From: Octopus vulgaris
Lineage: Eukaryota
DNA length: 64,000 bases
Direction of reading: 5' to 3'
Assembly: GCA_951406725.2 (NCBI GenBank)
Contig: OX597835.1
Location: 38,688,001-38,752,000 of the forward strand
Part shown: positions 1 through 64,000 of the stretch, in pieces
Layout: each line of letters starts with the position of its first letter
Numbering within the stretch: the stretch's first letter is position 1
The notes under the pieces: generated by a model
Databases searched by the model: none
The model's input: the letters and a program-made list of their open reading frames with translations, nothing else
What the model was told of the DNA's origin: nothing
Translations under genes and position numbers: made by a program

Positions 1-82
1 TTCACTATAAAATTATTTTAGCATTTTCTATTTTTGACTTGTTTTTTCATATATATCAACTCGTGTGTTCCTTTTCACCCTT

Positions 83-174
<92 letters not shown>

Positions 175-391
175 CAACTCAATTCATGCGAAGCAAATGA
201 TGGTGATATCTGGAACAATAAAAACTGCATGAGCTTCTAAAGACTTAAACAATAATAAACGGAACACATGATGCTTTTCTTCGCAACCTTACTTCGTAGC
301 AGGTGGTCGGCCAAAATTAGAAAGTGGAAAAGCAAACGCATACATATTCACCTGTACATACACGTGCACACACACGCATACACACGCACTC

Positions 392-526
<135 letters not shown>

Positions 527-630
527 CATACAGTCTATTTATCCCACGCACTGACGCAATAACGCGATAGAGGGAATTTATCGATCGTTTGTGATCATCA
601 AAGCAATCCAACAAATAGTGATCGATACTT

Positions 631-813
631 TTGTTGCTGTTGTTATCGTTGTTGTCGTTGTTGTTGTTGTTGTTCTGGTGGTGATGGTGTTGCTGCTGGT
701 GATAGTGCTGGCTGTGATGGCGGCGGCCGTGGTGGTGGTGGTGGTGGTGGTGGTGGTGGTGGTGGTGGTGGTGGTGGTGGTTGTACTGGTGGTGATAGTG
801 GCGGCGGCGGCGC
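631..813. repeat. Compound (GTT)n/(GGT)n/(GGC)n trinucleotide tract
   Basis: Direct reading. Confidence 0.95.
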
Positions 814-1163
814 CGATGTAGCTCCAGGTCAACTTCGATCAATTTCTCCGTAAGATCAAAGATATCGTAACCAATTATTATCTTTTATTTTATTTTTTTT
901 TTTTTCAATTTTACCTACAACTTAATCTGGCATCTTTTGTTCATATTTTCTCGTCATTGCTTTCTTGTTAAGACTGCAAGGCTTATAGTTTGAGGGATAT
1001 GATGCTAGTATTTCTAGCATGACAAGTGACTACATAAAGGATCCTGATCAGAAAACGTAAAGAAATACGACATTTTGTGCAGTATATGTCATCTTGAGTG
1101 TTCTTACGGATTTATTGACGGTCAGCCGATGCGTATCGTTTTCTGTTATACGTGGGGATGCGA

Positions 1164-1805
1164 AGGCGGTGAGCTGGCAGAATGGTTAGCACGTCAGGGC
1201 GAAATGCTTGGCGGTATTTCGTCTGCCGCTACGTTCTGAGTTTAAATTCCGCCGAGGTCGACTTTGCCTTTCATCCTTTCGGGGTCGATTAAATAAGTAC
1301 CAGTTACGCACTGGGGTCGATATAATTAACTTAATCCGTTTGTTTTTCCATGTTTGTCCTCTCTGTGTTTAGCCCCTTGTGGGTAGTAAAGAAATAGGAA
1401 ATAGGTATTTCGTATGCCGCTACGTTCTGAGTTCAAATTTCGCCGAGGTCGACTTTGCCTTTCATCTTTCCGGGGTCTATTAAATAAGTACCAGTTACGC
1501 ACTGGGGTCGATATAATCGACTTAATCTGTTTGTTTGTCCTTGTTTGTCCCCTGTGTGTTTAGCCCCTTGTGGCTAGTAAAGAAATAGATATTTCGTCTG
1601 CCGCTACGTTCTGAGTTCAAATTCCGCCGAGGTGGACTTTGCCTTTCATCCTTCCGGGGTCGATTAAATAAGTACCAGTTACGCACTGGGGTCGATGTAA
1701 TCGACTTAATGTCTTTGTCTGTCCTTGTTTGTCCCCTCTATGTTTAGCCCCTTTTGAGTAGTAAAGAAATAGGTATTTCGTCTGCCGCTTCGTCCTGAGT
1801 TCAAT
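1164..1805 (+). mobile_element. SINE family A (tRNA-like head plus Nin/Deu-type domain), tandem multimer of about 3.2 units
   Basis: A-box-like GAGCTGGCAGAA, B-box GTTCAAATTCC, central GCCTTTCATCCTTTCGGGGTCGATTAAATAAGTACCAG resembling the Nin/Deu SINE domain. Head-less units restart at GTATTTCGT-like sequence near 1406, 1589 and 1773. Confidence 0.9.
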
Positions 1806-2284
1806 GTTAACTATGTAGCCGGGAACTGATGTATTTCTGTGCGGTTCAGAAGTTCGCTCTGTAACGATGTGGCTTCAGTTTCGATCCCAGTGCATGTCAT
1901 ATCAGGCAAAGTACCTACTTTTTAAAATTCTTATTACCATGGCTTCAGGTTTACCAATAGCTTGTAAGTTTCAGTTTCTAAGCAGAAATACAGCACAAGT
2001 TCTTTGTCCTTATGTTCTTTTATGGTTTTAATTATTTGAAGACTTCCTGTAACGAGGGAGATGGTTTGCAATACAGATACAAAGTCCATCATTAAACTGT
2101 AGATAACAAAAGCTACATCACTTTCTTGAGCATAGGAAAAGTCTTGCATAATTTTACTGTTCCACTTACAGATTTTATTTGTCATGTGAGTGTTAGGTGT
2201 TTGATCACTTTTTCGGAAAATTCCAGCTTTTGCCGATTGTCACTTAGGTATTTACTTCTAAAACCAAGTTCGACAATTATTGGG

Positions 2285-2492
2285 TTCAAATTTTGGGACA
2301 AGGCCAGCAATTGAATTGTGGGTAAGTTGATTAGATTACCCCCCGGTGCTCAAATCGTACTTATTTTATCGACCCCGAAAGGATGAAAGGCAAAGTTGAC
2401 TTCGGTAGAATTCGAACTCAGAACACAAAGACGGACGAAATGCCGCTAAGCATTTGTCCAGCATGCTAACGATTTTGCCAGCTCGACGCCTT
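2285..2492 (-). mobile_element. SINE family A, alternative-tail subfamily
   Basis: Reverse complement of the family A head and core (TTTATCGACCCCGAAAGGATGAAAGGCAAAGT...GCCAGCTCGACGCCTT) with a GGCCTTGT-type 3' tail. Confidence 0.85.
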
Positions 2493-3230
2493 AAACTTCA
2501 CCAATTATTATTGGTATAAAAATGAATTTATAATCTTGATATAGAAACTGGAGATTTCAAAGCAGAAGCCCGTAGTTATCCTCTTTCTCTTTGACTTTCC
2601 AAGATATATTCACATCACCAGGGCAACCGATCTCTTTGATGGTACACGCTTTATATTTCTCCGTTCAAAGCGTGTATACCAGCTCCTTTATATTTGCTCT
2701 TGGTTGAAGCTTTGATGGGAATGTATGGAAATATGTATGTATGCATGTTTGTGCGTGTGTTTACTTCTGTTTGCGGTTATGCGGTTTATACAGCACCAGA
2801 GTTTACTTAAAAGTATAAAACGATCCAGCAACAAAATCGTGACTTAGACAATCGGTAAAATATCATCAATAAAACAGAATTGACAAAAATCCTAAGTACA
2901 ATAACCAGGGCCTTCTTAACAATATTATAGATCACCGGGCGAATCAATACACTGCATCTTACAGTATTTATTTATTGACAGTAAGCCACAGCGTACATTG
3001 GTAATAATCGGAAGGAGACGGTTGGGCGCAGCTATTTAGGCGCTGCGAATTTCGCATGGCTGACTGGCCGGTTAACTTTGTTTAGTGGTATACCCACACG
3101 CTCAGATAGGAGTGAGAAGGAGATGGCATAATGAGATATATTTCAAATATATTTATTGAACATAATTGTAAAAACATTTCCCTTCTCTTCAGACGCATAT
3201 AGAAAAACAAACAAGGAGACAGAGAGAGAA

Positions 3231-3303
<73 letters not shown>

Positions 3304-3809
3304 GGGCAGCTGGAGTGAACGGCAAATGCGTTAAAGCGAGAGAAACATTAAAACATCCAATGTCAAATAAGACAACGTCGAATCAGCAACATCAAATAGG
3401 CGGCGACAAAACGGCTGTGTCTAAACGCCTCATATCCTTTCAGAAATGGGCCACTAGACCCCTGAGGCCAGCGAAAATCTACCCAGTGAGCCCATGCTTT
3501 GAGACAGCCCTGAATACACAAACACACACATACACACATATGCATACATACAACCACACACATGTATATTATACTTTTATTAGAAGTGTAGTGGCAGTGG
3601 CCTTGACGTTTCGGCCTGATAGCCTTCGTCGGACTTGCTGACTTATGATGACTATGGACTCTTATCAAAATACAAATACATGAAGACGGACCAAATGCCG
3701 CAAAGCATTTTGTCCGGCGTGCTAATGACTGCCAACATTCCACCTTACTGAGTGGGAAAATATTACGCGGCAAGAGATGTACAGAGCAGGAGAAAGCGAG
3801 AGAAAGGAA

Positions 3810-3840
<31 letters not shown>

Positions 3841-3945
3841 GACTAGAGTGACAGTCAAAGAAAGAGATGGAGACAAAGGGGACAGAGACAGGACAGAAGG
3901 AGAAGAGACTTTACATTATTCATTTGTGTAGACTGGAGTGCGATA

Positions 3946-4010
<65 letters not shown>

Positions 4011-4012
<2 letters not shown>

Positions 4013-4228
4013 AGTTAATCCAAACATGAAAACACAAAGAGAAAACACAACAACGCGAGGACGTGGAACAAGTATAGTGTTATTGGCCGCTCAGGAAAGG
4101 AACGAAAGAAGGAGGGTTTAATGTTTCGACTGGAGCTCTTTGTCGGAAACACAGGAAAAGGAAAGGTCCAAGGAAGGGAAGACGGAGAAAGAAAATCGCC
4201 AACAGTACACACGCGGTCACATTTTGAA
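4011..4228 (-). mobile_element. Penelope-type pseudo-LTR fragment with a degenerate minimal hammerhead (4116-4150)
   Basis: Minus strand GTTT-CCGACAA-A-GAGC-TCC-AGTC-GAAA-CA-TT-AAAC. Partial second copy of the element end at about 43437-43505. Confidence 0.5.
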
Positions 4229-4245
4229 TATATATATATAGATAG

Positions 4246-4312
<67 letters not shown>

Positions 4313-4547
4313 GAGAGAGAGAGAGACAGACAGATAGATAGACAGACAGACAGACAGATAGCTAGCTAGCTAGCTAGATAGATAGATAGATAGAGAGATA
4401 GAGAGAGAGAGACAGAGACAGAGAGAGAGACAGACAGACAGACAGATAGATAGACAGACAGTCAGACAGACAGACAGTCAGTCAGACAGACGGATCGATG
4501 GATGGATGGATAGACAGACAGACAGAGGACAGACGGATGGATGGATG

Positions 4548-4585
<38 letters not shown>

Positions 4586-4589
4586 TAGC

Positions 4590-4637
<48 letters not shown>

Positions 4638-4740
4638 CAGACAGACAGGCAGATAGATAGACAGACAGACAGACAGACGGATCGATGGATGGATGGATAG
4701 ACAGACAGACAGACAGACAGATAGATAGATAGATAGATAG

Positions 4741-4798
<58 letters not shown>
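4229..4798. repeat. Compound (GATA)n/(GA)n/(GACA)n/(GATG)n microsatellite
   Basis: Direct reading; a similar tract lies at 14442-14811. Confidence 0.97.
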
Positions 4799-5660
4799 GA
4801 TTTGCATACATGACCAAACGCATATGGACATGATTGTAGATTTTGACCGGGTAGATCGATCGATAGACGCAGCGTGCAATTGTTGACTAGCTAGATACGT
4901 ATGTATAAATAATTTTCTGGGTGCCTAGACACGAAGTGTATATGGAGATATGGATTAACCAACTACACACAATGCAGTCTTAAAGCGCCGTTGTACTGAC
5001 ACAATGAACAGAGTTCACCTCTATAAACACACCACGTCACGTAGTTGTAAGAGACGAAGGCTGTAAATCGATGTTAGTGTCACAGTCACAGTCGGTTGGT
5101 GTCTATTTTCGTTGCGAGTTAGGTGTGGGAGAATTGGTTAATTCATAAATTAGATTAATTATCACAGTGTGTTAATTGACCGAATTTTATGGAACCCCCC
5201 GTGGCAGCAGACGATGAAAATAACGCCAGCTTTAATATCCTGTTTAATTCGTTAAATATCTGCAATTATTTAACCAACAATATTACCAACAACGACAACA
5301 AATAACAACGACAATGGCATGAAATTAAATCCAGCTTTGTGTCGATGAATTTCAAGAGAAACACCACCGCGACGAAAATAGCGAACCGACTCGAGCCATG
5401 CCTGGTTCATTAGGGCCGGTTTCCCGGTTTCCTTGGCGTATAGGTTCCCCGCCTGGAACTTAATGAATGTAAATAAAACGCATGTGATGTCATGAAGAGT
5501 CCCCTTCTAGGTTGTCAAACTCCTTAAAAAAATATTCCTCAAACATTGCTACTTGCGGTTTAAAGTTAATCATTGACCCAGATCAGATGAGAAACTTGGG
5601 CAGTAGTAAGCCTAGGATATGTGTAAAATATGTGTCATTCTAAATATAATGTAATATTTT

Positions 5661-5926
5661 TGTTCCTTCTCGTGCCACGCTTGGCTCATAAGGGCCTATT
5701 ACCCGGTTTCCTTGGCGTATAGGTTCCCCACCTGGACGGGACGCCGGTCCGTCACAGGTAAGTTGTGGCGAAAGAGTCAGCAGAAGTTCGCCATTACCTT
5801 CCGCCGGAGCCGCGTGGAGCTTAAGTGTTTCGCTCATAAACACACACATCGTCCGGTCTGAGATTCGAACCTGCAATCCCTCGACCGCGAGTCCGCTGCT
5901 CTAACCACTAGGCCATGTGCCTCCAC
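5661..5926 (-). mobile_element. SINE family C (tRNA-derived)
   Basis: Minus-strand head GGCCTAGTGGTTAGAGCAGCGGACTCGCGGTCGAGGG...GGTTCGAATCTC. Homologous to 15412-15716, with partial 3' ends at about 5389-5458 and 53190-53248. Confidence 0.9.
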
Positions 5927-6476
5927 GAACCTCTACCAAACGCCTGGCTAATCTGACAAAGCAGGATGCATCAGAAACGGCCCAGCATCAGACACACTGC
6001 GTAATGTAATTTTTCATCAGACGTGCCATTTTGAAAGTGCTACAGGCCACAGATTGTCCATGACTGCTCTATAGTGTCGCTCAACCTGCTAGAAATAGCA
6101 GCAAATTCTCCCATAAATCATAACCATCTGTCATATAAAAAAAAAGGAACACGTCGGTTAATGTGATCCTGCGTTCCTTCTATATAAAATACGAATGAGA
6201 TGACCATGTCAAAATTGTCTGACCGCAAGTCTACTCGATCGGGGCTGACCTAGGGGTAAGTACGGCCATTCTTATGAAGGTTGAAGCAAAACAGGTTTCC
6301 AAGAATGTTTAGAATGCCCAGAATAATCACTACGTACCTGTAAAAGTATGTTTAACGGTTTGCTTTCGAACAGATACCGATACTGTAGCAATTTCTTCCA
6401 GATCAACGCAGCGTTCTGTTTATCATGAAGTCTTTTTGTCACGTACGTCACATCAGGTTAATAAGAACTGTGACCA

Positions 6477-6910
6477 CGTTGCTGGATGTTTTTCGGGCCA
6501 TTCTTGCGTGACCTACGTGTCCAGAAAAATCATTAGCATTTTTTTTTTTTTTTTGTTTTAATTTAAATTCCAAGTTCAGTGTAAATAAACACCATGATGC
6601 TTTTTTATGTTGCTCTTGAGAAATTCAGAAGAATTAGCAGGAAATATTTTCAGGTGAACAAAAAATTCATTTTGTGGCGATGATGTCACGTACGTCACAC
6701 CTTTTGGATCCTTTTCAAAAAATTCACACATCCTAGATAAAAACTTTCTTTTGTTTAATATTTTTGCTTGGGCAATCAAAGTTTATTGTGAAAAACGAAT
6801 CAATACAATTCTTGTAAATGGCGAAGATTTAGAGCTTAGATATTTCATAATTTGTGTCTCAGGCTATCACGTAGGTCACGCAAGAATGGCCTGATAAACA
6901 TCCAGCGACG
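6477..6910. mobile_element. MITE-like element with ~43-bp inverted repeats
   Basis: 6477-6519 CGTTGCTGGATGTTTTTCGGGCCATTCTTGCGTGACCTACGTG versus the reverse complement of 6868-6910 CGTCGCTGGATGTTTATCAGGCCATTCTTGCGTGACCTACGTG. Confidence 0.7.
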
Positions 6911-6929
6911 CCAAAATTAATTTCTGACA

Positions 6930-7297
6930 TAGACACAAGGTCAGAAATTTTGTGTATTATCGATTATATCAATCCCAATAATTGACTAATATAGTATTTT
7001 ATTAACTTTAGAAGGTTGCAATGCCAAGTTGATCTTGATGGGGTTTAAACTCAGAACGTGTTGACGCGGAACAAATGCTGCAAGTTATTCTACCCAACGC
7101 TTCATCAACCCAGTCTCACCACCTGAATAGTGTTGAATAGCAGATAAATAACCTATTTTTTTACTACTCACAAGGAGCTAAACACAGAGAGGACAGACAA
7201 ATGGATTAGGTCGATTACATCTACCCCAGTGCGTAACTGGTACTTAATTTATCGACCCCGAAAGGATAAAAGGCAAAGTCGACCTCGTCGGAATTCA
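6930..7297 (-). mobile_element. SINE family A fragments (one old, one younger)
   Basis: Reverse-complement core TTTATCGACCCCGAAAGGATAAAAGGCAAAGTCGACCTCG and tail. Confidence 0.75.
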
Positions 7298-7460
7298 GTT
7301 TAAGGAAGACATGGCTGTTCTTTTTAGCAAATCGAAAAGCCATGTAAAGGTTTTGTCTCAGTAACGATGGAGATCAGCACGCACGTAATGGAGGCTTTCG
7401 ATTGGCTAAAATCACATAACTTTAAATGCTTCTAACTTCTTTATTATTAATTGTTATAAT

Positions 7461-7640
7461 AAGGTAGAGAGCTTGCAGAATAGCTAGCGCATCGGAAAAA
7501 ATGCTTACCAACATTCATCCGGCTTAAGTTCAAATTCTGCCAAGGCCGATTTTGTCTATCATTTCAGGTTCGATAAAATAAGGATGAGTTGAGCACTAGG
7601 GTGCCGATGTAAACGGGTTACTCCCGTCCCTCAAAATTAC
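7461..7640 (+). mobile_element. SINE family A, diverged
   Basis: GAGCTTGCAGAA head, GTTCAAATTCTGCC, TCGATAAAATAAG core. Confidence 0.65.
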
Positions 7641-8110
7641 GTAGAACGAATTATCAATTTCTATAAAAACAAAACACAAAAAATAACAATAAAGAAATTG
7701 AAAGAAATTTAACAAAATCAGGGCTAAACAACTACCCGCAAAATATAAATAAAAAATATATGTACGTTTTCACACCTAGGGACCTCTCGTTTAAAGTAAA
7801 CTGATATTGCAGCCCAACCTGCACCCCATTAACAAAGGGCTGTCACTAATGTTTTGTAAATTGAAATAACATAACTCTGTAAATAGAGTTAGAGAAGGGC
7901 TGAGTTATTTGATCAGTGGGGTGCACGATATGTGGACGCTAGGGTAGGGACGAGGTGAGGGCAGGGAAATGCGGGCAATAATGAGTGGATTGACTACTGA
8001 TCTGTATATACACCCGTCCAATGAAATATGTCTGACATTTCCGCTAGGTACTTATTAGCCCGAAGGAAAATGTATGTAAGCATGTATGTATGTGAGTGTG
8101 TGTATACATG

Positions 8111-8168
<58 letters not shown>

Positions 8169-8399
8169 TATATACATACATATGTATCTATATGCATACA
8201 CATATATATATACAATTATATATGTGTGTGCAAGTATACCCGCATATACACACATATATAAATATACATGTATATTTATATATATACTAAAATATGTATT
8301 TATACATATTATATATATATATACACTAAAATATGTATATATACATATATATATGTATATTTATATATATATGTATATATGTATATATATATACATATA

Positions 8400-8458
<59 letters not shown>

Positions 8459-8477
8459 ATATCTATCTATTTATCTA

Positions 8478-8514
<37 letters not shown>

Positions 8515-8561
8515 GTGTAGATATATATGAACATATGTGTATGTATATTTATATATATATT

Positions 8562-8647
<86 letters not shown>

Positions 8648-9231
8648 TGTATGTATAATCTGCTTTTGAGTAAATGAATTAAAGGAACTATTCCAGACTT
8701 ACAAAACGGTAACCACGAGCTATGAAAGCTTCGCAGAATTCAATTCTCTAGGCGTCAACAAGTACATCTTTAACGATGGTCCGAGGTATTAATGTAAATA
8801 TTTGTCGCAATGCATCAAAAATACGTCGTAAAACCGCAACTAACTAATTTACTGAATAAACTAAGTCTTTGAGTGTAATGAATATTTACGATGTACTTAC
8901 TGTAAACAAAACGATAGGCAAACAAGAAACAGTTTGAAAGATATATGTGTGTTAAAACGCACATAAACTGGGACACAACTGTGTTTCTGAATACGAGCTG
9001 CTTTCATAATCACACCACGAGAATCATTGCAGACCGAGGAATAAATAAAATAAATTCAATTTTAGCCAGGTTATATACTTTTGCAGCCGCGGGGTTACAA
9101 GTCACAGGGTTGTTGATATTAGGTAAATTGCTCGATATTCAAAGTGTCATCTTTTTAATTTTTTTCTGGAGAACAGCGTAGCACAATTTTCTTCAGTAAA
9201 TACAGCAGCGTACCTTTACATATATGCTTCA

Positions 9232-9293
<62 letters not shown>

Positions 9294-9481
9294 CTGGTTT
9301 AATCAATATAAGGCTGGTTTACCAAAAAGTACGTCGAAACTATGCATAGTCCAAAGATGATTAGGGTAAATGTTTTTTAATTTTCCTTCGATTTCTGAAT
9401 TACTACTATTTAGCGGTTTGAGTTTATCTGCTCGTTTTAGTGACTTGAATGGCCTATTAAGGCCATTCCTTACTATTATTG

Positions 9482-9567
<86 letters not shown>

Positions 9568-9580
9568 GCGTGTAAATATG

Positions 9581-9757
9581 CATCGTTATTCACTACACAC
9601 ATTTTTTCTCTCCTTGTTTTTTCTGTGTACCTTTCTGTAGAAGAGCGTAAGCTCGAAACGTAAAGGGCTTTTTCTATTCCTGAGCGCTATACTAATACAT
9701 CTGTTTGTTTTGTACACCACCTGTCTTCGTCTTTTGTTTTTTTTCGTAAACTTTCCC
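9581..9757 (+). mobile_element. Penelope-type pseudo-LTR element with a variant minimal hammerhead (9631-9666)
   Basis: CTTT-CTGTAGA-A-GAGC-GTAA-GCTC-GAAA-CG-TA-AAGG; near-identical copy at about 29419-29590. Confidence 0.55.
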
Positions 9758-9780
9758 TATATATATATATATATATATTA

Positions 9781-10089
9781 CCCTGATCACCGTGATCGAC
9801 CTGGCTATCAGATGTTGCTACGCATAGCTGGTCACAATGCGCTTCGCTTTGTTTTAGCCTTCAAATGACGCCACCCCGCTGGCTAAGCGAGCAGGCCAAC
9901 AGAAGAAAGAGTGAGAGAAAGTTGTGGCGAAAGAGTACAGCAGGGACTGCCACCACCCCCTGCAGGAGCCTCGTGGAGCTTTTTGGTGTTTTCGCTCAAT
10001 AAACACTCACAACGCCCGGTCTGGGAATCGAAACCGAGATCCTACGACCGCGAGTCCGCTGCTCTAACCACTGGGCCATTGCGCCTCCA
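9781..10089 (-). mobile_element. SINE family C relative with a different 3' half
   Basis: Head GGCCCAGTGGTTAGAGCAGCGGACTCGCGGTCGTAGG shared with family C up to TCTTTCGCCACAACTTTCTCTCAC, then an unrelated tail. Confidence 0.8.
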
Positions 10090-10118
10090 TACACACACAC
10101 ACACACGCACGCACACAC

Positions 10119-10151
<33 letters not shown>

Positions 10152-10154
10152 ATA

Positions 10155-10293
<139 letters not shown>

Positions 10294-10912
10294 CAATAAT
10301 AATAGTGATTGTTTCCTATTAGGAATAAAATGGTTAATAGGACTGCATTTGTTATTGTGCTTGTCTTAATGAAATATTGTTTCATCTTCTGTGATTTTAT
10401 GCATCTGTATTCTATGTATAAGAAAAGAGCATTATGTGATTAAATGTTCGAGATGTGATATGTGGATGACCTTAAATTTGTTGTTAGTTCTACAACTAAT
10501 GTTTGTTATATATATGTGTATATATATATATATATCTGTAAAAAATGAAGTTCGAAAATGCTGCTGTATTATACAATTTTTAATTTTTATATTTACATTA
10601 TAACATGTTTCAGTTCCTGAAATGAACCTTATCAAAAAAAGTTATATATAAAAAAAGACAGCTCATGCCGTCAAACACAAGAAATTCATTTATAATACAC
10701 AACGGAGTCAGACATCTTAGAGTTCATGTATAGTTGATATATAGTTTGAAGTATATGTTCAAAGTGTTCGATGCAGTGGCCCACGGTGGCGATACGTATT
10801 CAATACAAAAAAACAGATCAAAGTGGTGGAAAGCGGTCAATACAGAAGATTGATGTTTCCGAAAGAGCGAGGAATTCATTTTTACCTTAAGCAATTGTGA
10901 TGACCCATGGTG

Positions 10913-10950
<38 letters not shown>

Positions 10951-10952
10951 TG

Positions 10953-11288
10953 TATAGAGGGCATTATTACACCTAAATGCCTCACACTAAGAGGGACAAA
11001 GTCATTACTACCAAAATTACACTAATCATACCTAATGCAGTTCTTCAAAGCAAGACATTTAAAAAACGAATTTATTTCTGTATCACCCGTGATTTCACAA
11101 TTAAAAAATTACGTCTATGATCATCAGCAGAACTGATTCTGAACACATCATAAATAAACGACCAACTTTACCTGGCGAAGACGAACACTCCGGCGAAGCA
11201 CATGGAAATGTTTATAAATCATATATTCGGTAAATGGCGGGCTTTTTCGAACTGCATGTCGGGTAAGAAAAGTATTTCGGAATAAATT
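10953..11288 (-). mobile_element. ~340-nt hammerhead-carrying non-coding element, copy 1
   Basis: Colinear with 36445-36797 (e.g. CTAAGAGGGACAA, CAAAG[C/T]AAGACATTTAAAAAA, TTTCGGAATAAA); 3' end ...GCCCTCTATA next to (TA)n. Confidence 0.8.
11076..11132 (-). ncRNA. Type I hammerhead ribozyme motif
   Basis: UUCUG-CUGAUGA-UCA...UGU-GAAA-UCAC-GG-GUGA-UA-CAGAA: intact core, 5-bp stem I, stem III with a 2-nt loop, weak stem II. Confidence 0.75.
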
Positions 11289-11426
11289 TAACAATTAAGG
11301 ATAACCTCTTAATAAGGAAAAAGGAAAAAAATTATTTTCGAATTCTTTTCTCTTATGAGGTTTTTCATGCTAACTACCTGATAATTTCTTGTTAAGATTC
11401 CTTATTAAGAGGTTATCCTTAATTGT

Positions 11427-11431
<5 letters not shown>
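11286..11431. repeat. Perfect 34-bp inverted repeat around a 78-bp spacer
   Basis: ATTTAACAATTAAGGATAACCTCTTAATAAGGAA (11286-11319) and its exact reverse complement at 11398-11431. Confidence 0.9.
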
Positions 11432-11476
<45 letters not shown>

Positions 11477-11492
11477 TTTATTATATAGAAGG

Positions 11493-11543
11493 AGCTTCTA
11501 CAGGACTAGTACTGTTTCATTCAAGAGAAATCTTCAGGAAGCT
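11493..11543 (-). ncRNA. Type I hammerhead ribozyme motif
   Basis: AGCUUC-CUGAAGA-U-UUC-UCUU-GAA-U-GAAA-CAG-UACUAGUC-CUG-UA-GAAGCU: 6-bp stem I, stem II, 4-bp stem III, GUA cleavage triplet. Confidence 0.8.
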
Positions 11544-11792
11544 ATTTAACAAGAATTGTATTAGCATTTATACATTTAGGCAGGTTTAAAGGAGTGGTGG
11601 TGGGGGACTTTTGGGGGTAGGCATAGCGCAAAATATCATACTTGGGGGAGTGGTCAAGGAGTCAGTGGTAAGTTGAAAGAATAGATAAATAAAAAAATAG
11701 ATAAATAAAAAAATAAAATAAAAATAAAATAAAATAAAAAAAAATAAAAATATATATATATATAAATGTCGAAGCGTTCCATTCACAATCTG

Positions 11793-11831
11793 AACCTGAT
11801 GAGTACTTAAATGCAAGAAAGTATACTAGTT
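11793..11831 (+). ncRNA. Degenerate type I hammerhead motif
   Basis: AAC-CUGAUGA-GUACUUAAAUGCAA-GAAA-GUAUAC-UA-GUU: intact core, palindromic stem III, damaged stem II. Confidence 0.5.
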
Positions 11832-12199
11832 TAAGGAGAATAGACTTTTAATATTTAATTTTCAATATTTCGTTTGTTCTATAAGACAGTCAATACTTCA
11901 TTTCATTTCTTTCTTACTACATATTCTATATTCTATATCCTATATCAATATCATAAGAATATAAATAAAACATAAAAAACAGACAGAGTTGGAATTCCTT
12001 TGAGTAATATAGTTGTGGATTTAACTTGGTGTATATGTGTGTGTATGTATGGATATATGTGTGTATGCGTGTATGTAATATATATAAATGTATATATATT
12101 TATATATATATATATGTGTGTGTATGTGTGTGCATAATATATAAATATATATATCTACAGATGTATAAATATCTATATATAGGAATATATATGTATATC

Positions 12200-12392
12200 A
12201 AAATACGGCGTATATTTAAACACATAAGATATGGCCATAACAGGACATCTGACTCGCTAGAAGGAGTAGTTAAACATCAAACTACTATTAGAGGTAACCC
12301 CTACTAGTGGTTTGGAGTATAACTACTCCTTCTGGCGGGTCAGATGTCCCGGTATGGCCATCTCTTATATATTTAAATGCACACTGTATTTT
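12200..12392. mobile_element. ~190-bp fold-back palindrome (MITE-like)
   Basis: Arms such as GGACATCTGACTCGCTAGAAGGAGTAGTTA / TAACTACTCCTTCTGGCGGGTCAGATGTCC, centred near 12296. Confidence 0.85.
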
Positions 12393-12513
12393 TATATGAA
12401 TAATGTATAGTCTATTGACTAGTTTTTTTCTTCTCGCTAGACCACTTGTAACAAAGACATTTTCTAAATTTTTTTGCTACCCTGGAATTTATTAATAATG
12501 TATATGTATGTAT

Positions 12514-12619
<106 letters not shown>

Positions 12620-12792
12620 ATATATATATATATGTACGTGTGTGTATATATATATATGTGTGTGTGAGCATGTATATATATATGTATATATGGATGTGTG
12701 TATGTGTGCGAGTGTGTATGTATGTACGGACATTTGGAATTATGTTCAAGTGTTACCGCCCATGTATGTGTCTGATTATTAGTATTGATATA

Positions 12793-13477
12793 CGACGGAA
12801 ATTCCAGAAGTTTTTTTTTAGTTTTTTAGGAGTGGCACTTATAGCTGTCCCAGATTGCTGTAATTTTAGTATATCACTGCCATACATCTAATAAGCTGAC
12901 CTGGCAATGTTTGAAATATATGACTGAAACAGCACTTTGGTATGAATGATACGACTGTTGCAGCACTTTGAGCCCACCCTACTAAAAGCTGCTTCTCATA
13001 ATCCCATCCTGGTAACCAACTACTTAACAGATAAGCATCAGAACGATCCCTCACCCACTTTACAGCGTGGACCTTGCACTCTGAGACTTTTGTTTGTTCC
13101 CCAAGCTGAAGGAGAAATTAAAAGATAGTCATATTGAAGACATCGAGCAGATCATCATCATTGTTCGAACGTGGTGGAGACAATGGAATTTACAAGGTTA
13201 CGCCAGATTTCACGATCTATCATAGAATTACGGAGGACCTGTTGCGGGATGCCTGTATCCCTGGGGATTACATCAGGCTAGGACATGGCGCTTGTGAAAG
13301 GGGTACGGGATACCTTCTCTTTGGCGGTCTTCCTTGAAGCCTTCAAGAAGTGGCTGCAGCGTTACAGCAAGTGTATTGAAGTCAGAGAATCCTACTTTGA
13401 AGGAGTTTAAAGTTTTGTGGTTCTGACGGATTTATGTCTCACCTGAAAAAGTCTCAAAACTTCTGGAATGCTCTTCG
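12793..13477 (+). mobile_element. Internally deleted mariner transposon
   Basis: TA flanks at 12791-92 and 13478-79; TIRs CGAcggaaATTCCAGAAGTTT / CGAagagcATTCCAGAAGTTT. Decayed transposase C-terminus HPLYSVDLAL*DFCLFPKLKEKLK (YSPDLAP motif) and FKKWLQRYSKCIEVRESYFEG*. Confidence 0.9.
13151..13325 (-). mobile_element. RTE-like LINE 3' end nested in the mariner
   Basis: Minus-strand PDVIPRDTGIPQQVLRNSMIDREIWRNLVNSIVSTTFEQ* followed by a (GAT)n tail; resembles RTE C-terminal DRxxWR ends. Confidence 0.65.
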
Positions 13478-13729
13478 TATATGTTAGCGTATGGGAGGAC
13501 GGAAATATACGTGGGAGTTTTAATACTGAACACATTATCAGCACACACCACATACACACACATACATACACACAAATCCACACATACACACACTATCCTG
13601 TTTCTTGATTTTTTTAAAGAAAAATAATCTTTGGAACAAATTGGATATCTAACCAATTCCAGGTGAAAATAAAATTGCCAATTCTATTTGACCAAAACAA
13701 TATTTAGCATATGTTTACTGCCAGATAAT

Positions 13730-13941
13730 GCACACACACACACGCACACACACACACACACACACAAACACGCACACACACAAACACACACACACTCACA
13801 CACACACACACGTACACACACACGACACAATTATGTACATACATACATAATACACACGCGCACATACATACACACACACACGCGCACACACACACACACA
13901 CACGCACGCACACACACGCGCACACACACAAGCACACACAC

Positions 13942-13996
<55 letters not shown>

Positions 13997-14009
13997 CACA
14001 CATGCACAT

Positions 14010-14095
<86 letters not shown>

Positions 14096-14135
14096 CACAA
14101 TTATGTACATACATACATAATACACACGCGCACAC
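13730..14135. repeat. (CA)n tract with a duplicated internal block
   Basis: CACGACACAATTATGTACATACATACATAATACACACGCGCACA occurs at about 13821 and 14091. Confidence 0.95.
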
Positions 14136-14447
14136 ACATATATATCCACACATACGTGTGTATGTCTGCGTGTGTATACATATACATCTTTTATTTTATT
14201 AATTTATTTCTTTATTATTTTCTTTCGTAATACTGCGAAAAATGCAAAGCTAAAAACAAATGAAGAAAAGCGATGCTGACAACATCAATGGAGCTAAATA
14301 TTCCATTATCCTGTTATTCTATTATCGATTTCAGTCAAAGGCTGCGGCCATACTGGGGCATTGCCATGATATGTGTTATTTTATACTAAACTTTACTGTT
14401 TTTCTTATCAATTATACAGCTAGGGTATTGACAATATACGCAGATAG

Positions 14448-14489
<42 letters not shown>

Positions 14490-14558
14490 GTAGGTAGGTA
14501 GATAGATAGAAAGATAGAGAGATATATAGATAGATAGATAGGTAGATAGATAGATCGG

Positions 14559-14638
<80 letters not shown>

Positions 14639-14645
14639 TAGATAA

Positions 14646-14695
<50 letters not shown>

Positions 14696-14696
14696 T

Positions 14697-14812
<116 letters not shown>

Positions 14813-15411
14813 TTCTTTTACAAGAATAGCATTGAAAGTGACTTCGCAGTTTCGGCCAAAATGATTGCTTTGCTGGCCGTAACTTCGAAGTCACTGTCTT
14901 TCTCATTCTTGCTAAAGAATACTAAGTTTGTACTCTACCAAACGTTTTGAGTAATCCTTCAGTTTAAACTAAGATTGTATTACTTATAACATAAAAAAAA
15001 AACAGACATTCATGTCACTTATGAGGTTTCCCATGATTGCAACTGATAAAATGGAATCCAGTTCAACCTGTTGCATGTTCGGGTTGTTGGCGACTAAACC
15101 CCGGTATCCCTCACTAGGTTTGCCTGGTAAGGAGGGTTCATAGAAACCCAGTATGACTGAAAATAAGACCTGGACTTAGTGTAGGTTCAACGACTATCTA
15201 GCAATAGCATTAGCCCTCAGAAATTCCGGTTTGGTGTCTGAAAGACCATGGGAGTGAGATACACCTTAGCTTCTGTTAAAGCACGTCTCTAGGAGAAGGT
15301 CAGAAAACCAGAAAGGCATAGAGTATATTATGAGGATCATTTGCTTGCGCTTAAGATCGTGGCGTTCCCACATTCCTAAGTCTGCCATCCATATTGGCAC
15401 TGGATATCTTG

Positions 15412-15716
15412 TTGTTGGTTCCTTCTCGAGCCATGCCTGGCTCATAAGGGCCGGTTTCCCGGTTTCTTAGCGTATAGGTTCCCCATATGGACGGGACGCC
15501 GGTCCGTCGCAGATGAGCTGCAAGATGCAGGAGGAAAGAATGAGAGAAGTTTGTGGCGAAAGAGTCAGCAGAAGGTCGCCATTACCTCCTGCCGGAGCCG
15601 CGTGGACCTTAGGTGTTTTCGCTCATAAAAACACACATCGCCCGGTCTGAGATTCGAACCCGCGATCCCTCGACCGCGAATCCACTGCTCTAACCACTAG
15701 GCCATGTGCCTCCACA
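15412..15716 (-). mobile_element. Full-length SINE family C with a 13-bp TSD
   Basis: ACTGGATATCTTG at 15399-15411 and 15717-15729; tRNA-like head and (CAA)n tail on the minus strand. Confidence 0.95.
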
Positions 15717-16069
15717 ACTGGATATCTTGCCCAGGATTGTGTCTGGATTATGTCAATAGGGTGGAGAAGGTCTGTAAGGTACTGTGCAAGACTTATTGGA
15801 CCTAAATTTTTAGGCCACGCAAACAGCGGCGAGGCAGCTATGCTGTACTCGGTTAAGTAGGCAGCTATGTACCGGCGAGGCAGCTATGCTGTACCCGGTT
15901 AAGTAGGAGGAAGCCACAGCGAGAATATACAAATATACATAAATACATGTATCTATGTATATCTATATATGTATGCCTATATATATGTATATGTCTATGT
16001 AAATGTGCGTGTGTTTATTTATTTTTATATTTATATTTACTTATAATTTAACCTTATGTACTTTCTAAA

Positions 16070-16193
16070 ATCTCTGACGAAGCCTAGAGAAACAGCCAAG
16101 TACATCAATTTCATCTACTTATTACTCAAGTCTACTGGAGGGATAATGGTAAAATGAGGTATTTTTGCCTCTTAGCTGAAACAGCTGTAAGAT
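16070..16193 (+). ncRNA. Type I hammerhead motif with a ~100-nt stem II
   Basis: AUCU-CUGACGA-AGC...GCU-GAAA-CAGCUG-UA-AGAU; palindromic stem III. Confidence 0.65.
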
Positions 16194-16391
16194 ATTATCC
16201 CAATTTATATCCCTGTATGTTACATTTTAATAATTACTGGTATCTTTATATATTTTATATGTAAAGCATAATATGTTATACATGTATGTATATTGTTGTA
16301 ATTGACATTTTAGTAAATAAATAAATAAGTTGACATAATATAATGTCTAAAAGTTGACGAACCACCTATTGATCCCCTCCATTTTCTTATT

Positions 16392-16427
<36 letters not shown>

Positions 16428-16609
16428 ATATATATGTTTTTATTATTTTTTTGCAATTTACTTAATATTCGGTATATTATTATTTTAATTTTAATATTTC
16501 TATTATATGTAATTTTCTAGATGGTGTAATTTAATTGTTTATTTTGAATTAATAAAAGGTGTTTTTTCTAATTTATATATATATATATATATATCAATAT
16601 ATATATACT

Positions 16610-16776
16610 TCGGACTTCTTTTAGTTTCCGTCTACCAAATCCACTCACAAGGCTTTGGTTGGCTCGAGGCCAACCACTTGCCCAAGACACTTGACCAAGG
16701 TGTCACGTACTAGATCTCAACCCGGAACCGTGTGGTTGGGAAGCAAGCTTCTTACCACACAGCCACTCTTGCGCCA
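16610..16776 (-). mobile_element. SINE family B, 5' half
   Basis: TTTCCGTCTACCAAATCCACTCACAAGGCTTTGG...CTTACCACACAGCCACTC. Confidence 0.85.
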
Positions 16777-16837
16777 TAAATATACATCTATAACATACAT
16801 TAATTACACAAGGCGATTTCGTGTACGTGTATATGTT

Positions 16838-16879
<42 letters not shown>

Positions 16880-16895
<16 letters not shown>

Positions 16896-17392
16896 TGTAG
16901 TTGTGTGAGTGTCTGTCCCCTTCGATTTAGATCCCTAACTACTCCCACATTTTGCGGTGCAGTTTAACCAAAACCGGGTATCTTATAGTCGTGATTCATA
17001 TCGAGCCCGTCTGGGTATTAGCCCGCGTCTAGAATGAGTCTACGATTTTAAAAATAATTTAACATCATTTTTTATTCCATTTTAATGCATATTTTTTCGT
17101 GTGTCGATGGCGGCGGAGTTGGCGTCCATGCTCACACATGCACCTGTTTGCTTCTCCCCCTTCTTCCCTCCCTCGTGAAGCTGTGGGGAAGGTAGTGTAA
17201 TGAAATCAACGTCGTAAAGCGTTGTCAAGGAGACCAGCGTTCTTTTAGAACAACGACTTCATGGCTTGAAGACACCAAAACAGAAATGGCTAAGAAAGCC
17301 CGAATTGGCATCTATAAGGGAAGTAACTCTCTAAAAATGCTTATATAGTTATTTCCCTTACAAACCCGAGCAACGCCGGGCGATACTGCTAG
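16880..17392 (+). mobile_element. Non-autonomous Helitron
   Basis: 3' end CCCGAGCAACGCCGGG hairpin plus CTAG (17389-17392) followed by T; 5' TATATAAAACTG...TGTCTGT start buried in (TA)n. Confidence 0.75.
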
Positions 17393-17404
17393 TGATTTAT
17401 AATA

Positions 17405-17482
<78 letters not shown>

Positions 17483-17523
17483 TATATATATATGTATATA
17501 TATGTATATATGTATACATGTAC

Positions 17524-17577
<54 letters not shown>

Positions 17578-17578
<1 letters not shown>

Positions 17579-18000
17579 GGCACAGGAGTGGCTGTGCAGT
17601 AAGTAGCTTCCTTACCAACCACATGGTTCCGGGTTCAGTCCCACTGCGTGGCACCTTGGGCAAGTGTCTTCTACTATAGCCTCGGGCCGACCAAAGCCTT
17701 GTGAGTGGATTTGGTAGACGGAAACTGAAAGAAGCCGGTCGTATATATATGTATATATATATTATATATATATGTGTGTGTTTGTGTGTCTGTGTTTGTC
17801 TCCCCAACATTGCTTGACAACCGATGCTGGTGTGTTTGCGACCCCGTAACCTAGCGGTTCGGCAAAAGAGACCGATAGAAAAAGTACTAGGCTTACAAAG
17901 AATAAGTCCTGGGGTCGATTTGCTGAACTGAAGGCGGTGCTCCAGCATGGCCGCAGTGAAATGACTGAAACAAGTAAAAGAGTAAAAAGAGAGTAAAGAG
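17578..18000 (+). mobile_element. SINE family B, full length (CORE-like CCTTGGGCAAGT segment)
   Basis: GGAGTGGCTGTG head, GGTTCAGTCCC B-box-like, CACCTTGGGCAAGTGTCTT, internal (TA)/(TG) tract, AGTAAAAG-type tail. Confidence 0.9.
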
Positions 18001-18103
18001 TATATATTTGTGTGTATAAGCGTGCATGTATATATACTCGCACATTCATACAACACAGACTGGGTGCATATTTATGCACGCACCCGTGGGGTAAATAAGA
18101 ATG

Positions 18104-18317
18104 AAGGCGGCGAGCTGGCAGAAACGTTAGCACGCCGGGCGAAATGCTTAGCGGTATTTCGTCTGCGTTACGTTGTGAGTTCAAATTCCGCCGAGGTCGA
18201 CTTTGCCTTTCATCCTTTCGGGGTCGATAAATTAAGTACCAGTTACGCACTGGGGTCGATGTAATCGACTTAATACCTATGTCTGTCCTTGTTTGTCCCC
18301 TCTGTGTTTAGCACCTT
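18104..18317 (+). mobile_element. SINE family A monomer
   Basis: AAGGCGGCGAGCTGGCAGAAACGTTAGCACGCCGGGCG head and Nin-type core. Confidence 0.92.
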
Positions 18318-18409
18318 CAGCGTTTTTGCATTCGTTTGTTCGTTCGAATGTTGTGTTTCGTACTTTAAAAGGAAAAATCTCAAAGGAACAAGCAAAACGA
18401 GATTTTCGC

Positions 18410-18697
18410 CCAATGGGCCTTGGAGTGCTACATGAAAACTCTGACGTCGGTAGAACGATAGAGAAGCTGTAACTATGTCTGCATATATAAATGCGTGTGT
18501 GTGTGTGTGTGTGTGTGGCGGAATGTAAAAATAAACGTTTTTCTACTTTCAGTCAGCACTTTAGCTAAATTGCTTCAACTCTACTTAGCTATTCGCCGCT
18601 AAATCCCGCATCTGCGCACGTTCACACGTTTGTATCGGATTTTGGCGATTTCTTTTGCGGGATTTTTCACAAGGGTGTTACTGAGGCTGTTGTAAGT
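18410..18697 (+). promoter_or_regulatory. Candidate Pol II promoter / non-coding exon
   Basis: CCAAT 18410, TGACGTC 18442, TATATAAA 18484, TTTCTACTTTCAG acceptor or TCAGTC Inr at 18549-54, CpG-rich ATG-free segment, GTAAGT donor at 18692. Confidence 0.35.
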
Positions 18698-18964
18698 CTC
18701 TCAAAATGGTAAAGGAGGGTTTGGGGAGTGGTGGTGGTGGTCCAGTGGGGGGGGGGGGCGTGGTGAGTTTTCGTGTTGGTTTTGAGGTGATAAAATGTAG
18801 AATGGAATTTACAGAGATTTTTCCGTTCTTTTTATTTATGAGTGTGTCAGTATGTGTGTGTGTGTGTGCATATATTTACATGTATGTGGGTTATACCAGT
18901 GTATTCACACACACACACATATATACAGACACACATAGGTTTATGTAAATATACATATATACAC

Positions 18965-18999
<35 letters not shown>

Positions 19000-19225
19000 G
19001 TGTGTATATATGTATGTATGTATAATATTTGCGTGTTCGATATATTATGTATTTATTATGTATTTACAATTATATATATGTATATAAATATACATACTAA
19101 CAAGTACACGTGCGCGTATGTGCATATCTACATATATTCACACATTTATATGTGTGTATTTTCATACATATATATCTATACATATATGTGTGTATATACA
19201 TATATATATATGTATACATACATAC

Positions 19226-19261
<36 letters not shown>

Positions 19262-19308
19262 TTATATATATGTATATATATACATATATATGTATATATA
19301 TACATATA

Positions 19309-19359
<51 letters not shown>

Positions 19360-19391
19360 ACGTATATATATATATATACATATATATATGC

Positions 19392-19422
<31 letters not shown>

Positions 19423-19996
19423 TATATATAATTCAGATTTGTCCACACGCATACATATTTGATTGTATGTAAGTGTTTGCGTGTGTATATGCATGTATGT
19501 GTGTGTTTGTGTGTGTCCGTGTGTGTCCGTGTGTGTCCGTGTGTTTCCCCCCCCCCTCCACACACACACGTGCTGCCGTAATGTAATTTCTGTTGTTGAT
19601 ATTTATTCTCCTTAGTGTGTTACACTTTAGTGATTTGCGATGGAAACACTTCAAATGTTTGCGCTTCTGATTATAATTTAATGTTTTTCCTAGCATTCAT
19701 TCGATGTCCTTGCCGGCTGAAATAAAAACGAGAGCCTACACCATCGCCACCTCCATCGACCTCGACCACCACCACTGCCACCACCACCACCACCACCATC
19801 ACCATCGTCTTCATCATCATCATCATTATCTTTATTCTTTTGTTATTACTCAGTGGTCGATGAAACAAGTACCAGTCAAGTACCATTTCCCATTCTATAG
19901 TCCACCTGTACAACGTCACATCCACTCCAAAATGATGCTGAGGTGTGTGTTAGCGCTCAAAAGTGCTTGTTGCAGATGTTGTTGTTGTGATGTCGC

Positions 19997-20052
<56 letters not shown>

Positions 20053-20053
<1 letters not shown>

Positions 20054-20430
20054 AGCGGCGCGGCTGGCAGAAACGTTAGCACGCCGGACGAAATGCGTAG
20101 CCGTATTTCATCTGACGTTACGTTCTGGGTTCAAATTCCGCCGAGGTCGACTTTGCCTTTCATCCTTTCGGGGTCGATTAATTAAGTACCAGTTACACAC
20201 TGGGGTCGATATAATCAACTTAATCCGTCTGTCTGTCCTTGTTTGTCTCCTCTGTGTTTAGCCCCTTGTGGGTAGTAAACAAATAGGTATTTCGTCTGCC
20301 GCTACGTTCTGAGTTCAAATTCCGTTGTGGTTGACTTTGCCTTTCATCCTTTCGGGGTCGATTAAATAAGTACCAGTTACGCACTAAGGTCGATATAATC
20401 GACTTAATCCCTTTGTCTGTCCTTGTTTGT
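20053..20430 (+). mobile_element. SINE family A dimer next to (ATT)n
   Basis: Head at 20053; second unit restarts at AAATAG|GTATTTCGTCTGCC near 20287. Confidence 0.9.
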
Positions 20431-20476
<46 letters not shown>

Positions 20477-20659
20477 TAGATTGACATACATACACACACA
20501 TTTATATGTACAGGCATCAGCACACACATACATACACAAACGCATTCATATAGATATACACTTATACACGTGTTCGCACATACTGACACACACACACACA
20601 TACACACACATACACACACACACACACAGATATATATACATTTGTATCTTCATATCTTC

Positions 20660-20695
<36 letters not shown>

Positions 20696-21093
20696 CAACC
20701 ATACATACATACAACCATACATACAAAACTCACGTACACACTAATGAAAGATCAAAAGATACCGGCACTGACCAATAATTTCTACAATACCATTAACTCA
20801 TTATCATCACTCGCCCCTCCATTTAACACCGCGGCACCACTCCTGTACCTGCCACCGCCACCACCATATTCTATGACAGTGACGAATAAAAGAGTAAAAG
20901 AATACATGACTAAAATTCCCATCGATCCACGTTGACCAAACACTTACACCCTGAAAATGAAATTTCCTGAGTGTAGGTCTGGGTAAGTCTATGGAAGCCC
21001 TGCAGTTATCTGTGCAGTAAATCTCTGATCTTCACACCGATTTTTTTTTTCAGAGTTAAAAGTAGAAAAGAAGAGGTCGATACAACATGGTGC

Positions 21094-21532
21094 GGATCTT
21101 TTCGGTTTGAACGGCAGCTTTTTAAAATAATTTCCACGTAACTAAACACTTTTAAACTTCGTATACTGGTAGAATGTGTTTATAAAACATCTTTTTCTCT
21201 TGGCTTTATTGAGAAAATTCTGTGGTTTGTAAGATATTTGTTGTTTTTTTCTTCAATTTCTGCAATTTCAACCAATCAATGACGTCTATTGAGGTAAAAA
21301 ATCATTCTGTGCCGTATGAATATGCCCCTCGTTTAAGAAACAGATTGGCTTTATTTACATTTCTGAAGAAAAAAAGTTACCCTTCCCCCACCCCTAACCC
21401 TAACCCTAACCCTAACTAACTCTAACCCTAAAACAGATTGAAATGCAATAGATCGATACTAGGGTCATAATTATGGGTGACAATTTCGTATGACACCGCT
21501 AGAAAAAACTGCCGTTCAAACCGAAAAGATCC
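21094..21532. mobile_element. MITE with GG termini, 8-bp TSD and internal (CCCTAA)n; Merlin-like
   Basis: TIR GGATCTTTTCGGTTTGAACGGCAG / CTGCCGTTCAAACCGAAAAGATCC; TSD CATGGTGC at 21086-93 and 21533-40. The superfamily call is inference from termini and TSD length. Confidence 0.9.
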
Positions 21533-22033
21533 CATGGTGCTCGTGTCACTGCAGATAAACGCAGGGCGTAAACAGCAGGACCTAACTCCATCATATTCTA
21601 ACAATTCTGCGTAACCCTAGAATGCTGGGCTCGTACTTGAGTTTAAATCTACACCGAAAGAGGAGGATGACACAAAGTTGACCTCAGCAGGTTTTTTTTA
21701 ATTTCAGAACGTGAAAATAAAACAAAATAAAATAAATTAAAATTGGAACCAATAAAGACGGATATTTTCTGCAATTCCTCGAATCCACCACGCTTGACCT
21801 ATGCTGTGTTTATCGGAATGAGGCAATTAGTTGCGACTTTTAGGGCGCTGGCAATTTGACGCGGTTGACTGGATATCTGTTTTTCCATTCCGAATTCAGA
21901 TCCTACTGAAGTCGACTTTATATTTCGGGATCGATGAAATAATTACCATTTGAGTACTGGCGTCGATATTTTATTCCTGCCCCTACATCCTAATATGTCT
22001 AGCCTTGAGCTAAACTTTGAAACTACTAATTAA

Positions 22034-22617
22034 AAGCCAGGAGCTGGCAGAAACGTTAGCACGCCGGGCGAAATGCGTAGCCGTATTTCGTCTGCCGTTG
22101 CGTTCTGAGCTCAAATTCCGCTGAGGTCGACTTTACCTTTCATCCTTTCGGGGTCGATAAATTAAGCACCAGTGACGCACTGGGGTCGATATAATCGACT
22201 TAATCTGTTTGTCTGTCCTTGTTTGCCCCCTGTGTTTAGCCACTTGTGAGTAGTAAAAATATAGGTATTTCGTCTGTTGTTACGTTCTGAGTTCAAATTC
22301 CGCCGAGGTCGACTTTGCCTTTCATCCTTTCGGGGTCGATAAAGTAAGTACCAGTTACGCACTGGGGTCGATGTAATCGACTTAATCCGTTTGTCTGTCC
22401 TTGTTTGTCCCCTCCGTGTTTAGCACCTTGTGGGCAGTAAAGAAATAGGTATTTCTTCCATCTCTTTTAATTTCAGTCCGAATATCGCCAAGGTCGAATT
22501 TAATCTCTAATCCTTGTGAGTTCAATAAAACAACCACGAGTTGAGCACTAGGGAAGATGCAATCGACTAGGATCTTCCCACAAAATTTCAGGCCTTGTGC
22601 CAAGGGTAGCAAGAATT
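22034..22617 (+). mobile_element. SINE family A trimer; last unit has the alternative tail
   Basis: Units restart at ATAG|GTATTTC near 22265 and 22449. Confidence 0.88.
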
Positions 22618-22913
22618 ATTGATTGACAGAGCTTACAGAGTGACTCAATCGCCGAGAGTTTCATTTCATTTGCTCTTATCAAACAACGTTATAAATATAG
22701 TCGGCCATCTTACAGAGAACAGAGATAATAGTTTTCTGGTTTTCAGTCCAGATCTGTTTGTTGCAAATGAAATTAGAATTTTTCACTCTATTAACCTCAA
22801 GTTTCGAGATGAATAACATAAAATCGTATTTTTTTTAATATATAATATATAATACATTATATATATGTCTGTGTTTGTGCGTGCATATATATATATATTT
22901 AACTATATATATG

Positions 22914-22982
<69 letters not shown>

Positions 22983-22988
22983 CATATA

Positions 22989-23034
<46 letters not shown>

Positions 23035-23084
23035 TATATACATATATATATGTTTGTGTGTGTGTGCACATATATACATATGTA

Positions 23085-23202
<118 letters not shown>

Positions 23203-23384
23203 TTACATCTAGTCTTACATATCGATCGGAGATCAAGCCGATCGATAGACAGTGTAGATGTAAATATTCAGAGCCATTTATTTATCTCTAAAGATGAGAG
23301 TTTTAATAGTTCGAAACAGTTTAATCTTGTTAGCAATAACTTATCTCCAGCAATTCGACATTTCACTCTTGTTTGCTCTTCATT

Positions 23385-23692
23385 TTGTTGTTGTTGCTGT
23401 TGTTGTAGACGTTGGTGTTGTTGCTGTTGTTGTTATTGTTGATGGTGGTGGTGGTGGTGACGTTGCCGTTGTCGAATCTACTCTTTGTTATTGTTATTGT
23501 TGATTTACCGTTTTTGTGGCGGTCGGGGAGGGATGGTGTTTGTTATTGTTGCTGTTGTTGTTGGTGCTGTTGCTGCTGATGCTGTTCTTATTTCTGATGT
23601 TGTTGTTAGTGTTGTGGCTGTTGTTGCTGCCGCCGGCGCTGTTGTCGTTGTCAGGATGTTATAGCTGTTGTTGTTGTTGTTGTGGTTGTTGT

Positions 23693-23728
<36 letters not shown>

Positions 23729-23778
23729 CACCACCACCACCATCACTACTACTACTACCACCACCACCACCACCACCA

Positions 23779-23832
<54 letters not shown>

Positions 23833-23870
23833 AAACCACCACCACCACCACCACCACTACTACTACTACT
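23385..23870. repeat. (GTT)n then (CTA)n/(CCA)n trinucleotide tracts
   Basis: Direct reading. Confidence 0.95.
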
Positions 23871-24091
23871 GTTTTCATTATAGATGTACTGTTATCTGGT
23901 TACGTTCTGAACTCAAGTCCTGCCAGCTTTTTTGACTTCACGTTTCAATCCTTTCATAAATGAGGCGATAAAAATTATTCAGTAAACACAAGTATAGATG
24001 TATAAAGGGTGAACAATTCTACATGCTACGCTGGATACATTGGTCGTTCGTCTGGATACATTGTTCATTCGTTATAAATCTTGAATTATGC

Positions 24092-24150
24092 TTGCACTGA
24101 AGATTAAAAAGTGCATTTCGGCAGTAATAATGAAATCACGGGATTTGCAA
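24092..24150 (+). ncRNA. Type I hammerhead ribozyme motif
   Basis: UUGCA-CUGAAGA-UU...UGC-AUUUCG-GCA...AU-GAAA-UC-ACGG-GA-UU-UGCAA: intact core, 5-bp stem I, irregular stem II. Confidence 0.65.
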
Positions 24151-24787
24151 CTGAGTTCTGTTTTTAAAGGGCTCGCTTCGAGAGTTGCACTCCTTCGCAT
24201 TCGATACTAAGTGTTTATTTATTTTGGTAGTTTTGACTTTAAGAGTCCCTCCTAGCGTGTGGCATTTATGTATAGTAAAGCCCTCAATATAATAATAATA
24301 TAAATAAATTTATTTAAGAGAAAAATTGATGGATTTTTCTTTTATGAGTTTTTTTTTCACGCTGACTACATGATAAATTATTATAAATATTTTATCCTAT
24401 TTTTAAATTGTGTATATATATATGTGTGTATGTATATATATATATATATATATATATTAAGGTATGTAGAAAAATACAACAAGGACAAGAACGTATAACT
24501 CTTAGAAGACGACACAATAAACACGGACAGGACATTCGAAACCCTCAGTCTTCAGTCAAGAACCGGATCATCGTAGTAATTTCGGCTGATTAATCTTGAG
24601 ATTACTAGATCACGGCCAGCCCTCCAAGAAAAACCAAGCAACGAGCATTAGAAAAACTAAGCTGGAAGCGTAGATTTCCTGGAAGAAGGATCGAATGCAT
24701 ACGAACACCAGGACAGCAAAAGGGACAGATATAAAAAAACAAAAAACAATAATGGAATACAGAAACATGAAATACAGAAGCATTAAC

Positions 24788-24840
<53 letters not shown>

Positions 24841-24925
24841 ATATAGGTGTGTGTATACATATATATATATATATGAATATACGCGTGTGTGTGTATATAC
24901 GTATAGATCGATAGATATACATACA

Positions 24926-24966
<41 letters not shown>

Positions 24967-24968
<2 letters not shown>

Positions 24969-25367
24969 GGGTGGCTGTGTGGAAAGAAGCTTGCTTCCCA
25001 ACCACATGGCTCCGAGTTCAGTCCCACTACGTTGTATCTTAGGCGAATGGCTTCTACTATAGCCTCAGGCCGACCAAAGCCATGTGAGTGGATTTGGTAG
25101 ATGGAAACTGAAAGAAGACTGTCGTATATATAAATTTATATGTGTGTGTGTATGTGTCTGAATATATATGTCTATGTTTGTGTGTCTGTGTTTGACCGCT
25201 CACCATCGCTTGACAACCGATATTGGTGTGTTTACGTCCCCGTAACTTAGCTGTTCGGGAAAAGAACGGTTGGAATAAGTACTAGGCTTACAAAGAATAA
25301 GTCTGGGGGCGAATTGTCCGGACAAAAGCGGTACTCCTGCACGACTGAAACAAGTAAAGGAATATAA

Positions 25368-25370
<3 letters not shown>
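24967..25370 (+). mobile_element. SINE family B
   Basis: Colinear with 17578-18000. Confidence 0.88.
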
Positions 25371-25423
<53 letters not shown>

Positions 25424-25455
25424 TTTATTTTAAGCAGCAGAAAATTCAACAAAAT

Positions 25456-25493
25456 CTGTTACTCTGAGTTTCTCGTTGCCGTTCATCAGACAG
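25456..25493 (-). ncRNA. Minimal type I hammerhead motif
   Basis: CUGU-CUGAUGA-ACG-GCAA-CGA-GAAA-CUC-A-GAG-UA-ACAG: intact core, 4-bp stem I, GNRA-capped stem II, quasi-palindromic stem III. Confidence 0.7.
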
Positions 25494-26555
25494 TTTTTGT
25501 TAGAATGGAACTGATATATCAATTCAATCTATACTCTTACAAACGCTACACCTTTAAAAAGAAATGGACTTGTTTGATTGGCCCTTTAGAAAAAACGGTC
25601 AATCTTCGAGCGATAAACAAAAAGGTCAAAGATATATGTATATATATATAAAAAACTTATAAAAATTATATATAAAAACTTATAAAAATTATAAAATCCG
25701 AGGAAAAACCATTGACGTTAATGAAGACAGTGCAAATTAATGCATAGAAATTAAACCTGTTATAAATACTGCAATACATATTTATATTAAAATCTACATA
25801 TATATATCAACATACACAAAAGGATGCGCGTAAACGCCATACATACATATACAGACGTATGAATATGAATTTAAATATACACATAAAAGCATGTGTACAT
25901 ATATTCACGCAAACCGTCTCGCACGCAAGCTAAAATTCATCTATGTAGCAATTCTCATATACTGGGCAAGGAGGGGGAACGAAAGAAAGGGAGAGAGAGA
26001 AAAAAGAAACGAAGGAGGGGTGGGGAAAAAAACGAAATAAGCAGTGTAACGATGTTATTGGCATCTATAGAGGCCAGTATACATACACAAGTTTGAATGG
26101 ATACATATACATACCGTCGTGTATATGTGTGCTTAAGCACAAACATACTTTCACTTGCACATACACAGATACGTATGCTTACAAATACATATGCTTTGCT
26201 ATACACATACTTATATAAACATTCTAATTTTGACAACATTGCTTTTTTTAAAAAACATTGCTTTTAAAAAATGGGTGCATTAATAAAAATATATACGAAA
26301 GACATATAAAATAAAATATAACATCCTATTTTGGGTCATTTATAAATAATCAAGGTAATATAAATAATCAAGGTAATCCTATGCAATACAATAACATGAA
26401 AACAAAGTTTGTAGGTTTTTCCTAATATATATATAGAAACATAAGACTTTGCTATACGGATTAAGATCCACGTAGCTTGGAAACAGAATCCAAATTCATC
26501 GTAGCGCTCAAGAGTCAAAATCAAAATCAAAAATCAAAAATACAAAATATATACT

Positions 26556-26815
26556 CTATCCATATGATATATTTATATTCGACATTTTAAATTTAGCCGC
26601 GTGCCTACATAAGTTCATTAACTCACTTCTTTGATTCAAAGAATTATTGTCTTTGAATAAGATATACATTTTCTCTAATAAACAAAGTCTGCACTTGAAA
26701 TTATTTTTGTAAGCTCCATGCCTGTATGGTGCCGCCCTGTCCAGAATGCTCCATGTCACGTTGAAAGGTGGGGCTTCCTTTTCTTTTAGTTCCCAGACAT
26801 ATTTTGCTAGGCTGG
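26556..26815 (-). pseudogene. Penelope-like element, GIY-YIG endonuclease C-terminal fragment
   Basis: SLAKYVWELKEKEAPPFNVTWSILDRAAPY...CRLCLLEKMYIL...LNQRSELMNLCRH fits the Penelope LSxxxWxLK...CxLCLxEK...LNxRSE...CRH pattern. Confidence 0.85.
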
Positions 26816-26901
26816 TTTTCTTCCTATTCTCTGGGTATTTAAATGAATTTTTATGAGAATAAAATCTTGTTTTAGATGAATTATATATATATATATACAG
26901 A

Positions 26902-26936
<35 letters not shown>

Positions 26937-27047
26937 TCAGAGGGATAGACTGACAGACAGGTAAATAGATAGATAAATATAGATTGTACACACGCACACA
27001 CACACACACACACACAAACACACATATATTTACATAGACATACATAT

Positions 27048-27211
27048 GCGTAGGAGTGGCTGTGTGGTAAGAAGCTTGCTTCCCAATCACATGGTTCCAG
27101 GTTCAGTCCCACTGCATGGTACCTTGGGCAAGTGTCTTCTACTGTTGCTTCAGGCCAACCTAGACCCTGTGGGTGGATTTGGTAGATGTGGAAACTGAAA
27201 GAAGCCTATCG

Positions 27212-27252
<41 letters not shown>

Positions 27253-27460
27253 AGTTGTGTGTCTGTGTTTGTTCGCTCACCAACGCTTAACATCCGAGGT
27301 TGGTGTATTTACGTCTCCGTAAGTTAGCGGTTCGGCAAATGAGACCGATAGATTAAGTAATAGGCTTACAAAAATAAGCCCTGGGGGGAAGGGGTCGATT
27401 TGTTCGAGTAAAGGTGGTGCTCCAGCATGGTCGTTGTCAAATGACAGAAACAAGTAAAAT
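27048..27460 (+). mobile_element. SINE family B
   Basis: Colinear with other family B copies. Confidence 0.88.
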
Positions 27461-27699
27461 AATATGTATGTATGTATGTATGTATGTATGCTTATGTATG
27501 TTTATGTGTGTGCGTGTGTGTATGTGCAAGTCTCTGTACATAATCACGTATATGTATGTACGTTTGTGTATTTCTATGTGTGCGCGTGTGCGAATGCGTG
27601 TGTACGTATTTAGAATGGAATGGTGACATTTGAAAGAGCGCCGTGCGAATAGAACAAAAAGGTGAGGAAGATATTTTTCAAGTTTGGCGCAGTTATTGG

Positions 27700-27821
27700 T
27701 AACGGTCGTAATGGGTAGTGGCGGTGGAGATGGCGATGGTAGTGGTGGCGTTGTTAGTGGTGTGGTGGTGGTGGTGGTGGCGGCGACGGTAGTGTTGGCG
27801 ATGGTGGCGTTGGTGGCGGTG

Positions 27822-27853
<32 letters not shown>

Positions 27854-28625
27854 GATGATGATGGTGGCAGTGGCGGCGACGACGGTACTTGTTGGTGGTG
27901 GTGGCGTTGGTGGCGGTGTTGTTGTTGTTGTTGGTGGTGGTGGCGTTGTTGGCGGTGGTGGCGTTGGTGGCGGTGGTGGCGTTGGTGGCGGTGGTGGCGG
28001 TGGTGGCGGTGGTGGCGTTGGTGGCGGTGGTGGCGTTGGTGGCGGTGGTGGCGTTGGTGGCGGTATTGTTGTTGTTGTTGTTGGTGGTTGTGGTGGTGGT
28101 GGTGGTGATAATGATGGTTGCAGTGGCGGCGGTCTTGGTTTGGTGATGGTCGTGTCAGTGTTGGCGCCGATCTCGATTGTAGCATTAAGGGATGAAAAAG
28201 ATTATGATTGCTCTGGGGGAGTTGGTTATGTTGGCGGCGCCGGCGGCGTCGTCATCGGTAGTGGTGGTCGCGGCGGCGGCGCCTCAACAGCATGTTTGTT
28301 GTTTCTTTGACCAGCCACCCCTACCCCCACACACTATCCGCACCCCCGGCACACACACACATCACTTTAACCATCCACACCCGACATCACTTTAACCGTC
28401 CACCACACATCATGCTCTATAACACTCCTTCATCAACACCTCCACCACACTACCACCGCCATCGCAGCCGCCACCACCACCACCACTGCCACAATCACCA
28501 CCATCACCACCACCACCACCACCACCATCACCAACACCACCACCACCACCACCACCATCACCAACACCACCACCACTACCACCATCACCACCACCACCAC
28601 CACCACCACGTCCGCCACCACCGCC
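27700..28625. repeat. (GGT/GGC/GTT)n tract followed by a complementary (CAC/CCA)n tract
   Basis: G-rich about 27700-28280, C-rich about 28440-28625. Confidence 0.93.
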
Positions 28626-29364
28626 TTCTGTGAAATCTGTATGACGCTGTGACGAGATGTGGGGGCGGTGCTACAAGGAATGTGAGAGTGGTGTGGGTGT
28701 AGGTATGATGGTAGAGAATGGTTTGACATTTCTGCTCAGGACATCTTTTTTGTGGCATTTTCCGTGTATATGAACGTGTGTGTGTGCCTCTGTAAATGTG
28801 TGTGTATGTGTGTGCGCGTACGTGTATGTGAGTCTACGTGTGTGTACGCGTGTGTGCATGTGTGTGTATGCGTGTGTGCATGTGTGTGTATGTGTGTGTG
28901 TGCGTTTCTTTCTGGTATGATATCGGCCAGTATTCCATGCCAGTGTGGGTGTGTGTCGATAAATACGTGCGTGTATGTGTGTGAGAATATATTATGCAAA
29001 TTATGTCGACAAATTTAGTTCTGTCCGAGTTTGTGTTTACTATAAATAGTAATAAGTTTCTGTTTACTATTTTCTATTTACTATATGGTCCGGATAGTGA
29101 CTAAATGATTTTTGATGAAGCTGTAAAATAACTGTTGCAGTTAGCCTGGTTTGCTCGGGTTTGATTTCGTTTGATTTCTTTTTGGTTCGCGGTGAGAAAA
29201 ACCGGATTTTACAAGAATCGGTCTTTATTTTACAGATATTTGAAAAATATGTTCATAATAAAGAGTAATCTACGTCTCTATCCTGATTCTGTGCAGAGAT
29301 TCTATTAATCAATATACATACGTATATGTGTATGTATATGCATATGTATATATATATATGTGTG

Positions 29365-29395
<31 letters not shown>

Positions 29396-29966
29396 AGTCA
29401 CCATGATAGATCGTTAGCCACTACACACATTTTTTCTCTCCTTGTTTTTTTCTGTGTCCCTTTCTGTAGAAGAGCGTAGGCTCGAAATGTAAAAGATTTT
29501 TTCTATTCCTGAGCGTTATACTAATACATCTGTTTGTTTTGTACACCACCTGTCTTCGTCTTTTGTTTTTGTTTCGTAAACTCTTCCGATATATATATAG
29601 AGAGAGGGGGGAGAGAAGGTGATGGGGAGAGGGAGAGCGGGAGAGGGAGAGAGAGTGAGGGATAGAGACAAGTTGGGGAGATTGCATGCACACACAAAAA
29701 CACAAGATTTACCTCAAGGACGTCATTATCAAACTTAGCTTCCTCAACGTCAGTTTCAAATTTGTCATAGTCAACCTCAATTTCGTAGCTTTTGTGATCG
29801 CTTATTTCGCATTTGCATAAAACAATCCTTTGATCCGATTTCACACCCTATTTCAACACACACAGTCTTTATACCTTTTCCTCGGCTTATGTTGCGGTTA
29901 CTTACCAGAGTTGAGCTCACCATATATAAAGACGCTTTGGCAAACGCGCGTCTTTCATTCTAACAT

Positions 29967-30290
29967 TGGATATGTATTATATGTGATCGTGTTGTGTTGT
30001 CAAAAGCAGGATACGTGAATCATATGAAATCACAAGTGAATCGCAATGCCCAAATAGGTAATGATCTTGGACACCAACCGCCTCTTACGACTTACGCCAT
30101 ATGTGAAAAAACTTGTAAGACAATATCTGGACTTAAAAGAGATATGCTAGCAACCCAAAAACATTCCTTCAGAATCAGATCCCAAAGGGCAAAAGTATAG
30201 GAAAAACTTGAATAATATCTATCACTTGTGTTTATACCCTGTCAGTCAGTGGCTGGTCTTAAAAGTCATCTAATGGCTGATCAACGGAGT
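29967..30290 (+). pseudogene. Three decayed C2H2-like zinc fingers, probably the C-terminus of an RTE-like LINE ORF
   Basis: WICIICDRVVLSKAGYVNHMKSQ, YAICEKTCKTISGLKRDM and (after a stop) HLC..PCQSVAGLKSHL; long spacers, no TGEKP linkers. Confidence 0.6.
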
Positions 30291-30365
30291 GATTGTGCTG
30301 TGTGAGGGTGTGTGGTGTGTGTGCTGAGGGGACGGCTTTCATCTCTCAAGATTAAGCAATCATCA

Positions 30366-30441
<76 letters not shown>

Positions 30442-30457
30442 CATACATACACACATA

Positions 30458-30543
<86 letters not shown>

Positions 30544-30823
30544 GAGGGGGATAGACAGATAGATAAATAGATAGATAGATGCATATACATACATACATCG
30601 TGGATATATGAATGCTATGTATGACTAGATAGGCACCAAGTTACAACTCTAATACTGTTACTTATTCAAAGCAGACACTCCAGAAGCAGCTGTCTTTGCT
30701 GCAGAAATGGTTCAAGATACATCGAAACAGATGTAAAGATTTAAGTATATCATGTAACATTTTGCAACAACCTACGTAAATATATTCCGTAAATCTATGA
30801 TTACTTGTCCACTTTTCACAATC

Positions 30824-30872
<49 letters not shown>

Positions 30873-31242
30873 CACACACTCAGAGAAAGAGAGAGAGTGA
30901 GAGGTACATACATACATACATACATACATACATACGTATGTACATACAACAAAATACAGATGCACTTACAAACGTACAGAGACAAACGTTTTAAAATATT
31001 TTAACTATGATAGAAATGGAGAATTCTATTACTTTCGCTACTACCAATTTCAACATCATGTAGATTCTCTCCATACACCTGCTTATTCCATTATCACCAG
31101 ACTTCATTTGAAATATGAATCTATATTCTTCATTTACTCATAGACTTGTCCTACAACATATGAATCATGTGACTATGTGAATGGGTTTGTGCGTGTTACG
31201 ATCATCTGTACATAAGTGTATATACGTAGATCACATTTAGAA

Positions 31243-31381
<139 letters not shown>

Positions 31382-31972
31382 TACATATATATACATATAT
31401 ATATATACATACATATATAAATGTATACATATATATATATATGTGTGTGTGTGTATGTATGTATACACAAGCACACACGTACGCACACGCACGCACACAT
31501 ACACACACATGTGTGTGAAAGAAGAGTGTGTAGTGATTTTGTATATATATATTTATGGGACTGTGCATGTGTCTGTTTGAATGTGTGTGTGTGTGTTCGC
31601 GCGCGCGAGTGTGTGCATATGTCACGTATATATCTAGCGTTTATATACTAAATCATATTCGCAAGAATACTCACCCTCACACACCCAAACACACTCGTAT
31701 ATGTGCGTACATATATAGATACATATGCATATATGTATACATACGTATACATACATCCATTAATACATACATATATGTGTATATATATATATATATATAC
31801 ACACACACATATATATACATGTATATATATGTATATATATATTTACATATGCATATATATATATGTATGTATACATATACATATATGTATATACATATAT
31901 ATACATACATATATATATATATATATATAAATATATATATACATGTATATATATATATGCATATATATATGC

Positions 31973-32056
<84 letters not shown>

Positions 32057-32533
32057 TATATAGATATGCCGATATGCATGGATTACGAGTACATACATAC
32101 GTGAGAATCGTCCTTGTGTATGTGTTTGTATTTGTGTGTGTCTGTGTATTGCCATCTACTATGAGCTATTTTCGAAGCTGAATATATATATATATATATA
32201 CTCGCACACACCCACACCCGCACACACAAGCGCACATGCACACGCAGATACAAACATGCACACACATACACAGAGAGAGAGAGGAAAACCTTAAGTATGC
32301 CAATGTTTTATGGGATGGGAAAATATTTGCCTCAATGAATTTGAATAGCTTTTTGGGAAAAATCAACCAGTTTTATTATACTTCCATATTTATATACATA
32401 TATATATGTATATATATATATGTATATTTATGTGTATACATATATATGTATATATATATGTGTGTATATTTATGTGCATATATATGTATATATATGTATG
32501 TGTGTATATTTATGTGTATACATGTATATGTAA

Positions 32534-32585
<52 letters not shown>

Positions 32586-32589
32586 GTCT

Positions 32590-32627
<38 letters not shown>

Positions 32628-32636
32628 GTCTATACA

Positions 32637-32672
<36 letters not shown>

Positions 32673-32683
32673 CACATACATGT

Positions 32684-32729
<46 letters not shown>

Positions 32730-33440
32730 GTGTGTGTACTTCTTTTCCTATCCCTTCTTATATATCTCCTCTTCTACCTGCCCCTCCTCCATCGTCCCAG
32801 AAACCTCTCCTCCACTGTTGTACCCCTGAACAACCAACTTAATTACTAGATGTGAATGGCCTTTTTTGACATTTGAATGGACGTGGAGGAGATGGACGAG
32901 GAAGAGGAAGTGGAAGGGAATGGGTGAAGGACGACGGTGGAGGAGAGGTAGTGAGAGATATTAATAACTGTTGCTGTTTTGATGCCTCTGTAACCTGCTG
33001 CTAGTGTTGTTTTTGTTGTTTGTTGTTGCGGTTGTTTTTAATGTTGTTGGTGCGGCTGTTGGTGGTGTGGATATTGCTGTTGTTATCACCGTTGTTATTG
33101 CTGTTCGTGCTCTTGTTGTTGCTGAGATGTTTTTGAGATTGCTGTTGTTGTCGTTTTTTGTCTTGTTGTAGTCGCTGTCTTTGCGATTTCGTTGCTGTAG
33201 CGTTCGTTGTTGTTATTTGTTATTTGTTGTTCTTAGTACTACAGCAATTGTTGATGCCCCTTTTTTGTGTACGTGTGGTCCTTATTGCTGCTAATGCTGT
33301 TGCAGTTGTTTGAACTGGTTTTGTTCTTGTTGTCGATGTTGTTGTCGTGACTGTTACTGCTGCCTTTATGCTTACTGCTATTACAACTGTCGTTAAAATA
33401 ATTGTTGTTATTCTTGTATTGTGGGTATTGTTGCTATTCC

Positions 33441-33694
33441 TATTATTATTATTATTATTATTATTATTATCATTATTATTATTATTATCATTATTATTAT
33501 TATTATTATTATTATTAATATTATTATAATTATTATTATTATTATTATTATTATCATTATTATTATTATTATTATTATTATTAATATTATTATTATTATT
33601 ATTAATGTTACGATTGCTTCTCTTATGATTGTTGTTCTTGTTATTATTGTTACTGCTGCCCTTGTCGTCGTCATCGTCGTCGTCGTAGTAGTAA

Positions 33695-33751
<57 letters not shown>

Positions 33752-33931
33752 TTGCAGTATTATCTTGACAACTATAGCTACTATTGCTGTTGTTGCTGTT
33801 GATGTTTTTTTTACCGTTACTGCTGCGGTTGACTTGGTTGTTGTTGTCTGCTGTTACAGTCTTTCTTCCTAATGTTGATGTCATTGTTTCTCTCGTTGCT
33901 AGCGCAGCTGCTCTTGTTGTTGTTGTTGTTG

Positions 33932-33960
<29 letters not shown>
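33441..33960. repeat. (ATT)n, (GTA)n and (GTT)n tracts
   Basis: Direct reading; similar tracts at about 38490-38560 and 39327-39627. Confidence 0.95.
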
Positions 33961-33968
<8 letters not shown>

Positions 33969-34532
33969 TGTTTTTGTTGTTGTTCTTTTTGTTGTGTTGT
34001 TGATGTTGTTACACACATCTCCCTATATACCCAATATGGACATCAACGCCATATTGAGAACATTATTATTATTGTCAATAATAGAGCAAACATCGTTTCT
34101 ATTGTAACAATTATCATAGGAACTTTTTATTATTTTTGTAATTGTTGCTGTTGTTGTTGTTTTTGTGCGTTTATTTTTGTGTTTGCCCTTTGGTTTTATT
34201 TTTTTCTGTTTGTTCTTTTTACTTTTGTTTTTTTTTTTCTTTTTGACATCGATTATTATTTTCGTTTCTATTTTTAATAATTTTTTGTTTCATTACATTC
34301 ATTGTGGAGTATTGATCTGAAATCAATCAATCAATCAATAACACTTACACACACAAATGCATATGGCTGTGCGCGCTCCAACGCGATTTTTGAGTGTATG
34401 AATGTGTGTGCGTGCGTGTATATATGTGTGAGTGTTTAAATGTGTATACATATATGTATGTGTATACGAAAGTGAGTGTATATATGTATATATATATGTA
34501 TATATATGTGTGTTTGGTTGTGTGCGTGTGTA

Positions 34533-34566
<34 letters not shown>

Positions 34567-34717
34567 TACTTATATTCTTTTGTGCGTATACATAGAATGA
34601 ATGTTTGTGTGTGTATATATTATGCAAATATGGTGTAGAGGAAAATGCATAAAAACATGTGTGTGTGCTTGAATGTTTGTGCATATGTCTGTGTGTGAAT
34701 GCTTGTAGGAAGTGTAT

Positions 34718-34771
<54 letters not shown>

Positions 34772-35014
34772 GTGTGCGCTTGCTTTTAAATACAGATATA
34801 TATTCATCACAATTGGGTGTCATCAACACGCATGAAAATAAAAAAGATGCGGGTGAATGCTTCTATACACATACGTATAGATACGTACACATGCACACAC
34901 ATAGAAACAGACACACACACACACACATATATATGTTTGCATACGTACACATACATATGTGTGTCTCCATAGATGCACATTCATACAAATAAACATACTC
35001 GTATACATAATATA

Positions 35015-35925
35015 CGCTGGCCAAAATAAGTTTAAGACCGATGATGACAGTTCTAATCTTTCATGAATTTATTTGTAACATAACTCTGTAAAATTATTTT
35101 ACTTTTTATAGTTTATGTAGACTCTTTTACTTGTTTCAGTCATTTGACTGTGGCCATGCTGGAGCACCGCCTCTAGCCGAGCAAATCGACCCCAGGACTT
35201 ATTCTTTGTAAGCCTAGTACTTATTCTATCGGTCCCTTTTACCGAACCGCTAAGTTACGGGGACGTAAACACACCAGCATTGGTTGTCAAGCGATGTTGG
35301 GGGGGGGACAAACACAGACACACAAACACACATATATATGCATATGCATATATACGACGGGCTTCTTTTCAGTTTCTGTCTACCAAATCCACTGACAAGG
35401 GTTTGGTCGGCCCGAGGCTACACTAGAAGACACTTGCCCAAGGTGCCACGCAGTAGGACTGAACCCGGAACCATGTGGTTCGTTAGCAAACTACTTACCA
35501 CACAGCCACTCCTGCGCCTATGTTTATGTAGACTCGTTTACTCTTTCGAATGATATAGGCTTATATATCTTTCTACAATGCGAATAATTTTAATACGCAA
35601 TTAATTCAACTGATTAGAAATTGTCGGCAAAATAAATATAAGACCGTACCAAGATTATGCAAATTAATTAACCAAATGGATGGTCATATGGCTAGGCGTA
35701 CTGCACTGTTTTGTTTTATAATTGAGCATTGTTACACATTAATTCGCTTTGGGAAAGCGTTGTAGTATCAGCCCAGTCACTAAATCGAAAATCTGTTGCT
35801 TCATCAGCAAAAGGTATCCTTCATGAACATTAGCAAGCAATTAGAATGCAGCAAAACGAGTTCTGTTCAAGCATAGAAACTTTACCAAGTCACTGGCTAA
35901 TACAAAGATCAGCAAAGATCTTTAG
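35015..35925 (+). mobile_element. Tc1-like transposon 5' remnant interrupted by a SINE
   Basis: TA|CGCTGGCCAAAATAAGTTTAAGACC TIR-like start; decayed N-terminal HTH GKRCSISPVTKSKI..LLHQQKVSFMNISKQLECSKTS...VTG*YKDQQRS at about 35749-35920. Confidence 0.6.
35125..35521 (-). mobile_element. Full-length SINE family B with a 14-bp TSD
   Basis: GTTTATGTAGACTC at 35111-35124 and 35522-35535. Confidence 0.95.
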
Positions 35926-36019
35926 AATTATGTTTCTAAAAGAGTTCATGCTAAAAAAAACCAACAAATTTGTGCCAATTATTTTAGAGTGGATTTTAGA
36001 CGTCGACAGCGATGCACAA

Positions 36020-36287
36020 GTTCGAGCAAGGTTGTTTATGGAAGACCAGCAGTCGCCAATGCATACCAGCCTCCCTTCTCTATGCCACTGATGTTATCCA
36101 AGGCAAAGGCAAAGACCGATACAGCTTGGCACCAATGACGTCACAACTCATTTCTACAGCTGAGTGAAATGGAACAACGTGAAGTAAAGTGTCTTGCTCA
36201 AGAACACAACACAGCCGTTCAGGGAATCGAACTCACTATCTCATGATTGTGAGCCCGACGCTCTAATCACTGAGCCATTTGCCTTCA
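36020..36287 (-). mobile_element. SINE family D
   Basis: Minus-strand GGCTCAGTGATTAGAGCGTCGGGCTCACAATCATGAG...GAGTTCGATTCCC, TGTGTTCTTGAGCAAGACAC; homologous to 40825-41136. Confidence 0.85.
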
Positions 36288-36361
36288 TACCTGAATAGTA
36301 CACAAGTACTTTATGGGTAACAGAGACAAATACAGATATATCAAATACAAAATAACGTAAA

Positions 36362-36444
<83 letters not shown>

Positions 36445-36797
36445 CAATTTTTATTCCGAAAAAACTTTTCCTCTCCCGAAATGCAATTCGTAAAAGTTTG
36501 CCATTTGACAGGATGTAATATATGTAAACTCACCCATGTGCTTCGTTGAATGTTGAACAGTTAGCTGATCGACTTAAGCGGGGCAGGGTCGTTGTTTATT
36601 TATAATGCATTCAGGCCTGCTGATGAGTACGTAAGTATGAAATCACTGTGATACAGGTCTATATATTTTTTAAATGTCTTACTTTGAAAAATTGCATTCG
36701 GTGGGATTAGTAATATTTTTGGTAGAAATGACTAATTGTCCCTCTTAGCGTTTGGCATGTATGTATAATGCCTTCTGGCATGTATATAATGCCCTCT
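36445..36797 (+). mobile_element. ~350-nt hammerhead-carrying non-coding element, copy 2
   Basis: Bracketed by (TA)n; colinear with the reverse complement of 10953-11288. Confidence 0.8.
36613..36660 (+). ncRNA. Type I hammerhead ribozyme motif (near canonical)
   Basis: AGGCCUG-CUGAUGA-GUAC-GUAA-GUAU-GAAA-UCAC-U-GUGA-UA-CAGGUCU: 7-bp stem I with one GU, GNRA-capped stem II, quasi-palindromic stem III. Confidence 0.85.
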
Positions 36798-36801
36798 ATA
36801 T

Positions 36802-36842
<41 letters not shown>

Positions 36843-37031
36843 TTTAATGCAGTATACTTACCATTATTAAGAATAACAATAATGATAACGTGGCCAGCAA
36901 CAAATATACAAATAAATTAGGGTACCTAGAAATAGGAGTTAACACTCAAAAGCCACAAAATTTTTCACTATTAAGAAACGCGCATGGTGTTACAAAATGA
37001 ATATTTAAAAAAATAAATGGATACAGTAAGC

Positions 37032-37086
37032 TTAGCTGACGATCCTTAAGTACCAACGTATAAAAAGTGAAATCAGTTGATACCAA
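37032..37086 (+). ncRNA. Degenerate type I hammerhead motif
   Basis: UUAG-CUGACGA-UCCUU...AAGU-GAAA-UCA-GU-UGA-UA-CCAA; intact core, one stem I mismatch. Confidence 0.55.
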
Positions 37087-37370
37087 CATATCTGTTCTTG
37101 CTTTGTGGACTATACTAATTTAGGCCTATTTTTACTATATTCGTTGTGCTTCTTAATAGTGAGAAATCTGTAGCTATTCTGGCAAGTGATATTCCAGTAT
37201 CTTAATTTATTTGTACACAAGCAATGCACTCCGGCGTTGTCTGGTTGTTATGGCTTACAGCCACATTGTACGATGCATGTATGTATGTATGTATGTATGT
37301 ATGTATGTATGTATGTATGTATGTATGTATGTATGCATGCATGTATGTATGTATGTATGTATGTATATAT

Positions 37371-37786
37371 AGGGGCAGGAGTGACTGTGTGGTAAGTAGC
37401 TTGCTTACGAACCACATGGTTCCGGGTTCAGTCCCACTGCGAGGCACCTTGGGCAAGTATCTTCTACTATAGCCTTGAGCCGACCAAAGCCTTGTGAGTG
37501 GATTTGGTAGACGGAAACTGAAAGAAGCCCGTCGCATATATGTATGTATATGTGTGTATGAGTGGACGTATAAGTTTGTGTGTCTGTGTCACACCCCACA
37601 ACATTGTTTGAAAACCGATTGTGGTTTGTTTACGTCTCCGTAACTTAGCGGTTCGGCAAAAGAGACCGATAGAATACGTACTAGGCTTACAAAGAATAAG
37701 TCCTGTGATCGATTTGCTCGACTAAAGGCGGTGCTCCAGCATTGCCGCAGTCAAATGATTGAAACAAGTAAAAGAAAGAAAAGAAA
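37371..37786 (+). mobile_element. SINE family B
   Basis: Colinear with other family B copies. Confidence 0.9.
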
Positions 37787-37788
37787 TA

Positions 37789-37843
<55 letters not shown>

Positions 37844-37899
37844 TTTACTCGATTTTCGAGTTTAAGCGGAACGTACGCAACACACACAATGTACTGCGG

Positions 37900-38260
37900 C
37901 GTTGCCCGGGTCGTTGATAAACATAACACAACGACCAACTGGTATCGCAGTGCATGTCATTGATAAGGGAAAATCGATTTGAAATTGTACAAATCAGTGA
38001 ACCGAAAGACGAGGTTATAGACATACTTTTTCTCTTGTATCTTTTTAAAACCCCATTGGTGTCCAGAGGGCAGCTGATATCCACAATAGAAAATATCATT
38101 ACCTTCTGGTCTCACAAAACATTGTGTTTTAATTTGGGGTTTGCTTTTCTTTTTTAAGTTCCAGCAAAATCCTTTTGATTCATCGGTCTCAATATAATCA
38201 ATTTCGTTTATGCTTAACATGCCTCATTTAGTACAGTTGCCGGGTTCCCCATAGCGTTTA
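37900..38260 (-). pseudogene. Restriction-like endonuclease domain remnant of an R4/NeSL-type LINE
   Basis: Frameshifted FCWNL, KHNVL*DQK, SIVDISCPLDTN, KIQEKKYVY and IPVG.LCYV resemble the WWN..KHNRPD..IVEISCP..K.EK..Y..IIGALG pattern. Confidence 0.55.
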
Positions 38261-38324
38261 CAAGACATTTCCCCATCCTTGGCGCTGCTGTGTAGCGGGT
38301 TCGAATCGAATAATCGACAAGTTA

Positions 38325-38502
38325 ACCATATTATTTACATTATTTACATTATTTACATTCGTCGGATATTTGTCCTCAACTTGTTTGTTGTTAACACAAA
38401 TTTTCGGCTGATCTACCCTCCAGCCTTCTTCAGGTGTCTTGGGGAAATTTCGAACGTGGGTTCTCATTCCTAAGGTATTCTTCGATGTTATTATCATTAT
38501 TA

Positions 38503-38558
<56 letters not shown>

Positions 38559-38615
38559 GTTAACAACAAACAAAATCAGGACACATATCCATTGAATGTA
38601 AATAATGTAAATAAT
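38325..38615 (-). mobile_element. Penelope-type pseudo-LTR with a damaged hammerhead (38394-38437) and an inverted partial copy
   Basis: Minus-strand ACAC-CUGAAGA-A-GGCUG...CAGCC-GAAA-AUUU-GUGU; about 38558-38615 is an inverted copy of about 38330-38396. Confidence 0.6.
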
Positions 38616-38709
38616 TCCTCATCTCTAGAAATAAGTTAAACACAGTTATATACAATATTGCACACATGGACACATATAAACACACATACACATTCACAAT
38701 TGTTTTGTG

Positions 38710-38747
<38 letters not shown>

Positions 38748-39566
38748 GTGTGTGTATACACATATACATATATACATATACATATCTTTGTTAAGGCTCC
38801 CCTCTTGTGTGTTTAAATATACACTAATTTTTATATGAAAAATATATCTTTGTATGCAGGTAAATATCAAAATAAAGTGTATATGTATAAAAATATGCGT
38901 AAGTGTGTATATTACTGCTGTATACATGTATGTATATAGCACATACACATATATACACATGCAAAAACATACCCACAATCAAATGCAGATACATGCGTAT
39001 AAACGTACATGCATGCATATGAGGATGTAAAATAATATATAATATAATATAATATAATACAATACAATATATATAATATATATTATAAAGTGCGCTCATA
39101 TAAAACACAACGAGAGGGCTTTGGGCGGCAATAGAAATTTCCTGTCGGAAGCTATAATTACGTTCAGAATGTTTCATTATGGAAACTGTTGCTAACTCTA
39201 CAGAGAACTCGTGTCTTGGGAGAAGAAAGATGTTTGGAAGGGACCAAGAGAATCTTACTTTAAAAATAGAATGTTTCCCAGGACCGGAATAGTTTCGCAA
39301 TCTTTATATTCTTTATTGCGCCTATGGTTATTATTATTGTTGTTGTTGTTGTTGTTGTTGTTATTATCATTATTGTTATTGTTGTTGTTGTTATTATTAT
39401 TATTATTTATTATTATTATTATTATTTTTATTTTTATTTTTATTAATATTATTATTATTATTATTTATTATTGTTATTATTGTTGTTATGATTATCATTA
39501 TTATCATTATTATTATTATTATTATTATTTATTATCATTATTGTTATTATTATTATTATTATTATT

Positions 39567-39617
<51 letters not shown>

Positions 39618-39896
39618 GTCATCATCACTATTTTTACGCACATACTCTACTCACATAAAAACAGATTCAGATATAGATATTCAGGTATGGGCAAGAACAG
39701 GCATGTACACGCCTTCGTAGGTTTGTACCCATACATACACTCACGTATTCATATATGTATGACTTTATAAGCCTCCCGACATACATATTTATTCATATGT
39801 AAGTATATGGAGCGAGGGGTGAGAGGATGACGATGGAAATATAAACATATAAATACATAAGAGTGTGTGTGTGAATGTGTGTATATACTGAATGTG

Positions 39897-40015
<119 letters not shown>

Positions 40016-40063
40016 GTCATTTTTATTTAATAATTGAACGCCATGCAGCGTTTGTCAACAGTA

Positions 40064-40167
<104 letters not shown>

Positions 40168-40364
40168 CATATATATATATACACATAGATAGATTGATTG
40201 ATAGATAGATAGATAGATAGATATAGATATAGATATAAATATACATATACACATATTTGCACATATATACACTTATATACATAAATATATATGGATAAAT
40301 ATATATATGCCATATTTATATGCGAGGGTGTGTACAAGCCAGATCTTGCGCGCACACACACATA

Positions 40365-40461
<97 letters not shown>

Positions 40462-40824
40462 TAGATGCATGCATACAAACACATGCACATGCACACACGC
40501 AAACACACACACCCACATATTGCTGAAATTCATATGAGCTAATATTTAATAAACCATTTTTCCCTCCAGCTAGAAATCGCATATATATATACTTTTTTCC
40601 CCTAAAAGTATGGTTCAATATCGATATCATGTGCATTAAAGCGTAAGAAAAAGGCGAATGCAGTTACGCGAAACTCGGAGTAGCGATCTGTGAAGATACA
40701 ATTATATTCTACTGGTCTCGAGTAAGCATATGATTATATATCGAACATACGCACACATATGCACACACACACATACACACACATATGACGAAGGTGCATA
40801 TATGTGTTTGTGTGTGTGTGAGAC

Positions 40825-41136
40825 GAAGGTGCATGGCTCAATAGTTAGAGCGTCGAGCTCGCAATCATGAAGTGGTGAGTTCGATTCCCGGACCGGGCTG
40901 TGTATTGTGTTCTTAAACAAGACACCTAATTTCACGTTGCTTTAATTCACTCAGCTGCTGAAATGAGTTGTGACGTCACTGGTGCCAAGCCTTTCCCTTG
41001 GATAACGTCGGTGATGTGGAGGGGGAAGGCAGGTATGCCTGGGTAACTGCTGGTCAACCATGCCTGGACTTGTGCCTCGGAGGGTAACTTTCTAGGTGCA
41101 ATTCCATGGACATTCATGACCGAAGGAAGTCTCTAC
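40825..41136 (+). mobile_element. SINE family D
   Basis: tRNA-like head, TGTGTTCTTAAACAAGACAC segment, tail GGTGCAATTCCATGG...CATGACCGAAGG; partial copy at about 45958-46136. Confidence 0.85.
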
Positions 41137-41149
41137 ACTTTGGCATATA

Positions 41150-41184
<35 letters not shown>

Positions 41185-41185
41185 G

Positions 41186-41242
<57 letters not shown>

Positions 41243-41253
41243 GTGTGTGTGTG

Positions 41254-41311
<58 letters not shown>

Positions 41312-41541
41312 ATACAAAATAAGAAAATGGAGAAATACATCGAAATCAAGTATCAATTACCAGATAATACTCAATCACATACTTTATTAAACCACCACAG
41401 AAACTATAAGGTTAAACATAATAATGTAGGGTAAAACAGTGTACATGAAGGAGTGTACATAAAATAGTAATGTTATACAATAAGTAGAATACGTACAATA
41501 GAAAATAAATATAAGTACACATAAATATAAATATAGACTAT

Positions 41542-41668
41542 ATCTTACAGCTGTTTCGGCCATGTATATAAGCATGTCTCATTTAACTTATATTAGCCAT
41601 TTATGGTAGGTCAATATGTAGTTATAAATGAGACATTTACAAAAACATCCTAAGACCTCTTCGAAGAT
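41542..41668 (-). ncRNA. Degenerate long-stem-II hammerhead motif
   Basis: AUCU-UCGAAGA-GGUC...GGCC-GAAA-CAGCUG-UA-AGAU; core positions 3-4 altered; internal 12-bp helix ATGTCTCATTTA/TAAATGAGACAT. Confidence 0.5.
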
Positions 41669-42274
41669 TACAAATTAGATTACATACATACTTATATAGG
41701 TGAGGGTACATACCCATAATAAAACATATTCACACTCCTATACATATAAATATACATATACATAATGATATAAATAATATAAATTAATAAACATACATAT
41801 GCTCCACATTCAATGTTACAGTTTATCAACTTAATGTGATAATTACAATGTAGAAAAGCATACACATATTAATATCTAAATGCAGATATAGAGAGTCAAG
41901 ATTACATTCTATTAGTTCTTATTAATTTCTAAAATGTCATTAATGCTAGCATCATTATCATTGTCGTTACCACTAACGCTACCTATATCATCATTCATAT
42001 TATTATTAATAACGCTAATACTAGAGAAACAATACATAAATTCCATTATTAGCAATATAGTCACAATAGTATTACAATACCATGCAAAGTGTTAGATATC
42101 TTCATATACATACGAAATATGAAGTACCAGCATTCTGTTTATACTACATTTATGGCGTTTTTAAATTTTGGTTTCTTTTTTTGTTTACCGAGAATTCTAT
42201 TTTTGGAATCTATTTTGTTTTGTTTCTTTTCTAGTTAATTTTAATTCATTTTTGTTTATTTTCAGATCATTAAA

Positions 42275-43060
42275 ATGGAATGTCAAGTTAAGAAAAACTA
42301 TCATTTTCCACACCTCCTTCTTTTTGTTTTTAATCAAGGTTCTAAGGCCGCAAAAGCTGCTCGCGATATTTGTGCTGTGTATGGAGAGGGTGCCATAGCT
42401 GAAAGAACCGCTCCTGATTGGTATGCCAAGTTCGAAAATGGAACTTTTGACTTCAAAGACGCACCTCGTTCTGGTCGTCCAGTTGAGTTCGATGAAGAGC
42501 GATTAAACCAACTTTTGCACGAAAATTCTCGTCAAACGACCGGGGAACAGAGAAAATGGAATGCTCCCACACTGCTATAGAGATGCATCTTCACTCGATG
42601 GGAAAGGTTCAGAAGTATGGAGTATGAGTTCCGCATGCTTTCAGTGACAACAACAAAAATCGAGCCACAATCTCCGCTGGTTTTCTTGCTCGTCACTGCT
42701 CAACTCATGGACGCAAGCAACGATTTCTTTACCGAATCGTTACTGGCGACGAAAAATGGTGCCTGTACACCAATATGAAGCAGCGAAAGGAATGGCTTAG
42801 CCCCGGTAAACAAGCAACACCGCACGTGAAACAAGATTTTCATCAGCGTAAAACGTTGTTGTGCGTATGGTGGGACTGGGAAGGGATTATCCATTACGAA
42901 TTGCTTGAACGGAACCAAACCGTCAACACGGAACTCTATGTTCAACAGATGGAACGACTCAACATGACTGTTCAAGAGAAATGACCTAATCGGCAGCATG
43001 GGGTTCTTCAGCTGCACGACAACGCACGTCATCATATCGCCAAGGAAATCATTCAAGCGC
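42275..43060 (+). pseudogene. Mariner transposase pseudogene (Mos1/SETMAR-like), 3' truncated
   Basis: HTH region with DAPRSGRP, then *VPHAF, RIVTGDEKW, LCVWWD, HYELL, LHDNARHH; frameshift and stop codons. Confidence 0.95.
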
Positions 43061-43121
43061 ATTTAAACTTACGGGTGGTACGATGTATCTTGTATACATC
43101 GTACCACCCGTGCGTTTAAAT
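43061..43121. repeat. 61-nt near-perfect hairpin
   Basis: ATTTAAACttACGGGTGGTACGATGTAT-CTTGT-ATACATCGTACCACCCGTgcGTTTAAAT; 28-nt arms with two mismatches. Confidence 0.9.
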
Positions 43122-43383
43122 ATTTTAAATAACATTCTGACCATTCCAAAATTTTCAAATCCTAATACTTTATAACCAAATGAAAAATTAATATACCATA
43201 CTAGCTTTTATTCAACTTGCACAGATTACTAAGAAACTGCATTGCATATATGAATCTGAATATATAGAATTAGAATTTTTTTCTCCAAATATAGTAAATA
43301 TTAGGTCTAAAATTTTCTTTTAATTCAACTTATTAAAATAATCACTACTTACTAGCTAATTATGATAATATATTAATGGAAAT

Positions 43384-43440
<57 letters not shown>

Positions 43441-44490
43441 ATCCAAACAAGAAAACACAGAAAAAAAGAGAAAAAAAAACACAGCAACGCGAGGACGTGG
43501 AACAATTATATATATATATAGCAGAAATATGTTACGAAAAGGAAATATAAAATACGCGTGGAAATGTAAGGGTAAAATATGAAAAATCAACGAAAATGCA
43601 TATTGCAAATAGAAAAAGGCTATTTATGACAGATAGTGACAAATATATACTTTTAGATTGACTGAGGTAGTAATACGAGTCATGAAGGTTATTATTATGA
43701 GATGATTATAAGATGATAATAAAGTAAGAGAACAAAACGAACCAGTAGTTTACGCGAAGGCTATTCATCGTTTGAACAACCTTATATATATATTTATATA
43801 AATATGAAATGATTTCTATATCTTCTATAACTATATAAGATACAAATATTTATTGAAATCATTTCGCTTATTGTCTGAGGGTATTTGCTTAGGTTTCTTG
43901 TAGAATCCGGATGTCAAGTGGTAGTAGTCATTAAAACCTCTAGGACATTAATAGTCTATATTCCCCTACCACTTTAACTTCAACATGAATAATTTTTGAC
44001 ATTTGTTCTATCCCTTCCTATATCTATAAATCGAAAAAAATTCTTTGTCTCCATCCAACCGAAAATCCCCCCTCCCCACTAACAGATCTAAATAACTAAG
44101 TGAAAAATCTACAGTGAAGGAGTAATTTTAATATTATCATGTTCTTGAGAATCGAATCAACCCCTCTGTCTGTATATCTACCCTCTTTATAATGTTGGCA
44201 AACGAAATGGAAATAAGAATATATATTGTCCGTTTGATGGAAGACTTCTATAAATGGCTGAAGATTGCTCAACATTTTAAAACTGATGTAATACTTACAG
44301 TGTTTAATAAAATGAAGTAGCATGAAACGATCGTACCAAATTACCTAAGATATACTTGTTGCTTATTTTGATTTGATTATAATCACCCCATGGATATATA
44401 TGGATAATACCATACAAAATTCTGGTGCATCTGACTTAAGTACCATATTTATCTGAATCTAAATTTTGCTGGACTTATATATACATATAT

Positions 44491-44533
<43 letters not shown>

Positions 44534-44569
44534 CAAACATATATATACATATGCATATATATATACATG

Positions 44570-44612
<43 letters not shown>

Positions 44613-44637
44613 TATTTATATGTGTGTGTATATATAT

Positions 44638-44673
<36 letters not shown>

Positions 44674-45181
44674 GAATACATATATATATGCGCGTGTTTG
44701 GTGGGGTTGTATTAGCGTAAAATTGATTGTTCGTTCCTCATCCTCTCGAAGTTGTTCACATGGGATTATTTTTCAAAGCATCTGCACAATGGATCACACA
44801 CAAACACACAAACTTCGGGGAACGTTGCGGAGATGGAATTAGTGGAGGCCAAAGAAACGAAGATTAATATTTATGTAGTGTAGGATAAATATCCCGATGG
44901 ATTGCAATGGTCATAATGTCAGACTCTTTGAAGCCCATCCAGTTTTGAGATCCGACGAAAGCAAACATTTGTAATATTCTTTTTTATCTCAAAATGTTTT
45001 GTTTTCAATAGAGCAACAGTTCATGCCTTTTTTTCTGCTCTCTTAAGAGTACACTCTAGAGTACCTTTTCTCTCGTCTTCAATTGTAAATAAAATGTAAT
45101 GGAAATTTACTCACGCACAAACACACACATAGAGGTACACAAGCACAGACACACAACCACACACACACAGACTTATGTATG

Positions 45182-45213
<32 letters not shown>

Positions 45214-45278
45214 CACACATACAGTTAGATAGAAAGATTCATACGCGTATATTTGCGCGCGCGTGTGTGTGTGTGTGT

Positions 45279-45479
45279 GCAGGCATGGCTGTGTGTGTGC
45301 AGGCATGGCTGTGTGTGTGCAGGCATGGCTGTGTGTTGAGAAGTTTACTTCCCAACCACAAGGTTTTGGGTTCAGTGCCCTACGTGGGACCTTGGCAGGT
45401 GCATTCTATCATAGCTTCGGGCCGAGCAAAGGCTTGTGAGCGGATTTAGTACACGGAAACTGAAAGAAGCCCGTCGTAT
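45279..45479 (+). mobile_element. SINE family B 5' half with a triplicated 20-nt head
   Basis: GCAGGCATGGCTGTGTGT occurs three times at 20-nt spacing before the SINE body. Confidence 0.8.
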
Positions 45480-46154
45480 ATATATATATATATATATTTA
45501 AAGGCTAAAACAATGCGAAGGTCATATATGTAAATACACACACACACATATTAAGAACGGGACATCACCAAAGAGTGAAAAATATGTAAAAACATAAATA
45601 GCCATCTACTGCTGTTCATAGGAGTCCGCCAAACGCTGTGCAGCAGCACACGCCATGAGTCAATCCGCTTCTACTAAATTCAAGCCATGACAGACGGAGG
45701 GGATGGCCTTAAAGTAGACGATTTTAAACTAACTGCGACAACACTTGCATATCACCTGAGGAAACACAACTAGATCTCATTATGCAAAGAAACAGTTGCA
45801 TAATCAACTACCTTTATTTTTGGAGTTCTACGTTGTGTGGAAACAGTTGTAGTGATTAAAAAATAACTGTCCAACCGTACTCCTTCTTGTTGACCCCAAT
45901 TTCTTCAGTTCTATATTCACACGCGACAAATGCCCAAACTTGAACCTGGAACTATATAATGACCGAAGGGGGTCTTTACCTTTTACTTTATGTACAATCA
46001 CTGGTGTGGAGAGGAGAGGCTGGTATGCATGGGCTACTGCTGATCTTCCATAAAACAACGTTACTCGGACTTGTGCTTCGAAGGGTAACTTTCTAGGTGC
46101 AATCCCATGGTCACTCATGACCAAATTGGGTCTTTATGGGGACGTAATCTTTTG

Positions 46155-46595
46155 AATTTTACTTATGTCAGTCACTGGACTGTGGCCATGCTGGGACACC
46201 ACTTTGAAGGGTTTTTAGTTAAAGAAATTGGTGCCTATTTTTTAAAGTCTAATATTTATTCTTAGCGTCTCTTTTTCGGAACCGCTAAGTTACAGGGATG
46301 TAGATAAACTGACATCGGTTATCAAGCAGTGGGCGGGGTGGACAGAAACATGCACAAAGAGACACAACCACATGCACATGCATACACACACACATACACG
46401 CACCCACGCGCGCACGCATAAATACATACATGCATGCATGTATATACGACGGGCTTCCACACAGTTTTCGTCACTTACAAGGCATTAGAATGGGTAAGCT
46501 GGCGGCTGAAGTTGGAGATATTTGCCCAAATTATCACTCCATGGGTCTGAATCCGAAATCAAATGGTTGTAAATCGACCTTCTTAATACAGCCAA
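46155..46595 (-). mobile_element. SINE family B, diverged
   Basis: GACTGTGGCCATGCTGG, GAACCGCTAAGTTAC and ACGACGGGCTTC blocks. Confidence 0.7.
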
Positions 46596-46651
46596 AACTT
46601 TCCTCGATGTGTTGGGCATGGCTAGAACATGTTCGCTCATAAGTATACAAC

Positions 46652-46879
46652 AAGGCGAGGTGGCAGAACCGTTAACACGCCGGGCGAAATGCTAAGCGGT
46701 ACTTCGTCTGCCGTTACGTTCTGAGTTCAAATTCCGATGCGGTCGATTTTGCTTTTCATCCTTTCGGAGTCGATTAAATAAGTACCAGTTACGCACTGGG
46801 GTCGATGTAATCGACTTAATCCGTTTGTCTGTCCTTGTTTGTCCTCTCCATGTATAGCCCCTTGTGGGTAGTAAAGAAA
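46652..46879 (+). mobile_element. SINE family A monomer
   Basis: Head, core and tail colinear with family A. Confidence 0.9.
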
Positions 46880-47583
46880 CATATATACAAAAAACATCAC
46901 AACACAAACGCACACACGTAGATTTATGAGCATGCGCATGAATGCCACTATTTGCTGCTAATCCCTTCTCTCACTGCCAATGATAATCTCCTCACAAAGA
47001 ACACAAGAACGCTCGACACTCGAAAGTCTTCACCACCATCATCCCCCACCGCCCTGCACCACCACAAAACCCATCCTCAACCGCCATCTTTAACACATAT
47101 CGGTTCTCAGCAGCACCATCTCCATCAACATGACCATCACCACTGAAAACAAATCGTACATCTATAGCAACAGATACAATCATATGGTCAGGACTATTTC
47201 TTAGCTTCATTACGCAGCGCCAGTATCACCCGCCAACACCCAAAACCCCATCAATATCGTCAATAGCACCATTGTACATGAATATCGCTAGGATCAGGCT
47301 CTGCCACCAACACCACTACCACCACTGTCACTACACTGCACCGCATTCACCCTCGTCATACCCACCTCACACACTCGTAAACTACACCAAAATATTTCGG
47401 AGAAGTATCTCCCTTCTCTCTCCCCATAAATGTATTTAGGTGTGTTGTGAGTGTGTGTATTGGCGTACATACACACAAACATGCATATATATATATATCC
47501 ACACATGCATACACACACATTCATAAATATATATTTGCGTATTGTATACACACACACACGCACACACACACACATACACGCAC

Positions 47584-47632
<49 letters not shown>

Positions 47633-47789
47633 TACATATATATATATACATACATATATACACTCACAAATATACACATATTCATTACATACATGCATGT
47701 TTTTATGTATATAGATATGCATCTGTGTATATGTTTGTACGTATGTACGTAATTATGTATGCGTGTATGTATGTATGTATATGTATGTG

Positions 47790-47821
<32 letters not shown>

Positions 47822-48554
47822 TGTATGTATGTATGTATGTATGTTTGTATGTATGTAATTATGCATGCCTTTATGTATGTACGTGAGTATGTCTATCCTT
47901 GACAACTGACAAATAAAGCCCCACCTATTTTTAATTACACAGGAAAAAATGAAACTCCATTGGAACTGGGGCAGAAAAACCTTTCATAGTCGTCACCTAG
48001 TTTGTTCATTGTGCGTTTGGTCAGGTCAAACAGGGGATAGGATACAATTAACCCAAATATTTCGTGTCCGGGGTGCGACATAAATATCTCAGAGAGCAGG
48101 ACGATAGGAACGGCAGCGACTCGGATACAAATGCCAGCCAACCGAGCCAAATAAAAAGGGGCGAGAGGGAGAGGAAAGAAGGGAGAGAAAGTAGGGGTAT
48201 AGAGAGATAGTGAGAGAGGAGTGATAGATAGATAGATAGATAGAATGATAGAGGGAGAGAGAGAGGACGATGACAACGTGGTCATCCGACATTTAATGTT
48301 TTGTAATTTCATATCACAAATTGTTAACAATAGCGTCGTTGTTCACAGGTTCCCAATAGCCTAAAAGCCAAATATTTTGATGCATTTGGGACGACGATAA
48401 TAACAATGAGGTGTCTGTAAGTTGGTGTGAAACTAATATCTAGGAACTTTATTAGTACAGCATCAAGTTTTCTATTAGTATTATTATTTATCTTATTATT
48501 ATTTTGTTTTATACGAAGTTTTTCGAATATTTACTCAGAGACCTAAAGTAACAA

Positions 48555-48860
48555 GTTGGACGGTTTACTATGGGCGTTATTTATGATCAGCAATGATATA
48601 TTGTCAGGAAAGAAGACCAGAAACTGAGAACTTAGACTCTTAAATTTGTAATATTGCAGTTTTTGAAACAGTTTTAAGAGAATCATGTCTTTTTCATGTT
48701 GATAATGTTGGACGGTTTACTATGGGCGTTATTTATGATCAGCAATGATATATTGTAGGGAAAGAAAACCAGAAGCCGAGAACTAAGATTCTGTTAATTT
48801 TGTAATATTTCAAATTTTGAAGCAGTTTTAGGAAAATCAGGTCTTTTTCATGTTGACAAT
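48555..48860. repeat. 152-bp tandem duplication (R4 stop codon / 3' UTR region)
   Basis: Units start at 48555 and 48707; the first 50 nt are identical. Confidence 0.92.
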
Positions 48861-48874
48861 GTTTTTCTTGAGAT

Positions 48875-49091
48875 AAGGCGGCGAGCTTGCAGAATCGTTA
48901 ACACGTCCGCCAAAATGCTTAGCGGCATTTCGTCCGTCTTTACTTTGCAAGTTCATATTCTGCCGAGGTCAGATTTGTCTTTCATCCTTTCGGGGGTCGA
49001 TAAAATAAGTACCAGTTGAACACTGGTGTCGATGTAATCGACTTACCCCCACCCCTTAAAATTGCAGGCCTAGAGCCCAAATTTGAAATTG
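48875..49091 (+). mobile_element. SINE family A (alternative tail) inserted in the R4 ORF end
   Basis: Imperfect TSD ATGTTTTTCTTGAGAT / ATATTTTTCTTGGGAT. Confidence 0.85.
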
Positions 49092-49398
49092 ATATTTTTC
49101 TTGGGATGTGGGCTACTACCATGAGAAGAATTCTTTGAAGCTCTGATAATTTTTGGGTTTACCTTGTAATTGTACTGATACTTTGGGGTTTCTTTTTATT
49201 TGGCTATAGTATTTCAGAGCGCCATTTTGCATTGGTCCCCACAGCTCCGATGAGCACAGGCATAGCTATTGATCTGTGATGTCACATTTTTGAGAACTCT
49301 ATTTCAAGATCGTTATATTTACATAACTTTCCAAATGTTTTAGCAGAAGTGTTTCAGACTTCTGGAATTGACATGTCTATGAGCAAATATGTTTTGTC

Positions 49399-49451
<53 letters not shown>

Positions 49452-49751
49452 CTATCCTATTGGCTTGAATAGCACGATCAGTTTAAATAGCAAAGTCCTA
49501 AAAACGGTGATATCTTTTTTTTTCTACTATTTAGGTAGTTTTGTTTTCCCCACCAATTCTCATATTGAAGTCCAGACTTCCGGTATACGACCAGGTGCAA
49601 ATACCAGCCAAATCTAATCATTACGATTAATATATTCATTTGAGGCGAATATAGAACATCCAGAGATGAGGGGACAATTATATCCCTGGCTGCACCACAA
49701 AAACAGCTGGCAGGATGAGAACCATATTAAAGAGTGTTCGGGCATTAGATT

Positions 49752-49924
49752 CGGCGAGCTGTCTGAAACGTTTGCACGCCGGGCGAAATGCTTTGCGGTA
49801 TTTCGTCTGCCGCTACGTTCTGAGTTCAAATTCCGCCGAGGTTGACTTTGCTTTTCATCCTTTCGGGGTCAATAAATTAAGCACTGGGGTCGATGTAATC
49901 GACTTAATCCGTTTGTCTGTCCTT
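49752..49924 (+). mobile_element. SINE family A inserted in the R4 element
   Basis: Head and core colinear with family A. Confidence 0.88.
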
Positions 49925-51671
49925 CATTGATTTGTCTATCGTATACTCTGCATCAATGTTTCGTACCATTCAACAACATACTTAAGTGAATGAGAGTCAC
50001 GCAAAAGAGTCCTGGGGATCGAGAAACACCATGAAATTACCGTAGTTTGTGTGTTCAGTAATGATGGATGTTAGTAATTCATACAAGGTCGTAAAACCTA
50101 ATTGATCGGTTATTTTAGTCATTTTTGAGAACTAATTTACTTCATTTAACAGCCAAGGTGGGATTTTTTGGAGATCATAAATGGTGCTATTGCAGAAGTG
50201 AGTCAGTTTCCCATGGGATTCAAAGAAGGTATTTATTCAAAAGTTAGAGATTTTATCTTTCCTAGGTAATTTCCATTTGCTGGTTTATTTTCACTGTAGT
50301 CCTAAGATCTTCAACAGAGATATCTTCCCATATTTACTCTTTAATACGTTCAGAGACTCTGACTTGTAGATGAATCCGGGGAGAATCACTATTGTGTACT
50401 TAAGGGTGCGACCACATCAATGTTCAAAGCTGTTGAATTTCTTCGTTGCTAAGTTTGGTCTTAATAGTTACATTAGCTTTTGCAATTTTTCTATAAAACT
50501 TTTAAGATTCTTCCGAAATATATTGTTATCCTCGAAAAACTTTGCTCTCTTCTCAAGTCTCCTTATCCATGCTGCTTTGGCTTGGATAATTTGCATGATT
50601 TTTTCCAAATGCTTCATCGATTTCGCTTATTTTATAATTCATATTCTCTTTTCAGCTTCTTTTGATTTTTTAACATGTTTTTGATCTTCATGTTCTTGAG
50701 TATTTCAATATCAGATCTGAGTGCACTAATTTTATTTCTAATTTCCTCTTGCTACGGTGGTTTCCTGTTTATTTGTTCAATCTTTCTCTCTACTTGAATA
50801 CCACACAGTGCAGTAGTCATTGAAACTTCAACATAAAGCAGATTATTCAGCGAGGTGAGATCTACTTCATTTTTACTTCAGATGGATTTTATAACTGCAT
50901 TTACCTTACCTAATTAATCTAGCATTTTGTTTGAATTTCGAATCTTGGGAAGATTATTTCGGTCTCTCAATTCGGTGTGTTTCACTTTCAGCCACTCTAA
51001 TAGAATTTTTGTTTTAATTGCCAAATTGCCAAATTTAGTGTCTGTGTTTCCATCTCACCCTCAGTTACATCAGCGTCAGGGGCAATTTCACCGATTACTT
51101 TGCTTTAGGTATCTTTCGCACCAGATTCTACTCCCACAGTAATGGGATGTTTTGTATCATTATTTGCATTCATATTTGTTCACTATCGGCCTGAACATAT
51201 AACTGAATTTGTTGGATATCCAGTTCAGTCAGCAGCCTTTCTTTATGATGTTCCTACGAACATTAGCTAATATATTACTATCTATTGCAGCGTGGAAGGT
51301 GTTTGTAAGCCATTTAAGAAACTCACAAAAGCCGTTCGATTCACTTCAACATTTAAGTTTAATTTGCTAAAATATTTTCGTCGCTATAAGACCTATCTAT
51401 TGGTATTGGGTTTTTCTCTCCAATTAAAGTATATTTGTTCTGAATTTGATCTCCCAGTTGGAAAGTATATTGCAGTATAATAGGCCTCCTGAACATCCAT
51501 ATTATCTTCCCTAGACCATTTTTGTCATGTTTTAGCTGCACCATATGAAGATGATGTGATTGGCTATTATTTGGTAATTCTGAACAGATCATATAAACCT
51601 ATAACTATATCTAAAATACAGTCAACAACATTGACTGATTCGCGCCAGTAGAACGTCAGGGCGTGGAAATT

Positions 51672-52059
51672 ACTGAAATATTGACACTAAGCAGTTTTTA
51701 GACCTAAGCAAAGTTTACGTTAGTTAAAATACGATTGTGGTATATTTCAACTGCTAAAAAGCAAATTCACGGCAGTTACTGTAAAGAAAATTTCCTCTTA
51801 TGGTAAAAATGTATTTTCTCTTATGGTAAAAGGTATTTCCCATTAATAAAAGCTAAGGCGCTAGAAACATCGATGTCTAAGAATCTTGACAGATGGCGAC
51901 ACTAAACAGATATGGCGTTTTTACGTCTTTTACCATAATAGAAAGTTTTCTCTACAGTAACTGTAGTGAATTAGCATTTTATCACTTGAAATTTGTCACA
52001 AACATATTTTAACTAAATATTGCTTGCGCCTAAACACTGCTTTGCGCTAATATTTCGGT
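51672..52059. mobile_element. MITE with long (~135-bp) imperfect inverted repeats
   Basis: e.g. AATTCACGGCAGTTACTGTAAAGAAAA...TTATGGTAAAA versus TTTTACCATAA...TTTTCTCTACAGTAACTGTAGTGAATT. Confidence 0.8.
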
Positions 52060-52079
52060 TATATATATGCATGCAGATA

Positions 52080-52445
52080 TGGGTACAGGACGTCACCGAC
52101 GGTGCAAATAGCAAGAAATACGTAAACAATGAGAGGAAAATGGAAAGCAAGACAAGCAAACACAGAGAAAGGACTCTTCATCAGTTGTCGGCGGTCTATC
52201 TACTCCTCATTTCGAGCATTCAATGACAATATGTGTTTTCAAAGAACACTCGTCGAACCGTGTTCTGTCCTCACCTTCGAAACTCGCTGCAGTTGAATTA
52301 GGGACAGCTGATGAAGGAGATTTTTCCTTGTGAAGTTTGTCTAGTACTCTGTTTTTTCTTTGTAAAAAAAATGGTTCGTTCCATGCTTGTTTTTACGTTT
52401 TCGTCCTCGTTGAGTTCTGCGTCTATTTGTGGTGTCCTGTACTCA
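52080..52445. mobile_element. Fold-back element with terminal and internal inverted repeats
   Basis: TGGGTACAGGACGTCAC / GTGGTGTCCTGTACTCA termini; inner CTTCATCAGTTGTC (52176) / GACAGCTGATGAAG (52303). Confidence 0.65.
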
Positions 52446-52612
52446 CGTATATATATTTATATATGCATGTATATATACATTAGATGTAGGTACGTACATA
52501 TATGTATGTATGCATATATTTTATTTATTACACTATTGTATGACTGAGCGCCTTCGCGTCGATTCGTTTCGATTCGTTCCGTTTCGTTTCGTTTCTTCTT
52601 CTTCTCCCAGTA

Positions 52613-52679
<67 letters not shown>

Positions 52680-52788
52680 TGTTACATTCTGTTAAGAACG
52701 TTAAAGCTCATCCACCTTCAGATTTCACCCGGTGCTATACAGTTGTACTTCTAGACATGCGTTGAGGCTTCTGTAGTTTGTGAATACA

Positions 52789-52913
52789 TAATTGAATAAA
52801 TTGGAGTCAACAAGGAGTACAGTTGGACGTTTATTTATAATCACTTCAATTGTAGTGATTATAGATAAATGTCCAATGGTACTACCTCTTGTTGACTCCT
52901 ACTTATTCAATTA
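52789..52913. repeat. ~125-bp loop-less palindrome
   Basis: Centred on CAATTG; arms GGAGTCAACAAG / CTTGTTGACTCC. A single arm recurs at about 45845-45910. Confidence 0.85.
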
Positions 52914-53286
52914 TATATATGGGTGTATGTATGGGTGTGTATATATATGTTTGCGCGTGTGTGTGTATGTATACTTTATTGTATAATTGTATACAGTTTG
53001 GAATTACCCTGTCTAATCTCTAATTTCTTTTACCACTAATGTGTGTGCGAATATATATCCAGGTATATATTTGGGTCTATATGCGTGCGTGTGTGTGTGT
53101 GTGTGCATGTGTCGGTCTATGTTTATTTATGTATGTACGTGTATATGTGTGTGCACGTCTATCTCTGTATGTATTGTTTGTTGTTGTTTGTTCCTTCTCG
53201 AGCTACGCCTGGTTCATAAGGACCGGTTTCCCGGTTTCCTTGGCGTACGTGTGTGTGTATATCTATGTGTACATTTCCGTAAGTAT

Positions 53287-54360
53287 GTTCGTCTTTTACT
53301 ATTACTACTTCTACCTTTCTGAGGTCGTAAATTTTAGGTCCTCCCACAACATACATCATTAACATCCTCATCCTTTGACTCCGGACAATTGTCTAGTTAT
53401 CTATGAAAGGATTCTTTTCATTTTTAAGTTGTCGCAGACTAATGTCGCAGTGTAGTTAAATACATAGTATTCCACTGGACGAATCTCGGTAACAACAGTC
53501 GTGTCAGTACCGGTTGAGACTCCCACCAGCTTCCTCATCCTCTTCTTCTTCTTCTTCTTCTTCTTCTTCTTCTTCTTCTTCTTCTTCTTCTTCTTCTAAT
53601 TCTCCTCCTTCTCCTTCTCCTCCTCCTCATTCTTCTTCTTCTTCTTCTTCTTCCTCTCCTCCTCCTTCTCCTTCTCCTCCTTCTCCTCCTCCTCCTCCTC
53701 CTCCTCCTTCTTCTTCTTCTTCTTCTTCTTCTTCTCCTTCTTCTTCTTCTTCTATTCTACTTTTCCCTTTCTTTCTATCGATTCATCTCTTTCGCCTTCT
53801 ATTCGTTTTCCTCCACCCGTTCCATTTCTCCCTCCTACTTTTATACGTATCCACCCTCTTTATCCTCAACCCACATAATTTCCTCTCCACAGACCCATCC
53901 CGTATACACACTTTAATTTTTTTTCCTTTTTCTTTCCTCCCGATACATTCATAACCAGATCTAATAGACCCCACAATGTAAAAGCATCACTTTGATGCAA
54001 GTCTTAAGAAGTTTCTTTGCAATGCCCGAAACCGCATATATTACGTAATCTTATTTTGTTTGGAATTTTCGCGTGAACTGGCGTGACAAACGGAGGTGGA
54101 ACGGAAACATGTGTAACTTATAATTAAAGATGTGTTAATGAATTTTCAATTTTCTTTTTATTGCTTATGTGTGTGTTCGTCTTTTACTATTACTACTTCC
54201 ACATCTCTGAGGTCGTAAATTTTAGGTCCTCCCGCAACATACATCATTAACATCCTCATCCTTTCACTCCGGACAATTGTCTAGTTATCTATGAAAGGAA
54301 TTTTTTCATTTTTAAGTTGTCGCTGACTAATGTCGCTGTGTAGTTAAATACATAGTATTC
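53287..54360 (+). repeat. 186-bp near-identical direct repeat (53287-53472 and 54175-54360)
   Basis: GTTCGTCTTTTACTATTACTAC...AAATACATAGTATTC at both sites with only scattered substitutions. Confidence 0.95.
53532..53752. repeat. (CTT)n/(CCT)n polypyrimidine tract
   Basis: Direct reading. Confidence 0.95.
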
Positions 54361-54580
54361 GATGTGTGTGTGTATATATGTGTGTGTGTATATATGTGTG
54401 TGTGTATACCAAATATATACGTTTTTATTATTATTTTGCAATTTATTTAATCATCAATATATTATTGTTATTTTATTTTTAATATTTCTATTTATGTAAT
54501 TTTCTGGATGGTGTAATTTAATTATTCATTTTGAATTGATAAAAGGTGTTTTTTTTTTCTGATTTTTATATATATACACT

Positions 54581-54973
54581 TTACACTTTTACACTTTTAC
54601 TTGTTTCAGTCATTTGACTGCGGCCATGCTGGAGCACCGCCTTTAGTCGAGCAAATCGACCCCGGGACTTATTCTTTGTAAGCCTAGTACTTATTCTATC
54701 GCTCTCTTTTGCCGAACCGCTAAGTGACGGCGACGTAAACACACCAGCATCAGTTGTCAAGCAATGCTAGGGGGACAAACACAGACACACACATATATAT
54801 ATATACATATGACATACTTCTTTCAGTTTCCGTCTACCAAATCCACTCACAAGGCTTTGGTCGGCCCGAGGCTATAGTAGAATACACTTGTCCAAGATAC
54901 CACGCAGTGGGAGTGAACCCGGAATCATGTGGTTGGTAAACAAGCTACTTACCAAACAGCCACTCCTGCGCCT
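54581..54973 (-). mobile_element. SINE family B
   Basis: Full reverse-complement copy; additional 5' half at about 55090-55256. Confidence 0.92.
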
Positions 54974-55502
54974 GAAATATATTAGATTTTGTGAAATTTG
55001 ATTTAGTATTTCTAAATTGAATTTTTCCCTGTAATTTAGGAATATTCCCTGAAATTATTATTATATATATGTATATATATATGTATATATACGACTGGCA
55101 TGTTTCAGTTACCGTCTGCCAAATCCACTCTCAATGATTTGGTGGACTCGGAGCTACAGTAGATGACACTTGCCCAAGGTGCCAGGCAGTGGGATTGAAC
55201 CCGGAACCATGTGGTTGGAAGGCAAACTTCTTATCATACAGCCATCCCTGCACCTATAGTTATATCCCGCCTATATTAGTAAAGTTCATGAATTTATACA
55301 AGAGAATATGGTTTGGTAATAGGTAGTATGGTTTTGCTGGTTGTTTTTGATGACCATGCAGTCGAAAGTGGGCATAGACAGTCTCTCAGACTTTCCAAAA
55401 TTGACTCAATATCCAGGATCTAACAACAGAGAGGAACGAGAGAGGTGCACTAGAGCTTGCTTGATATTCATTTCATTAGTCTATATTACTCACGTAAAAT
55501 AA

Positions 55503-55702
55503 TCTTTTCTACTATAGGACACACAAGGCCTGAAATTTGGGGGATGAGTCGATTACATCGACCCCAGTACTCAACTAGCGCTTATTTTGTCGGTCCCGAA
55601 ATGATGTCCTCCGCGGAATTTGAAATCAGAACGTAAACGCAGACGAAATGTCGCTAAGCATTTCAATCGGCGTTGCTAACGATTCTAGTAGCTCGCCGCC
55701 TT
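55503..55702 (-). mobile_element. SINE family A (alternative tail)
   Basis: CACAAGGCCTGAAATTT tail to GCTCGCCGCCTT head. Confidence 0.8.
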
Positions 55703-55726
55703 AATCACACAAAAAAAAATAATAAT

Positions 55727-56126
55727 GAGTGGCTGCGTGGTAAGTAGCTTGCTTACCAACTACATGGTTCCAGGTTCAGTCCCACTGCGTAGCACCTTGA
55801 GCAAGTGTCTTCTACTATAGGCTCGGGCCGACCAAAGTCTTGTGAGTGGATTTGGTAGACGGAAACTGAAAGAAGCATGTCGTACATATGTATATATATA
55901 TATATATGTGTGCGTATATGTTTGTGTGTCTGTGTTTGTTCCCCAACATCACTGGACGACCGATGCTGGTGTGTTTATGTCCCCGTTATTTAGCGGTTCG
56001 GCAAAAGAGACCGATAGAATAAGTACTAGGCTTACAAAGAGTAAGCCCGGGGTCGAGTTGCTCGATTAAAGGCGGTGCTCCAGCATGGCCACAGTCAAAT
56101 GACTGAAACAAGTAAAAGAGTAAAAA
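55727..56126 (+). mobile_element. SINE family B
   Basis: Full copy with AGTAAAAG tail. Confidence 0.92.
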
Positions 56127-56380
56127 TAATAGAGGGCTACTTAGTCCGGGAATCGAACCCATTAAATCGTTAACTGCACGTCTAACCACGAGACCAAGTG
56201 CTTTCGCTGCGAGTGCTACGAACTTAATGAACTTATAAAATGGAATAAAGATAAGGAGAGAGAAGAACACATAGGAAGTGGGTGTGGGTAGAGATTTAAA
56301 AAGAAACGGAATTAAATTTAACTTTTTGTCGTATAAACAGAGGTCTGTTGTGTGTGCGTGTTAGTGATATACATGTAACA

Positions 56381-56420
<40 letters not shown>

Positions 56421-56506
56421 ATGTACATATATATATGTAATATACATATATATATATATATATATATCTAATGTACATATATATATGTAATATACATATA
56501 TATATG

Positions 56507-56547
<41 letters not shown>

Positions 56548-56687
56548 GTACATATATATATGTAATATACATATATATATATATATATATACATTGAGAT
56601 AAATAGATATATATGTATATATTTTATGTACATACATATATATATATATGTGTATATGTATGTATATATGTTATACGTGCGCATATT

Positions 56688-56733
<46 letters not shown>

Positions 56734-57677
56734 GAATATATATATATAAAGTGCAAATGAATAAATATATTATGCATATATTTCCATGCATACATGTATA
56801 CGTTCGTACATACACACCTACATAGTAGAACGGGTCGGTTTACTCGCAGGTAATATATATCATCTTCAAAGTGCTGAGCACTGGGTTTGGATTACACAGT
56901 AAATAGTTTAACAATTTAGTCCTCTCATGTCTCTGAACATATTTATTATTTTAAAATTGTAATATAAGACTATGATATGAAGGGTATATTTATACTTTTC
57001 ATGTTATTTCTGTGAGATTTTTTTAAATATTACTCCGATCTTTCACCTCAAACCCTCTCCCAAATTCTTCTTCGTATATCTATTCAGTATAATATCGCTT
57101 TCATATAGAGCTAATTATTTCTACGGGTGGATGGCCTTTCTTTTATTTCAGCATCTAAATGTAACGTATACTTGGGAGTTTTATTTTAATTAATTTGCCT
57201 TAGGGTATCTTTGACACGTCTGTCTAATCCCTGATAGCAATGCTTAATTCGTGTTCAGCTGTGAGGAGATTTTCCCGCCGGCTGCTGAGCGTATGGCGTA
57301 GGTTGATTGCTGTAATAAAGCGCGCTACGGCTACCCTTCAGGATCGAATACACAAGCATAGATCTATAAATACAGAGAAACTTTAGGATGTTTCTAGACA
57401 TTACTTAAGCTAGGCTTAATCTGTTGTTTCTGTGGGGGTATTATAAGATTTGAAAATGAAATTAGGACCAAATTATGTCATAATACTGCAAATAGGGAAT
57501 ATTGTAAAAAGATTTTTTTGCGTTCAATTTGCTCACACACGCAGAATATCTCTCTATTACAAATGTGTGTGTGTGCGTATGTGTGTGTAAGTGTTAAAGT
57601 TTGTATGTATATGTATGTACATGTGCGTGTTTATTGTGTACATATGGATATATACTCATATACCTAAATATACGCGT

Positions 57678-57725
<48 letters not shown>

Positions 57726-58329
57726 ATACACATCTACATACATACACAGAGATACATGGACACTCACATTTATGTGTGTATGTATGTATGTTTATCTGCA
57801 TATGTGAAGGGGTAGCGTGAATATCCTACACAAGCATAAGTATAAACATTAAAAAATTTACAACAAAACAAAATATTAAGCTATTTCTATACATAATACA
57901 ACTCCAACCCGATATAATATTTGTTTCCGAGTATATATTATTAGATCTGAAAATAGATTAGAACTAGATTATATCATGATATCGGGAAAAAAACGAATTA
58001 TCATCAGAAAAATCCGCCATGTTTTGCGGTAGTGAAGCGATCATCTAACACAGACCGAATATACGCACTGGCTATTGTTTCTTGTTAATATATTTCTATG
58101 TTTTGCTTTTAGTGAAGATGGTATATAATTCGTATAAATCATTTATGACTATTAGCGGTTTGAGTGGAATAATTCGCTAATGGAGATCACAGCTAGACAG
58201 AGTGGATGGCTAAGAAGTCATTTAGAATTAGAAAATTTCATCTACGGGTGTTTGTGTGGTTGTGTGTATGTATGTTTATTTATGTGTGTATGTGTATATG
58301 TGCTTGCATTATATCTCTGTATGTATAGG

Positions 58330-58386
<57 letters not shown>

Positions 58387-58645
58387 ATTTATTAGTGTGT
58401 ATGTATAAGTGTATGTATATATGCATACGTTTATATATATATATATATTATATATATATGTACACTTTTACATATGTATATGTGTGTGGGTGTGGTTGGG
58501 TGTGTCTACAACTTGAAAGTGTTTAAATATATATATATTTAAACACATATTTACTTGTGCGTGTATATATGTGTGTATGCACATATATCTACGTAAATAC
58601 GTAAATATATATATATGTATATATGTATCTATGTATGTACACACA

Positions 58646-58686
<41 letters not shown>

Positions 58687-58775
58687 ATATCTATAGATAT
58701 ATGTATTTGTATTCACACACATATACACATATTTGCAAAGTTACACATAGATATCTATATACATATATACATACA

Positions 58776-58856
<81 letters not shown>

Positions 58857-59126
58857 GCATATACATTTTCATCTTTATACACATGTACATATATATAAGT
58901 ATATATATATATATATCCTTATATTCTTATATCTACTTGTATGTGTTTATATACCATAAATGTACATACACACACATTTAGATACCTATACACCTATGTG
59001 AATGTATGCATATGTATGTATGAATTTATAATTCTACGGTTATTTTCAATCTTGAAATTTATCGCTTCTGATGATTCAACAGAGGCTTATTTTATATAAG
59101 AGTCTATGCTTGTGGTGGTGGGGGAG

Positions 59127-59129
<3 letters not shown>

Positions 59130-59160
<31 letters not shown>

Positions 59161-59610
59161 TGTATGTATGTATGTATGTGTGTATGTATGTATGTATGTA
59201 TGTATGTATGTACGTATGTATGTATTTATGTATGTATGTATGTATGTACGTATGTATGTGTGTATGTGTGTGTGTATGTATGTATGTATGTATGTATGTA
59301 TGTATGTATGTATGTATGAATGTATGTATGTATGTATGTATGTATGTATGTATGTATGTATTTATGTATGTATGTATTTATTTATGTATGTATGTATGTA
59401 TGTGTGTATGTGTGTATGTATGTATGTATGTATGTATGTATGAATGTATGTATGTATGTATGTATGTACGTATGTATGTACGTATGTATGTATGTATGTA
59501 TGTATGTATGTATTATGTATGTATGTATGTATGTATGTATTTATGTATGTATTTATGTATGTATGTATGTATGTATGTATGTATGTATGTATGTATATAT
59601 GTATGTATAC
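59130..59610. repeat. (TATG)n microsatellite
   Basis: Direct reading. Confidence 0.98.
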
Positions 59611-59860
59611 TAATTGCAGTATAATTGCTCTAATTAGAAATGACGTGGTTGATAAGGTATCATATTTTCTTCATTAGAAGTGAAGGAATTATTGCACAGT
59701 CTGAAGAGAGCAATGATCTAACAAAACCGTAAAGACATTCTATCCGTGACCATCCTATCGTTTTCTGAAGAAGACTGTGTATCAAACATTACGTCATCGA
59801 ATGTCTTTAAACATAAGAACACTTTCTTGTCTTTAAATATAAGTATTCTTAGATATCCTG

Positions 59861-60409
59861 TTCTACTGTTGGCACAAGGCCTGAAATTTTGGGGGAGGGA
59901 GCCAGGCGATAAGATCGACTCCAGTAGGCAAAATGGTATTTAATTTATCGACTCCGAAAGGATGAATAGCAAAATCGACCTCGGCGGAATTTGAACTCAG
60001 AAGGTAGCGGCAGACGAAATACCTATTTCTTTACTACTCACAAGGAGCTAAACACAGAGAGGACAAACAGATTAAGTCGATTACATCGATCCCAGTGCGT
60101 AACTGGTACTTAATTTATCGACCCCGAAAGGATGAAAGGCAAAGTCGACCTCGGCGGAATTTGAACTCAGAAATACCTATTTCTTTACGACCCACAAGGG
60201 GCTAAACACAGAGGGGACAATCAAGGACAGACAAACGTATTAAGTCGATTATATCGACCCAGTGCGTAACTGGTACTTATTTAATCGACTCCGAAAGGAT
60301 GAAAGGCAAAGTCGACCTCGACGGAATTTGAACTCTGAACGTAACGGCAGACGAAAAACCGCTAAGCATTTCGCCCGGCGTACTAACGATTTTGCCAGCT
60401 CGCCACCTT
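59861..60409 (-). mobile_element. SINE family A trimer; last unit has the alternative tail
   Basis: Junctions GAAATAC|CTATTTCTTTAC near 60022 and 60176. Confidence 0.9.
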
Positions 60410-60925
60410 CTATAAAACTAGTTTTTAAACATCGAATGGCTATGGTGGTCCACCAGAATAAAAGAGTAATCAAAGGGATCCACAGATAAAAGATAGTTGA
60501 GAAGCCCTGACTTGCTGTGTTTATGCGTAGTTTCTCGGTATTGAGTTTATGTTTTTCTTAGACTTTCGTTTACCGTTTATTGCAGTCTTGCCTCACTGCT
60601 TCATCTATTGAGAGTTCTTATTCGCATCCTTACGCTCCTTATACAGCACCCTTTCTTCTCATTGTTTATTTCCTAGATGAACGGCAACTGTCCAGTTGTA
60701 GCAGATGTCATGCCTTTGTGCTTCAATGGTTATTGTTGTTCTTGTTGATGTTGTTTAGCCCCAGGCGAACTTTTGTCAAGCAAACCTAAGATCAAAAGTC
60801 TGTTGCATATTTCAACTTCGTCATAAAAAAAACTGACTCCAAACAGAAACAGTTCAAATATATTTATATACGTAAAATATTTTATGTATTATATATATAT
60901 ATATATATATATTGATAAAACGGTA

Positions 60926-60975
<50 letters not shown>

Positions 60976-61437
60976 GTTTCACATGAAACAGAATTTGTAC
61001 ATAGTTAACAGATACTAACCTGGAGTTCTCTGTCGAACAATTAAATTTGCTCAGTGAATTCTGCATGTGAAGGAATGTAGAACACGGCGGAATAAAGTAT
61101 GTGCGCAGCTAAGCCAAAAACAAAATAAAATGGTAATAATAATAAAAATTTAGTCAACCAAAATATGTGAGGTTATGTGCAACAAACAAAACGTGTTTGC
61201 ATACAGGAGAATATCTAAAGTTCAGTCTGAAAAAATATTACTATAGTTTAGTGTGTAATGTCAAAGTAAAATGGAGCACAGCACAACGAGAAATTGCAAG
61301 TGGTAAAAAAATATTATGTGAAATATATCGAGAGAGAAAAGAGAATATTGAAGAACCAGAATGCTCCATGATATACAGACTTATGAGTATGCAATTGAGA
61401 ATGACTATATACGAGTGCGCAATTGTGGTCAAGAATG

Positions 61438-61837
61438 GGATCTTTTCGGTTTGAACGGCAGTTTTTTAATATAATTTCCACGTAACTAAACACTTTTAAA
61501 CTTCGTATACTGGTAGAATGTGTTTATAAAACATCTTTTTTCTCTTGGCTTTATTGAGAAAATTCTATGGTCTGTAAGATATTTGTTGTTTTTTCTTCTT
61601 CAATTTCTGCAATTTCAACCAATCAATGATGTCTATTGAGGTGAAAACATTCTGTGCCGTATGAATATGTCCCTCGTTTAAGAAACAGATTGGGTTTATT
61701 TACATTCGTGAAGAAAAAAAGATACCCTTCCCTCCACCCCTGACCTTAACCCTAACCCTAACCCTAAAACAGATTGAAATGCAATAGATCGATACTAGGG
61801 TCATAATTATGGGTGACAATTTTATATGACACCGCTA
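61438..61837. mobile_element. Second copy of the (CCCTAA)n-containing MITE, right TIR lost
   Basis: Colinear with 21094-21501; ends at GACACCGCTA where SINE A begins. Confidence 0.9.
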
Positions 61838-61842
61838 TCCTG

Positions 61843-62212
61843 AGCGGTTTTTCGTCTGCCGTTACGTTCTGAGTTCAAATTCCGCCGAGGTCGACTTTGC
61901 CTTTCATCCTTTCGGGGTCGATTAAATAAGTACCTGTTACGCACTGAGGTCGATATAATTGACTTAATCCGTTTGTCTGTCCTTGTTTGTCCCCTCTATG
62001 TTTAGCCCCTTGTGGGTAGTAAAGAAATAGGCATTTCGTCTACCGTTACGTTGTGCGTTCAAATTCTGCCGAAGTCGACTTTGCCTTTCAACCTTTCGGG
62101 GTTGATTAAATAAGTACCAGTTAGGCATTGGAGTCGATATAATCGATTTAATCCGTTTGTCTATCCTTGTTTGTCCCCTCTGTGTGTAGCACCTTGTGGG
62201 CAGTAAAGAAAT
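61843..62212 (+). mobile_element. SINE family A dimer, 5' truncated
   Basis: Second unit restarts at AAAGAAATAG|GCATTTCGTC near 62031. Confidence 0.9.
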
Positions 62213-62318
62213 ATGAATCTTAAGCATGCCGTTAAACTATCTCAAGAGTTGAGAGATAAATTCGATCTCTTGACAATCCAAAATTTGTGGCTGCTTCCGT
62301 TTTGTTTTTTGCCCGCAC

Positions 62319-62790
62319 ACCACCACCACCACTACCAACATCAACATCATCATCACCATCACAACCACCACCACCACCACTACCAACATCAACATCATCA
62401 TCACCATCACAACCACCACCACCACCACTACCAACATCAACATCATCATCACCACCACCACCACCACCACCACCACTACCAACATCAACATCATCATCAC
62501 CATCACAACCACCACCACCACCACTACCAACATCATCACCACCATCACCACCACCACCATCATCATTATCACCACCACCACCACCACCACCACCACCACC
62601 ACCACCACCACCGCCACTACAAACATCAACATCACCATCAATATTAGCAACATCACCACTACCAACATCAACATCACCATCACTACTACCAGCACCACCA
62701 CCACCACCACAACCACCACCACTACCATCACCACCACGACCACTACCAACGCCACCACAACCGCCACAAACCCTGCCACCTCCAGCAATC
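62319..62790. repeat. (CAC/CAT)n tract with a 48-nt higher-order period
   Basis: Unit CACCACCACCACCACTACCAACATCAACATCATCATCACCATCACAAC repeated about four times. Confidence 0.92.
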
Positions 62791-64000
62791 TAGAAGTTCC
62801 TCAGAAAGGTCATGCTTCATTCACTTCCTCTTTCTTATTAACCATTACAACAACAACAACAACAAAAAAAGCAACAGCAAAAAAAAAATGCTAATTACAA
62901 ACTCCGTGATAGACACACGTTTCTTCGCAACCAGATTGTCTTAAACTCAACAGTAAGGTCGCTGGAGTTTCTTGGCGTTTTACTGTCTTATATTTTTTGT
63001 TTCTTTTAGTTCTCTTCTAGACATTATAATCATTATGAACAGCTTCCATGTGAATTATTAATAGAGTTTTGTCAGTTTTGTCATGTATGTCAGATTTATT
63101 ATGTACTTACATGCTTTAAGCTAGAGCTGGGTGGTGGTGGGCAGGCGTCTGGTATTTGTTGTCTTGTGCAGGACGGAATCCGTCAATCGACTGACTTCAT
63201 CGTGAAGACTTCTCCTCCACTTCTCCATATGTCCACCGCCTTCCTCTAACCGGAAAAAGATTTGCAGTTTTCCCTCTGTCCCATGATTATAGCAAAAAAT
63301 GTTGTGTGGAGGACGAGGTGAGAAGTTCACAAGATAGACAATTTTCTCGTGGGTCAAGACCTCAACGACTTTTACAAGGGAGTCGCTTTTACCATTGAGA
63401 AACCCACTAAGGAGTCACTTAACGTGTTAGAAAGAACTGTCGAAGTCTTCCTCAAATTACATCTCGCCTTTATACTGCATATCTAGAAGTTCATTGGCTG
63501 ATGGCGTGTGTGTAAAGCTCGCCGTGTGGGAAAATTCACCGTAAGGGCAATGATGAAGCATATTACATCAGTATTTTTTTTTAATAAAAAAAATTGTAAA
63601 CGGTGCAATCGCCAGTCTATCGCGTGAGTTGGGTGGATCTTCAAGATCCCACACGCATTCTTAGTAGCTTAGAGTAGGCTCGAATTAGAGATTATTCTTT
63701 GTCGCTTATGGCTTGAGTCCTGATTGGAAGAAGAAGAAGAAGAAGTCTTTATTCAACGTTAAACATTTAAAAACATGTCATGATGTCATTCAAAACGAAA
63801 TATTTTATGCGAATTTTTCTACGACAAAACTGTTTATGGCGAAAATTTCCTATAACCGATAGATTGAGTTCTAGAGACGAACTGAGTCTAAAAGAAAATA
63901 ACAAGACAGCTATGGACGGAAAGCACTTAATTATATGCTCACTCTGCCAGAGAAGACCCAACCAATACCAGAACACTCAACTTTTGAGCAATTATTAACT

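Follow-up and report, generated by a model that had tools for sequence, protein, structure and literature searches.

A tandem non-coding hammerhead element from Octopus vulgaris with Penelope-type insertion footprints

The window analysed here is a stretch of 64,000 nucleotides from Octopus vulgaris (contig OX597835.1, positions 38,688,001 to 38,752,000), and two stretches within it, termed copy 1 and copy 2, are truncated insertions of one non-coding tandem mobile element with a repeat unit of about 480 nt. At the sequence level, the element conforms to an animal non-LTR retrozyme, whereby self-cleavage and RNA circles are predicted. We regard it as highly probable that it is mobilised in the manner of Penelope-like elements (PLEs), whatever its template, and as probable that it is a PLE-mobilised animal non-LTR retrozyme for which a circle serves as template and a PLE provides the enzyme.

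Copies 1 and 2 can be aligned over their full length, and the subfamilies to which they belong, A and B, respectively, are ~73% identical, which bears out the first-pass annotation, where the two stretches had been described as diverged homologues. The long arm of copy 1 (10949..11319, minus strand) comprises unit positions ~107-478 of subfamily A plus 6 nt, shows 92-93% identity to a typical subfamily A unit and ends beside (TA)n at a fixed 3' end, designated E1. Copy 1 had been delimited as 10953..11288, whereby its continuation as an inverted arm was overlooked (11319..11431, plus strand); this arm covers unit positions ~28-140, the "tail" segment, and ends beside (TA)n at a second fixed 3' end, E2. 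The long arm of copy 2 (36446..36807, plus strand) comprises unit positions 129-481 of the young subfamily B plus ~9 nt and also ends at E1 beside (TA)n; in the search of the octopus genome, copies with 99-100% identity were found on at least 10 other contigs. Comparison with the full unit suggests a possible inverted micro-arm of 8 nt in copy 2 (36442..36449, minus strand), which would carry the E2 end; this assignment is ambiguous, as the direct arm may instead have lost 2 nt. Directly before E1, copy 2 has a hairpin with the stem GGCAU/AUGCC (36752..36798, plus strand), which shows a ~21-nt duplication in subfamilies B and C and reads GGUAU/GUACC in subfamily G.

The family search was carried out in the octopus genome itself (2.8 Gb in 227 contigs). 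Copy 2 as a query yielded at least 47 matches from the best 40 scored candidates, which were 98-100% identical and in many cases 480 bp apart, and copy 1 yielded 52 matches, the full-length ones being 88-93% identical. The tandem period is 478-483 nt, and the unit measures 476-482 nt in subfamilies A-C and ~500 nt in subfamily F. The element had been taken to be ~340 nt long; an AT-rich segment of ~120-130 nt was overlooked, which copy 2 lacks and which copy 1 contains for the most part in the form of its inverted arm. Tandem copies, a search for which had been suggested, were found: the family is both dispersed and arranged in head-to-tail arrays of 2-31 units on many contigs, whereby the longest arm harbors 31 hammerheads. 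The copies were assigned to subfamilies A (copy 1), B (copy 2, the youngest), C, D, E, F, and G. No ORF was found on either strand of the circular A and B units, where the longest stop-free run amounts to 43-62 codons, so that the suggested lack of coding capacity holds with 62 codons as the maximum. An apparent gap of 2.9 kb between hammerheads at 70.54 Mb of contig C1 contains no ORF and holds another tandem family.

A central hammerhead had been read in each copy, and the detailed inspection agrees with this, as both contain a type I motif with the full layout and an AUA triplet. The motif of copy 1 (11075..11133, minus strand) consists of stem I starting from 11133, CUGAUGA at 11127-11121, GAAA, helix III (UCAC-GG-GUGA), and the AUA triplet, after which the cut is predicted at 11081/11080. 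In copy 2 (36614..36659, plus strand), CUGAUGA is located at 36620-36626, stem II reads GUAC/GUAU, helix III reads UCAC-U-GUGA, and the cut after AUA is predicted at 36653/36654. Helix III has 4 bp and a loop of 1-2 nt in both copies. The compensatory pairs of stem I between the copies are present as previously proposed, and stems I and II of copy 2 occur in its predicted single-strand fold. Throughout the subfamilies, the hammerhead stems change in a compensatory manner while the catalytic core stays. Genome-wide pattern counts gave 534 hits for a strict and 2,138 for a relaxed hammerhead pattern, with none for either reversed-pattern control, and 1,786 hits for the 3' motif, with one for its control. 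A search of Rfam with copy 2 at E<=10 yielded three unrelated weak hits and no hammerhead match, and no hammerhead was present among the 150 of 347 matches listed for the whole window. At its base, stem II has a U-U pair in subfamily A, including copy 1, a G-U pair in B, and the usual G-C pair in E152 and F, whereby E150 was left out of this alignment as it is only partly homologous. As the G10.1-C11.1 pair is conserved among hammerheads (PMC4209133), the U-U mismatch implies by analogy that the hammerhead of subfamily A may cleave poorly. Helix III is near-palindromic, as in copy 2, and is a perfect palindrome in part of subfamily G; a palindromic helix III is a trait of hammerheads that work as dimers (PMC4209133).

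The hammerhead is embedded in a larger predicted fold. Single-strand folds were better than 100 of 100 shuffles for each copy, with z-scores of -6.6 for copy 2 and -3.1 for copy 1, and the circular B unit reached -128 kcal/mol, with z-scores from 40 shuffles of -6.0 for the sense and -2.7 for the antisense strand. No pairing between E1 and E2 was seen in the predicted circular fold. The outer helices described as enclosing the ribozyme were located at the given positions in both copies and their compensatory pairs were confirmed; in copy 1 (minus strand), 11232-11257 pairs with 11035-11060 (span 11035..11257), which encloses the ribozyme motif and a long side hairpin. One compensatory pair differs between the copies in each outer helix, namely G-C/A-U and C-G/U-A. 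RNAalifold predicted 50 pairs from 19 real copies, whereby copies within one subfamily are not independent; 13 of these pairs were changed on both sides, and they belong to the outer helices and to hammerhead stems I and II. For a covariation test, the consensus of A, B, or F was folded, its pairs were mapped onto the other two consensus sequences, and double compensatory changes were counted; subfamilies C, D, and E were dropped, being either too similar to B or represented by one copy. Since three deep lineages alone were used, the resulting figures are not equivalent to an R-scape result: 15, 21, and 21 double compensatory changes were counted, compared to null means of 5.9, 6.8, and 8.0, and in each case none of 120 column shuffles reached the observed value, so that the covariation that had been expected exceeds shuffles across A, B, and F. 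Among changed pairs, the fraction kept was 0.41-0.52 compared to 0.33-0.35 in shuffles (6, 0, and 0 of 120 reached it), and 38-48 changed pairs were broken, which means that much of any single fold prediction is not conserved.

With regard to the strand, double compensatory changes were also counted on the antisense strand (12-22), as Watson-Crick pairs must give, while one-sided changes of the G-U type that keep a pair amounted to 19-27 on the sense compared to 4-13 on the antisense strand. After three unassigned segments and segments of <315 nt had been dropped, the sense strand folded better than the antisense strand by 22-39 kcal/mol in six of seven subfamily sequences, with values around 13-15 kcal/mol for D (12.6) and E154 (14.9). 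Since the one-sided changes favour the sense strand, as do the z-scores of the circular fold, selection appears to act on the sense RNA and not on a DNA foldback. Thus, these data point to a larger RNA fold that is under selection on the sense strand and has been kept across subfamilies.

The insertion footprint was tallied for 83 independent insertions from subfamilies A-E. Their outer ends lie at two fixed places: E1 follows GCCCTCTA at a distance of 6-10 nt, and another ~120 nt separate E2 from E1. The elements had been described as ending with this motif next to (TA)n; TA runs do adjoin the ends, but the actual 3' end lies beyond the motif and is one of two fixed 3' ends. By eye, without a count, a TA run was seen after nearly every E1 and E2 end listed. 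Two arms in head-to-head orientation were present in 53 of the 83 insertions, and the other 30 were one-armed at BLAST resolution. Among the two-armed insertions, 45 of 53 combined E1 with E2 and eight had one irregular end, whereas neither E1+E1 nor E2+E2 was observed; the queries favoured E1, which would inflate the E1+E1 class and not mask it. Two fixed 3' ends together with ragged 5' ends are a signature of reverse transcription, and an inversion plus tail within (TA)n is the footprint of PLE-type insertion. PLE insertions carry an inverted 5'-truncated copy and a tail of 30-40 bp on one end (PMC8557442, PMC3846280), and this tail corresponds to the distance between two internal start sites of reverse transcription (PMC11167929). 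A purified anole PLE protein, which is predicted to form a dimer, cuts and extends both strands (PMC11167929). From the end tally, the layout of PLEs in the octopus genome, and these published insertions and biochemical data, we infer that two primed cDNAs were joined at their inner ends.

A single chimera joins the family to an unrelated tandem hammerhead repeat of 353 nt, which forms the inverted arm (locus L099, 2200-6100; contig C1, 70.536-70.540 Mb). The junction shows 3 nt of microhomology and no TA in between, and the 353-nt family has a CUGACGA core and a palindromic helix III. Another copy, 2.4 kb away, has a rare variant in common with the chimera and contains a 29-nt piece of the 353-nt family. 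This single case suggests that both hammerhead families use a common enzyme.

The mechanism that we consider probable would start with transcription of the element, likely as multimers. As in published retrozymes, these are predicted to be cut into monomers by their own hammerhead, possibly as a dimer via the palindromic helix III, and a host ligase would close the monomers into circles, which would accumulate; the predicted circle has ~480 nt and not ~340 nt. A PLE enzyme would then likely copy the element back into (TA)n. It may nick both (TA)n strands and prime a cDNA at E1 and another at E2, which would run backwards round the template over variable lengths of up to 31 units, and joining of their inner ends would generate the inversion. 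More tentatively, each insertion might be the record of a single RNA circle on which a PLE dimer started at two fixed points simultaneously and carried out rolling-circle reverse transcription into the two strands of a cut (TA)n target; the enzyme would recognise retrozymes by shape instead of by sequence in common with its own RNA and would serve unrelated families as in L099, with a viroid-like fold kept through at least six subfamily radiations.

The template was further narrowed down by the inner arm ends, which are spread round the unit, with 3 of 142 arms ending within a few bases of the cut. Since the inner ends are scattered and 53 of the 55 distinct full units matched the hammerhead motif without damage, the template was not a cut linear monomer; the crossing of cut sites is partly due to the choice of loci by hammerhead or E1 queries. 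The template is thus either a circle or an uncut multimer. At 35 loci, with B and C pooled, substitution differences amounted to 2.65% between insertions and 0.68% between the arms of an insertion; within arms the value was 0.17%, to which the long array contributed most. After removal of hits with <90% identity and of clustered mismatches, 62 locus-private substitutions covered by at least two copies were counted at 47 B/C loci, of which 20 (at 13 loci) occurred in all copies, three in some, and 39 in one. Both arms covered 41 private substitutions, and 11 of these were found on both arms and 30 on one arm. Variants that are fixed across the units and arms of a locus suggest that a single monomer template, likely a circle, was read repeatedly; a homogeneous source array outside the sample or later gene conversion would look alike, and with sampling limited to 47 B/C loci a "private" variant may indeed reflect such an array. 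Variants in a single copy or on one arm are expected from later mutation, yet they dilute the monomer signal.

It might also be that the same element and a PLE enzyme are at work but that a source array supplies the template in the form of a multimeric transcript that has not been cut, whereby the hammerhead would be dispensable for insertion or act later. Anole PLE inserts unprocessed RNA in vitro, with ribozyme mutants being inserted equally (PMC11167929), and haplotypes common to several loci (L020/L035/L036 and L021/L026) fit source arrays. We nevertheless consider an uncut template rather unlikely, since the 20 private variants present in all copies call for a monomer bottleneck, or for homogenisation, at some point of the cycle, the ribozyme stems covary across subfamilies, and the predicted fold closes over the whole unit; the intact cut sites fit either template.

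The first-pass annotation had proposed a retrozyme-like or solo pseudo-LTR (pLTR) family under selection for a larger fold. Its retrozyme-like character and the selection on the fold stood up to the analysis, whereas solo pLTRs are disfavoured, because the unit spreads alone and no PLE ORF is joined to it at any examined locus, although linked Penelope ORFs had been looked for as suggested there. Solo pLTR stumps of a not-yet-found autonomous PLE, the fold being that of the PLE end, appear improbable to us for these reasons and in view of bare head-to-tail arrays of up to 31 units and of at least six subfamilies, all without an ORF. This holds despite the PLE-like footprint, the frequent homology of vertebrate retrozymes to pLTRs (24 of 57 Xenopus families; 10.64898/2026.07.22.740005), and a search for PLE families that was not exhaustive; descent of the unit from a pLTR may still apply. 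An origin at the DNA level, in which inverted duplication gave rise to the arms, unequal crossover to the arrays, and the hammerhead was a passenger, is largely refuted and very improbable. A single 31-unit array could have grown locally, and the AT-rich sequence, the missing Rfam match, and the double compensatory changes on the antisense strand would agree with it, but it does not account for the polarity, with 3' ends fixed at two places and 5' ends that are ragged, the better folding of the sense strand, or the catalytic core that is kept while the stems change. Inverted duplication as the sole source of the arm similarity, which had been named as a counter-explanation, is likewise disfavoured by the sense-strand bias of the one-sided changes.

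Candidate partners for the PLE-mobilised retrozyme that we favour are present in the genome. An autonomous PLE with intact ORFs of 727 aa was found via a fragment in the window (25418-26882) and occurs as a tandem dimer at L139; its layout is like that of the unit, with inversions, (TA)n, and two 3' ends 69 nt apart. A second PLE family has an ORF of 781 aa, ends or a tail ~37 nt apart, and a degenerate hammerhead-like motif. We take the former to be Hydra-like and the latter to be Neptune-like, based on motifs and published clade descriptions (PMC8557442) and not on a tree; Pfam assigned no family to the 727-aa protein. No DNA similarity was found between the unit and the 727-aa PLE, seven copies of the 781-aa PLE, or the PLE parts of 30 GIY-YIG loci, and a junction scan revealed no unit-PLE chimeras. 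The only match among the 30 GIY-YIG loci, L180, turned out to be due to an independent insertion of a retrozyme, with ~850 nt between it and a PLE fragment.

Animal non-LTR retrozymes are tandem non-coding units with type I hammerheads, for which circles have been shown in coral, mussel, and axolotl and PLEs have been proposed as helpers (PMC7229834). Vertebrate retrozymes have been tied to PLE pLTRs by distribution and homology in a survey that, by its class list, sampled no mollusc, and in which one of nine predicted Xenopus retrozymes was cleaved and eight were not (10.64898/2026.07.22.740005). The octopus element resembles this class in its tandem non-coding units, each of which carries a single type I hammerhead, its dispersal as monomers to multimers, its highly self-paired predicted circle, and its co-existence with PLEs. 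In contrast, its unit measures 476-500 nt compared to ~170-400 nt (PMC7229834) or 51-972 nt (10.64898/2026.07.22.740005), its helix III has 4 near-palindromic base pairs instead of 1-2 bp, no description of an inversion with two ends was found in those accounts, and its cleavage and circles are predictions. With insertions of endonuclease-bearing PLEs it shares partial tandems, a head-to-head inverted 5'-truncated copy, a tail on one end, (TA)n or AT-rich targets, and a hammerhead upstream of two 3' ends (PMC8557442, PMC3846280, PMC11167929). It differs from them by lacking an RT/GIY-YIG ORF between pLTRs at the loci examined, by its ~120-nt tail compared to the 30-40 nt published, and by the lack of sequence similarity to either of the two young PLE families with which it was compared in its own genome. 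MRC1-type PLE derivatives of Chlamys, a green alga, are also non-coding, multicopy, arranged head-to-tail, and made by PLE machinery, but their 3' ends are similar to those of an autonomous family, and canonical hammerheads are absent from their clade (PMC8557442).

In the literature searched, supplements and most subscription papers aside, no paper was found that deals with retrozymes of cephalopods or with retrozyme insertions that are inverted and two-ended; the supplements of PMC7229834, which list further invertebrate retrozymes, could bear on this. The suggestion that the element is possibly undescribed in cephalopods therefore agrees with that literature, while the class as such is known from a mollusc, the mussel (PMC7229834). 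Taken as a catalogue entry alone, the element would be one further retrozyme family of a known class. For the return of animal retrozymes to the genome, a circle template and a PLE helper have been proposed and not demonstrated, and the young family with its 98-100% identical copies, sharp start sites, intact candidate PLE ORFs, and natural stem variants offers a test system for reverse transcription of a circular template from two primers. Such a step also bears on the unexplained tandem and inverted structure of PLEs.

As to transcription, 20 of 24 listed public runs, from organism A and four other organisms, contain part of the unit (shares ~0.5-0.6), none of them being recorded as RNA. Contigs from four runs cover the unit and cannot show strand, level, or ends, whereby the junction sequence of a circle equals the tandem DNA junction. 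In one 135-nt contig (run X5, contig 26; L031:3011-3052) with a depth of 4.8, about ten A-to-G differences were observed, resembling A-to-I hyper-editing of the sense strand and too weak to count. Matrices derived from the upstream regions of 20 U2 genes in an ungapped, crude search for an snRNA-type promoter scored no unit clearly above shuffles. The U2 genes themselves (L271-L290) show, ~57 nt upstream, three upstream types with a common ATCAGT core at the same distance, which is a candidate proximal sequence element.

Several other repeats were observed in the window. The fragment at 25418-26882 (minus strand) is a 5'-truncated copy of a young and abundant PLE with a minimal hammerhead near 25490. 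The region 10520-10915 (minus strand; compare L204-L210) is the 3' end of the second young PLE family and lies directly past the (TA)n that flanks copy 1, and at ~11470-11560 (minus strand) a further short PLE-type end with a minimal hammerhead-like CUGAAGA motif is present, which also occurs in L199, so that three TA-targeting elements lie side by side in the neighbourhood of copy 1. Finally, positions 1215-1804 and 22083-22455 harbor head-to-tail arrays of 3.2 and 2 copies, respectively, of a ~183-bp SINE-like repeat.
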